A DNA stretch of 63,673 nt, counting the filler, from Reticulomyxa filosa (taxonomy: Eukaryota; Protista; Foraminifera): assembly GCA_000512085.1 (NCBI GenBank). It is 14 parts of 14 records of this genome, joined end to end, with 100 filler letters (N's around TTAATTAATTAA, not from the genome) between each part and the next. Parts side by side here need not be neighbours in the genome. Positions count along the whole stretch, not along the records: positions 39,036 to 40,992 come from ASPP01011526.1; 13 more parts are not named here. One strand, 5' to 3'. The translations under genes were made by a program, and so were the position numbers. The first letter of the stretch is position 1, and every line of letters starts with the position of its first letter. This document shows positions 1-63,673 of this stretch, piece after piece. The notes below the pieces were generated by a model, which made no database searches, was not told the DNA's origin, and saw only the letters and a list, made by a program, of their open reading frames with translations.

Positions 1-61
1 AAAAACGTTGCCAAATGGTGAAAAATGTTAAAAACCACACAATATCACAAAAATCCAACTA

Positions 62-3000
62 CTATAAAAAAATTTTTAATCTCCAGAAAGCAATGCAATA
101 GGTCTGTAATTCTTGCAAATGCTGTGATCTGGTTTTGGTATTGGAACAATATTCGCTATTTTCCATGATTTTGGCCAATTCTGAAACTCCAAATAACAAC
201 ACGAGTGAATCAATAATTGATTGTCCACCATACTTGACCGTTTGATTGTAAATTTGATCTTGTCCTTGTGCTTTGTTCGTTGAGGTGTGTCTCATTGCTT
301 CAATTTCACCTTGATAATAATTATTGGGACCTCGAAATGATCTAATTTCTTTCTCACCACGACACCAGAGTTGCGCTTTCTCCACATTTATTTGCGATTT
401 GATTTGTTTTAGGAATGACAATCGATGGAATGACAGTGAGTCTGTTCGAGTTCATTGACTTGAACTGCTAGAATAAGTGTCTTGTGTTTCCTTCTTGAAG
501 AGATTCCACCATATATTCTTGCTTTTCTTGTTTCAATTTTCTCTTCAGTGTACCTGTAATTTTCTTCCTTCGAAATTCTCTTTTCAATCGATGCACTGCC
601 TTTCTCTTTCTGTGAAGATAATCACTCCACCATGGCGATTGTTTTTTTTTATAGAAAGTTGTATTGTTGAAATTCAAAAAAGAAATAACACCATAATCAA
701 GCACCTCACTCACATGGAATGCAGTACTAAGAATACAATGTCTTACAAAGTGATCAACAAACAACAAATTGCATGCAAAATCCTTAAACAACCAAAGGGG
801 AAAGATCAATAGTAAAATAAATTTCGATATCAAAAATTTGTAGACTGTTGCTAGCAAATTGTAATCCACGTTTGGAGGTCCCAGGAGTTTGAACAGACAA
901 AACCACATTTGTTTGATAGTTTGGCGCGGATGCCTTCGGCCTCCGCGCATTTTGAATGTTTGAAACTTTTTCCACCATTTCGCCATGTGATATTTATTTG
1001 GACATTCGTTCCTTCCCTGAGACGCTGACTTTGTGCCCTTACTTTCGGCTTGAGTTTGCCAATGATGATAAGTGGATATATATTTTTTTTTTGTTCCGAT
1101 TGTTTCTTTCGCTGCTTCCACCACATCATCAGGCCACCATGGTAGTGATTGTTCCCACTCTTCCAACTTTCTCTTCAAGTTTATGTACTGTTCCCACTTG
1201 TCACTTCTCAGATTCCATGTTTCTATTTTCTGTTTCTTGATCTCAGGATTTGACCAATTTGCTCGGATGTTGAATGTGGTTGGCAGGTGGTCCGATTGCA
1301 CATCCAATTCATCACTGTCTGTTCTCCAATTGCCGCACCGACTGGCAATTGATTCCGAACACAGAGTGATGTCAATCGACGACTCCCTTCCATCTTTTTT
1401 GAATGTATGACAGAGTGGAGGGAATTCATAATCTGCAAATTGTTCAAATTGATGAAATCCAAAATTGACTCACTAATTTCATCGATTGTTTTGTCCAACC
1501 AGGCAGTATGATGCGAATTCCAATCTCCACCAATGACAATGAGTTCACTGATCTTTCTTGCATCTTTCACTTCCTTTTCAAATTCATCCAAATCACAACT
1601 GACAATTGTATATTATATCTAATGCTTGTCTTTTGCAAGTTTCGATAGAAACTGCAAAACATGATCGAATTTCTTTCTCACTGGCATCTGACCTGACCCA
1701 ACACAACTCGAAACCAAGTAACTTGAATAGATCTTTTCGACAAAGGATACCTGTTCTTCTAGAATGCATTGTACATATTCTGGAACTGGTTCCATTCTAT
1801 TTTCTGACCGGAAGATTCCTGAAGGAGAGTTTCCTGCAACTTAGCAATTTGAGCTCGAAGTTTTGAAACTTCATCTTTGTATTCTTTGTTCTTCTAATTG
1901 TCGTTTCTTTTTCTTAATCTGTTTCTTGATCGATTTCTTGGACTTGTCGATCTCAATCTTTGATGTTCTTCTTCATTCTTCTTTACGCTCACTGTTTCTT
2001 TTTGTTCTTTCGCTGGCTTCTTTTGATTAGCGACCTCGATTTCTTTCTTTCCTTTCTGTTTTTCATTTTTCTTTTCCTGTCTCTTCTCCTTCTTCAAGAT
2101 TACGATTTTCTATCTTCTTGAGAAGCGAATTTCAATTTTTTCTAATGACTAGACATAACACTGAATCACTAGCATGTTTTCCACAGTCTTCAGACTTGTG
2201 ATTCTTCATTCCACAACATTTGCACGCCTGCATTCCTTTGCGAAGTGATTCAATTTAAAACACTTCCTGCATTGAATGAAATGTGCTTCTGTATTTGTCG
2301 AACAGCTCACAATTCAATAATCTGTATCCAATTCTTATTTCTTTGTCTCCCAATGCTTTTTTCACATCATTCGATGTTCCAAACAGCACTTTTGCAACTG
2401 TGAGACCTTTGAATCTCTCCACTTTCTCCGCTTGAATCCCATGTCTTCAAGTGCTTCTGCAATCTCTTCATTTAGAGAGATGTTCTTCATGAGTACAAAG
2501 CAGTTGATATCTGGATCTTCCACTTCATATTTTCTTCTTTCTTGTTGTTCAGTTGCTTTTTCTTTATCTTTTTCTTCATCTTCGTTTTCTTGTTGGTACA
2601 ACTCATTAAATGATGTTGCAAATGTTTTCCATTTCCACCAACCAATTTCAACACAGATGATGAAGATTTTAATAATCTTCCATCCACTGGTGTGACCACG
2701 AGTGTAGAAGATGTCCGACATAAGTAATCTCGACGGATTTTGACACTCCTTTGTTTCCAAATGTTGTCGTCGTTCAATTCTTGTTTCTTTTCATCTTCTT
2801 TTTTGCTTTCTTCCTTGTTCTGTGATAAAACAACATTTAATTCATAATTCTGCCTAATCTTCTTGTTTGGCGAGTCTGCTCCATCATTTTAATCATCTTT
2901 TGACAGAAGTCTTTTCGTGCCTCGTAATCCGAATGACAAATCCAACGATGATCTTCTTCCATTGTTTGGCATTCCGTTTATCATAACAAAATCTTTATCG

Positions 3001-3454
3001 TTTACGTTTGTTTTCTCCAATGGCTGCATATTTGATGATGGTAATGCTGCCAATGAGTCTTTTCGATGTTTATCCAAAAAAAGACCTTTAGTACTTGCCA
3101 TGCTTTGCTAATTGATGACAAATTTGTTAATTTTGACATGCCGTAATGCTAAAAAAAATTTTGCAAGGGGCTAGCGCAATTCGAAGATCAAATCAAAAAT
3201 TTCCAAAAATCTCCAATTTCCACCAATTTTCCAATGTTCCAATGGCCTCCCGGCCTTTCTCCAATACTTTTACCAATAAAAAAATTCCAATATTTTCCAA
3301 CCAAAAATTTTCTTCACAAAATTCCTTAAGGAATTTTTTGCCAAAATCTCCAATGCTCAAAACCAAAATGAGCTTCAAATCCTCAAAGATGTTGAAGTAT
3401 TTAGTTGAGCCAAACTCCAATTCCCTTCAAAAAACAACTTTTTTAGCAAATTGA
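62..3454 (-). mobile_element. Decayed non-LTR retrotransposon (LINE, APE-type): ORF1 with CCHC zinc knuckles, ORF2 with APE endonuclease and downstream remnants
   Basis: Minus-strand remnants: QCRKCFKLNHFAKEC and CKCCGMKNHKSEDC (about 2190-2275); APE motifs IVIGGDWNSHH..W, IDITL and SDHLP; the post-APE PWWS motif. Many frameshifts and stops. Confidence 0.88.
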
Positions 3455-4539
3455 AACAATGATGTTTTTTTTTAATCAATAAAACAACACTTGCACGTTT
3501 CGTGCGTTCGTCGTTAAGACCAAAAGGAAGTAAAACCAAAAGCAAAAAAAAAAACATTTAATATCAAAAATCTGAAAGAAAAAATGAAAACATAAAAGCA
3601 ATAATAAAAAACATATTAATGTTCCTTTCATAAATTGCGGAATACCAACGTAGACCGGTTGATATCACAATTTCCCTTTTTAAATTGTGAGATACTGGCA
3701 GCATTCACAAAAACTGTAAGATGTAACACTAATTCAAACAAACAAATGAAACAAAACATCAATTTACTTTGGTAAAAAAAAAATTTCCTTCGGTATTTAC
3801 AACTACTAAAGGACCATAATTAATTTATCATAGCATGAAAGCTCTGTTTTCTCATTTGGTGTTTTTCCGACACACGACAACATATTTTTGCTGTTTGGTG
3901 CTTTCTAGTGCCTTTCCTTCGGTGCCTTTTTTTAGTTTCCTGGTCTTCGTGGTCTTTTCTTTAGTTTCCAGTCCTTGACACAACGAGAATACTTTGCATT
4001 CTTCACATCATCATATATTAATCTCACTTCTTTTAGCGCTTTTGTTATCAATGCAAATCCCACATCATTTACAGCAGTGTGGAATCGATATTGTAAAGAC
4101 ATTTCTACCAGATCTTATAGAATATCAATCATTCAAAATAACATTCTTTCATCTGCTTGCAGCTGGAGAACGCATAATAATTTGCAAACGATCACTGGAA
4201 AGGTCGGACTGAACAATGATTTGCACAAAATTCAAAGATCTGACAATCTATTTTACAAATTTTGTGACATATAATCATAATCAGTCGAACATTTCTTGAT
4301 GAAGTGTTCGCATTATAACTTGTTGCGTAAAAGATTTGGTGGTGTGAAGTAAGTAATGGCAACCAAAAATCAGAGTGGTAGTAGTGAAAGAAACAGCATC
4401 GTTTGTCATTCAAACCAACAGAAAAATATAAACACAATTTTTAATCAACTTAAATAAAACTTTTTGACATCAAATATTTAATTATTGCAATTTTTGTCAT
4501 TTCATTGTTTTTGTTTTTGTAAGTGCTAGTGTTCACTAA

Positions 4540-4720
4540 TTATTAATTGTTTCTCGACAGTGACAATACATTGGTATCATGAAGCAATCCTTGTACATTT
4601 TCCATCAACTGCTGTGTAATTTTTTAATACTGTAAGCATTCCATCATGAAATTTTCGATAATCTATTCTTCTTCACACCAAATACAATCAGGAGAATCTG
4701 ATCTTTGAATTCGACAAGTA
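4540..4720 (-). mobile_element. Fragment of a LINE ORF2 C-terminal zinc-finger region
   Basis: Minus strand reads SDSPDCIWCEEE*IIENFMMECLQY, resembling the C-x2-C...ETIEH..C motif at the end of LINE ORF2. Confidence 0.5.
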
Positions 4721-5299
4721 TTTGAAAATGTTCAAGTTCATTACAAAAATGAAAGAGTTTTATTCTTTTTAATTGCAAGTTTGCTGTGAATGCGATTCAC
4801 AATAAATGCATAGCATAAACTTACAATTTCCCCTTATTCTTTTTTTCTTTTCCGAATAGAATAAGTACATAATTGCATTTGCCGATATTTTTAATCACCT
4901 TTGTTTCATATGTTGTTTATTTTCTCAAAAATTCTATTGTATTCTAACGTCAAAACCAACCTTTTTAACAGTGTGAACTGGAAAAATTATGCATATTCAC
5001 TGATAAAAATCCATAAACACTGTTGTTTACAAAATGGAAATAGCAAAAAAAAAGGAAGGTTCATAAAAAAGAACACACTGACAATGAACAAATACAAGGA
5101 GTACATTGGGGAGAGTGGAAAAAATAAAATTCGTCAAACCCCAACAGATGCTTCAGCAAACTATGTCAATAAATTGAATCCAAAAACAATCAAGAATAAG
5201 AGAGCGGAAGCTTAAACCCTTTGTCCCAGTGGCTTTTATATGAGTAATTACTGGATGGCAATTTCTTAATATTTAACCGAGATTGTTGAAATCTTCAAA

Positions 5300-8200
5300 C
5301 TATTGATGTCGGTGACTTGACTGTAACACTTTTGGAAATGATGGTATATGAGAGGAAGAATCGCCTGTGAGAATTATGCTTCTGTGGCCATCTGTATGTT
5401 TACTTCTCTCTTTTTCTTTGTGTTTTCCTCGCTCTTTGTCGCGTCGTCTTTGCCAGTTTCTGTCTGTGTTTCTGTCTCTATCTCTGCGATCTAATCCAGT
5501 GGAGGACCGACCGAAATGATGTCTATTGTGTGAGAGAGGAGAATAAAATTTGGCATTGGCTTCGCTTGAATCCAAATGATGATCATTGCGACTGCCTGTG
5601 CTTTGTGATTGTTTCTCCAAATGACGAGTTTTCAATTTGCGTGCACGCTTTGATTTTTTTTGTAGTGCATGATAAGTCCGTCGTTTACGTGAAGTGAAAA
5701 GATATAAACAAAAGATACATACTGCACTACTTTCGGGATCGTGCATACGAACAAATAAAGATATTTGTTGCTCTTTCTTATTAAATTTCACAGACACTTC
5801 CTTTTCTTCATTCGGGTAAGCACACAAATATTGGATGTTGTCTTTCAAACAAAAAAAAAAGCAAAAAGAGAAAAAAGTTAAAATCGATTGTTCTTAACGA
5901 CTGAGTGAGCTGATGATCACATCACAAACATTTTTCTGAAAACATGTCGCCAGAGCATAGGCTTTATTTCTTTGAGTATTATCCACACCTTTCTTGCATA
6001 TTCTGACGTCTTTCACACTACCATACCGACTTAAAAGCCCTTTCAGCTCTTCTGCGGTCATCTGTTCAATATGTTAATGTGTGAAATTTGCATAAGTGCA
6101 GAAAGGGAAAAAAATCATGATAACTTCTTCGGGGACCCTATCAATGAATAACATTAAATTTTCTTGTTCACTGGATCCATTTCCATTTCCATTTCCACGA
6201 GAAAGCGTGTGAGCTATCGAAAAAGAATCTGACTTTTTTGTTTTTTATTTGGAGTGATATATGAAAAGGAGCTTGTTTCGTGATTATTGATGTCACTCTC
6301 CCCTCCATTGACACTGATTTGATCGTCTTCTTGCGAAACGTGCAAATTCCTTTTCCCCCCTCTTTTTCTTTTCTCGTCGAATATTTTGTCTTTGCTTCTA
6401 TTGTCAGTAGAGAGGCCTTCGATTGGAAAAAGGTGTTGGTTCCACGATTGTAATGCTTTGTCTAGCTTTTCGTTTTTTACATTTCCAAAAAAGACGGACC
6501 AATCGATAAATTGACATAACGTCGACCTCGTAGCTAAAGGTAACAATTCGTCAATTTGGCTAACGTGACAGCTCTTGTTATTGACACAATCGGAAGCCAT
6601 GGCATTTTCTTCGTGTTTAGTTGCACAACATTCCACACCAATCTTTGTTGCTAACATTTCCTTTGTGAATGTTGTGTCACAATTCCAAGTTTTTACTATT
6701 CCATTCAATGAGTCGTTGGATTTTGCCGTGTCGATTGTCTTTGAATCACACACAAGTGAGTTCTCGGATTCAGCCAACGACATATTTTCTGTGTATGCAT
6801 GTTCTGTCGCTAGATCGACTTTGGTTTCTTCTCTTTCTACAAATGATTGCGAGCATTCATGTTGTTGCAATTGTTGTTGTTCCACTTCGATATTGGTATT
6901 GGAACGAGAAAGCGAGGAAGTCGGTGAAACTGGTAAGCTTATCACCGAGGATGGCAACCTTTGATGTTCATCCTCAATCAGCCCATTCGCTTCCAAATGA
7001 GTCTGGATTTCGGCTATTGCATGTCCTTTTGATTGTTCATTTGAATATTCATTTGAATATTTATTTGCATGTTCATTTGCATGTTCATTTGAATTTTGTA
7101 TTTCCATTGTCTCCGTGTTTTGTGCTTCGTTTGCGCCCGTGTGATTTGTTTTGTCTTTGGTTTCTTCTTCACTACCAATGAGACTGTCATTGTGATCCAT
7201 TTGTTTCAGCAGACTTTGGCTTTTCTTTTTATAGTTTGATTGATTTCATTAGTTGGATTTGCACACCATCAAAGACAAACAAAGCACACACACACACACA
7301 CACACACATTAAAAAAAAAAGTCACTACCTCACTGTGACATTTGGCGATGTGATCTCGGAGCTTCTTGCAAGCGGCAAAGCGTAAAGGACAAAAACGACA
7401 ACACTTGGTATGGGGTGCACTGAGATGCAGTTTCCAATGGCTTGGTGCCTTTTGCTTTTTGTATTCCAAACAAAATGGGCATTGCTCGGGGATTGGCTCA
7501 AGCGTAATGCTATTGCGCTTCTCTTTTTTTGAATCTTTTGCGATCTCATGACTCGAGGACTGTGTCGTTTGTTCCGAATATGGTGCCATGGATTGGCTGT
7601 CCAATGACATCGGCGTCGACGTCGATGTCGATGTTGATGTTAACGTTAATGTCGATGTCAACGTCGGCAACGACACGGACGTTGGTATTGACGTTGATAC
7701 CGACGTCAACACACTCTCGCTCGTTTCTTTTGTGTTTGACTCTAGTTGTGGCTCATTCGCGGGGATGATATTGGGCTTGGATTTGAAGGCCTTGCGTCTA
7801 ATGCCGTGCACAACATACAAGTGTTCGGCAAGTAGTTTGTTCATTGTGAAGCGCTTGTCACATTGCTTGCAAGGATAGGCGTGTTTGGATTTGGTGTGTT
7901 GAAACCACACGTGTAATTTTTTGAAAGTGCTCTTCAAAGCACCACAAAGCAGACATTGTTGCTCGTTGTCATCTTTCAAAAGAAATGTGGGTTCAATTGA
8001 TTTTTCTTCTTTGATCACTCGAGAAGGAGATGTGGTTTTTTGTTTGCTTTTTTTTTTGTTTGTTTGGTTGGGTTGTGTTGCTTTGTTTTCAATTTCACAT
8101 TCGACACTTTCTTCGCATTATCTACACGTTGTTGATTGTCACTGTTTTCTATCGTCCCAACGTCACTCTGTTGACTCCATGTACTGCGGTCGTGCTTGTT

Positions 8201-10392
8201 ATCTGGGATGGTATTCGCAAATGCAAAGACGTCGGATGCAGAGGAGAGGACCTCAATTGGCGGATTCGTTTGCATAACTGGACTGGAATTTATAAACGTC
8301 CGTTCATTTGGTGTTGCTTCTTTCTCATTGCCTGAAATAGTCTTATCAAAACTCGATACCAACACTTGCGAACAATGTGTCAATGGGGTTTTCATAATGG
8401 CTCCACTTCCATTTGTATGATTACCAATCGAGTGAATATCATCACTACCACAATTGTCATTGCCTGAGCCACTTGGATCATCCAATTTTTGTCGACTGGA
8501 CAGTCTTGACGATCGTCGTAATCCGTTCGATATTTGACCTTGCAGCTGTCGTGCATACTCATTGTCCGATTCAATTTGCTTATTTCGTATACATACATAC
8601 ACATATATGTATTTTGTTACTCGAGTCAATGGATCACAAGGCATTGCAAAGCTCTCCTTTTCATTGTGTTTTATTCAAAACTGTTTTGCCTTCTTTGGTA
8701 TCCATTGAAAGATAATTATGGTGGATATGATTTATATCTAACTCGTGCATGCTCTTGTCCAACCGAAGCAAATGAACAGCAGATTTGTTATTGGGACTAT
8801 TCATATTCGAATGCGTTTGTGGTGAACATTGCAATGAAAGCGGTGATTGTATTTGTATTTGATCTGAACTGTTCAGTCCCTTTTTTGTTGTTATTGTTTG
8901 TGAATCCTTTTTTTTTGTTTGTTTGGAAAAATAGATGAAAGAGCAATTGTAACTTGGTCTAATAAAAAAGAATGGAAATCGCTACTTATTTCAGTTGAGG
9001 GTAGAGGATAATCGCATACAAAGGGACTCATATTTGGAACAGAGTGATTTAGCACTTGTGCAGGTTGTTGGGAATAAGATAACGCTTGCGTGTGTGTTAT
9101 GTCATTGTTTGGATAATTTTCGATTGAGTCGTTGCCAAATGAAGGAAGGAATTCCGACTAATTCGTTCCATTGTAAGAGACGCAAAAAAAAAAAACAACA
9201 AAAAGGGATTGTGCTTTTATTAAAATAAAATAAAAAAAAAGTTAACTCCACGTAAACCAATATCCTGTAATATAGGCTGATAATGAGCCAATCTCAAGTC
9301 ATTTGTATTCACAAAATTGGAATGAGTTTGAAAAGGTAACGATTGATGCGAGGTAATATCATCAAGAATGCTAGTATTTGTTTGTTGATCCATTGACGTT
9401 TGTTTGGTAATTTGTAAAGTTCTCTCGCGTTTGAACATGTGATTTTGCGGCGCAATGGTTGTGACAATCCCATTTTTCGATATTTTTTGTCTGCAATTTG
9501 TTGACTCGCAATGACATTTCTGTATTGTACCAGCGAGATTAGATAATTGATAGTCGATAGTCAATTCTTCTCCATAAGCAATATCTCTTCGTGCAAACAA
9601 GCCAATACACAATTCTTTGCCGACCGTCCTTGATAGTAACATATGTACATATCCACATATCTGCGTGTGTCTTTGCAATGGGAAACAGAAAAACAAAAAG
9701 CACATATATATATACATGCAACATATACAGACATTATATTATATACATATTTTATATACAAATATATATTAATGCACACGTCATATATATTATATATATA
9801 TTTATATGCATAGAAAGAAGTAACACGCGCCAAAAAAACTACAAACGAAACCATTTGGAAGTTTGACAATTGGGATCGCAAGAATGATTGACAAAGCGGC
9901 CGATATTTCCTTTTTTTGTAGCATCAATGAACAGATTTTTTTCCAATTCAATAATATAACATTTATTTCTTCGTTGATATTCTGTTTTTTTTAAACGTTT
10001 TTGACACTCTTCCATATCAATGATCTCGCCAACATATTCTGTGACAAAGTCTCCACATTTTATTTTTTGCAGAGAAAACAATCCAAAGCCTTTTTTTTTT
10101 GTTTTTCGAATTTCACATTTGCACCATTCGCGTTTTTGAAATCGTCGATTTGTGCATTGATTGGTCCAATGACATATCGAATCATCACATTCGATTTTGG
10201 ACAAACGATTCTCACATTTCTCATCACAGCAATTTTCATTCATTAGAGTACAATGGCAAAAGCCCAAATTCATTTGTTTCGATTTCGATTCCATTTGACA
10301 CACATACACATCTGTCGCAGAAGTGTCACAAATATGATATGTCCGTTTCAATTGTTTTCGATTTGGACTTTGGTTTGTAAGAAGCAAATAAA
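5300..10392 (-). CDS. Multi-exon SET2/ASH1/NSD-type histone lysine methyltransferase (AWS-SET-postSET) followed by C2H2 zinc fingers, an RRM and an R/D/S-rich tail; 5' end cut by the contig edge
   Basis: AWS region (CHC..CCDEKCENR..IECDDSIC..QCTNRRFQ), SET motifs GFGLF, EYVGEI, DATKKGNIGRFVNHSCDPNC and GEELTIDY, postSET CHCESTNCR. C2H2 fingers at 7340-7960 (e.g. CKQCDKRF..LAEHLYVVH). RRM-like LFIDRVPEE..AEELKGLLSRYGSVKDVRI at about 5900-6160. All on one strand with GT-AG junctions; joining them into one gene is inferred. Confidence 0.75.
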
Positions 10393-10492
10393 NNNNNNNN
10401 NNNNNNNNNNNNNNNNNNNNNNNNNNNNNNNNNNNNTTAATTAATTAANNNNNNNNNNNNNNNNNNNNNNNNNNNNNNNNNNNNNNNNNNNN
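10393..10492. other. Artificial contig-joining linker (N44-TTAATTAATTAA-N44). The same linker is at 23319, 33703, 37834, 38936, 40993, 42093, 50523, 52658, 54845, 58716, 61236 and 62439, each 100 bp.
   Basis: Identical 100-bp spacer with stops in all six frames, repeated 13 times; the sequences on either side are unrelated. Confidence 0.99.
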
Positions 10493-10536
10493 AATAATAA
10501 TAATAATGGTTATAACACTTTTTATTTGTTTTCCAG

Positions 10537-11425
10537 CAAGGATTTACTCCATTAATGACCGCCATTTTATGTCAATCTCGATTGCACAAAGGAATCATCG
10601 AATTGCTCGCCCCCTCCAATTATCGTCAAAACTCAACTTTTTGGAAACTCACTTGCAATGAAAAATTTGTTTGTTTTGCTGTACTGTCTCTTTTTTTTTT
10701 CATTCACTCATTTGTTATCCTTTTTTTGCAATGTGTTCGTACTTGTTATGGAAAAAGGAGAAAAAAACGATATTGCACCTGATATTTTCCAAATCTTTGC
10801 CAAATGTATTGAATCGATTGACACTTCTTCGTCAATTCATTCCAGAAGATGTATGGCAGAGCTTACTCATCACGGTGGACCAGGTTGAATTTTTTGCTTT
10901 TTTGTTTTTTTATTTTTTTATTCCTCCCTCTTTTGTTTCAATTACAATCGTGTGTTACATGTCGTACTTTGCACTGTGGAAACTCTAACTTTGATCAGCA
11001 TGGTTCCACACCACTGATGGATGCGCTTTTCTATTCGTCGGAAATTGACGACAACGTTTTATCTTTGATGGTTCCAAAAGCAGTAAACTCAAATTTTTGG
11101 CAGATGAAGATCAATTCGAGCAGTAGTCAACGAAAGGGATGCAATTTGTTGCATTTGAGTGTATTGAATGAAAAAGGCAATTGCGCGCAAGGCTTGGACT
11201 TTTTGATCAAGCATATCGACTCAAAGATATGGACGGAATTATCACAAATGAAAAACACTCTTCAGGTACTACCCTCTCCCCTTTTGGCTTTTTTCGATCA
11301 CGGAGATACATTTTTCAGTGTCTTAAAATCAAACGTTTTTCTGCTCACAGAAAGAAGAAAGTCCTTTGGAATTAGCTCATCGTTTCGAACGGCCTGATCA
11401 CGTTCTAACTCTGTTGTCGAAATGA
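10537..11425 (+). CDS. Ankyrin-repeat protein, 3' part (multi-exon)
   Basis: Ankyrin-like motifs QGFTPLMTAI, HGSTPLMDAL, KGCNLLHLSV and ESPLELA in successive exons; stop at 11423-11425. Confidence 0.7.
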
Positions 11426-12379
11426 ATTATTGTAGATAATGTGAACGTGTGGATTGTGTCTGTCTAAAGTTGCACTTTGTGTTGAATGTGAAATTTAAAC
11501 TGTTTTTGTGAATGTACATATTCAGCTACTTTTGGAATGAATGCTTATCACAGGAAAACACGAAAATTTTGTAAAAAATTTGTATCATAGACAACTCGAT
11601 AATAGTTCGCCTCCAATTGATAAAGTTCAACAAATTTTTTAACTTAAAATACAGCCAAACTCCATTCTGTCATTGGCAAACTTGGGCCTTTATTTCAAGT
11701 AAAAATGTTGTTTCAAACAAATTTTTTAGTTGTAAAATATAAAATGTCGCAAAATTTAAATTTTCAGCATGAACAAAAACAGAACAAGTTTAATATTGGT
11801 AGGTTATTGGCTTTTTAATTATTTGGGACGAATAAATTAAATTTAAAAAGATAAACAAAATAAAATAACATATAATGAGAAACTTAGAAAAGTAAGCGAA
11901 AGTGCCCAGTGAAAAAGTCGTGTTCCCACTTGTTGTTGCTATAGCACAAGAACGACAGTGACGCAAAAGTGTATGTTGGGTCGTAACTCACTCAAAAAAT
12001 TCACTTTTTTTTAATAAACAATTTTCCAAACATTAGTACTTTCAAAACATGCACTCCTATCTCTTCATTGCTAGCCTTTGGTTTTTTTTGAGCTTTGCGT
12101 TGTACTTGAAACTTAAAAACTTAAAAACTACTGTTTTTTTGAAAAAGGCCGCCAACTAAACGACAAAAAATGAAAAAAGTGAAGATACTTTAAAGAATAA
12201 CATCAAACGAAAAAAAGTATTAGACAGACTACATCTACTAAAAGTGTATGATTGTACGTGCAGTTTTTCGTTTTCTCGAATAAATACACGTTCCAAACGT
12301 TTTGAAGGAGAAAAACAACGAAATTTTTGTTTTCTTTTTGTGCTTAAATTTTTCCGTTTGACGTAAATAATCTCCAAAA

Positions 12380-13213
12380 ATGACAAATACTGTGTCCGAC
12401 CATGAATTGGATATTATAGGTGCAGGATTTGGACGAACTGGCACAACGTCTCTAAAACTTGCACTGGACACGCTTGGCTACAAATGCTATCACATAATGG
12501 AGACATTCAGTAATTTAAGTGATTGGGACAAATGGCACGATGTGTCACAGCTGAGCAAGGAGGAGAGAGAGAATTGGAATTGGGATCTCATATATGAACC
12601 AAGAAAGTACACTGCAGCACTGGACTCGCCAACGGCCGATTATTGGGAATTAATTCGTGACTATTATAACAAAAAGAAGGAAAAGAAAAGTTCCGAAAAC
12701 ACAACTCATTCACGACGTGTGAAAGTAATAGTAACAATCCGTGACAACCCAGAAATTTGGTACGAGTCGATGATGAAAACCGTAGTCCCAATGAGTGAGC
12801 AAAATAACCGTTGGTTTCCCAGGCTGATAAACACTAACTTTGTGGATTCCATTTACGCAATCCATTGGAATGGGACTTTCGAGGGACGATATAAGGACAA
12901 AGATTTTGCAATCCAAAAATATTGGGAAAGGATTGAAGAAGTCAAAAAGAAAGTCCCAAAGGAAGATTTGTTGATATACAATGTCAAAGAGGGATGGGAA
13001 CCTCTGTGTCGTTTTTTGCACAAAGAGATACCAACCGATCCTCAAACTGGTTCTGTCATTCCGTTCCCTGTTAGCAATTCCACTCAAGAATTTGAAACAA
13101 AAATACGATTTGTCAAAGCGCTCAACAACATTGCTACCATCACTGCCATTGCTTTGGCAGTTGGGTCTGTTGTCGGTGTTGCTTATTATTGGAGACGAAA
13201 AAAATTAATTTAA
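12380..13213 (+). CDS. Sulfotransferase-family P-loop protein (Sulfotransfer_4-like) with a C-terminal membrane anchor; intronless
   Basis: Motifs IIGAGFGRTGTTSLKLALDTLGYKCYH, KVIVTIRD..WYESM, LLIYNVKEGWEPLCRFL and PFP.SN; ends in a hydrophobic helix followed by RRKK. Confidence 0.88.
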   Translation: MTNTVSDHELDIIGAGFGRTGTTSLKLALDTLGYKCYHIMETFSNLSDWDKWHDVSQLSKEERENWNWDLIYEPRKYTAALDSPTADYWELIRDYYNKKKEKKSSENTTHSRRVKVIVTIRDNPEIWYESMMKTVVPMSEQNNRWFPRLINTNFVDSIYAIHWNGTFEGRYKDKDFAIQKYWERIEEVKKKVPKEDLLIYNVKEGWEPLCRFLHKEIPTDPQTGSVIPFPVSNSTQEFETKIRFVKALNNIATITAIALAVGSVVGVAYYWRRKKLI

Positions 13214-14555
13214 TTCATTTAAACCTGCAAGGGATTTGATCCCATATTCATACATATTTCACATCAAATGAATCCTAGTGGTTTTGCCACTGTTTACTTT
13301 TTCAAAAAAAAAATATATTCCGGTTCGAGAAATTTCTAGAAATTTCTTGGTGAGTCATTAAAAAACTTCTAAATTTTCATCAACATAACAAAATTATTGA
13401 AACATACTATGTTTTTCATATATCATAAGTTAAATTATAGTTTATCAACATAAAAACATAAAATGGAATAAATATTATTCAAAACATAAGAAATTAATTG
13501 TTGATTCAAAAACAGCATTTAAAATATTTTTAAACTACACACATAATCTAACGTTTACGAAAAATCCAAATAAAAGAATTGAAATTGGTAACTTTTAACA
13601 CATGAAAAAGTATAAATTTTGCAAAAAATAGAAAAAAATTGACAACTTTTCATGCAGTATGTTGCAGAAAAAACTAAATATTTAAAACGACATCTTATGA
13701 AGATTATCGATTTTCTCCAAAAAACAAACAGTATGCAGACGAAAACGTGGAAAACAGATTGAAAACATTCACATTTGACAATTCCGAATGAAATTCAAAG
13801 GCAAATTTGACTGTCTAAAGATATATACAACGCCCAGTTGGCCAGCATAAAGGAAGTTTCAATGCTTTTCCAGCTAATGTAAAAAAATGTTTAATTTTAT
13901 CATTTGTGTCATCAATTGTTGTTTTTAATTAATTTTTTATTTACTATAACCAGCTAGGAGAAAGGGTTTGCTAATGGATGAGTAGAGACAGTAAATCATA
14001 AAGAGAATGTTAGTACATTAGAATGCAAAAGAAAAGTAGCTATAAGAGCTACAATGAAACATTAATAATAATGAAACATATGCTTTTATTGTTGTAAACT
14101 TCATATTTTTTATTTGCTTCAATGATCGAACAGCTTTTTGTCTTTATGCGCAATGTCTATCTTGGGTGGTACAGGCAAATTTGTTCGCAAGATTAGCGTC
14201 TTTGATGACTTGTGATCTAAAAAAAATTATTACAGCATGCAAATGGGTCATAATTGACTTAGTTTAATTTTCTCTTTTTTTCTGTTAATTTAGAAAATAA
14301 AGCCTTTTAACACATTTTAGTCAAAAGGGCTCCATATTTACCTTCATATCTCAACTTTTCGTAACAATACTTAGAAAAAAAGCATCAACATATCGTTGCT
14401 ACGAGAACAACGAAACCTGAAAATCGTATTTTTAAAAATGACTTTTTTTCTTTTCCAAACTTTAGACAGGGGCTCTATTCTGAATTAAAACAATGTTAGG
14501 TTTATTGACACAATACGAAATATTGGTTTGCTGTGATATTTAGAAAAAAAAAGAA

Positions 14556-16179
14556 ATGCCAGCCAATACAATACATTTATCACTCACCCTTTTTTCTTTT
14601 TGTTTTTTGAGTCTGTTTTGCACACCAACTGTAATTTACTGTACCGTTGTTTATTACCGGATGAGAAATAAGCCAGCCATCCGCTGTAGGCAGCCAACTT
14701 TAGCAATATTGTTTAACTTGTGGTCATGGTTGTATGCCCATGTGGCACATTCATACATGTTACTTTTATCTTTCAATTGGTCCGAAAAACAATGGAACCA
14801 GATTCAGTTAATTTTTTTTGTTGTATTGGTCCCTGTGACACTTATGCCCGTGTGTGGGTTCATTTTGCTGCGAGGATTTATGATAATGTTCGAAATGAAA
14901 TATACCGTGTATTCGTTGCGCGAAAAATGGAAATCTTACATTACAACCGATGTTGACAAAAACGCATCCTGGAACATACGATTTGCAAAGCAACTAACTT
15001 CATTGCCATGGATGCTGCGATATGTTGGAATGCCTTGGATTTTATTATGCATTGCCTTCAACACGTTTAATTTTTTTTTATAAAAAAAAAAAAGACTAAC
15101 AAAACGAAATGTAAAAAAAATATATTTTTTTAAAAAAAGAGGAATATGTTTGGCAGTCGGTTTAGATACATTTGCTTGGGCCCAACCGTTTGTATACAGT
15201 ATTTTTTGCTGTTGGGGTGCATTTTATCGTGCATAATCCCAAGGTATCGTGATTGGTTCGGAGTGCGACAAGAGTTGCTGTGTCTTTTGCACTTGGGATT
15301 ATGCTGTTGTGTTGTGTACGCAATAGTCGCTGTTGTATTTCGATCGAGCTTTATATCATTTTTCTTGTTCGGATTCAGTGTGTCATTAATTTGCCTTGCG
15401 ATATGCCTAAGAAGCACTGCAGCTGTGCTACAAACCTATTGTCCAGAGTCGGTGGGGTGGCACATTCAAAGTCCCATCTGCTGTTGCATGAAGCATTCGA
15501 CTGCCCATTCGCTGGCAGATCACACCAACTCGCAAATGCAATCCCCTTCCAAAGTAACTTTGGTATCCATTATCAAAAACTCCAAAGCTTTTGATTTATT
15601 CATGGAACATGTTCTATCTGGTCAGACCTAAAAAATTACTATTTGTCCATATTTGAGGAAAAATATATACATCAAAATAGTGATTAATTTGCGTATATGT
15701 TTGCAAAAAAAAAAAAAAAAAATTGATAAAGAATTTTCATCCGAACATTTGCTCTGCTATTTGGAATTGTGTCAATATCGCCAAAGTATAACGAAATTTG
15801 CGAGAAGCAAGGTACCGACCTGACGACACACCCAAAATACCGAGATGATGAACTGTTTGTTTTGGGTCCGGATATGCCTAGATCAATGATTGCATATGAC
15901 CAAGTAATGTCTCCTAAAGAAAAAGCTATCGCACTGATTAATAAATACATTCGCCCAAGTTCTCGTTATGAAATTAATATTTCATTTGAAATTCGCATGC
16001 AAATGCTCGCGTTACTACCGATACCTACACGTACTAGTACCTTATTGGATTCACTGGCAGCGCCTGACTATGTATTTTTGTTTGATCAAGTGCTTAAAGA
16101 GTTGTTGGGTGTGATGAGAGATAGTTATTTTCGTTTTGTTCGCAGTGATGCTTATCAGTGTGTTGCTGATATTATATAG
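14556..16179 (+). CDS. 7TM-RGS protein (multi-pass N-terminus fused to an RGS domain), three exons
   Basis: About seven hydrophobic segments, then RGS motifs IIKNSKAFDLFMEHVLS|EFSSEHLLCYLEL, KAIALINKYIRPSSRYEINIS and LFDQVLKELLGVMRDSYFRFVRS. One probable homopolymer frameshift near 15785. Confidence 0.85.
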
Positions 16180-18851
16180 ATTACACCGATATTTATTTCT
16201 TTACAACACTTCAAAAGAATATCAGTCTTTTTAAAACTGTTGCGAAAAGATCAAAATCAGAATTTTTTTCCCTTACGTATCACAAAAAGGAAAAATTTAG
16301 AGAATTGTGTTTTCATGCATGTTTACAACAGACATTGCAATGAAGAAGACACAGCAACGTTTTTGAGAAAAATGAAAAATTGAAAACGATGCGTTCTTAA
16401 ACTTAAAATCTCGAATTACAGTACATTGAACAGAAAAAAATTAAATAGACGAAAAAATCACGTGAAACTGCGTGTATCTGTAATTAATGTTTGTTTTCTT
16501 TTTTACGTGAATGCTGAGAAGTCGGTGTCCGAGTTACCATCAAGTTTGTAATCTTTTCAATACAAAAGAGTCTTTATGTTTATTCAAATGAATAATATTA
16601 CTGCCGAATATACAATTAACAATTACACCATATTCAGCTTGATCCCACGATCCTAGTGATACGTTGGAAGCGAATTTCATAGTTGTAAGCTACTATGTGG
16701 CCAGCACGGTTTTAGTTTATGCTATATTCGAATTATATCTTCAATTGGTAATGTTCATCAGTGCTCGGTGGTAAAATTACCAATTATGTAATAGCAAGTT
16801 CAACGCAAGTACAATCGACAGCAAAAAAGGTGCGATTTTACTCGTGAAAAATCAACATTTTTTTGAAATTCTTTAAAATATAATATATGAGTTGTGAAGA
16901 ATCCAAAAATATGTTTGATTTTTAGATATTTTGAGAACAATTAAAAAAATTGTAATTTTTATAGTTTTTTTGAAATTTAGGAAAAAAGATCTCCAGTCAT
17001 CAAAATTTGCACATTTTTTTTTTGTAAACTTGAGAAGATGGTAATATGCCCAAAAAATTTATTTCCATGTTATGCAACTTTTGGGATAATATTATTTCTT
17101 TGTTTGATATGCCAAAAAACAACTATTTCCATAGAAACAGAGTATTTGTGTACAATTTTCAATCAAATAAAATGCAAAAGCTCTATAACGTAGAAATTGA
17201 TTTTTTTAGACGCAAATATAATATAAAAATTTTAAATAACACATACAGATACAAACACAAACGTGACACGAACTTATTTAAGCGTCCACGTGTCGAGTAC
17301 TTTCTGAAAATGCTTAAAATGTTGACAAATTTAATGATTATGAGACACATACAACTGCTGATTTCTTTTCAAAAGTTTATAAAAATAAATAATATTAATT
17401 TTTTAAAAATTGAGAAAGATGAAATTTTTTGTTGTAGTGGCTTCAAACTTTTTGCGTTTGTAGCCCCCTTTATAGTGTTTTCTTTTTTCTTCCACTGGTT
17501 TTTTTACGCAAAAAGTATTGTCACAAATGAAATACTTTTACACGTCGAATTTCCAAGTGACCAGGTTTGAAAAGATTTTGTTTTGTTGTGTTTTTTGGAT
17601 GACAAAAAACGTTTGATCTTGAAAATTGTCACTTTATGACAACGTTCAATTGTGAAAAAAAATTTTGTAGATGCTTTCTGATTTTTTGGGATCAAATTTT
17701 CATCCGACTTTGCGTGTGCGTAATTTTTCGAAATTTTGTTTGTGCTTGTTTTAAATTATTTATTGTTACAGGACAAATTCGCATGAAAGATTTACACAAA
17801 AGATATCGAAATAAGAAAAAAATAAGAACAATCTTTCAATTTAATTTTTTCCAATTGATGTTATCGGCTCAAAAATACTTTTAAAATTGTAGCGTTTGCA
17901 AATTTGTACATTTGTTACGGGAAAATCTTAAAACTAATTGACTTTTTCAGTACAAAACTTAAAAATCGTTTACAACAAGAACCTTAAATTCAAAGGGGTT
18001 ACAAGTCGATTAAATATTTTGTTGGTGATATTGTGCAAATAAGTAGTATATAACATGACCATTTTATGCGATGTCACTAAAATTCCGCGTTATTACCTTA
18101 ATAGACAATTTTTCTTTAAAGTAAACCCTACGTTGCCTACCGTTTGCTTTCCAAAATTTTAATACGTGTTCAAACTACTTAGTTGTCGATTTGACACGTA
18201 ATTATCTATAATTTTGACTTGAAACGAACAAGTAACAGTTTTTCCAATATTTTCATGTCACAATATTACTATTTTAAATTATGATAGCTTTTCATTGTGT
18301 AAGCTGCGTTTCTGTATTTTTTTAATTGAAGATCTCATATTAGTACGACAACAAATATAAAATGTGTCATACATGTGCTTAGTTTTGAACATGTATATAT
18401 TATTTACAATTTATCATTTTAATAACGAAATTTAAATTTTAAATTGTGATTTAGCAAGTAATAAGTAATATATATCCGAAAACTTGGAAACAACTTTATC
18501 TGAAATATTAACATTTTCGTGCACATCAATAACACTTTTTTAAAAAAGCGATAATAAACTTTTAATATATTTATGTGTAGTTAGTTATTTAATGACTTTT
18601 AAAAAATATTTTAGAGATTTTTTCGTTTTTGTGGATGTTTCATTGGGAACAAAGAATTTTTGACAAATTTTTCAAAGTGATGAAGTATTTCGCATTTGCG
18701 AGAAGGTAGAATAGAATTAGGTTTGGAAAATAAGCTATCTGTTAAAACAAACTAAGGTACCAACCAAATCTATTGAAGAGAAAATGAATGGAAAAAAGAA
18801 TTTGCAAATTGAAGAGCAACGATACGGAAGAACTCGAAAACGTCAAAAAAA

Positions 18852-20462
18852 TTAATTTTTTGGACGACTGTATGCAAACGAACCCAAAATGACAACAATA
18901 ACTCCTACGATTCCCTGTAAAGTGACAGGATTACGAAAGATTAATAAGGCAATGACAGTTTGAGCAGCTGCTTTAGCAGTGCCAGAAACATTATGAGATA
19001 AAGGGCTAGTGAATTTGATCTGCAAATATGAAGCAAAATTGATCAAATATCCGACAATTCCAGCCACAACTGTCAAGGTCCAAAAGACGGTGGTTCGAAA
19101 CACTTCTTTGCTCAGTCGAATTTCATTGACCTCATCCTTTTTTTTTTTAACTTGCATGTTTTTTCTCGCGTGCAATATAAAGAAAAGTTCACTGCCCTCA
19201 TAGATAAAAAGTGGAACCAAACTGTAAAAAACAAAATGATTGGAAACAGTATAATTATAGCATTGATGTTATTATAAAGCATCAATTTTTCAGAATTCTC
19301 ACCAACGAGAGGCAAGATTTTTTTTACATAAATGGAATTTAATGCAACAAATGCAGATGACAGCACACCAAAAACGACACCCTTTGAAAAACAAAACAAA
19401 AAATTAAATAATATGATAACATAGCAATATAACATTTATACATGTATGTGTATATAACATATAAACTTAACAATAATACTGAAGTGTACTTCACCATCAC
19501 AACCCATCAAATATCCAATGATGATCACAGCGCAGCACATAATAGAATTTCGATCTGTCTCCTTACCTAACAGCGTGTATGTGAACAATACATTGAATAC
19601 GATTGTCAGCGAGCGCGCCACTTGGTAGAACGACACTTCCACATATTTCAGACACAGGTTGTTGAACACGATCATTCCTAAAAACACCAATGTCAGCGGC
19701 AACACCTTTTGGGCGACTTCTATCTGTTTTATTGTGCAATTAATCCATCCATTTATTTATTTTTTTGCAATAACGCTCCCTTTTCCTTTTTTTTTTTTTA
19801 AAAAAAAAATTATTATCCCAACCTTGTATTCAAACGGTGGAAAAAATGCAAACGGTTTGAAATACTTGCCAATCGCGCCCAGTGCTGTGCAGCTTGTCAA
19901 AAGTTCAAATTTTTTAAATTTGTTTTTTTTTTAAATAAAAAAAAGGGACAACACAAAAGACACACGTTCAATTGAGGCTTCAACAACAAAGAATACATTT
20001 GAGAAGGGGGGGAGGGGGAGGAGAGGAAAAAAATGTAATGTTAATCAAACGTTACCAGAACACTGTGATCAGGAATTGCGTCCAGCTCATGAACAATGGG
20101 GCGTCCAAGTTCGTCACATCTCCAACCATCACTACTTTATTGAGAAATACTAACGATAGTGACGTTACCCTTTTTTGGAGAAAACACATTCGAGCATGCT
20201 TGATTATGACTTATGAGACACTTGACAAAAAAGAAATATTTTTTTTCCAATACCAATAGAACGCGACTGCAAACACTGCGTTTCTCTGTTTGGAAGCGTC
20301 GGGTTCGGGCAAAATCTCTTTTTTTTGCTGTGAGACAAAGCCCAGCTCTTCTTCGTCGTCATTCGACTCATGGCCCTTCTCACTTTCAAAAGTTATTCTT
20401 ACTTCCTCCATCGTATTATCCACATCTTGTGTGATGTCGTCAGTTCGTTTTGGATGCGCCAT
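18852..20462 (-). CDS. SLC35C1: GDP-fucose transporter-like nucleotide-sugar transporter (SLC35C1 family), multi-exon
   Basis: Motifs MIVFNNLCLKYVEVSFYQVARSLTIVFNV, LQIKFTSPLSHNVSGTAKAAAQT and APLFMSWTQ. Confidence 0.88.
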
Positions 20463-20876
20463 GTGAAATAATCAAGTGTTTTTTTTTTCCTCTTCTTGCT
20501 TGGCCCCCTTGTTCTTTGAGTAAAAAATGAAACATATGCCCGCCAAGACGTGTCCAGCAAGTTTAAAAAAGTTCCAAGACTGTCAATTTTCGATTAGTCA
20601 TACGCTTTTATGACAGTGCAAAAAGTGATGAAGTTGGTAAAAAAGAGATGAAATAGTCTTTTGTCATATTAAACATTTGCGTGCCGAGAAGAAGAAAAGT
20701 AGCTCATTTTGAAACAAATCGAGAAGTAAGATTAATAAAAGTGTTGCAATGTGCATGTTTAAATGTGTTCACAGCAAATTGCAGTTCGTCAATGTTTTAT
20801 TGTTGTCTAACCCTTGCACGGAGTGAGTGAACTTTCCAGACCCCTTTTTTTTATTAAAAAAAACCATAATTCTGTG

Positions 20877-22814
20877 ATGGATTCATTGCTACTTTGGTTT
20901 CTAGGAGTAAGCTTTATTCAGCATGGTCTTGGTGCATTTACTCCAAGTAAAACACGTCTGCCTCTATCAATTTCAAATCATATTGCCGGAGCGTGAGCGA
21001 AAAACTGCTAATAGCTGGAGGAGTTATCGGCCCAAATGGTGAGTAAATTAGAGAAAGGAGAGTTTTTTTTTTCTTTTTTTTTGCAGAGCAAAAATTAGGT
21101 GGGGAGGGGTAAGAAAGGCGGACAAACGTGCAAAAAATGGGTTTGATTGAAATAATCCAGAGACAATACCAATGAATTCGACATATTCTTTGGACCTAAG
21201 TACAATTTCGAGTGGAAATAGTGCCGACCCAGGTGTATTAATATGGACAGCGACACCATTGGACGAATCAAGTCCAATGGCCGGTCAAAGTTTTTACGGT
21301 CAAGTATCCACCACAATTGGCGATGTGGTGTATGTGTTCCTTGAAGTTCCTGGACATTGTTGAGTTTTTTTTTTTTTTTTTTTTTTTTTTGTTGCCCCCT
21401 TTTTATATACATATACATATATAAAGTTCATAACATGTTGAGGGGGTCTTTTTAATATGTTCACTGAATATAATTAGTCTTGATTTACAATGCCAGCATG
21501 CCGATTGTAACATGGACGCAATCGATCTCGTGGAGGGATAACGTGACGAATATTGCGAATCTCACAGGCCCATGTGTTGCTTATAATAGCGCTCGCAATG
21601 TAATTAATGTGTTTGGAGTAGACGGCACTAACTCCTTTCTCTTGGAATATAACCCGGATACAAACTTGTGGAATAGTTCGAGTGCAGAGTTGTCGGGTAT
21701 GTATGTATGTATGTATGTATGTGTGTTTTTAAATGTTTAATATGAACATACGTGCGATGGAAAAATAATGAATTGGCCAGACACTGTGCTGGAATTTTCG
21801 CAATGCGTAATTTATAACGATCAGGTCTTTATATTTGGTGGTAGGTCACTGGAAGGTATTGCGACCAATTCTGTATATCATTACAAGCATACATGGACCA
21901 GAATAGATGAAGAATTAATAAAAGTTTATTATTGACCTCAGTTTTTTTTGTTCTTGTGTATGTGCATATATGCATATATGCATATACATATATACATATG
22001 CACATACAATGTTGACGATTAAGTTGGTTTGGATACATAGCTGCCTCGTTATATGGGTCAAGCTATAGTAATTGACAACTATGCACTGCTGTTGGGCGGA
22101 CAAAGTGATTATGAAGGCCATTCTTTGGCAAGCACGGAGGTGTATGACTTGACTTTGTTCTCAGGTCTAGGATTCGCCTCGTCAATGTTTCGATCGCGCA
22201 CTATGTTTGCTGCCGCTTATCATGCCACGAAAAAAATCTTGTTTGTTATGGGAGGCCTTGATCAATCTTCTAGTCAATCGACATGGGAATATTTGGACTT
22301 TCGACAAACCACTGTGGATGAATACTTTATTCCAGGTGCGCTCATATATATATATATATATATAATATGTATATATTATATAAACCCTTTTTAAATTTAT
22401 TATATGAATTGGGGGGGGGGGGAAACAAAAAAAAAAAAAAAAAGTGGATTTGGCGCCAACACTATATTTATACGACGCAGTGGATTTGGATGGAAGTTTG
22501 GCATCTTACAAGCCAGCAACAGTATAACCACCGATGATTTGCAGGAGGCATATCAAATTGCGAGTCTGTATACGAACAGCTCGATAGTACTTCTCTCCAG
22601 TATAATGATTCATAACGAAAACGAGCTTGAATTGAAGATCAACGATAGTACCATCACGATTACGTGTCACGACACACTCCCATCCGGACATTGCACGGTG
22701 CATCTCGGACATGGTAGTTTTTTGTCTTTGCAACTGCTTGATGTCAACGATGTCGCGGTTGTAGTATCAGGTTCGTTCAATAATATTATTTCCAGCATAG
22801 ATTTTTGTTTTTGA

Positions 22815-22847
<33 letters not shown>

Positions 22848-23318
22848 GAATATATATATATATATATAAATTTGCTTTATCTTACACTTTATACAATATT
22901 GTATATGTGGTCTTATTCGAAGGATTACGTATTGTGGTTCGTTGGGATGGGATGATGTATCGCTTCTTGGCATCGCAACTCCCCTTGCAGACGTCTCTTG
23001 AGGTATTGTTGAAGGATTTGCAACTGGTGTTGCTGACGGAAGATGACAGCCCGATAATATACCACAATACATCCTTTGGCTCTCGAGCCGTGTTGAAGTT
23101 GCATGACCTCTATGTGAATGGCACCACGGTGGGCTTTAATCCCTTTGGCTTTGTCAACGGAGACGTCGAAATCGTTAATGTGATGATCAACGCGCTCAAG
23201 TCATTTGACAACTCTCTCGCCATACTGCGCTTGCAAAACGGCCACGTGGTCATCCGACACCTGAACATCAACAACACAATCTCCTCTTCCGAAATCTTTG
23301 CCGGTTTCACTCTGTGGC
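20877..23318 (+). CDS. Secreted or surface protein with Kelch-like repeats followed by a beta-rich region; 3' end cut by the contig edge
   Basis: Signal-peptide-like MDSLLLWFLGVSFIQHGLG; Kelch-type segments LLIAGG, LYLVGG, ALLLGG..EVYD and LFVMGG..WEY across GT-AG exons. Confidence 0.65.
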
Positions 23319-23499
23319 NNNNNNNNNNNNNNNNNNNNNNNNNNNNNNNNNNNNNNNNNNNNTTAATTAATTAANNNNNNNNNNNNNNNNNNNNNNNNNN
23401 NNNNNNNNNNNNNNNNNNCGCATTGTTTTTTTTTTTTTTTTTTTTTACTTACCCTTCTCCCCTTCTTCTTTCTTCCAACATTTTGTAAAAAAAAAAAGA

Positions 23500-24587
23500 T
23501 ATGAGGAACTTGCCCACGAATGAGACACTAAGCAACGCAGTAATATCGGCACTGCGGTCACAAAACCGACGAAAAAGAAAGTCGAGACGTATTCAAGTCA
23601 CGGTAAATGAAGTGCGAACTGATGTCAACGTTGGGAAGAGTCCCTCTGGGCAAGACACTGCGTTCTTATTTGAAGGAGATGATTTCTTCTTCGATGAATA
23701 TGAACAAAATACTTTACCTCCTCATCCTGTTAATTGAACATACTCATACAACCAAACAAAGAAACAGATATATGTATATGTATATCTTAAAAAAAAAAAA
23801 AAAAAAAAAATTGGTGCAAGGAAGAAATGGATGCAATACAAAGGTGATTGTTGTATGTTGTCAAGGAGGAACCTATAACACAGCCGGACGATGTAGAAGA
23901 GGAAAGCAAGACCAATGAGGACGTCCTTGAAACCAACGTTCAGTGGGAATATCCAAGTTGCAAAGATCTGTGTCAACAATTGATGGATTCTCTGACTGGT
24001 TGCAGCAATTTGCCTACACTTACATCACTGGTACGTAGATATAGTGGTACGGATCATATGCGCTCCGAATATGCCAAATCCTTGGAAGCTAGTTTGCTGG
24101 CTAACCTTAATGAGAATAATCAAAGCAGTCCTGTTCCACCTACTGGTGATGATGCTGCACTTGACACTGACACAAAGACGAAAAATACAAATTACAAAAA
24201 AAACTTCTTTAATATTGCTTTGCTATTGGAACCACCCCTGACCAAACAGGCCATGAATAGTATGTCCAATGCTTCCATTTTGAATCATGGTCATCCTAAA
24301 AAAACCACTGCTGCACAGAACCTTAAGCAGCACAAGCGAGTTCCAACAGAAGACATCCGAGGTCTCATTTTTTTTTTTTTTACCTCTTTATTGCACCAAA
24401 AGAAAAAACAAATAACAAATATTCAAAAGATGGCGGAAATATGTACTGTGGCCTGTGTCTCGAAAAGTATTTTCAAAATGATCTAGTGATTGAAGTTTCC
24501 ATGTGCAAACATTATTTTCATCAAGAGTGTTTATTGGGTTGGTTTGCTCGTCATAACGAATGCCCTGTTTGCAAAATCAAAGTGTAA
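23500..24587 (+). CDS. RING-H2 E3 ubiquitin ligase, 3' part
   Basis: The last exon (about 24430-24587, missed by the ORF track) reads CGLCLEKY..CKHYFHQECLLGWFARHNECPVCK*, a C3H2C3 RING. Confidence 0.85.
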
Positions 24588-24811
24588 AAAATTAAAAAAA
24601 CAACTAGTTCATTTTTTTTTTACATGTTAAAGTTTCGCAAAGTTAGTTGTTAACGTCTTCCTAATTTCTATGGTTCTTGGATTATGAAAGTAAAAAAAAG
24701 GGGTCCACAAAAAATTGGTTGATGACAGTAAAAAAGTGTTCAACTAAAAGCACTCTCAAATATGATCTGCAAAATGAAAAAGGCAAAGAGTTGTAATTAG
24801 TGAAATGAATT

Positions 24812-26064
24812 TTAAAGAAACACTCGATGAATATGTGTGGCAGAAATAGCCCTTGAACACATAGGACATGAGGGACGCCTCGATTGCTTGATTACACGAG
24901 ATATGCACTCCCAACAATACACATGTCCACATAAGGTACTTGTTGGTCGATGCATATTAGACTGGCAGACAGGGCATCTGTGTACATAACGTCTTAAAAT
25001 GTCATGCAATTCTTGTGTGGTGTCATTGTCCAGCAATTTCTAGGAACCAAAAAATGTAACAATCAAATATAATGCATATCCGCAAGCAAATTTGTGTTGT
25101 GATGATTGCAATTTGCAAGGGAAAAAGAAAAGAGAAATATACGAAACAGTGAGAAAAGCTTTGTTCATTTCATGATTTGAAGTAGTTGGACGTTTGTTTT
25201 TATCGCTGTAATCTTCTATTAGTTCGACACTGTCTGTGTCACTGTCACAAAGATTTTGAGCACTGGATGATGATACCGAGGGCATATCTATGGAAATGGT
25301 CGGACGCCAATGTTTGACAGTTCGTGGTACCATAAATGGGAACATATGATACAATCCGTTTTGGTTACTCAGAGAATTACTTTGGTTCTGATTGCCAGAA
25401 TTTCGATGGTTATTGTATAAGTTGTTGTGATTCTGATTTGGGTTGCTGTTTTGCTTTTCTTCATTATCACCGTCATTATCATTATCATCGTCATCATTAT
25501 CATCATCATCATCATTATCATCGTCATCATCAGAGTCGCTATTTTCCACTAAATCAATCATTGGAATATTGTTTGTATTCTCTGGCTGTCTTCTCGCTTC
25601 TTCAATCGAAGTGCTATTTCCAGTTGTTGCTTTTCTGTTGTTGATGTACTCGTCCTTGTTGTCTCTGTGTTTTCAGTACGTTTTTCTTCCGATTTGCTGT
25701 TTTTTTGTTCGTTTGTACTTTCTACAGTTTCCAAAAATGCTTCTAATGGTCCTATTACTCTCTTTTCGGTTCTTTCTGAGTCATCACTTTCGGAAAGCTC
25801 GATGTCAGTGTCCTTGTTTTCTCTGTTATTTCAAACACAACAAGATAATATTTAAATGCTTTTGAATCTAAAATCAAACATATTCTGAACGATTTGTTGA
25901 TGTCCAATTTATTCATGATGTTGGTATTGTATTTTATTTATTTCAATAAAAAAGGCCCCTTCTATGACTGAACGTTTGCTGTTCACAGCATCAGAACTGT
26001 CCGGTTTTCTTGCGTTCAATCTGGATTCACAAACAAATTGTTTTATGGAACAACTTTGAGCCAT
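24812..26064 (-). CDS. RING-HC E3 ligase with SIM-like motifs (RNF4/Slx8-like SUMO-targeted ligase candidate); start uncertain
   Basis: C-terminal CPVC..STLCGHVYCWECI..CPMCSRAISATHIHRVFL*; upstream IDLVENSDSDDD and VELIEDYSD in a low-complexity acidic region. Confidence 0.72.
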
Positions 26065-26517
26065 CTGAAGAGAAATGGGCTCTATTTATAAATATGTCCA
26101 TCAAATATAAAAAATCTCGTCCGAATGTATATTCCATATTTTAATAGTCTTACTACCAGAACAAAAAACAACTTGGAGTTATCTGGATAAAATTGAACTT
26201 TTCACCAAATTTGCTTACGTTTTGAAAATGTATAATAAAAAGTCGAGAAAGAGAATTTTTTCTAACGGCAAACTTATATGCCATTTATTTACTGCTTGTA
26301 GTAAATTAACCGAATGGCTTTTTAATTGTGAAAAAAATTTTGCTAACTTTCTTGTTCACAAGTTGTGGAAAAAACAATGAAATTTTTTGAAATGTGTTTG
26401 AAGTCAAGGCACTTGACATTGGCCGTTAACTGAGTTGTTAATGTTGAATCTATTATTACGTAGGTTTAAAAAGGAATTTGCAATAAAATGTTTTCTAATG
26501 AACAACAATGACAAGTT

Positions 26518-26975
26518 TTATTTTTGTTGATTGTTTTCACCCAACGCATTGTTTTCTGGACTTGTTGAAGCAGCTGCCTTGACACGCCACACTGGTTTGT
26601 TTTCTCGATTTGTTTGGTAGTGAGAATGTGAAGAAGATGGAGCAGTCATCCGTTGTGACAATTGTTTGGAGGCATGTTGTGCATCATGCAAATATTGCGA
26701 ATCGGATTCTTTACTAAGAATAGATGATTCTTTGGAGGAGTGATGAAAAGTATCGATCAAATGACAAACATCTTCCGCGATCTGCGGTCTTAATCTTTCA
26801 CGATTGGCGGTGGTAAGTTCGTATACCTTGCTGTCGGTACGGACTTTGATTTTTTCAACAAGTGAAAGAACATGCTTGTTGGGAATGGTCGCAATTATTA
26901 ATGTAGTTGGATCATCAATCAACTCTTGAACTTTTCTTTCAAATTGTTTACTAAACAATTCCATTTTGCCAATTT
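26518..26975 (-). pseudogene. C-terminal half of an NTPCR/THEP1-type nucleoside triphosphatase; no 5' exon found
   Basis: IGKMELFSKQF..IIATIP..VEKIK..VYELTTANRE matches the NTPase_1 C-terminal half. No Walker A region is visible upstream. Confidence 0.6.
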
Positions 26976-28892
26976 GTAAATATTAAAAACAGTATTAATT
27001 TTTTAACGATTTGATCAACACAAACAAGAAACGCCAAAAATAATCAAAATTTTGTTTTACAAAGCGTTATAATTTTGTGATTTGAATATATAAAAAATTT
27101 CTTTAGATTGAAAAACATAAGCATATTTCTTCAAATTTTGAACATATTTTAAAAAAAATGAACGAAGAATCGCTTAACCATAGGTTAAGCGCATTCCCGT
27201 CCACCAATTATGCGTCAAGCAATCCTAGTATTTAAGCAACATCTCGTTGCACATATCGCTTTCACAATCATGCAATCTCCGGATTGACAACACATAATCT
27301 TGAGGCAGATACTATGTCAATAAATCGATACTTTTACTTATCCTTTTTAGGTTTTCATGAACCACACTTTTTATTTTGAAAAAAAATTTGTAGAGAAATT
27401 ATAGTTATTTGCATATGCTATTTCTCACGATATGAATATTGCAAAAAAAATATTATCAAACATTGATTAGTTTGTTTTTTTTTTTTTTTTTTTTAGATTA
27501 GAAAAGCTTATAAGAGTTTTTTTAACTAATTTATATAGACATTGAAGATACTATGTCCAAATGACAATACTATTCGTATGTAAATGTATTTGGCAAGTTG
27601 ATGTTTAAAGCTTTGGTCTATCAATGAGAGGTAGTGTCTAGTACAATGTACATGGATTGACTTAAAAGCAGGAGTTGTTTGTTAGCAACGTGGGAAATTT
27701 TTTTGGTATCTCGAGCATTTGCTTTTTGCTGATATTGTAAGGGAAATGAGCAATTTGTTTGATTCATTAAAATTGAAGCTTATAATTTTGTAAAAGTTTT
27801 TTTATTAGAGTTCACTAAATATGTTTCATCAAATACAATACATAATACTTTTTTTCACAAAAGCTTAATATAGTAAATTATTGAAATGAAATATGAAGTG
27901 TTTGAAGCAATATATCAAACAAATCAAATGAATTAAACAATTACAATCAATACGCTCCTTTCACAGACAATCACAATTATCCAATTATTATTGGAAGATA
28001 GCAAGATAATTATAATAGAATGCGTGCATTGATTGATGGAAGCAACAATCATTTGTTATCACTTTTTTTGATAATTATATAATGTGTCTGATTTAAATAA
28101 AATAAAAACGAAAATATTGATATCACAGAAATTCACTCACGTGTCATTAACACATCAATCTGCTTAAATCACTACTCCTCGTATGTGTTATTTTTACTTT
28201 CATGTTTTCTTATTGGAAAAGATGCGCTTATAAAAATGAATAACATCTGATCTCAATAAATCCGATCGCTTTCGCTGTGAAGGTATTTTCAAAATATTTG
28301 ATCTAGAGTCTGATGAAGATGACAAGCCAGTATATCCGTGGTACATAAAAAAAATAAATTCCATTGAAGCCAAACAAAAGAGCCAACAAGAACGTAACCA
28401 AGAATTTCTCGCAGCACTTTAAAATCAACTATGCTAAATTTGTTATAATATTGTTTCTTGTCATCATTATAGCATTAATATTATTACTACAAATTTTTCT
28501 TTGAAAAAAGCAACAAAGCCACAAACAAAATTGCACTGTAATTTATATAACTTATGTTTCATTATTGCTTGTGTGCATAGTAATCAAAAATTAAATCGAA
28601 TTTAGTCGTTAATGACAATTATAATTGCTAAAGTAACAAACATTTTACTTCAATTAACTATTAAACCCACTCCTATATAATGAATCTGCAAAATACATTT
28701 TTTTTATGTCGAAGCGAAAAAAAAATGAAAGATACGAGAGTTTGATGTGTTGGGATCGTTCATTTTATATTCTGCGGTGTTATGTTTCAAAATAAGGCTA
28801 CACATAAAAAAACAAAAACTAAAAGCACACGCGACAGCAACACAGTCTCTAATTGAGAGAAGATAACAATTATTTACTTTGGATGCAATGAC

Positions 28893-30472
28893 TTACAAGT
28901 ATTTTTCTAGAGATTTTTTATTAAATCCCATGCTTCTTTGCAATTGCAAGTCCATTTTTTCCATAAATTCTACAGCTTTCCATCGTATTTCTGGCCTCAA
29001 TCGTCGCACATTTGTTTCTATTCTGGCCCAGATCCATTCAGACGTATTTGTCTTGGCTTTGAAGGACACAAATTCTTTGATTGTATAAGCAAAAAATGCC
29101 AAAGCATCTGCATCCATCAAAACTTGCAGCTCAAACAAAATAGCTGGAGAAGGCAACCCGACTAATTCCTTTCCAAGTATTTCTATCTTGGAATCTTTTT
29201 TTGTTGTATTTTTTTTGTTCGTGATCTCAATGGCACTCAAAAGTACGAATAAAGCAATGGCTCCTTTTTTTTATTCCCTTAACAGAAACAATTTTTTTGT
29301 ATGCAAATCCAAAAAATTTGTGTTGTATTATGCATTCATTTGTAAACCTGCAGGTTTATCGTGCTGTACAATTATGTCATAGATTCGTTTCAGTTCAAAC
29401 GCAGTAAGAGGAGCCCCATTTAATATGATCATTGCAAGGCGAGCGCTGTTCATTGTATGTGTCACCTGCTTTCGATAGTTATCTATGTGCTGCATCCATC
29501 ACAAACAAAAATAAAGCTTTTCACACACAAAAACAATGCACACAATATACTAACTTCAGGCAAATAATCACATTTAATGCAAGGAATAAATCTTTCTGCA
29601 TCTGTTTTTGCACAGACAAATAACTTTTTTTTTGTTTCTTGACCCCTTTTTTTGCTTTTTATGTTGAGCATATTGGTCGACGCATACACACACCATGAAG
29701 CCAACAGGATATAATTAAAGTCAATGTGGCTTTTCGTTTGATTTCTTTGCAAATTCTCATAGCCAGAGTTGCGACTTCTCTGAAATGTCGTACGTCTGTT
29801 TTCTAAAAGCGAGAACCATACAAAAGGATTATGTGTTGGCATAAACAAGAGAGAGGAGGGAGAAAAGAGAAGGGGTATCATACAAAAAAAAAAGTTAAAT
29901 TCACTTTGGTGTATTCATCTGGTGGTTCAATGTTATCAAACAACCTGTTTAATTGAGTTTTTTTTTTTTTTAATTCTCAAAAAAAAAAAAATTTTTTTAT
30001 TATACCATTGAACCACTTTTTGAACCACTTTTAATCTATGCTTGTCGCTTGATTGCTGGTGAATACCAGTGCTTGCAGCTTGTTGATAAATGGTATCTCG
30101 AAAGTGGAGGAATTGCGGCTCATGTATTTGCAAAAGATTCTCCAAATCACACGTTTGGACTTCCTTCACTTGAGCCATTACCATATTGTAATCATTAGTT
30201 GTTATTGCCGCTTTGTTGTTGGACTTTTTGATCTTTTTTTTGTCTTCCTTTTCTTTTACTTCCTTATCGCCTTTATTTCCTCCACTCATTTTCAATTCGT
30301 TGTATTTATCATTGTTATTAGCTTGCTCACTTGTTTCAACTGCGCTTTTCATCACATTTGAAACGTTCTGTCTACTATTCTTCTCCAGCTTGCTTCCATT
30401 GTTACTTAACCGCATCGGTGGTGTACATGCGCCCGAAGTATTTCGAGGGACCGAAAAAGTCGTTTGCATTTC
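28893..30472 (-). CDS. Multi-exon hypothetical protein, possibly with a cyclin-like fold
   Basis: A series of open minus-strand exons with GT-AG borders. Spliced YILLASW|LFVCAKTD weakly resembles a cyclin-box motif. Confidence 0.5.
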
Positions 30473-31499
30473 TTTTCGTTTGTGATCAAAGCTTTGCTTC
30501 TGTGTTTTCCAGAGAATCACAAACAAATTTTTGTTCTTTTTTTGTCACACTTTTCGTATTACAATTTCTCACATGAAAGCAAGTGCAGAAGCATCATGAC
30601 ATGTATTTGTACTCATTTCTTCAACAAAGCTACAAGCCATCTTAGAAATTGCTTTCCGAATAGAAAAATTGATATACGTAATCACAAAGAGAAAAAAAAA
30701 GAGGGAAATATTCTTGTAAACAACCGCCATTTTTGTTCTGCTTTATTAAAAGAAATGAACAAATTACTTGCGTGTACGCAATATTTTTGTTTTACAAATC
30801 TTTTGAGAAAGAATTCTTGTAGCTGTTTCAAATATGTATCCATATATTTTTTTTCAAGAAATTACTCTCAACGAAAAATATTTAAAGATTTGATATTCAA
30901 TTAAAATTTCATATTAATATAATTAATAATAATTTTGTTAAATTCATATACACAAACTTAATGTTTAAATTTTGAATCAAATATTCAGTGATTAAATTTA
31001 CTTCGTCTATTATTTTCAATTGTGAACATATTTAAGACAACAAACTTTAGTAGAAACTAACATTGACATTATACTTTTCATTTTAAGACTGATTTGAAAC
31101 ATGTAAGAAGCTATTGATATCTGAATGCACTCAATTCAATTGTTTGTCTGGCTGAGTCTTTAACTATTTACTGTAATTAGTCTATGTGTTGTAGCTATTT
31201 TACCCTTATATCTTTGTTAAAATGAAAGAAATAAAATATTTAATCATATAGTTCTTTTTGGATCTTTCAGAGATATTGTTTATCAACAGCTGTCAAACTC
31301 TTACTTACAAACGAGAAATACTCCAATTACTAAAATTAGTTTATCTGGAGTTGGGAATTCATTCAAATAAAACGTTTACGGATCTAGTGTTCCCAAAATT
31401 AAGAGCATTTTTTAATTGTTAGTCTAACTATCCTTTCAAAAAGGTTAACAAATCCCCCTTGCATTCATAATGTCTAACAAACTGATAAAAATTGTAGAT

Positions 31500-32459
31500 A
31501 TGAGTACAGTGAAGCATGATATGAAGATAATAGGTATTTTGGGAGGAATTCCTCACCATTCTGGTCTGGAATATTTTAGGCAAATCAACGATAAGGTTTG
31601 ACTGGGTGAGTGGTTGGGTTCTTTCAAAGTCTTGATGTATTTTTTGCTTCTCATTTAAATGATAAATCTCCAAAAAAACTCAGTTTTTGTTGCAAGAAAA
31701 AAATCTATTTGTTGGGTATGTTGCGGTTAACAACACCAACGGGGGATTGTACAGGTTCAGAAATCCTTGCCCTGGAAATATGCCGGTAACACAAGTAAAA
31801 TATTAATGTGCTGTGTAAATTTTGAAGAGCAACTGAGTTATTTGGTAGCTAATCGTATGGACATGGCATGTAATTTGTTGTGTGAAGCAGCATGCCGGCT
31901 GCATCGTGGTGGTGCAGATTTCCTTGTAATCGCATCAAATACTGGACACATTGCAATTCCTCGCATTGAACAAGTATTGCCTCATTTTCCGTATTTGCAT
32001 ATTGCTGACTGTTGTGCCGTAAAATGTTTGGAAAGAAATGTCAAGAACGTTGCTTTAATGGGAACCAGATATACAATGCAACAAAACTTCATCAAAGATC
32101 GCCTAAAATTACACGGTTTAAATATATTTACGCCTCCAGAATCATTTTTTGATGAGATGGAGCGAATTATTGAAAGAGAAGTTGCAAGTGGAAAGTTTAT
32201 CGCAAGCTCGAAAAAATGGATGATTGAAGAAATAATCAGAAAAGAATTAATCAAAAAGCAAGGTGCTGAAGCTTGTATTTTTGGGTGCACTGACATCGGA
32301 CTGCTTGTAAAGGCGTCTGATGTTCCAGAAGTATTCATTGTGGATAGTCTCCAAGTCCACATTGATGCCATTGTAGATGTTCAATTAGGCAAAAAAAGCA
32401 TATTAGAGTTTTTGCCGGGAATTAAAGTTGGACCAATAAAACAAAAACCAAAATTGTAA
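31500..32459 (+). CDS. PLP-independent Asp/Glu racemase-family protein (YgeA/RacX-like); exons 31500-31595 and 31755-32459
   Basis: Exon 1 MKIIGILGG..SGLEYFRQIN splices in phase 0 to exon 2, which has GGADFLVIASNTGH, LHIAD, VALMGTRYTM, IFGCTDIGLL and DSLQVH. Confidence 0.9.
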
Positions 32460-32580
32460 TTTTGATTTTTTCAATTAAGAAGTCAGATCTTCTAAATGCA
32501 ATTCTCATTTTTTTGTTGACGTCCACCTATTTAAATTTCAATCAAATTGCTATTTACAACATATACCAAAAAAATTCACT

Positions 32581-33630
32581 TTATGACCAAAACCAATTAT
32601 TTGTTATTGCGTCAAACGCGATCATGGATAAAGACTGGTTACTAGAAATGTTGATAGTACTGTCTTGTGATTGGAAGCGTAGGGGTTTAAGATATTGACG
32701 CACTTCGAGTCGAAGGAAAATAAAATAAAGAAATGCAGCCAAAGCAGCAAGAAGGACAAAGAAGAGTAATAATTCAACATCAGCATTATTAGCGTCGAAG
32801 TGGATAATCCCAAATGCATGGGGAAGCTTTCCATAATAAAACAATAACTCAATAACGCAGCCAACAGCTCCAGCTAAGAAAGCAATAGCTTTGATGATAT
32901 TAACACCATAAGGAAAGGAAGGTTTATTCACAGACGAATATTTTTCGACATTTAGATTATTCCATGACCATAACATGGTAATAGCAAATAAAGATACACA
33001 TGCGATTAATTGTGAAACAACAGTGCCAACAATTTTTCCTTGGCTTATTAATTGTGTCGATATCAACATAAAGGATTTACTCAAAGTAACGACAGATAAG
33101 TAAGGTTTAATGAATTCAATGGTCGATGTCAGAGAGTAATAGGCTACACCATCAGTTGAATTATTGTTATCGTTTTCATTTTCGACTAACATTGGTGCCA
33201 CCATAACACTAAATGGAATATAATAGGCAAGTAATATTAGTGCACATGTGCCAATTTTCAAATGCCTATCTTTCCAGCACACAATACTTTCATCAATTCG
33301 TAAATATCCATCGTCAGTACAACACAGCAACATGATCAACTTGTCACACACGCTAAGAAAGAATGTATCACATAAAATTCGCATAATCATGGAAATACTG
33401 CTATTTACAGATTTCAGATATCCATGTCCATAGATTATCGTCCCAACAAAAGAATGAAAATATTGATTTCTGGCATCATCTCGCCTTCCATCAAGATATC
33501 GAAGTATGCCATAGCGTCGCACCTCCATAAAAAATAATAGCATAAATACCAGCAAAGCCAGTGCCGCTCCACCTCCACCAATTCCAGCATACACATACAA
33601 TTCACTATACGATACAAAATCGAAAGACAC
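32581..33630 (-). CDS. Multi-pass transmembrane protein, C-terminal part
   Basis: 349-aa open frame with about seven hydrophobic segments and an extracellular C..CW..H motif. Confidence 0.65.
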   Translation of the reverse strand: MSFDFVSYSELYVYAGIGGGGAALALLVFMLLFFMEVRRYGILRYLDGRRDDARNQYFHSFVGTIIYGHGYLKSVNSSISMIMRILCDTFFLSVCDKLIMLLCCTDDGYLRIDESIVCWKDRHLKIGTCALILLAYYIPFSVMVAPMLVENENDNNNSTDGVAYYSLTSTIEFIKPYLSVVTLSKSFMLISTQLISQGKIVGTVVSQLIACVSLFAITMLWSWNNLNVEKYSSVNKPSFPYGVNIIKAIAFLAGAVGCVIELLFYYGKLPHAFGIIHFDANNADVELLLFFVLLAALAAFLYFIFLRLEVRQYLKPLRFQSQDSTINISSNQSLSMIAFDAITNNWFWS

Positions 33631-33802
33631 ATACGAAAAATTTAACAGTGATTTTTTCCAGCCTTTGGCATGAGTCTTGGAAGAGGATGATGATGATGAT
33701 GANNNNNNNNNNNNNNNNNNNNNNNNNNNNNNNNNNNNNNNNNNNNTTAATTAATTAANNNNNNNNNNNNNNNNNNNNNNNNNNNNNNNNNNNNNNNNNN
33801 NN

Positions 33803-35366
33803 CAACAACAACAACAACAACAATAAAAGAAGTAATAACCTCAAATTGTTAAAGGTACACTCATCAAAATCCATCGCGTAAAAGTCGATGTCACCGGCAT
33901 TTTCGTAGGCATCGACGTACGCTTTGTCACAAATTGGGTTCAGCAGTTCCTCCTGCAAATTATGACAATTAGCGTCCCATTCACTCATTACATCTGAACA
34001 TTTTTTTTTTTTTTTTTTGAAAAGGAGGTCCCCATTTATTGTCTATATATTATTATTATTTTTCCAAAAAAAAAAAAAAAAAAAAAAAAATTTGAACTTA
34101 ACGGTCACTAACAATACCGTGGCCATACAATGCCTTCATGAAACCGTTTGCATTGGAATAGCTGTCGGTATATGGATTGCCTGTACAAAAGAAGAGGCAT
34201 CATCAATTACGACAGTGTTTTGGTGCGATAAGTATACTTCATAGCCAAAGTAAGAGCAACCGACTATATATACGCATACACACAAAACATACCGACAAGT
34301 AATCCTTTGAAGTTAATGCGTGGATTATATCCGTCGTCATTATTCGTTAATATGGTCAAAGCCAAGGTCGGCAAGTAATGTCCGGCATAACTCTCGCCTT
34401 TTTTTTTGGTTTTATTTTGTTTTGTTAAAAAGTGTTGCAGGATATTGCAGCACTGTGCCATGTGGGACAGCATTGACAATACACATACATACATACATAT
34501 ATAATATATATGCATATATGTATATATACGTATAATGTATGTATGTATGGGCCGCCTATCATGTATCATACCTGAGATAGACAAAGGATGATGCAAATAC
34601 TTTGGAAATTTAACAAGGAATGAGCGGATTGCAGCGTCCATGTCGAGAGAGGCATTTCTGTCTCCAATCACGTAATCATCACCGCCGGTGACACTAAACC
34701 CGACTCCATATGGTTGCTCAATGTAAAATATGTTCACTCGTTTATTCCAAGCGTAATCATTTACATACAACTGCAAATTTGGATCCACCCAAAATGGCCC
34801 ATGCTCGGATAAAAGTCCTAATAAGCTACTGCATCCAGGGCCACCTATCGTATTTTGTTCTCCCTTTTTATATATGTATATGTATACATATACATATGCT
34901 TTTTTTTTTTTTTGTCTGTTTGTTTACCATTCGTCCACATCAACAATGGGTCATTGTCTGGGTCGTTTTGAGATTCCACAAACCAGTAAAACAGTTGTCG
35001 GCCTTCATTTGCATCCAAATATCCCGAAAATTGTCGGAAGTCCAACGTATCGACATTTATTCCTGGCAACGCTGTTATCTCATCGGCCAAAGCGCTGTCC
35101 GTGTACCCTTCATCTTCGTGCTCTTCCGAATCGCTTGATCCAACTTCTTTTTGGCTCACGTAATCAAACAGTGGAGAGGCTGCGTGCTGCGATGTCTCGC
35201 TTGCCCATTCGTGACGGTACCACCAACCACCAGCTACCAGTAAGCTACTTGCAAGGAACAACGCCAATCCTGCTCTGAATTTCTGATTATTCTTCAGCAC
35301 GCTTGGTTCCACCGAGGAGACTGTATTCACCTTTGGATTCAACAAAGGACGTGATTCTGTCTGCAT
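33803..35366 (-). CDS. Serine carboxypeptidase (peptidase S10) with an N-terminal membrane anchor; 3' end cut by the contig edge
   Basis: Motifs [28 protein letters not shown]|[17 protein letters not shown] and GESYAGHY (catalytic Ser). Confidence 0.93.
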
Positions 35367-36209
35367 TTTTTTTTAAAAAATGCTCAGTTATTACAAGTTT
35401 TATTTTCACAAGTTTTAGACTGTCTCGTTTGTTGTGCAAACATATTTTTTATCGTTGCAAGAAAAATTGATTTCTATGTTTTGTCCAACAAACACATTCA
35501 AGAAGGACAAGCGTTATAATTTACGATACAAACTTTATGTTTGATAACATTTCCAAAATTAAAAAAAGTGTTTTTCATGTGCAATATAAATATAGTCACG
35601 CTTATTATTTAAAAAAACTTAAAATGGAATTTTTGTGAAAATTGAATTCGATTGATAAAAACAATAAAAAAACATTGTCTTTAAGTTTATGAATGTGTTC
35701 ATACAAAAATATAAATTTTGTTTTCATTTATTAAAAATATAAATTAATAAATAAAAAAATCATATTGGAATTTTTTTTTCTTTTAAAATTTTTTTTAATT
35801 TAAATATATATTTGGGTCCCACAAAAAAGAACATCCATCACACTTTTTAAAATAATTTTTTTGAAATAACATCCACATTAAACATAATTTATCAAATGTA
35901 TTTATAACATTAGATTAGAAATATTCAAATGACACGTAGTAACACAGATTGGAAAAAAGCATATTCTTCATAAAAAAATTTTTTAGTCAACAAAGAATTT
36001 TTATAATGCAAGCTATAATTGTAAATGTAGGCAAAAATTCAGCATCACAATTTATTTCTCACAAGTTTTGAGACTGCATTGTTTGTTATGGAATAAATTT
36101 ACAAATGTTTTATTTTGAAAGGAAACTATCGATATTTCGTTTGACAAACAGTTTTGAAGGAAGGTTACGCTGTAGGGGCAGTAAAAAAAAAAGAAAAATA
36201 AAGGAAAAA

Positions 36210-37004
36210 ATGGAAAATAGAAGACGTGCTGTTTCAGTGCTAGCAACCAGTGCTAAATCAATGCATTCACGAACTCCAGATGGATCAGAAAAAGTGGAGG
36301 AAAAACATAATAAAATGTTAGAGTGTGGAGACTTTCCTCAAAACCAAAAACAACATTTTCAAGTGCCGCCCCAGCTGGAATGGAAAGAGGAAATGGAGAC
36401 AGCAATAGATAACCGAAAGTATTGGGATACATTGGACCAAATGTTAAAGACACTATGGCTTGGGATAGGAATAATTCGGTTGAATTTTGGAGAAAAGAAA
36501 TGTTTCATTGGAACAGGATGTGTGTTTTACGTGCGAAAAGAAGAAGTGTATGCATTGACATGGTCCGGGAACTTGGAGTGCATCGACACAAATACAAAAG
36601 AAAAAAAGACGTTGAAAAAGGCATGGTTCGAGCGCCGAGAGACATCAAAGGCATGGATAGGAGTGACGAGCGAAAGCAAGGCAATATATAGTATTTGCGA
36701 GTATTGGGAGCACGGACACTTTGCAGTGATGAAGTTTGTGGAGACAAGTGCCAATGCATTTTATAGCATCCATTGGCCAGAAATGTATGGTTTCGAATGC
36801 AAAAAGCCAAAGACGTCGAGATTGGGAAACTTGGGTATCTTGTTCGACGAAGAAGGAGCGGAATTGGAAGGCAAGACGAGAATGTTGTATACGTGGATGG
36901 AACAGAATCATCAGCATTTCCATGTTTATGGATTCCCTGTTGACAAAAAAGGACAGCTTTGGGGGGCTTCTGCACCTTGCAAAGACATTAGTTAATCCAT
37001 ATGC

Positions 37005-37035
<31 letters not shown>

Positions 37036-37361
37036 TATATGTATGCACACATGAACATCAATTCGAATGGATACCTCCTTTCTTCAAATTAAAAAAAAAA
37101 AGACAAAAAGACAAATGGATGGAATATGCAACAGTAACCACATCACCGGGCCAAAGTGGGGCTCCGATAATTGGAATAATCAAACAAAAGCTCGACAAAA
37201 ATAAATATGCGTGCTACAGCTTCATCACCGGCATTCACGTCGGTCGGAGTGTTGGCGTAGCCTTTTCCAAAGAGGACATCGCTTGGATCCGCGCCACCCT
37301 CTCTTTGAAAGACCACGACCGCTTCATTCTATGCACTTGGCCTTTTGTCGCCAACAGTTGA
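36210..37361 (+). CDS. Trypsin-like (V8-type) serine protease homologue, probably catalytically impaired; two exons
   Basis: Motifs FIGTGCVF, VYGFP, TTSPGQSGAPII and ITGIHVG. The His and Asp triad positions look substituted. Confidence 0.7.
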
Positions 37362-37504
37362 TTTCATCTTTCCCTGTGTGTGTGTGTGTGTGTGTACATT
37401 GCTTCCTTTTTCACACTTGCTTGCACAGCACGCGCACGTGTTTATCTGCGTTTTTTTTTTTTTTTTTTCACTTGTCAGATCAAGTCGAAGATCACACCAA
37501 AGCT

Positions 37505-37600
37505 AATTCCAACACAAACACAAACACAAACACAAATGCAAATGCAAATGCAAATACAAATACAAATACAAACTCAAGCAAAAGCAAGAGCAAAAGCACG
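37505..37600 (+). repeat. Hexamer microsatellite (AAACAC/AAATGC/AAATAC)n downstream of the protease gene
   Basis: Directly visible degenerate 6-bp tandem array. Confidence 0.75.
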
Positions 37601-37933
37601 CAAATGAAAACACAAATGCTGTGTCATCTTCACAAAGCGTGTCATTAGTATGCATCTATCTACACAAATACAGTATAAAAAAAAAAAAAAAAGGCATTTC
37701 ATCAATTTTTTTTTTTTTTATATACACATACATATAAGTATAAAATATTTAATATAAATATTTAAAGGATGCAATGAAATCATCTAGTGCTCCACTCAAT
37801 TCTACGGCAAAATTGTGTTCATTCAAACCAGCTNNNNNNNNNNNNNNNNNNNNNNNNNNNNNNNNNNNNNNNNNNNNTTAATTAATTAANNNNNNNNNNN
37901 NNNNNNNNNNNNNNNNNNNNNNNNNNNNNNNNN

Positions 37934-38016
37934 CCGCGGCCTGCGTCATCGTGATCCTGATCCTGGTGCTCGCCGCCGATCTCATGTCGTCGAAACTGCG
38001 TGCCATGATCCGATAG
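37934..38016 (+). CDS. Bacterial ABC permease C-terminus (PhnE/PtxC-like), partial
   Basis: Reads AACVIVILILVLAADLMSSKLRAMIR*, typical of the end of phosphonate permeases; GC-rich codons. Confidence 0.55.
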
Positions 38017-38101
38017 GACAATCCGCCAGCCGGACGGGCGCTCTCGACGGGGGACCTGCACCGCGCCATCCTGCCCGCCAACGGATGTGGGAGGGCAAAA
38101 G

Positions 38102-38935
38102 ATGCGGCTATCGATCGGGCTTCTCGGCATCGCGGCGGCGCTCGGCCTGTCGGCCGGGCCGGCGTTCGCGCAGAAGAGCGGCGGCACCCTCAAGATGTAC
38201 ATTGCGGACAACCCGCCCAGCACCTCGATCCACGAGGAGGCGACGACCTCGACGGTCGTGCCGTTCATGGGGCTCTACAACAATCTCGTCGTCTTCGATC
38301 AGCAGATCCCGCAGAACAGCATGGAGACGATCCGCCCGGACCTGGCCGAAAGCTGGTCCTGGAGCGAGGACGGCAAGAAGCTGACCTTCAAGCTGGTCGG
38401 CAGTGCCAAGTGGCATGACGGCAAGCCGTTCACTTCGGCCGACGTGAAGTGCACCTGGGACATGCTGACGGGCAGGAGCGAGACCCACAAGCTGCGCAAG
38501 AATCCGCGCTCCTCCTGGTACTGGAACCTCAAGGAGGTGACGACCAACGGCGACCGCGAGGTGACCTTCCATCTCGGCCAACCGCAGCCCTCGCTGCTGA
38601 TCCTGCTCGCCTCGGGCTACAGCCCCGTCTATTCCTGCCACGTGCCGACGGCGCAGATGCGCACCAGGCCGATCGGCACCGGTCCCTTCAAGCTCGGCGA
38701 ATTCAAGCAGAAGGAAATCGTGAAGCTCGTCCGCAATCCGGACTACTTCAAGAAGGGCAAGCCCTATCTCGACGGCATCGATATGCCGATCGTGCCGGCC
38801 CGCGGCACGGCCATGCTGGGCTTCGTGTCGGGCCGCTACGACATGACGGCGCCCTATGCGGTCACCATCCCGCTGCTGAAGGACATCAAGGCGCAGGCCT
38901 CCAGTGCCGTCTGCGAAGTCGCGCCGATGAACAAC
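38102..38935 (+). CDS. Bacterial ABC transporter substrate-binding protein, family 5 (DppA/OppA-like), 3'-truncated
   Basis: GGAGG Shine-Dalgarno before ATG 38102; signal peptide ending AFA; motifs PDLAESWSWSEDGK.LTFKL, WHDGKPFTSADV, PIGTGPFK and RNPDYFKKGKPYLD. No introns and very high GC3. Confidence 0.95.
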
Positions 38936-39035
38936 NNNNNNNNNNNNNNNNNNNNNNNNNNNNNNNNNNNNNNNNNNNNTTAATTAATTAANNNNNNNNN
39001 NNNNNNNNNNNNNNNNNNNNNNNNNNNNNNNNNNN

Positions 39036-39448
39036 AAAAAAAAAAAAACACTTTCAAAACTTCAAACGTTGCATAACCTCGATACGTAATCTTAAAGGGA
39101 GACTTTCTAGTGATCACCGCCTTCTCTTTGTTCGGGTTCTCCTTATTAAATGTCGGGTCCAAAAAGTATGTCACCTTACGCACTGTCACCGGCGGCACCA
39201 CGCGGTCCGGCTCCAAGCTTATGAATGCACTCCATGTGTGCGGTGTTTTTGTATCTTTTGCTGCTCGCAACTCCGAGTGGGTGTTGCCAATGTACAAGTG
39301 CTCATAAATACCTTCTATGTATTGTCAATGTGGGTTTCCCCCCCCCCTCCCTTCTCTTCCAACAGAATCTCGGATGCACACATAATCGACACAAAAGAGA
39401 GCAGAGAAAGATGCCTGAGGAAGGGTCAGTAGTAGCTGCTGATGACAT
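39036..39448 (-). CDS. YEATS-domain protein, 5' part
   Basis: YIGNT..HTWSAFI..VRKVTYFLDPTF..KSPFKITYRGYATFEV follows the YEATS consensus. Start inferred at 39448. Confidence 0.8.
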
Positions 39449-39733
39449 GAAAAGATTTTGTGAAAGAAAGAACGTGAAATAATCAATTATACGACGGCAG
39501 TTGCTTTTTTTTCCCCCTCCTCGCCGTCCCTGGCACAGCAAAAAACGTGGGTTTTTCTTTTAAACGCACAAAAATCTTCCAGAAGAAGAGAGTTAATCGT
39601 TATCTGTAAGTTCATAAGTGACTGTGGAGCGGATGTAATATTTTCACCTTTGTGAGTCGTGACAACGAAAGTTCCGTGGGTACAAAAAAAAGAAAAATTT
39701 AAAAAACGCTTAAAACGTGACTTGTCCATAAAA

Positions 39734-40945
39734 ATGGGTAACGAAGAATCAACTGACAATCATGACTATGTCTCCGGTGGAGAAAGTGGTGACAACGCAC
39801 CTGGCACACCAACGTCAGGAACGTCAGCGGACAAAATGATTGCGTTTGGCCCCCGAGTTGGTTCTGTTCATGCATTTTGGAGGGACAGCGTGTCCAACCT
39901 GGAACAGTCACAGCTTAAAGTAACCAAAGAGATAACATATACAAACGAAAAAGAAAAAAAAAGGACCAAAAACAAAACATTAATGAAAACGTTTAGGTTC
40001 TCGGGTTGCTGCTATTTTCTGGATTATTCAAAAAATCAAAAGAAGTACGGGATCTCTATACAAGCACGGATATTCAACGTCAAAGTTTACGGTTATTAGA
40101 CATGGTAAGTTGGTCTTTTTTTAATTTTCTCCCTCTCCCCCCCCCCCTTTTTTTTTAATTAAGGGGACAGGAAAAAAAAAAGTACATTTTACTGACCCAG
40201 CAAACAAAATCTCTTTTTTAAAAAAAAAAAAAAAAGTTTGAATGGCTATTGAACACTTTGAATTCCAGTGGAAACAGTTTATGCTTGAAAACGTTACACA
40301 ATTTGGGAGAGAGACATATTGCATATGGAGTAAAGCCAGAGTTCTTTAGGCCTATGTACGAAGCTTTGAGTGATGCCTTGGGTGAAGTTAAATAATTTTT
40401 TTTTTTTTTTTTTTTAAAAAATCAAAAGTATCTTTTTTTCCTCAAGGTTTGAAAATTAGCTATAAAAAAAAAAAGTGATGCCAGGTACATACATATATAT
40501 ACGTGTACATGTATATATATGTATGTGGTGTGAGGGTGTATAAATTGTTTTGTTGTGTGTGTGTTAGATGTTTCCTGGGGATTATACCGAGGAAATCCAA
40601 CAAACGTTGGAAGAATTGTTCCAAAAGGCAAGCGAAGAAATGATGGTGAAAGTGATGAAAAAGCAGGCAAAGTTACAACGCAAGATAGCAATGAAGAGCA
40701 AAACAAAGGGAAGCCCGAGCGTGCATATACCGAGATACTTGGCATCATTGGACCATTGTTTGGCCGACCCAGTTGGATTTCATCACTTGGCAATCTTCAC
40801 GAATGAAAAGTATCCCACTGCTGTCCCGTACTTGGAGTTTCATCGCGCTTTCCAAATCTACCGTTCCACGCTCAATCATAAAATTCGAAAGGAGGTTGCA
40901 CATGAAATCTGCTTGGTCTTTTTGAAGTCAGGCTCAAAGTTATTA
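39734..40945 (+). CDS. Globin-RGS fusion protein with an N-myristoylation motif; exons 39734-39919, 39997-40104, 40237-40386 and 40568-about 40945; 3' end cut by the contig edge
   Basis: Three phase-0 GT-AG introns join MGNEES..VHAFW..|VLGLLLFSGLFKKSKEVRDLY..QRQSLRLLDM|FEWLLNTL..LKTLHNLGERHIAYGVKPEFF..EALSDALGE|MFPGDYTEEIQQTLEELFQKASEEM (globin helices A-H). This is followed by SLDHCLADPVGFHHLAIF..YLEFHRAFQIYR..RKEVAHEICLVFLKSGS (RGS-like). Confidence 0.82.
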
Positions 40946-41113
40946 CGTTTTATAAATTATTTTTTTTTTATGCTCAAAAAAAAAAAAAAAAANNNNNNNN
41001 NNNNNNNNNNNNNNNNNNNNNNNNNNNNNNNNNNNNTTAATTAATTAANNNNNNNNNNNNNNNNNNNNNNNNNNNNNNNNNNNNNNNNNNNNCCCCCCCT
41101 TTCTATCAAAGTG

Positions 41114-42092
41114 CTACCATCCATTTCTCCATAACAAAGACACAATTCCAACAAGTCTTAAACCAAAAAATAAAGCGAGCATCAAGTAGATGTCTCTCGA
41201 TTTGTCGCTACTTTTGATGCCATAGTTGCTGAGCAACTGTTCTCCTGTGCTTATTCCTTGGAATTCGTCAATGCTAAAGATCTCCGTACCGTAAAAAAAG
41301 GGGTCAATCCATTTAATCCATCTCAAATATGCAGGGATGGTGTTGGTGGCCACAAAGAAATTGCTGAACAGCATCAGCGGAATAATTGTGACCGGAGATA
41401 TCTGAATTGCCAATTCCGGTCGATTTGCGATTGTCCCTAAGAAAAACCCCAAGGCATCCGCAACAATTGCGCAAAGTGTCAAAGAAATGTAGATATTCAC
41501 GACGTCGGCTCGGAAATTTACCATATACTTGATTAGTATCGCAAAAGGAACCATTGCCAAGCACGACATGGGCGTATCAATGAACACTTTGCACAACACC
41601 CATACCCACGTGTAGTACCAGTTGGAAGCACGTTCTTTCTGGAATATCAACCGTTGGCTGGGGAATGTCAAATTAGCCTTTTTTTTTTTAAAAAAAAAAA
41701 AGGGTGGGTCTACAAACATGCACTTCAAAAAAAACACACACACAACATGCAATACCGTCATAATGGCGTTCATGCAAGCAAAAGCAACCGCATAAAAGAT
41801 GCCGCCAAATCGGTTTTGAGCGTTAACAGTGGCAGTGTTGTAGTTGGTGATGCTGTCCAAGTCTTGCAACTGAAGCCAGAGCAGCCCCTCCAACACCCCT
41901 GTGAACAGCACTTGTCCAAACCGAACGTACGTGGGCAAAGGGTCGCGAATGAAGATCTTAAGACTTCGCAACGATATCACGTACAACTGCGTGACGATGC
42001 TGGCCATTGCTCGTTTCTCGGACATTACCATCGACTGCGTCACCGGCAGTGACTGTTGGCGCTCCAAGCCGGGGACACTACTCTTCGTCTTG
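41114..42092 (-). CDS. ABCG (White-like) half-transporter, transmembrane domain; intron 41678-41755
   Basis: Motifs RSLKIFIRDP, AQNRFG.IF, TFPSQRLIFQKERAS.WY and LFSNFFV...IPAYLRWIKWIDPFFYG. Confidence 0.92.
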
Positions 42093-43023
42093 NNNNNNNN
42101 NNNNNNNNNNNNNNNNNNNNNNNNNNNNNNNNNNNNTTAATTAATTAANNNNNNNNNNNNNNNNNNNNNNNNNNNNNNNNNNNNNNNNNNNNCAATCAAG
42201 TTTCATTTGCACTGTTGAAAAAAATAAAAAAATGAATACTACGATTAAATTGACAGGGAATATACTGGAGGGATTGAGAAATTCAACAAAAGTTTTGTTT
42301 GTGGCAACTGTTGGAGGTTCCTTCAAACTTTTTACTTTTTACAACAAGCCAAAAAAACAAAAAAAAAACAGTAGCCAGCTTACATGCAAGGAACAAGTTA
42401 CTGTTAAAATTCCAAGAACAACAGAGTCATTGATGTGGAGCTCGTTAAATTAAAGAAAAAAAAAGGAGATAATGTATAACACTCGATGAGTTATTAATAC
42501 ACATTTACTCCAAAATTTGTAGTTTATCATGATACACAAGATCAATAAGTTTGTTTATGATGTAATTGATCTACGTAATTTGTTTGATGAAATTCTATTA
42601 TTTTCACTAATGAGACTCCTATCCTAGTAACTACTTAGTAATTATGTAATTTTGATTAATTTAAATTGTCATATGTTCTCTATTTTAGATCTAATTGTAA
42701 CAGGTCAATAAACTCTTTCCAAAAACTAGAAAGATGAATGTATGGTAATGGTATTAGCTTGAGTACGTAAAGTGAAAAATTGAAAAAAGGACGTGATCAA
42801 AACAAAATTCAACACAAAAAGTGACATAGACCAACAGTAAACATTTTAACCAAAAAATTTATATGTCTTATCAACACTTCCTAAGATACTGTGCTGTTTT
42901 CTTGAAAAGTTTTTGAAAAACAAGGTAAATGCAACAACATACACACTAAAAAAGAACACACAGCACACATACAAAGCAACCAAGCCTGCTTGCGCATCAT
43001 TTTGGGTGAGTAACAAGAAAAGT

Positions 43024-44485
43024 TTATAATTGAAGTAAATGATGTATATCCAGTATTCTGCGATTGAACAAGACATATGCCCGATTGGCGACATTGAACA
43101 AAGTGTGAGGAGGTAACAATTCACACAAATCAATATGTTCCTGGGTAAATTGATGGCGATCCTTTGCCCATTCATTGAGGAACTTCAAAATCGAACTGGT
43201 GGAAACTGGCAAAGTGCCATTTTTCAGTATCTCGCTTATCATTTGTTTTGTTAAATGCTTGCGACTGTTACAACAAGAAAAAATTTCACAAAAATGTTCT
43301 TGTGAATAGTTGCAGCAAAGGATGCGCAATTCTTCGTTGGACGTCTGATGTGCAAACGACCAGATCAAGTGCAATGTTTCTGTGACAAGTATTTCGAAAC
43401 ATTGAAGTATGTGTGTGTGTGTGTGTGTGTATATTGCCATCGGTACGATGAGAATACAAATACAAATATCTCATGCAATCCAACCCTCATATTATGTTGT
43501 CAATAGTCTTTTATCTTACCTTTGTCCATATGAAAACGACCCAAAGCGTTCATTGCGCCACTTTTGAGATCTTTGCAAAGGAAAAATTGTGCCAACTCAA
43601 TCACTTTAAAGCACGCTTCGCGCGACAAATGTTTGAAAATGTCGGTGTCAAACGTATACAAAAAGTCTCGCATCAATATAAAATCTTCCAAATGGACGCC
43701 GTTCAGCACAACTTCGTCATTCTGTCAATTATACATATATGTATATGTATATATTAAAAAACAAGTTAATGGACCAACAGAATGTTTCCTCTAACAATAA
43801 TGTCCCCTCTGTCACACACACACACATATATATAAATAAGTGTATATGTGTATACAACATTATATTGCATTAAGGAACAAACAAGCAAATAAAAAAAAGA
43901 GAGAAAGAAAGAGCCGCAAAAGACTTTAAAAAAAAAAAAAAAAAAAAAAACTAACCAAAGACTCGTGCCAATCCTTTCCAAACATTGATTCAAAGTACTT
44001 ACTCAAAGCCGCAAAGATGACTTTGCTAATCAACACATGCCCATTTCCGACCTTTGATCCGGCAGTCGTCTCAGCGGCAGATGAACACATGGGGCTTTCT
44101 TGAGGCAAACATACGACTTTGCATCCCGTCATCGAGTTGATTAAGACGGAGGTATTGAGGAATTGATTGGCTTTCAACCTTTGGTTTGAATGCCAACGCA
44201 ATATCAATGGATGGTTCAAGTCGTAACATACATTTACTCTCTCTTTTTCATGTTCATTACTTTTGCTACATGATTCCACTGCGCTCGATGTCTTCGCACC
44301 TCTGTCATTCGCTACCTCTGTTACTACCGTTCGGTGGTGCTTCTCTCGTAATTGCTTCCTCGACTGCGCGTATTGTCCTGTTATTCGTAACTCCAGCTCT
44401 CGCAATTGCAGTAATTCGCACCACTTCATCAATGACTTGGTCATTAATGGGTCATCTTTGTACTCGCGTTCACGCACTACTCCTT

Positions 44486-44520
<35 letters not shown>

Positions 44521-44953
44521 TGCGAATTTCCGGGAAAGGATATACCAAAATAGAAACAGAAGAGGGGGGGGGGGTTGGAAATTTTTTTTGCATACCTGTG
44601 TATAAGTATTGCAAAATAAGCAAAAAGGAATTCAAAGATTCGTCAACATCGGAAATATAAATGTGAGGAATATTGTCGCTCTCATCATCACCGTGTGGAC
44701 AAATGTGAATGTGCTGCAATACTACCGATTCACATTGCTCATGCACAAACGCTTGGAACAACAGCTCAAATATTGGTGAACGACTACGGAGTATGTCCCA
44801 GTGACCGTCCAGTGTTCTTGTTTCGTTATTATCGACTTTTGCCTCTTTTTCCAAACCAAGGATAGTATCAATTTCAGAATTTTGGCAAGTTACAACAAGC
44901 CGAACATCTGAAAGAAATTGTGAATCAATAAACCTTCCAAAATTCAACTGCAT
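43024..44953 (-). CDS. Tandem BTB/POZ-domain protein with a BACK-like tail, multi-exon
   Basis: First BTB: FLSDVRLVV..GHWDILRSRSPIF..FLLILQYLYTG. Second BTB: SKVIFAALSKYFESMFGKDWHES..LMRDFLYT..VIELAQFFLCKDLK. Confidence 0.85.
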
Positions 44954-45197
44954 AGATATTCCTTTATGCTTGAAGAAAGAAAGTTTTTTTCTTAAACGTC
45001 AAACCCTCAAATTACTAGTTTGTTTTGGCATTACCTTAGCTTCCAGTAAGATTTACAAAATAAAACTTATTTCAGTATACAGTGGGTACCTTTTAAAAAA
45101 AATACATCAGCCTCTTTTCTATACAAAGAAATCACTTCGTTACTTAAGACGTGCAGATTGCAACAGCTTTGCGTGCCCTTGAAAAATCAAAATAAAA

Positions 45198-45575
45198 ATG
45201 ACAGAATTGCCGGAATGTCTCATTGAATTTTGTAAAGAAAATGATATTGACCCAAAGGTCTATTCTCCGGCCATTCAATTACCACGCTATTTTAGGTAAG
45301 TTTATTTTTTCTTTTTGTTTGTGTTTCGGCCACACTTTTTTTTTTGAGAAAAAATAATTGTTTGAATTCTCAAAAAAAAGAATCAACAAAAAGAACCCAA
45401 TCTCAATCAATGAGTTACAAGGCCAAATAGATACCTACTTAAAAGAAAATCCGGAATCTGAAGCGCAAGTGGATAAGTCAATACCAGTGCTTCAAGAGTC
45501 ACCTATTAAAGATTTTTACGTATTGCAACACTGTGTGAAAATATCACGCTTGCCAGCGTATGCAAATGAGCAATA
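45198..45575 (+). pseudogene. N-terminal fragment of a NOL1/NOP2/Sun (NSUN) RNA methyltransferase-like protein
   Basis: MTELPECLIEFCKENDIDPKVY..LPRYFR|IN..DFYVL..VKISRLPAY resembles, from memory, the N-terminus of a eukaryotic NOL1/NOP2/Sun subfamily. The SAM-binding core is absent. Confidence 0.5.
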
Positions 45576-45803
45576 CACATATTCTTTTTTCTGCAAGCAA
45601 ATGGAGGGTTCAAAAATAGCGTTGGGTTGTGTGTATTGAATATAGATACAGCAACTCTCAGGTGAGAAAGGTACACACAAATAAGGAACTGTTGAAGTTA
45701 TTTGAGATATAAAAGTAAGGAAAAGGGGTGCAAGAAAGAAAAAAGTCAAAAAAAAAAAAAAAAAAAAAAAGGGCCCCAAAAAAAAAAAAAAAAAAAAAAA
45801 AGT

Positions 45804-46769
45804 ATTACCTCTTTTTCCAAATACGTGAAAAGGGTTGGCACAGTAATTACCACTTTCGTGGAGGGGCTTTTTAAATGCTTTTCAGAAACGTCTTTAATGT
45901 GTTGAAAGTACTTTGGTAAAATTTTGTTCATTGCAACTCGTTTGGGGATCGACTCTTTCCATGATTGATCATTGGTCAAATACTTCAATCCAAACATAAC
46001 ACGTTCAGGTGTTTCTACGGAACGTACTTCTGCATTGACTCCAAAATACTCTTCTTTGTCATCAAATGCAAAACATGAAGGGATCACTTTACTATTTGAA
46101 TCATCAGCTACAGTTTCCACTGTCCCATCTTGCCACCTTGCTACACTCGATTTGGTGGCTCCGAAATCTATGCCGATAGAGTTTCCCCCATTCAATAGTA
46201 GTGAATACCGTCTTACATTGCCTTTAATTGTTGATGTGTCTGCTCGTTTAATTTCTGACTTTACTGGCTCTTTTTTTCCGCTTTTTATATTTTTAAATTA
46301 TTTTGTTTGACCAATTGGCTTATTATCAAAGTTATTTTGTATGCACTTTTTTTTTTTCGTGGCTCAAAAATCAATACTTTGTACAACAAAGCATACTGTT
46401 TCTCCGCTCCTTTTTCCTTCGATTTATTTCTGTATTTCAAATAAACAAACAAAAGTTTCATCTTTCGTTTGCAAATAAAAAGTGCAGATGCAAGAAAAAC
46501 AATTAAAAGAGTGAGAACAAAAGCACGAGTGCCTTTTTTTTCTTGTTTCATACTTTAATTTATCTATTCCCCTCCTTTTATCTTTATCTCTTTTACCTTA
46601 ATTGAAAATATTTATTGGCGTCAGAGTATCGAATATCTCTTATGCCTTGCTCTTCACACCAAACTTTCAGCATCCCTGCGTCTTTTGGAGAGATTTTATG
46701 ATGCTCAACATATCTTTCAAAGGCTGCATGAATACTGGGAAAATCCTCTAAGCTTAAATCTTTACTCAT
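45804..46769 (-). CDS. Atypical Hsp70-family protein: about 100-aa N-terminal extension plus the start of the ATPase domain; no downstream exons found
   Basis: Motifs IGIDFGATKSSVA, KVIPSCFAF and TKVVITVPTLF. Upstream exons 46769-46597 and about 46430-46398 splice in frame at 46279. Confidence 0.75.
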
Positions 46770-47549
46770 ATTTGCCAATAATTAGTGGCCTGTGCAAGAA
46801 AAAAAGAGACAAAGAGAATACGCTGTTGTTATTCCCCTTTTTAAAAAAAACGACGAGGCACAGTTGTTGTGCAGCTCGCAAACAATAAATTAGATTTTTT
46901 ATTTTTTGATTTATTAAAAGACAAGACAGAATATTTCCAACTTTATAATTTGATAATTAGAATTAATATTAAATTTGTTGCTAAATAAGAAGTTTGTCTC
47001 TTCACCAAATCACTTTACATGTTGTTTTATTTGTAATGATCTTCAAGATATAGCTCTAATTTCTTACTTTCAACTTTATCATAACATAACTCGCTACTTT
47101 CTCAAAATTAGACTTCCAGCTTTCATCAATCTTTTTTAAATGCAATGGATTAAATTCCACTTCTAAACAGTATTGTGAATAAGAAGTCATCACCAATACT
47201 CCCAAGCATTGACCTTCGTCTTTTTCTTCTGCATTACCCACTGAATAATATACATATATGTACGAAAGAACCAAAAAAACTATAGAACTCGCTTCTTCTG
47301 TTTTTTTCGTTTCATATTCAAATGTCAAGTCAAGGTAGGAAGGTAAACACTAAGCAAGCAAAAGACATTTCCAGATTTTCACTTATTATTTTATTTTCGT
47401 TTTCATGTACATTGGACATTGACAAAATTTCGGAAAAAGTAAGTAATCTTAGGAAGGCAAGCTCAATAGAGGCAGAATAGCTTAGAAATAAGGAGATATT
47501 AATTGAAAATACACAAAGCAAAGTATAGTTAAAAAGGGAATTAGTAAAA

Positions 47550-49070
47550 CTGCACCTTGACGAGATTGAGCAGAAGAGACAATGATGCTAATATAACTAA
47601 ATTGTTACAACAAGAACTCTTAAAATACATAATGATGAATTTTGATAATGTAAACTTTGATATGTTAATTGAAAGAATATAAAAATGAAAATTAGAAAAG
47701 CTAAACAAGTAAGGTATAAAAGTATATTAGTCACTATCGCATACGAAACAATGAATTAGCGTTCAGAAACAGATCAAAATGCAAGACAGAGAATCTAAGC
47801 AGAAAATGATATGAAAATTTCTACATTTGTTGCTAGTCTGGCACAAGATAGTGATCGATGAAATGACATTTGATTAGCAATGAGGCAGGCGAAATCAAAT
47901 GAATATTATTTGTTTAAACCATATGATGATAAAAGATTTAGAACAAAATAAAGTATTACCGATTAGTGAATAGAACGAATAAAACGACACATAGCCATAC
48001 TCATGATAACAGCACAAAATGTGCTTAAAATATTAGTATCGTATGTTGATTGGTACAATTAAATAAATGAAAATAGACAAAATAGATATCAAACCAAATG
48101 ATTTTTATCACACATAGTGATAATATATTTAGATAACGATCACAGCAAAAGATTTCGAATGTCAAGACTATTCTACATGCAATCACTATTATGTGAAGAA
48201 GTCAAGGAAACATGATACATTAAAGCTATACACATAGATTGCAATGCACACAATGAACATACACAATCTATGTCGTAGGAAGATGATACGTAGCACAAAG
48301 ACATTGATTTAGTCATTATTATAGCTACACTGGTCAATGAATAAATTTATTTGATCTAAATATATGTTAGCCAAAAGAGCAATCAGTATTAATGATCATA
48401 TACAGAATCCAAAGCCAGTAAATAGCATTCGACCAGAAATAACTAGATCCAAGCGCTACTGTCAATTTGCAACAAGAATAAGTTCAACAAAGAAACGAAT
48501 TTGATCAGGATATGTCAATGAATGAAAGGAAGCAGAATAAGTGACATCAATGATACTGATATCCGACTTCTGTCAAATCTTCTTCTACGTATTAAAAAAT
48601 ATTTAAAAAAAGAACATAAATTAATAATACATACAGCTACTAATTACTTTGTGCAAGATATATTTAAATGAGAAACTGTTATAGTGTGAATCATGTACAG
48701 TGTAAAAAATATAAAGAAAAAAGATACAAAGTGTTAGTTATCAATATATATGATGTGGTAATCAATAAATTGGAACCAGTTTCTGCATTCTACCAAATGT
48801 ATTGCAAGGAAGCACCTGACATAATAGGATGCAGTGAAATACATCGAGCAAATGTAAACGTAAGTCCGAAAATACCGAACAATGCGGTAACACATGGGAC
48901 ACCACAGCATTAGTGCAAATGGTAAATATATAATGCACAAATGGTACCTTACAAATAAATCTACGCAAAAATTGATGATGACGTTAGCAAAACTCACTTC
49001 AAAACATTAGAAAGTACAAAAGACAAAGGTACTGTCCATAGTGCAAAAAGAGATAGGACAGACCAATTAA
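47550..49070 (+). mobile_element. Highly decayed LINE relic (APE endonuclease N-terminus)
   Basis: VLVINI...YCKEAPDIIGCSE at 48730-48840 matches the APE N-terminal PDII.L.E motif, within A-rich stop-ridden sequence. Confidence 0.45.
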
Positions 49071-49794
49071 ACAAGTCTTAGTGAGATGTATACTTTATAT
49101 CATCCAGAAGAAGGTACGCGAGATTAGAAAGCAATACCAGCACAGAAATTTTGGGAAGAAAATTTACGTGTAAAGGACTAGTGGTCTTTTGTAAGGAAGT
49201 ATTGGAAGCGTGCCTACAAGAATGAAGGAAGGAGGAAAAGAGAAGGAATAAGGCTCGTTGTGAGTACAATTATTTTTTGATTGTGCTTTTTTCTTTAGTT
49301 AGTGTAAAGTTGGCATAGGGCAAAGAGGTGGAGCCCTACGATGAAATCATTTTTTGAATTTTTAAAAAGTTTAAGATCACTGAGGCTATGGAAAGCGCAC
49401 AAATGTGTAAATTTTTTTTATGGTGACAAACTTAGGCACAATCTGGGATTGATGATATAACAACTGTATAAGATTCTGAATTAGAATCTTTTTTTGTTAT
49501 GTTTTTGTTTATATTGCGCCTTTTGTCTAAATTAGTTGTTTTTTCATATTTCAATTTAACAAATTTCTTTTTCGATGAATGAAATAATTATCTACTGTCC
49601 TGTAAAAAAAAGTTGCAACAAAACATGGTCATGAGTTGACTTTTTCCACGTACAACAGGCCAAGTTTGTGTTCAATATTTGCAACAATTTTAAAAAAAAG
49701 TCGTATTTGTAATTAAATCTGAAAAATTTGGCATTGAAACTCAAACATAAATATAAATATGCAATTTTCAAATTTATATTTCATACCTTCTAAC

Positions 49795-50522
49795 TCAAAA
49801 GTCTTCAAAGTCCACAGAGCTCTCTTTGGTATTAGCGTTATCAATACTTTTTCGTTTTGCGGTAGCGACCTCCTCCTCTTGGTTGTGTTCCTCTGCCATT
49901 GAATCATGTTCGGACTCGAATTGCTCATTGGATTGTTCTTGTTGTTTAGATCTTTTTTTGTTTTCCTTTTCATTTGCTTTCTTTTGTTGATCTTTGTGTT
50001 TTGTGTCAGAGTCAGTACTTGTGGAGGAGGCCTGTTTGGGACGTCGTTTGGACTCACTTGTCTTATGAGTGGTTTTAGTATGTTGCGATTGGTCCCGTTC
50101 TAGCATAACATTCAATTCATTGGTAATGGCCGTTATAAATTCATCCGAGAAGCCTAAATTTTTCCAATCATTTTTGTCCATTGCGTGTAACTGTGGTAAA
50201 GTAGTTAAATGTTCATCCGTCAATTTCTTCCAATTTTGTTCGGCGACATATCCTGGATAGTCCAAGCTTTCGGTTACTCTTGTTACAAGTTCGTGTGCAC
50301 TTTTTTTTTTTTTTTTTTTTTTGAAAAACACACCGCAAAAGTTATGTTGAGAATTAATTGCAAAAAAAAAGTGATAAAATACAAAGTTAACTGTGAAGAA
50401 GAGGAACCTGGCTCTATTCTTCGAGTTTTCTTTTCTTGGGCCACCTCATGAGCGCCACGTTTGGTCAAATTGACAGTAACAGTGTGTGTGGCAGAGTTAC
50501 TGTTGTTACCATGGCGACCTCC
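49795..50522 (-). CDS. 3' part of a protein with a SAM-like helical domain and a charged tail
   Basis: WKKLTDEHLTTLPQLHAMDKNDWKNLGFSDEFITAI resembles a SAM domain; AG acceptor at about 50300. Confidence 0.55.
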
Positions 50523-50622
50523 NNNNNNNNNNNNNNNNNNNNNNNNNNNNNNNNNNNNNNNNNNNNTTAATTAATTAANNNNNNNNNNNNNNNNNNNNNN
50601 NNNNNNNNNNNNNNNNNNNNNN

Positions 50623-51960
50623 TCAAACCCTTTCGGTTCCAATCCGCAATATTTACATACTTTGCGTTCCTTTGGACATTCACGAGCAATGTGGTTCAAT
50701 CTGTAGCAGTTCCTGCATTGCTTGAAGTGCGCTTTTAGTCTAGATTTATTTTTATCAAACGGCTCTACCTTCACCATTGAATAGCCAATCTGGATGTTAT
50801 TGTCTTTCAATATCTTCACGACATCACTAGGATTGGATAACATTACTTTGACAATCGGCATTTTATGGAATCGTTTTAATTCTTGTATTTGATATAATGT
50901 TTCTTTAATTTCATTTTCACTTTCGTGAATTGATACACATCGAAGCAGAATATGTCTATTAATTTATCGTTTTTTCTTTTGTTCAGCAGCAAATGTCTGC
51001 TTTATAATTCTTTGGTTATCGTCACTGTTATCTTTTTGTTCAATTTGCACATTTTTAGGATCATTGAAGTTATGAGCAAGCTGACCCAGTTGCTGATCAT
51101 TAACATCAACTGCAAAATGAACAAATAATGTACTGAAATTTCCAGAAAATGTATGTGCTAATACTTTTCTGGACAATACATTCAATACAAGTAACTTAAT
51201 TACTGCTGTCGCTGATTTGAGTTCTTTGGATTTGATATGTGTGACGACAATCTTTGGGGTATTGGAGCACATAAACTCCGTCGCACTTTCATATTCTTTT
51301 TCCACACATTTTCAAATGTCACTTCTTCAATATTCTTTTTCATTTGTTGCAAACTTGAACTGTGTACTGCAACTTTTTTTTTGTACTGCAACTTGAAAAG
51401 TTGACGATTGAAGTTTAGATTTCTTTATAGCAATATGTCTTGTACCATTCGTGTCGACATCCATACTATCATTCGACGTTATTTTGGATTGTAGTTGTTT
51501 ATTGTTTCTGGAATCATGCATATCAATACCACGCATACTGGCATTTGATAATTCACTAGTGTCAGACATGTTCGGAAGTGTAGTTAACATGTCTGCCTAC
51601 CATTAGATCGGATGCTTGAACCAATTCCATGAGGGATATTTTGTCCCAGCATGGCTTGCAGTAGAGTCGACCGTCCGGATCGCCTTCACAAGCATTGTTA
51701 TCAGCTAGTGTGTTTCGGTTTTGCCCGAGGTTCAGTAGAAGCTACCCAATCCTCGGAGTTCTGCCAAACACAAAAACGGGCATTTGCCTCGAGAATGCCA
51801 ATTTCCCGAAAGCGTCTAACACTCTTAAGGCTAAACAATGATCGATACTATCTCACACAAATCGCCCGTTGCCAGTAAAAGAGTTATTATCTCAGTTACT
51901 AGGAAGTTTAAAGCGCTTCCACTTCTCAAAGCACACTAAATGCTGAACCGACGATGAAAC
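50623..51960 (-). mobile_element. 5' UTR and ORF1 (gag-like, CCHC knuckles) of a LINE, frameshifted
   Basis: ATG at 51590 (MLTTL). QIGYSMVKVEPFDK..QCRNCYRLNHIARECP..VCKYCG is similar to ORF1 of the element at 62-3454. Confidence 0.82.
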
Positions 51961-52158
51961 CCTCCAAAAAATGAACTGCAACAAAAAAGTTGCCAAAGGG
52001 TAACAAAATGGTTTAAAGTCACCACAATCTCTTTCAAAATACAACTTTTTAAGAAAAACTTAGAACAAATAGATATCGATAACGGAAAAGTCAAGTCGTT
52101 TCAACACAACAAGAATCCTCAAGTCAAATAGTTGGATTTTTGTGAAGTTTTTGGCCTT

Positions 52159-52657
52159 TTTCATCGTCGGTTCTGCATCTTGCGTGTTGTGAAAAGTGGA
52201 AGTGCTTTAAAACTTACAGCGTATATTGACCTCATGGAATTGGTTCAAGCGTCCGATCTAATGGTAAGACAGGCATGTTAACTACACTGCATGGTGACAT
52301 CGGAATTAATCATGTGATTGATATTTCAATTCCAGGCTATCGAATTCCCAAGATTATGGAACGACAAAGCAGCAGAACAAGATGGATGTTGATAAAATAA
52401 CATCTAAAGAAACACAACGAAAAGGAAAACACCAAATGATGGATTAATAAATAAGAAATGAAGGCAAAGCATTATCACTCAACTATGCAAGTTGTTGTGT
52501 CAAATTCAAATTCGCAACACGACGAAAAGAAAGCTGATGAGATTACATTCGAGAACATGTGGAAAAAGAATATGAAAACTCGGCGACAATTTCTTTGCTC
52601 CAACGTTCCAACGATAGTCATGATTCCAATTAAATCCAAAAAACTTCGATCAGGATT
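52159..52657 (+). mobile_element. Second, diverged copy of the same LINE 5' end and ORF1, in opposite orientation
   Basis: ATG at 52275 (MLTTL); EITFENMWKKNMK..CSN matches the minus-strand copy; inverted DNA similarity in the UTR. Confidence 0.8.
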
Positions 52658-54519
52658 NNNNNNNNNNNNNNNNNNNNNNNNNNNNNNNNNNNNNNNNNNN
52701 NTTAATTAATTAANNNNNNNNNNNNNNNNNNNNNNNNNNNNNNNNNNNNNNNNNNNNAAAAAAATATTTATTTCAGGACTGCATATTGCAATTCGTTGAA
52801 TTTTTTCCAATTTTTTTTTATGCGATTCAGCAACTCCATTACATAGTTCGGATGTATATTCTAATTATTGTTTTGTAAAGCAAGTTGTAAGCTTTTAAAC
52901 TAGATTTAATTCCTTTATATGAACACAAGAATGTCAAATATACTATTTTTCTTGAAGTTTTTCCATATACATAATTAACATGTTCTTTGTATATTGACTA
53001 TGGATCCATTATTAATCACAAATATTTGGTTTATTTGTTTTAGGATTTTTGTATCTTAAGACGAAGATATAATGAAAGATAATTTCTTTTATTTTTATTA
53101 CGAAATGTAATGCTTTGTGATTATAATAACAACTTCAATTTTGATGTTCATAATGGAATTACATTAATACTTCGTTGAAGTTAATTATTTATTTCTTTCA
53201 TTTTTGACTTATAAATTGCTGCACATAATGCTACGTCATATGCACACATTCTGCATTGAATTGTGCATGATAAACTGGTAATCGATCGAATTGAATTGAT
53301 CAAACTAATTAACATGATTTAAGTACATATTTGCAATTCGCCATGCCAATTCTACAACATCCTTGCTTATTGTCACTTTTTTGTATTTTGCATGTTCATT
53401 TATGTAGGCTTTCACTTGCAACACTTTTGATGCAGTTCACACCATTCGTGAACACGTGTAAATGCAATTTCAGTCAATGTTTTGGGCGCGTTTGTGCCAA
53501 ACAATCTAATTATATTCAAATGCATAAGTGTATTGGATTTGATGAAAGTAATGTATAACATTCACGTAGTTTAATACACTACTGAAGATTTTATTGTAGT
53601 ATTGATTTGTTGTTCCTTGACTCGTCTGGTTCTAGAAATAGATGGCTCACTGACAAAGTGGCAGCTAGTAAATGGTCATTTGTTTGATGTATTGCGTTTA
53701 GCAAATCTGTTCAACAGTCGACTGTCCTGCAATATTTGGTTCATGTGTTGAAACAAAATTTGGAATTTGTAGAAACGATCGAACAATACAAGAAAATATC
53801 GACCTGTGGGATTTAGTCCATAGCTTGTGTCAGAAGCATTGAGCAACCCAGCAGTAATGTCTGTTTGGTCTTTGCTATAATGGATCAAATAGACTATTGA
53901 TTTTTCAACTGACAATCTAATAATAGTTTGCCATAATCGTAGCGATTTGTGGATCAAATAAGTCATAATTTCTTTGTCACAAATATACACAAGTTCATTT
54001 GAATACAATAGCGACAATTTCATGGATAAAAATAATTACAGAGTCAGCTAATTTGCCATGCTATCATTGGAGGGCGCATTGCAGTTTTAAAATAAACATT
54101 GAATACTATGCGTAGTCTTTACCCTTTTTTACAGTTGTCACATTCGTCAAGCAGTTGCCATGGCGGCGCCACACGAAACAACAACAACACTTGTCGCAAG
54201 ATACTCAACGTCAACACGAGGATACGAGGATAGCCATTCCACAGCAAACGCAGTAATTCAAACAAACTTGGTTTTTGCTGAAAACATGTCCAATGTAGTG
54301 GATGTATTGTGACTGAGACTAGGCTGCTCCTTCGAGTCATACTTTTTATCTTGACAGACTACTAAAATATTGTTACACTAAAGTCTCTTATTTCACATTT
54401 TCTTTAAATAAAGTACTCAAAATTGAAGCGAGTAAGAACTCTTCAGAAAAGTGAACGTAAAACCGTTCTCTCCCAAAAACAAAAAATTATGCCCAAAAAT
54501 TGTACTCTATAATTAGGAA

Positions 54520-54790
54520 AAGAAATTCATTCAATGGACATGAAGATTGAGTTAATTATGCACCAGATGGAAACATGATCGTATCATGTTCAGATGATAA
54601 AATGTTCGATTTATGGGATGTGAACACGTCAATGGAAATAAACAAGTGACAAGAGTTAAATTTTCATCAGATGGAAAAAATTGTATCTTGTTTAAGTGAT
54701 AGAACAATGCGAATATGGGATGCATGATCTGGACAAGACACAAAAATAATAAAAGGACATCTAATGGTAACAAGGGACATAGAATATTTG
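54520..54790 (+). pseudogene. Decayed WD40-repeat gene fragment
   Basis: APDGNMIVSCSDDKMFDLWD and VTRVKFSSDGK..DRTMRIWD, with indels and stops. Confidence 0.75.
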
Positions 54791-56476
54791 CAAACAAATT
54801 GTACAGTAGATTGCAAAAAAAATTGCCATACCTAAATGGTACTANNNNNNNNNNNNNNNNNNNNNNNNNNNNNNNNNNNNNNNNNNNNTTAATTAATTAA
54901 NNNNNNNNNNNNNNNNNNNNNNNNNNNNNNNNNNNNNNNNNNNNACAAATGGGTCCACAACAAACGCGAATGTTCCTTTTTTGATGAGCAGCCCAACATC
55001 AGGTTTTTTTTTGTTTGTTTGTTTTTTTTTGCATTTTTATCGAAACAATATGTATACGTATGTTCCATTGATTGTATCGTTAGGTCCAATTTTATCGCGT
55101 TTCGTTCGTCCAAATCATTCCTTTCGATTCAACAGTTCCTCCTTCTTTATTTATTTATTTATTATTTTTTTTTTTTGAAATGGGGGGGAGAGGAAAAAAA
55201 AAAATGGGGTGGTATAAAGCCAAAGGAAAGAAGGAGACACTATTATTTGTTTTTTTTTTGAATAGTAAGCGCAAGTGGTGATGGTGTTAACGCAATGAAA
55301 GCATTTGCTCGTCAACATGTCAATGCATTGATGCGATGACCAAAAGGCAGTTTGCCTTGTTGTTTTTGTTGACGTTATTATCTTTTTTTTTCCCCGTTAA
55401 TTTTTTGGTGGTGAGGAGGCGATGACTTATATTTATCTTTTTCTCCTCCTCACTTTTTCCATGATGCCAACTGTTCGGTCTTGTTATATGTGTGTTATGA
55501 TACGGTTAATATTTTTTTTTTCCCCCGTTGGTGTTGTTATTGGTTTTTGTATTTGTCTCGTATTATAGCATTAACATTTTTTGTTGTTGTTTGAGATTTT
55601 TTTTGTGCATGCGGTGCTGGTGTTTTTCTTTTGTCCGATTGTGTGAATACCGATTTTTCTTTTTCCTTTGTTTTGTTGGTGCGTGTTTGCCGTCTGCTTA
55701 CACTCTTGTCTTGCTGATTTTTTTTTTTACAATCCGTTCTTTCTACTATTTTAATACGTTGAATTTTTGTGATTGATTCATTTTATATTGTCATGTTGAA
55801 ATTTGTTATGGAGACACTTATCACCTCACTCCCTTCATTGACTTGCTTTTGCGATTTAACAGCTTGATTTGTTTCATTCACTTCATTATGTCTTTCCGAT
55901 AGCAGTTCATTGAACTTCTTAGCGTTTTTTGGGTGATGCAAAACAAAATAACGCGAGTTCTGAATTTTTCTTCTTACTTACTTGTGCACGAATTGAAAAA
56001 TGGAGTATATTTTTTTAAAAAAAAAGAATATGTGGTCACTGCATCAAAAAACAAGTAAAAATACCAATTTACTGTAAACATTTCCGTGGGAATGTGTATG
56101 ATCAAATTTTAAAAAAATTTTCAGATAGTGAGCATAAATTTTTTGAATTTTTCGTGCATTTTTGGCAAAAAGTTCTTATCACTAGAAACAAAAAGAAATT
56201 AAAACTAAAAGATTTAAACTGTTTTATTTTGCACAATCGATTATGTGTTTTTGAGGTTCGCAAAAATACATTTATTGTACAAGCGATTCTGTTCCTCGAC
56301 AGTTATTTTGATAATTTTTTGTATTATCAGCTGCAATTATAATATGGAAACCCTTGTTTGAATCGGTATATGAAATTTGTGATAAAAGAAAAGATTTGTT
56401 TTAAAGATTTACTAGTTAATTTTTTTTTTTTGATAAAATTTGACCAATATACTAAAAAAAAAAAATAAAAATTTGT

Positions 56477-57425
56477 TTATGCAAATTTAGCACAAAGATC
56501 CCATAATTCTTTGTTAGCTTTGGAATTACTTGCTCTGTCATCAGCTTTGCCAACAGCACCGTCTCCACTTCGATTATAATATTTACCACTATCAATTAAT
56601 TTAACTTTGTCACTAGTACTCAAAAAAATAGAAGTGACTGCAGATTGATCAGGTGAATCATATCCCTGTCCAAAACCTAAATTATTTAATACATTTGAAG
56701 CTGTTACACCAGGATGACAGCTATAAAATCCAACTTTATATTTTTCATGAAATAAATCATGTGACATTTTATTTAACATTCGATTGGCACATTTAGTTTG
56801 TTGATAAACATTATTACCATCAAAGGTATTACTTCCATGTTTTCCAGTGGCTATTAAATTTTATAAAAAATATTTTAAAAAATAAATAAATAAATATATT
56901 TTTTTTAATTTTATTTACCTAAAGCTTGTAAATTAGGTGCAACCCCAGAATAATTACTGGCTACATTAACTACTCGTCCAAAATCTTCTTTATCATTAGT
57001 ATAAACTTTTCCTAATAATGGAACCAATCCATTAATTAATCTATAATATGATAATATATTTACTGCAAACATTATTTCTAATTTTTCTTCATCATTATTT
57101 AATTCAATTTTTCCACTATCAACAACAATTGCTGCATTATTAACAAGTACATTTAAAGAATCATATGAACTAGTAAAATTTTTAATAAAAGTATCAATAT
57201 CTTTTTTACTACTTAAATCTACCAAATGTGATTTTAAACTACTTGTTTTGTGACAATGTTTTGATAATGATTCTAATAAACTTTCTGCTTTTTTTTATTT
57301 CTAGCTAAGACATGAAGCTCAACGTTGGCTTTACTACACAGATTACGACAAATTGCACCACCAATTACACCTGTTCCACCAGTTACTATTATACGTTTTA
57401 TTTTTTCTATTGGTTTTTGTGCCAT
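56477..57425 (-). CDS. Short-chain dehydrogenase/reductase (retinol dehydrogenase-like); intron 56851-56918
   Basis: Motifs IIVTGGTGVIG, VLVNNAA, RVVNVAS, catalytic YQQTK (restored by splicing) and CHPGVTAS. One probable homopolymer frameshift at about 57290. Confidence 0.9.
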
Positions 57426-59015
57426 CTTTTTAGCTTTTTTAAGGTAATTCAAAAGTTTTTTTTTTTAATAAATTAAAAAACTATTTATTTTTTATAGATA
57501 ATAAAATTATTGAATATTTTATTTTTATAAATCGTATATCGTGTTATTTATTAATCAATCATTTTATCTCATTATTTCATTCGAGACAATAATTGGAAAG
57601 TGATAAATCCAAAGAATGTTTTTGGAATTTATTAACAATCAGCCTTTTATTCACTTTGGATCTTTTGATCATTGTTCACCACAGACAATATTACCATTTT
57701 TTTTTTGTAGAATGTTGAAATAAAAAAATGACAACTGCAATTTCAGTGTGAATTGAGCAAGTATGTGTTTAAAATTTTTTCCACTAATTCACCATTATAG
57801 TCCTATAATGAACAAAATATTTGATTTGCATATCATGTATTGTTTTGCTATTAATGTAATTAATCCTTGATTCTATTCTTTTCTTTCTTGTGATAATATC
57901 TTATTAAATACAATATATATTTACATTGAATGGCAATAATTGAATTAATGAAAAATATTGAATCAAATTGAAATACAATAATCAAATTTACATGCTCCAA
58001 CGTCAATATTACCAATGACACTAATCGCACATTATCATTTAATTAAAAAGGGCGTGACATTCAACAAATTATCGTTATTGTAATTTATATAAGTATTTTT
58101 CAATAGTTTTTTGCAAGTTGAATTAAGTTTTGTTCAAGAATTTCTAGATAGTGCAAGTGATATAATTTTTTTAATGAAAGAGATTAATTATAAATCAATT
58201 CAAAGTAAATAGTATAAAATTTCTAAGTTGTGAGCAAAGTTCAGAGTTGCCCTTTTTTTGTTGTTCTTGTTGTTTGCTACTTTTTTGTTTTAGCTTGTAC
58301 TGTCAAATTCATTTCTTTATTAATTCTGCAACAAAGAACGTAAAGTTAAATTTGTTTTTTTGTGTTTATCTATTTTTGGTTTTGTTACTTCGGACTTGGG
58401 CCGAAGAACAAGTCAAAAATATTTACTTGTTATATGAATAACATTAAAAAACATTCTTTTTGTTTGATAATAGAATTCACCATTCGATACTTTTTGATGA
58501 TGTTGCTAAACAGTTTCGTTTTCGCACTTTTTCTTTTAACTCCGAAATGCGTTTCTTCATAGTCGGACTATTATGTGTTTTTTAAATGTTTTTTTATTAA
58601 AAAACTTCTTATTTGGAGGGGAGGGGGGAGAAATGCGATGTCGAGTCTTACCTAATTTGGCGGCGTAGCTTAATCTGTAAAGCCCGCCGAATTTATGGTG
58701 ACCTTGGCTGCATTANNNNNNNNNNNNNNNNNNNNNNNNNNNNNNNNNNNNNNNNNNNNTTAATTAATTAANNNNNNNNNNNNNNNNNNNNNNNNNNNNN
58801 NNNNNNNNNNNNNNNGTAGGAAAAAAAAAAAAATGAAATGAAAAAAAAGAAAAAAATGAAAAAGATATAATAATATTTGTAATTTTATTTTAAATTTTTT
58901 TTGTTGAAAATTGTTGTCTCATGCGAGAACAACAACAATAGTTAAGTTTGTTTTTTTTGTTTGTTTGTGTTTATGTATTAAAAAAATTTAATAACATACT
59001 TATAAATTATAGAAT

Positions 59016-61235
59016 TTGCATTGGACTCGCTTGCTGTGTCATTATATCCACTTTATTTGCTGGCGGCAAAGTCTTGAACATATGAATAAATATTTATCAA
59101 TCGTTTGGATGATGCTTCAGTTGACATATATGAATCAAATCTGCTCTCATTTCAAATTACCAATAATATGCTTCCGACAGCTCGATATTCAATATACAAT
59201 CCATTCCTGAAATCGAAGTATGCTATAAAAAAAACACATTCACTAGTGACAATAATCGTACCATTGATAAAAGTGTACCAGAATAGTCTCGTTGAACAAA
59301 GGTGACACTGTTAACTCGAAGAAGCGCTCCATATAATCGATATTTGAATTGTCAAGAATTGAACGTGCCTTCAAGATACACATCGAAGCATGTAGCGCCA
59401 AAGTCCTACGTTTTCAATATAATTATCAAAAGGAACAATGTCGTAATGTGAAGACAAACAAGTTGAAGTGAATTATAACAAAATAGTTACCTTTCTTTTT
59501 TTTCCAATGATCTCCAATTAATGTGTGCTTTTTGTGTATGTACAGAAAATGATATCCTAGCGAATAAGTTAGAGATTACGAATAATTTATTCATAGCATA
59601 GTCGGCAAATAGTACGTATTCCGTTGCTGGTCATGTTTGGCCGAATTGGAGGCATTGAACGTCTTTTCGCATTGACAGATGATATTGGCACTGTCTATTA
59701 GCCACATGACCCTCCACCATCCGATTATAGTGTGCGCAAATTGTCTTCTCTTCAAATCGTAGTTGAAGAACAATTATACACCGGGCATGACTAGTTAATT
59801 TGTGAACACGACTTCAAATGTATTAATGCCACCGTTGTCAAGTCTGGAAATAGGTGCGAGTATATGCGCATTTCATAACGTCCAGAAAATACAAATATCC
59901 GGATCGCACTCGACAATCTTGTAATGGCTTGGCAAATTTTTCTACTGACATATGTCAACAATTACACTGTCGACCTTAAAAGATAACCATTCCACGAGTG
60001 ATCACAGTAGATGATAAATGTAACGTGCTCTATTTGAAGGTATATATTATTTGTATCATATTTTCAGCTGTTGTAATAATGTCTTAATCAAAACAATGTT
60101 AGAGTGGACTTTTTCATTGTAGAATGATGTACTCCAGGTTTGTAATGAAAGCAAGAGAAAGATGGAGAGTCAGAGTGAGAAGAAGAAGAAAAAAAAATTA
60201 TATTAACTTAAGGAAATGAGAAAAGAAAAAAAGATAATCAAAAACGTCGACGAATGTTATTGTTGACATATGAATTATTCCAATAAATATTACAATGATG
60301 ATGATTGGTATAATAAGTGTAAATGTACTGATATAATGATATAATGTGGGCGAAGATAATCAACACAATGCAATCCATAAATGATACTGATATGCATGTT
60401 CACCAAATAGTACGAATGGTTGTGGATGATATTATTGAAACCAAGTGCAAATGACAACGGTATGTTATTTGCTTTCAATCTCACAACCGATTGTCATGCA
60501 ATATCTTCATTCGATGCGCTCCAACTCATCAATGTACAGCATTTGGTCAAATATCGATCATCGACCTGTATATGTATTTGTGATTATGCTCTTTGGTGAT
60601 CCCTCCCCCTGATATCGACACATCAAAGTATTAAAACATTTACAAGATACAATTAGTATGGTCTTCGCGTTGATTTGGCGGAATATTTCCAATCGGAGTA
60701 TGCTGTCGTCCAGTAAGATGGCTTCATTGATTCGGATGCTTTTGGATTGATGTTTGAAAAAAACATTGACCATTCGCATCTTTCTTTCTGGGCAATTTGG
60801 ATGGATTTTTTGTTTGTTGATTTTACAACAATTAGAGTACGATGATTCCATAAGCAGTTGGTATTGAGAAGAAGGTGTACATATATGTTGGAGCAAGTAA
60901 ATCCAATACCAAATTAATTCGATCAAACATCTAGAAGAACCAGCGTTTTTGCGGAAACTGACGGTCTTGTAAGAACTCGTCTCGTCCAACAGCGCGGAAT
61001 GAACCGACAACTGAAAAGAAGAGATAAATTGATCGTTGGAAAGCAGAGCACTTTTACAATATGTGTAATAAAACATTGGTTGTAATGTTGGAAGCTCTTG
61101 CATGTCAAAACAGAAACGGGGTTTCACCAATACTGGAGGTTCAGTCTTTTGCTGAAGAAATATTACAGTGTTAATGAAATAGAAATCGTTCGCAATTTCC
61201 GCACCTGCAACAAAAGACTACGGATGGGCAATATT
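59016..61235 (+). pseudogene. Decayed multi-exon gene, possibly a membrane or surface protein
   Basis: Exon-like composition alternating with intron-like A-runs, but no sustained open frame. Confidence 0.3.
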
Positions 61236-61335
61236 NNNNNNNNNNNNNNNNNNNNNNNNNNNNNNNNNNNNNNNNNNNNTTAATTAATTAANNNNNNNNN
61301 NNNNNNNNNNNNNNNNNNNNNNNNNNNNNNNNNNN

Positions 61336-61373
<38 letters not shown>

Positions 61374-61501
61374 CAAATAACAAAAAAAAATTAAAAAATA
61401 AATAAATATATACATATATGTACATATACATACACACAACACATATATTGAAATGAACAAACGGCAAAGCACTTGTGTGCAATGGGATAAAGTTAATAAG
61501 T

Positions 61502-62375
61502 ATGGAGAGAGTAATGTCAACATGGACAAAGACGGATGGCGAGATGCAGGTGAAGCATCGAATGGATTACGAGCGCTGGTGCGAGACAATGAATGTGAAT
61601 GTGAGTGCGAGCGTGAATAACTTCCAGACCATATCCGGAGACACTCTGATGAACCCCGACATGATCGACCGCTTGTGGACGGACGACGAAGACTTGGAAA
61701 CCAGTCACCACATGTCGTGGCCAGAGGATGTCCAGGACACCCCGCGCTCCACTGTCCTGATCACGCCTGATGCTGGTAGAGGTCAGTGTCACAACAATGA
61801 TCAGGAGGATGGACATGAACATGAACACGAACACGAACATGCGATCACGGGGATACAAGTCGATCCCGTCCATCACAACAATGACACTTGTGAGGAGGAT
61901 CATGCCATTCCATCCCTTCCCGAAATTGGTCTTGTCGAAGATGTATCCTTGTCTTCTTCTTCGGAACAGTCTGATGTTCGTGATCATTGCAATGCGCTTT
62001 CAAAGTTACTTTACAAAAAAAAAAAAAAAAAAAATTACTGTTTGATATGTCTATTGTCAAATATATTGACATTCGACGGAATATAATACAATAACGTACT
62101 CCTTTTTTTTCCCCTCTCTCTCTCATAATAAAACAATCACTTGAATGCCATCCTCAAACACATAGAAAAGACGCATATCTAATGACGTCCAAAGCCAAAC
62201 AGAAGCCGTCGCCGCACATACACAATTATGAACACTGCTTTGAAGTGGACGAGGCCGCCGAGAAATCGTCCCCTCGCAACACACCCCGCACGTTCCAATT
62301 GGATTGGATACTCCTCGTTTTTTATTCCATTCTGGTGGCATTTTTCATTTCTCTTTTTGGATTTTTCGTTGAGTA
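61502..62375 (+). CDS. Internal exons of a hypothetical protein: acidic/His-rich linker followed by a transmembrane segment
   Basis: GC-richer open frames 61502-62004 and 62166-62370; hydrophobic WILLVFYSILVAFFISLFGFFVE. Confidence 0.55.
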
Positions 62376-62719
62376 TATATTATACACATATGCCAACAAC
62401 ATAAAACAATGTAATAATTTGAAAATTGATAATTGATANNNNNNNNNNNNNNNNNNNNNNNNNNNNNNNNNNNNNNNNNNNNTTAATTAATTAANNNNNN
62501 NNNNNNNNNNNNNNNNNNNNNNNNNNNNNNNNNNNNNNTGGTAAGTAAGAGTGCATAAGTATGCATAATGTTGTATTTATTGGTTACTTTGTAAGGTATT
62601 TTAATCTTAGTAATGTATTCCGTGGACTGAGGTGCTTGGTTAAAATGCTTTTTCCCCCTTTTTTTTTCTTTTCGTTTTGGAATTTCAATATTACAACTCT
62701 CTCGACTAAAAAAAAAAAA

Positions 62720-63673
62720 TATCTATAAGTTGCTAATTATGGATTGTCAGAAGATATTGAGATCATTTAATGAAGATAATGCTCCAGAGATATATTGGAT
62801 TAAAGGTCATTCTGATATTCCTGGAAATGATAAAGTGGATTTTGTTGCAAATAATTCTCGCAAGAAAGCTCAGTTTTTTTTTAGATGGTTTGCAGTGGGA
62901 AGTGTTGCTCACTTCATACTCAACTCGCACTGCTTTTTTGCCCTCTACCTGCACAAACTCAGGTCTTTCTAGTTAAAAGAGCACCTCGTTCTAAGAAATA
63001 GAACACAGTACTCAAAAGAAACAAAGGTCCACACAAAGTAATTAAAGAAAGACATTACAGTTAATTGATTTAGATTGAAATTTGTCCTCAAAGACTTGAA
63101 GATTGATTCAAATCTTCTCTTGGTATCGATAACGAACTTCGCTGCTGCCTTGACAACCTTGTTGAATATTGCATTAATCACGAACTTGCAATCAGTCAGG
63201 ATAATCACTCTTCCACAACGGAATCTGTAATGATCACCGACATACTTCAATGCAAGTCTCATTGCTTCAATCTCAGATCCAATATTGGTCGTAATACCAT
63301 TGATTAAATATTCCAATTCCAACCATTTTGGCATACTTGAATCTTGAATTACAAGCCCTGCACGTCCATGGGATATGTGCCTCCATCACAAAATATCACA
63401 ATACAATCATCCAACGATACCAGAATTTGATCTGATGCTGGTTCATTGAAGATTGTAAATGGTGATTTGTTCGATTGTGGCATCATTACAATTTGCATTG
63501 GTGGAGTATTTGGGATTATATGTGAATCAGGTTCAACTATCGGCACTCCAGCCTCAGCTGCACGCGATAATGTCGATAATTTGCCAATCAATGAGATATA
63601 GTTTAGATCTTAATTCATTCTAAATCTTGTATACCAATACAAGATTATGACCATTGAATCGACTGAAAAAATG
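62720..63673. mobile_element. Rearranged LINE RNase H region: N-terminal half on the minus strand, C-terminal half on the plus strand
   Basis: Minus strand: VIFCDGG, SEIEAMRLAL, IILTDCKFVINAI. Plus strand: DCQKIL..IYWIKGHSDIPGNDKVD. Confidence 0.85.

What the first reader, a model, noticed from the sequence alone, without database searches (positions are those of the whole stretch)
39734..40945. Globin fused to an RGS-like domain, with an N-myristoylation motif: candidate haem/O2-gated G-protein regulator
Seen: three phase-0 GT-AG introns (39920-39996, 40105-40236, 40387-40567) assemble a full globin that the ORF track misses. It runs in frame, within exon 4, through a basic helical linker into an RGS-like domain, so the fusion is not an artefact of contig joining. 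The N-terminus MGNEES fits the MGxxxS myristoylation consensus. Aligned by eye to Vitreoscilla/flavohaemoglobin-type globins, the proximal His F8 is present (LGERHIAYGVKPEFF), E7 is Gln, B10 is Phe and CD1 is Tyr. Known: globin-coupled sensors drive chemotaxis, cyclase and kinase outputs in bacteria, and RGS domains bind or inactivate G-alpha. I know of no characterised globin-RGS. Inference: a membrane-tethered O2/NO/redox sensor feeding G-protein signalling without a receptor, plausible for a sediment protist living in oxygen gradients. Caveats: the canonical RGS E-x-S-x-EN motif is replaced (NEKYPTAVPY), so it may bind G-alpha without GAP activity, and the C-terminus is missing.
Basis: partly seen in the sequence, partly recalled or inferred. 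Interest (0 to 1): 0.88.

Follow-up and report, generated by a model that had tools for sequence, protein, structure and literature searches.

The report
Foraminiferal globin fused to RGS domain
This is a real gene of the foraminifer Reticulomyxa filosa for a haem-globin joined to a G-protein-regulator (RGS) domain with a lipid-anchor start; all sampled foraminifera share it, and it is a testable candidate for coupling oxygen or nitric-oxide sensing to G-protein signalling.

Summary
The piece is Reticulomyxa filosa contig ASPP01011526.1. A fourth, phase-2 intron starts at 40939. The missing 3' end (exon 5 and stop) lies on the overlapping contig ASPP01022564.1, annotated only as a partial hypothetical protein.

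The exons tile, without gap or overlap, onto full-length proteins from Elphidium, Ammonia, Nonionella, Bolivina and Globobulimina, and from environmental contigs. One of these is an uninterrupted ORF on a Tara metagenome scaffold. A second foraminiferal genome has all four introns at the same positions.

Orthologues pass Pfam's curated cut-offs for both Globin and RGS. Family profiles hit HGbI/HGbRL globins (E about 1e-14) and RGS10 (E about 5e-7). The haem pocket is conserved: His F8, Gln E7, Phe B10 and Phe/Tyr CD1. An N-terminal Met-Gly-Asn is kept in 10 of 12 members.

The RGS Gα-contact motif 'SEEN' is not conserved, so GAP activity is doubtful. Function is untested. No paper describing a globin-RGS was found. 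I read it as a new output variant of haem-sensor and sensor-RGS fusions, specific to Foraminifera.

The parts
39734..39919 (+). Exon 1. Holds the start codon, the N-terminal Met-Gly-Asn-Glu-Glu-Ser myristoylation-type motif (39734-39751), a low-complexity acidic/Gly/Ser/Thr spacer, and the globin A helix (from about 39836).
   Evidence: Translation. First ATG after the in-frame stop at 39653, and a match to the PROSITE-type pattern. Aligns to the A-helix region of orthologues.
39920..39996 (+). Intron 1: 77 nt, phase 0, GTAACC...TTTAG.
   Evidence: Same position and phase in the second foraminiferal genome, L002.
39997..40104 (+). Exon 2 (108 nt): globin helices B to E. Phe B10 is at 40015-40017, Tyr CD1 at 40057-40059, Gln E7 at 40081-40083, and Arg E10 and Leu E11 follow.
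   Evidence: Translation. Profile alignment to HGbI 3s1i with its residue numbers (PMC4476040). The exon has the identical length in L002.
40105..40236 (+). Intron 2: 132 nt, phase 0, GTAAGT...AAAAG, with long C, T and A homopolymer runs.
   Evidence: Position conserved in L002.
40237..40386 (+). Exon 3 (150 nt): globin helices E/F to G. The proximal His F8 is at 40315-40317, in the motif Gly-Glu-Arg-His.
   Evidence: Translation. Pfam Globin E=0.001 on this exon alone. Arg-His is invariant in the family. The exon has the identical length in L002.
40387..40567 (+). Intron 3: 181 nt, phase 0, GTTAAA...GTTAG. Contains a T20 run and TA/TG microsatellite-like sequence.
   Evidence: Position conserved in L002.
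40568..40657 (+). Exon 4, first part: globin helix H.
   Evidence: Tiles the end of the orthologues' globin domain.
40658..40729 (+). Exon 4, middle: Lys/Arg-rich linker between the two domains. It is variable in length and composition among orthologues.
40730..40938 (+). Exon 4, last part: first half of the RGS domain (helices about 1 to 5). It carries a short insertion where canonical RGS proteins have Ser-Glu-Glu-Asn.
   Evidence: Pfam RGS E=0.0011, profile positions 1-63 of 117. Language-model neighbours are RGS clusters. Family profile against RGS10, RGS1 and RGS9.
40939..40992 (+). Start of intron 4 (phase 2, AA|GTTATT), cut by the contig end. The intron is 145 nt on the overlapping contig. 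Exon 5 is L001:292-592 and the stop is 593-595.
   Evidence: Same position and phase in L002.

Best explanation
Shown: this is a real five-exon gene of Reticulomyxa filosa. It is split over two overlapping contigs and encodes about 372 residues. In order, the protein has a Met-Gly-Asn start suited to N-myristoylation, a disordered spacer, a complete 3-on-3 haem globin of the flavohaemoglobin-like (F) lineage, a linker, a full RGS domain and a charged tail. It belongs to a protein family found in every foraminifer sampled here. Inferred: the globin binds haem through His F8 and acts as a gas or redox sensor. Its pocket has Gln E7 and Phe B10, not the Tyr B10 of its closest solved relatives HGbI and HGbRL. 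Ligand or oxidation-state changes in helices E to H would be passed through the helix H-linker connection to the RGS domain. That would change how the RGS domain binds a Galpha subunit at the membrane, where the lipid anchor places it. Because the usual Galpha-contact residues are replaced, the output is more likely binding or sequestration of a lineage-specific Galpha than textbook GTPase acceleration. My confidence in the architecture is about 0.95. The figure below is for the sensor-to-G-protein mechanism.
For: Gene model. The 3' end lies on ASPP01022564.1, with about 200 bp of near-identical overlap. The same architecture occurs in Elphidium and Ammonia (MMETSP transcripts), Nonionella, Bolivina, Globobulimina and environmental contigs, and as an intronless ORF on a Tara metagenome scaffold. 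All four intron positions are conserved in a second genome. Pfam Globin scores 36-38 bits (cut-off 22) and RGS 26-27.6 bits (cut-off 23.9) in P0013, P0015 and P0017. The family profile hits HGbRL at 2.6e-14, HGbI at 9e-14 and RGS10 at 4.4e-7. With the RGS-only profile, 33 of 34 PDB hits are RGS, axin or RGS-RhoGEF chains. The AF2 model of orthologue P0005 matches HGbI at Z 17, rmsd 2.1 A over 130 residues, and RGS1/16/18 at TM 0.66-0.70 by target. His F8, Gln E7 and Phe B10 are invariant. Met-Gly-Asn is kept in 10 of 12 N-termini although the next 30-90 residues are hypervariable, and a stop lies two codons upstream in L004/L005. Precedents come from the literature: ferric neuroglobin acts as a Galpha-i GDI (PMC4842972); HGbRL is a globin fused to a Roadblock/LC7 NTPase-regulator domain (PMC4476040); LOV-RGS photoreceptors exist (PMC8017926); and the myristoylated globins GbX and GLB-26 are known (PMC3176823, PMC3520999).
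Against: Nothing functional was measured. The positions aligned to the canonical Ser-Glu-Glu-Asn motif (RGS4 Ser85-Asn88, by my own knowledge of Tesmer et al. 1997) read hydrophobic-x-Glu-Leu in the family and Val-Pro-Tyr in R. filosa. The alpha5-alpha6 region is about 8 residues longer and poorly modelled. Half of the orthologues have Asp or Glu at position 6, which disfavours N-myristoyltransferase. The globin is of the F lineage, whose known chimeras are enzymes, not of the sensor (S) lineage. No RNA run of R. filosa was listed, so expression in this species is not shown. I could not check whether foraminifera have Galpha subunits; only other rhizarians are documented (PMC3971589, PMC5784254).
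Confidence: 0.5

Rival explanations
1. The globin is the working part: a membrane-anchored enzyme or O2 buffer, for example an NO dioxygenase, nitrite reductase or peroxidase. This would be useful in denitrifying or anoxia-tolerant foraminifera. The RGS-homology domain has lost GAP function and only targets or scaffolds the protein, as in GRKs, axin, AKAP10 or sorting nexins.
For: The canonical Galpha-contact motif is not conserved. Many RGS domains are known scaffolds without GAP activity (PMC3971589). The globin is closest to F-lineage globins such as HGbI, which has very high O2 affinity. Family members occur in Nonionella, Bolivina and Globobulimina, which I know as low-oxygen, nitrate-respiring foraminifera.
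Against: Phe replaces the Tyr B10 that is highly conserved in the closest bacterial globins HGbI and HGbRL (PMC4476040) and that, to my knowledge, NO-dioxygenase-type flavohaemoglobins rely on. There is no reductase domain. The RGS domain is as well conserved across the family as the globin (9 invariant and 20 nearly invariant columns in 130), which argues for a specific partner rather than a decaying appendage.
Confidence: 0.3
2. Both halves act on Galpha. The RGS domain binds the active form, and the ferric globin binds the GDP form as a dissociation inhibitor, as reported for human neuroglobin. The protein would then be a redox-switched two-handed clamp on one G protein.
For: Ferric neuroglobin binds Galpha-i/o-GDP and acts as a GDI (PMC4842972). 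Neuroglobins are among the structural neighbours of the model's globin half.
Against: Neuroglobin is only a remote relative (profile E about 1). Its GDI activity depends on a few surface Glu residues that differ even between human and zebrafish (PMC4842972). Nothing here tests such a surface.
Confidence: 0.12
3. The fusion is an artefact: a wrong gene model, a chimeric contig, or a dead pseudogene in R. filosa.
For: The assembly is highly fragmented and rich in homopolymer errors. The overlapping contig differs by one A in a run at 40806-40809, which truncated GenBank's model RFI_26035. No RNA run was listed.
Against: The globin-to-RGS transition lies within one exon with no stop or frameshift. 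The same single ORF exists in transcripts of several species and on a metagenome scaffold. Intron positions are conserved in a second genome. All haem-pocket residues are intact.
Confidence: 0.03

Closest known systems
HGbRL and HGbI of Methylacidiphilum infernorum (PDB 3wfw, 3s1i; PMC4476040)
   Same: They are the best sequence and structure matches of the globin half (E 2.6e-14 and 9e-14; Z 17). They have Gln E7, His F8, no D helix and a compact F-lineage 3-on-3 fold. HGbRL is also a two-domain protein whose C-terminal Roadblock/LC7 domain belongs to a superfamily that may function in NTPase regulation.
   Different: They are bacterial. They have Tyr B10 where this family has Phe, and Lys E10 (the haem's sixth ligand in HGbRL) where this family has Arg. 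The output domain is Roadblock/LC7, not RGS. They have no lipid-anchor motif.
Bacterial and archaeal globin-coupled sensors (HemAT, diguanylate cyclase, kinase types; review PMC7475203)
   Same: They have an N-terminal haem globin followed by a C-terminal signalling domain, and ligand binding is relayed to the output.
   Different: Those globins belong to the sensor (S) lineage. Here the Protoglobin Pfam matches stay under threshold (13.6-17.8 bits against 25) and the best matches are F lineage. The review names methyl-accepting chemotaxis, kinase and diguanylate cyclase domains among the outputs, and RGS and G proteins occur nowhere in its text.
Canonical RGS proteins (RGS10, RGS1, RGS9, RGS4; PDB 2ihb, 2bv1, 1fqi, 1agr)
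   Same: Sequence-profile membership holds (E 4.7e-7 to 0.08), as does Pfam RGS above threshold in orthologues. The hydrophobic core motifs are conserved, including the Phe-Asp of helix 7 and the terminal aromatic-x-x-Phe.
   Different: The Ser-Glu-Glu-Asn Galpha-contact motif is replaced. The alpha5-alpha6 region is longer. GAP activity is therefore uncertain.
Sensor-RGS fusions: helmchrome (LOV-RGS) of stramenopiles and haptophytes, and RGS-LOV BcLOV4 of Botrytis (PMC8017926)
   Same: A small-molecule or cofactor-based sensor domain is fused to an RGS domain in a protist or fungus, and acts at or near the membrane.
   Different: The sensor is a flavin LOV domain responding to blue light, not a haem globin. 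The domain order and number differ.
Neuroglobin as a Galpha-i/o GDI (PMC4842972); myristoylated globins GbX and C. elegans GLB-26 (PMC3176823, PMC3520999)
   Same: They are precedents for a globin that talks to heterotrimeric G proteins in a redox-dependent way, and for N-terminally acylated, membrane-bound globins with proposed sensing roles.
   Different: They are single-domain animal globins with no RGS domain. They are only remotely related in sequence (neuroglobin E about 1).

Membership tests
Globin (Pfam PF00042, 3-on-3 fold, F lineage) | Profile score above Pfam's gathering cut-off (22 bits) | tested here: met
   Orthologues score 28-38 bits. The window's exon 3 alone scores 20.0 bits, E=0.001. 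The joined R. filosa protein was not scored, because joining exons was left out by rule.
Globin (Pfam PF00042, 3-on-3 fold, F lineage) | Proximal His F8 and a hydrophobic CD1 aromatic residue | tested here: met
   His is at 40315-40317 and aligns to the proximal His of HGbI and HGbRL. CD1 is Tyr in R. filosa and Phe in the orthologues.
Globin (Pfam PF00042, 3-on-3 fold, F lineage) | 3-on-3 helical sandwich | tested here: met
   In the AF2 model of orthologue P0005 the globin part has pLDDT 70-92. It matches HGbI at Z 17.0, rmsd 2.1 A over 130 residues, with TM 0.81 by target.
Globin (Pfam PF00042, 3-on-3 fold, F lineage) | Tyr B10 together with Gln E7, typical of flavohaemoglobin-type globins | tested here: not met
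   Gln E7 is present, but B10 is Phe in every member.
Globin (Pfam PF00042, 3-on-3 fold, F lineage) | Binds haem | not testable with these tools
   This needs recombinant protein and UV-visible spectra.
RGS domain (Pfam PF00615) | Profile score above Pfam's gathering cut-off (23.9 bits) | tested here: met
   P0005 scores 24.6, P0007 27.5, P0013 26.4, P0015 27.6 and P0017 26.5 bits over profile positions 1-108. P0003 (22.7) and P0018 (23.2) fall just under. The window's exon 4 holds only half the domain and scores 19.8 bits.
RGS domain (Pfam PF00615) | Nine-helix RGS fold | tested here: inconclusive
   The full-length model matches RGS1, RGS16 and RGS18 at TM 0.66-0.70 by target, but with Foldseek E 0.05-0.07. 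The isolated-domain model was poor (pLDDT 54.8) and gave no significant match.
RGS domain (Pfam PF00615) | Conserved Galpha-contact residues (Ser-Glu-Glu-Asn of helices 3-4; Asn of the alpha5-alpha6 loop) | tested here: not met
   The positions aligned to SEEN of RGS1 and RGS10 read hydrophobic-x-Glu-Leu in the family and Val-Pro-Tyr in R. filosa. The alpha5-alpha6 Asn could not be assigned.
RGS domain (Pfam PF00615) | Binds Galpha and accelerates its GTPase | not testable with these tools
This needs biochemical assays.
Globin-coupled sensors (S-lineage GCS) | N-terminal globin followed by a C-terminal signalling domain | tested here: met
   The order is globin, then linker, then RGS, in all members.
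Globin-coupled sensors (S-lineage GCS) | Globin of the sensor/protoglobin lineage | tested here: not met
   The Protoglobin Pfam matches are under threshold. The best solved relatives are F-lineage HGbI and HGbRL.
N-myristoylated proteins | Gly at position 2 and the pattern G-{EDRKHPFYW}-x(2)-[STAGCN]-{P} | tested here: met
   The window sequence fits the pattern. Gly2-Asn3 is kept in 10 of 12 N-termini. The full pattern holds for the window and 4 orthologues; 5 others have Asp or Glu at position 6.
N-myristoylated proteins | Actual lipid attachment and membrane association | not testable with these tools
   This needs N-myristoyltransferase co-expression or labelling with a myristate analogue.

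The most novel reading that the evidence does not exclude
This family would be the first eukaryotic haem-based sensor whose output is an RGS domain. It would be a lipid-anchored, receptor-independent switch through which O2, NO or cellular redox state sets the activity of heterotrimeric G proteins. It would then be a molecular basis for how foraminifera steer their pseudopodial networks and migrate along oxygen and nitrate gradients in sediments.
Probability: 0.35. Interest if true: 0.85.

Novelty: new variant of a known kind. Interest (0 to 1): 0.72.

Why it matters
Foraminifera are major players in benthic carbon and nitrogen cycling, and many live at or below the oxic-anoxic boundary. How they sense oxygen or nitric oxide is unknown. 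This is a conserved, lineage-wide protein that wires a haem pocket directly to a G-protein regulator, and it has a membrane-anchor motif. That gives a concrete and easily expressed candidate: several orthologues are intronless ORFs of about 350 residues. For globin biology it adds a new output domain to haem-sensor chimeras, built on an F-lineage globin rather than the sensor lineage. For G-protein biology it adds a haem counterpart to the LOV-RGS photoreceptors. It also gives an independent, genetically hard-wired link between a globin and Galpha signalling, which bears on the reported G-protein (GDI) role of neuroglobin. Practically, it shows that the R. filosa annotation misses the gene. 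Only half of the RGS domain is annotated, as a partial hypothetical protein on another contig.

Tried and rejected
Searches that gave nothing:
- RNA evidence in R. filosa: none was listed.
- phmmer of exon 4 alone against PDB sequences gave nothing meaningful. Only family profiles reached RGS structures.
- Two hits of the exon-4 search, P0008 and P0009, are low-complexity or TPR proteins and not relatives.
- ESM Atlas searches gave no two-domain counterpart. This shows neither absence nor novelty.

Folds and complexes:
- The AF2 model of the RGS domain alone was poor (pLDDT 54.8). Its Foldseek matches were not significant (E 0.64 and above, TM about 0.25), although nearly all top rows were RGS chains.
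- Complex prediction of the globin domain plus haem against the RGS domain of orthologue P0005 gave no verdict (score 0.25, mark 0.34). It is not evidence either way.

Literature:
- Searches for globin with RGS, Reticulomyxa or foraminifera, for chimeric globins, and in a 2020 globin review found no description of this architecture.
- The organism of assembly GCA_024449935.1 (L002) could not be identified.
- The R. filosa genome paper is not held.

Explanations rejected:
- A contig-joining artefact is ruled out because the fusion lies inside one exon.
- Bacterial contamination is ruled out by the spliceosomal introns and by the relatives all being foraminiferal.
- A pseudogene is ruled out by the intact frame and intact key residues.

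Left out by rule: the exons were never joined into one protein for any search or fold. Full-length orthologues served as proxies.
Full report
**What the piece is.** Places 39036-40992 are the whole of Reticulomyxa filosa contig ASPP01011526.1 (1957 bp, assembly GCA_000512085.1). The public gene calls on it hold only the exon-4 ORF, with no family assigned.

**Check of the observation.**
- The introns 39920-39996, 40105-40236 and 40387-40567 are GT...AG and phase 0.
- They are much poorer in G+C than the exons: 0.24-0.31 against 0.37-0.50.
- ATG 39734 is the first ATG after an in-frame stop at 39653.
- One correction. Exon 4 ends at 40938, where a phase-2 donor (AA|GTTATT) begins a fourth intron that the contig end cuts.
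- A search of 1.8 billion representative proteins with exon 4 returned P0002. This is GenBank ETO11338.1, 'hypothetical protein RFI_26035, partial'. It is identical to the last 44 residues of exon 4 and continues for about 100 more.
- P0002 lies at the start of contig ASPP01022564.1 (L001). That contig overlaps the end of this piece by about 200 bp with near identity. It supplies the rest of intron 4 (145 nt), exon 5 (L001:292-592) and the stop.
- The two copies differ by one A in the run at 40806-40809. That difference explains why GenBank's model starts only after that point.
- The complete gene has five exons and encodes about 372 residues.
The exons were searched by reference, and full-length orthologues served as proxies.

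**Independent support for the gene model and the fusion.**
- The same search and a profile search found a tight family of full-length proteins with the same order of parts.
- Members come from Elphidium margaritaceum and Ammonia sp. (MMETSP transcriptomes), Nonionella stella, Bolivina argentea and Globobulimina turgida (EukProt), and several environmental contigs.
- One member, P0015, is an uninterrupted 379-codon ORF on a Tara metagenome scaffold and also on a Logan contig.
- tblastn of these proteins against the window shows colinear matches to exons 1 to 4, and then to exon 5 on L001.
- In a domain alignment the window's exon pieces tile the orthologues' globin domain end to end, with no gap or overlap at any junction. 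The RGS part is equally colinear.
- A contig of another assembly (L002, GCA_024449935.1, organism not given) carries the closest relative. All four of its introns are at the same positions and phases, and exons 2 and 3 have identical lengths of 108 and 150 nt.
- The fusion is therefore not a modelling or assembly artefact. It is also older than the split between these foraminiferal lineages.

**The globin half.**
- On the window alone, exon 3 gives Pfam Globin at E=0.001, just under threshold. Orthologues score 28-38 bits against a cut-off of 22.
- A profile of four members hits the solved globins HGbRL (3wfw, E=2.6e-14) and HGbI (3s1i, E=9e-14) of Methylacidiphilum. Plant non-symbiotic haemoglobins follow at about 5e-5, and neuroglobin at about 1.
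- HGbI's chain numbering in that alignment, together with PMC4476040 (Tyr29 = B10, Gln50 = E7), fixes the pocket: Phe B10, Tyr CD1 (Phe in orthologues), Gln E7, Arg E10, Leu E11 and His F8. All of these are invariant in the family except CD1.
- The AF2 model of orthologue P0005 has pLDDT 70-92 in this part. It superposes on HGbI at Z 17.0, rmsd 2.1 A over 130 residues (TM 0.81 by target).
- This is an F-lineage (flavohaemoglobin-like) 3-on-3 globin, not a sensor-lineage one. The Protoglobin matches stay under threshold.

**The RGS half.**
- Exon 4 alone matches the first 63 of 117 positions of Pfam RGS at E=0.0011. Its language-model neighbours are RGS clusters (18 of 30).
- Five orthologues pass the curated cut-off over positions 1-108, with 24.6-27.6 bits against 23.9.
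- The RGS-only family profile hits RGS10 (4.7e-7), RGS1 (1.8e-4), RGS9, RGS12, RGS14 and others. Of its 34 hits, 33 are RGS, axin or RGS-RhoGEF chains.
- Fold support is moderate. The full-length model matches RGS1, RGS16 and RGS18 at TM 0.66-0.70 by target, but with weak Foldseek E-values. The domain modelled alone was too poor to use.
- In the alignments to RGS1 and RGS10, the canonical Ser-Glu-Glu-Asn reads hydrophobic-x-Glu-Leu in the family. In R. filosa a short insertion gives Val-Pro-Tyr.
- By my own knowledge of the RGS4-Galpha-i1 complex (Tesmer et al. 1997), these positions form part of the pocket for Galpha switch I. By-eye mapping suggests that further contact positions in helices 7-8 also differ. 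The alpha5-alpha6 region is about 8 residues longer, and its key Asn cannot be assigned.
- Membership of the RGS superfamily is therefore well supported.

**The N-terminus.**
- The window's start fits the PROSITE-type myristoylation pattern.
- Met-Gly-Asn begins 10 of 12 family N-termini, while the following 30-90 residues are hypervariable and low in complexity. In L004/L005 a stop lies two codons upstream, so this is the true start.
- Five orthologues have Asp or Glu at position 6, which is unfavourable for N-myristoyltransferase. Lipidation is therefore likely but not certain.

**How it most likely works.**
- Shown: there is a conserved two-domain protein with an intact haem pocket, an RGS-superfamily domain and a conserved Gly2.
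- Inferred: the globin binds haem, and its ligand or redox state is relayed to the RGS domain. That changes the RGS domain's binding to a Galpha at the membrane. I give this sensor-to-G-protein reading about 0.5.
- The main rival (0.3) is that the globin is the working enzyme or O2 buffer, and the RGS-homology domain only targets it.
- A neuroglobin-like two-handed action on Galpha gets about 0.1, and an artefact about 0.03.
- A test of globin-RGS domain contact gave no verdict and counts for nothing.

**Comparison with what is known.**
- The review of globin diversity (PMC7475203) never mentions RGS or G proteins. It names methyl-accepting chemotaxis, kinase and diguanylate cyclase domains among the outputs of globin-coupled sensors.
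- The survey of eukaryotic GPCR signalling (PMC3971589) does not mention globin. [quoted passage not shown]
- Full-text searches found no globin-RGS.
- Public pipelines label family members 'hemoglobin-like flavoprotein', reading only the globin half.
- The nearest ideas are HGbRL, a globin fused to a Roadblock/LC7 domain (PMC4476040); LOV-RGS photoreceptors (PMC8017926); neuroglobin as a Galpha-i GDI (PMC4842972); and the myristoylated globins GbX and GLB-26.

**Verdict.** The functional interpretation is plausible but untested. Novelty: a new variant of known kinds (haem-sensor chimeras and sensor-RGS fusions), apparently undescribed. Interest: 0.72.

Noticed in passing
window 39049-39297, minus strand: This is the first part of a YEATS-domain gene (Pfam YEATS E=3.7e-8). 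It points away from the globin-RGS gene and runs off the contig's left end. The two starts are about 430 bp apart, so they may share a divergent promoter region.
   Followed up: partly
window 40792-40992 and L001:1-200 (ASPP01022564.1): Two R. filosa contigs overlap by about 200 bp but were left unjoined. They differ only in homopolymer lengths (A4 against A3 at 40806-40809, and the T and A runs near the end) and in a few bases of intron 4. The one-base difference truncates GenBank's model RFI_26035.
   Followed up: yes
window 40105-40236 and 40387-40567: The introns are full of long homopolymer runs (C12, T10-T20, A16) and a TA/TG microsatellite-like stretch. The contig itself begins and ends in A runs. 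The assembly probably broke at such runs.
   Followed up: no
L002:374-1761 (GCA_024449935.1, JAANSS010687028.1): This is a complete five-exon orthologue in another, very fragmented genome whose organism the tools did not name. It is the closest relative of the R. filosa gene. The collection's gene calls split it into three unrelated ORFs.
   Followed up: partly
L004:1-3657, minus strand (Tara scaffold): Next to the intronless globin-RGS ORF lies a gene of more than 1353 residues with only faint Kelch-repeat hits. It is also uninterrupted, which suggests an intron-poor foraminiferal or related genome.
   Followed up: no
L001:593 onward and P0002 residues about 100-143: The R. filosa protein alone carries a charged C-terminal tail of about 45 residues (Lys/Glu/Asp/Ser/Thr-rich) after the RGS domain. 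All other members end right after the last RGS helix.
   Followed up: no
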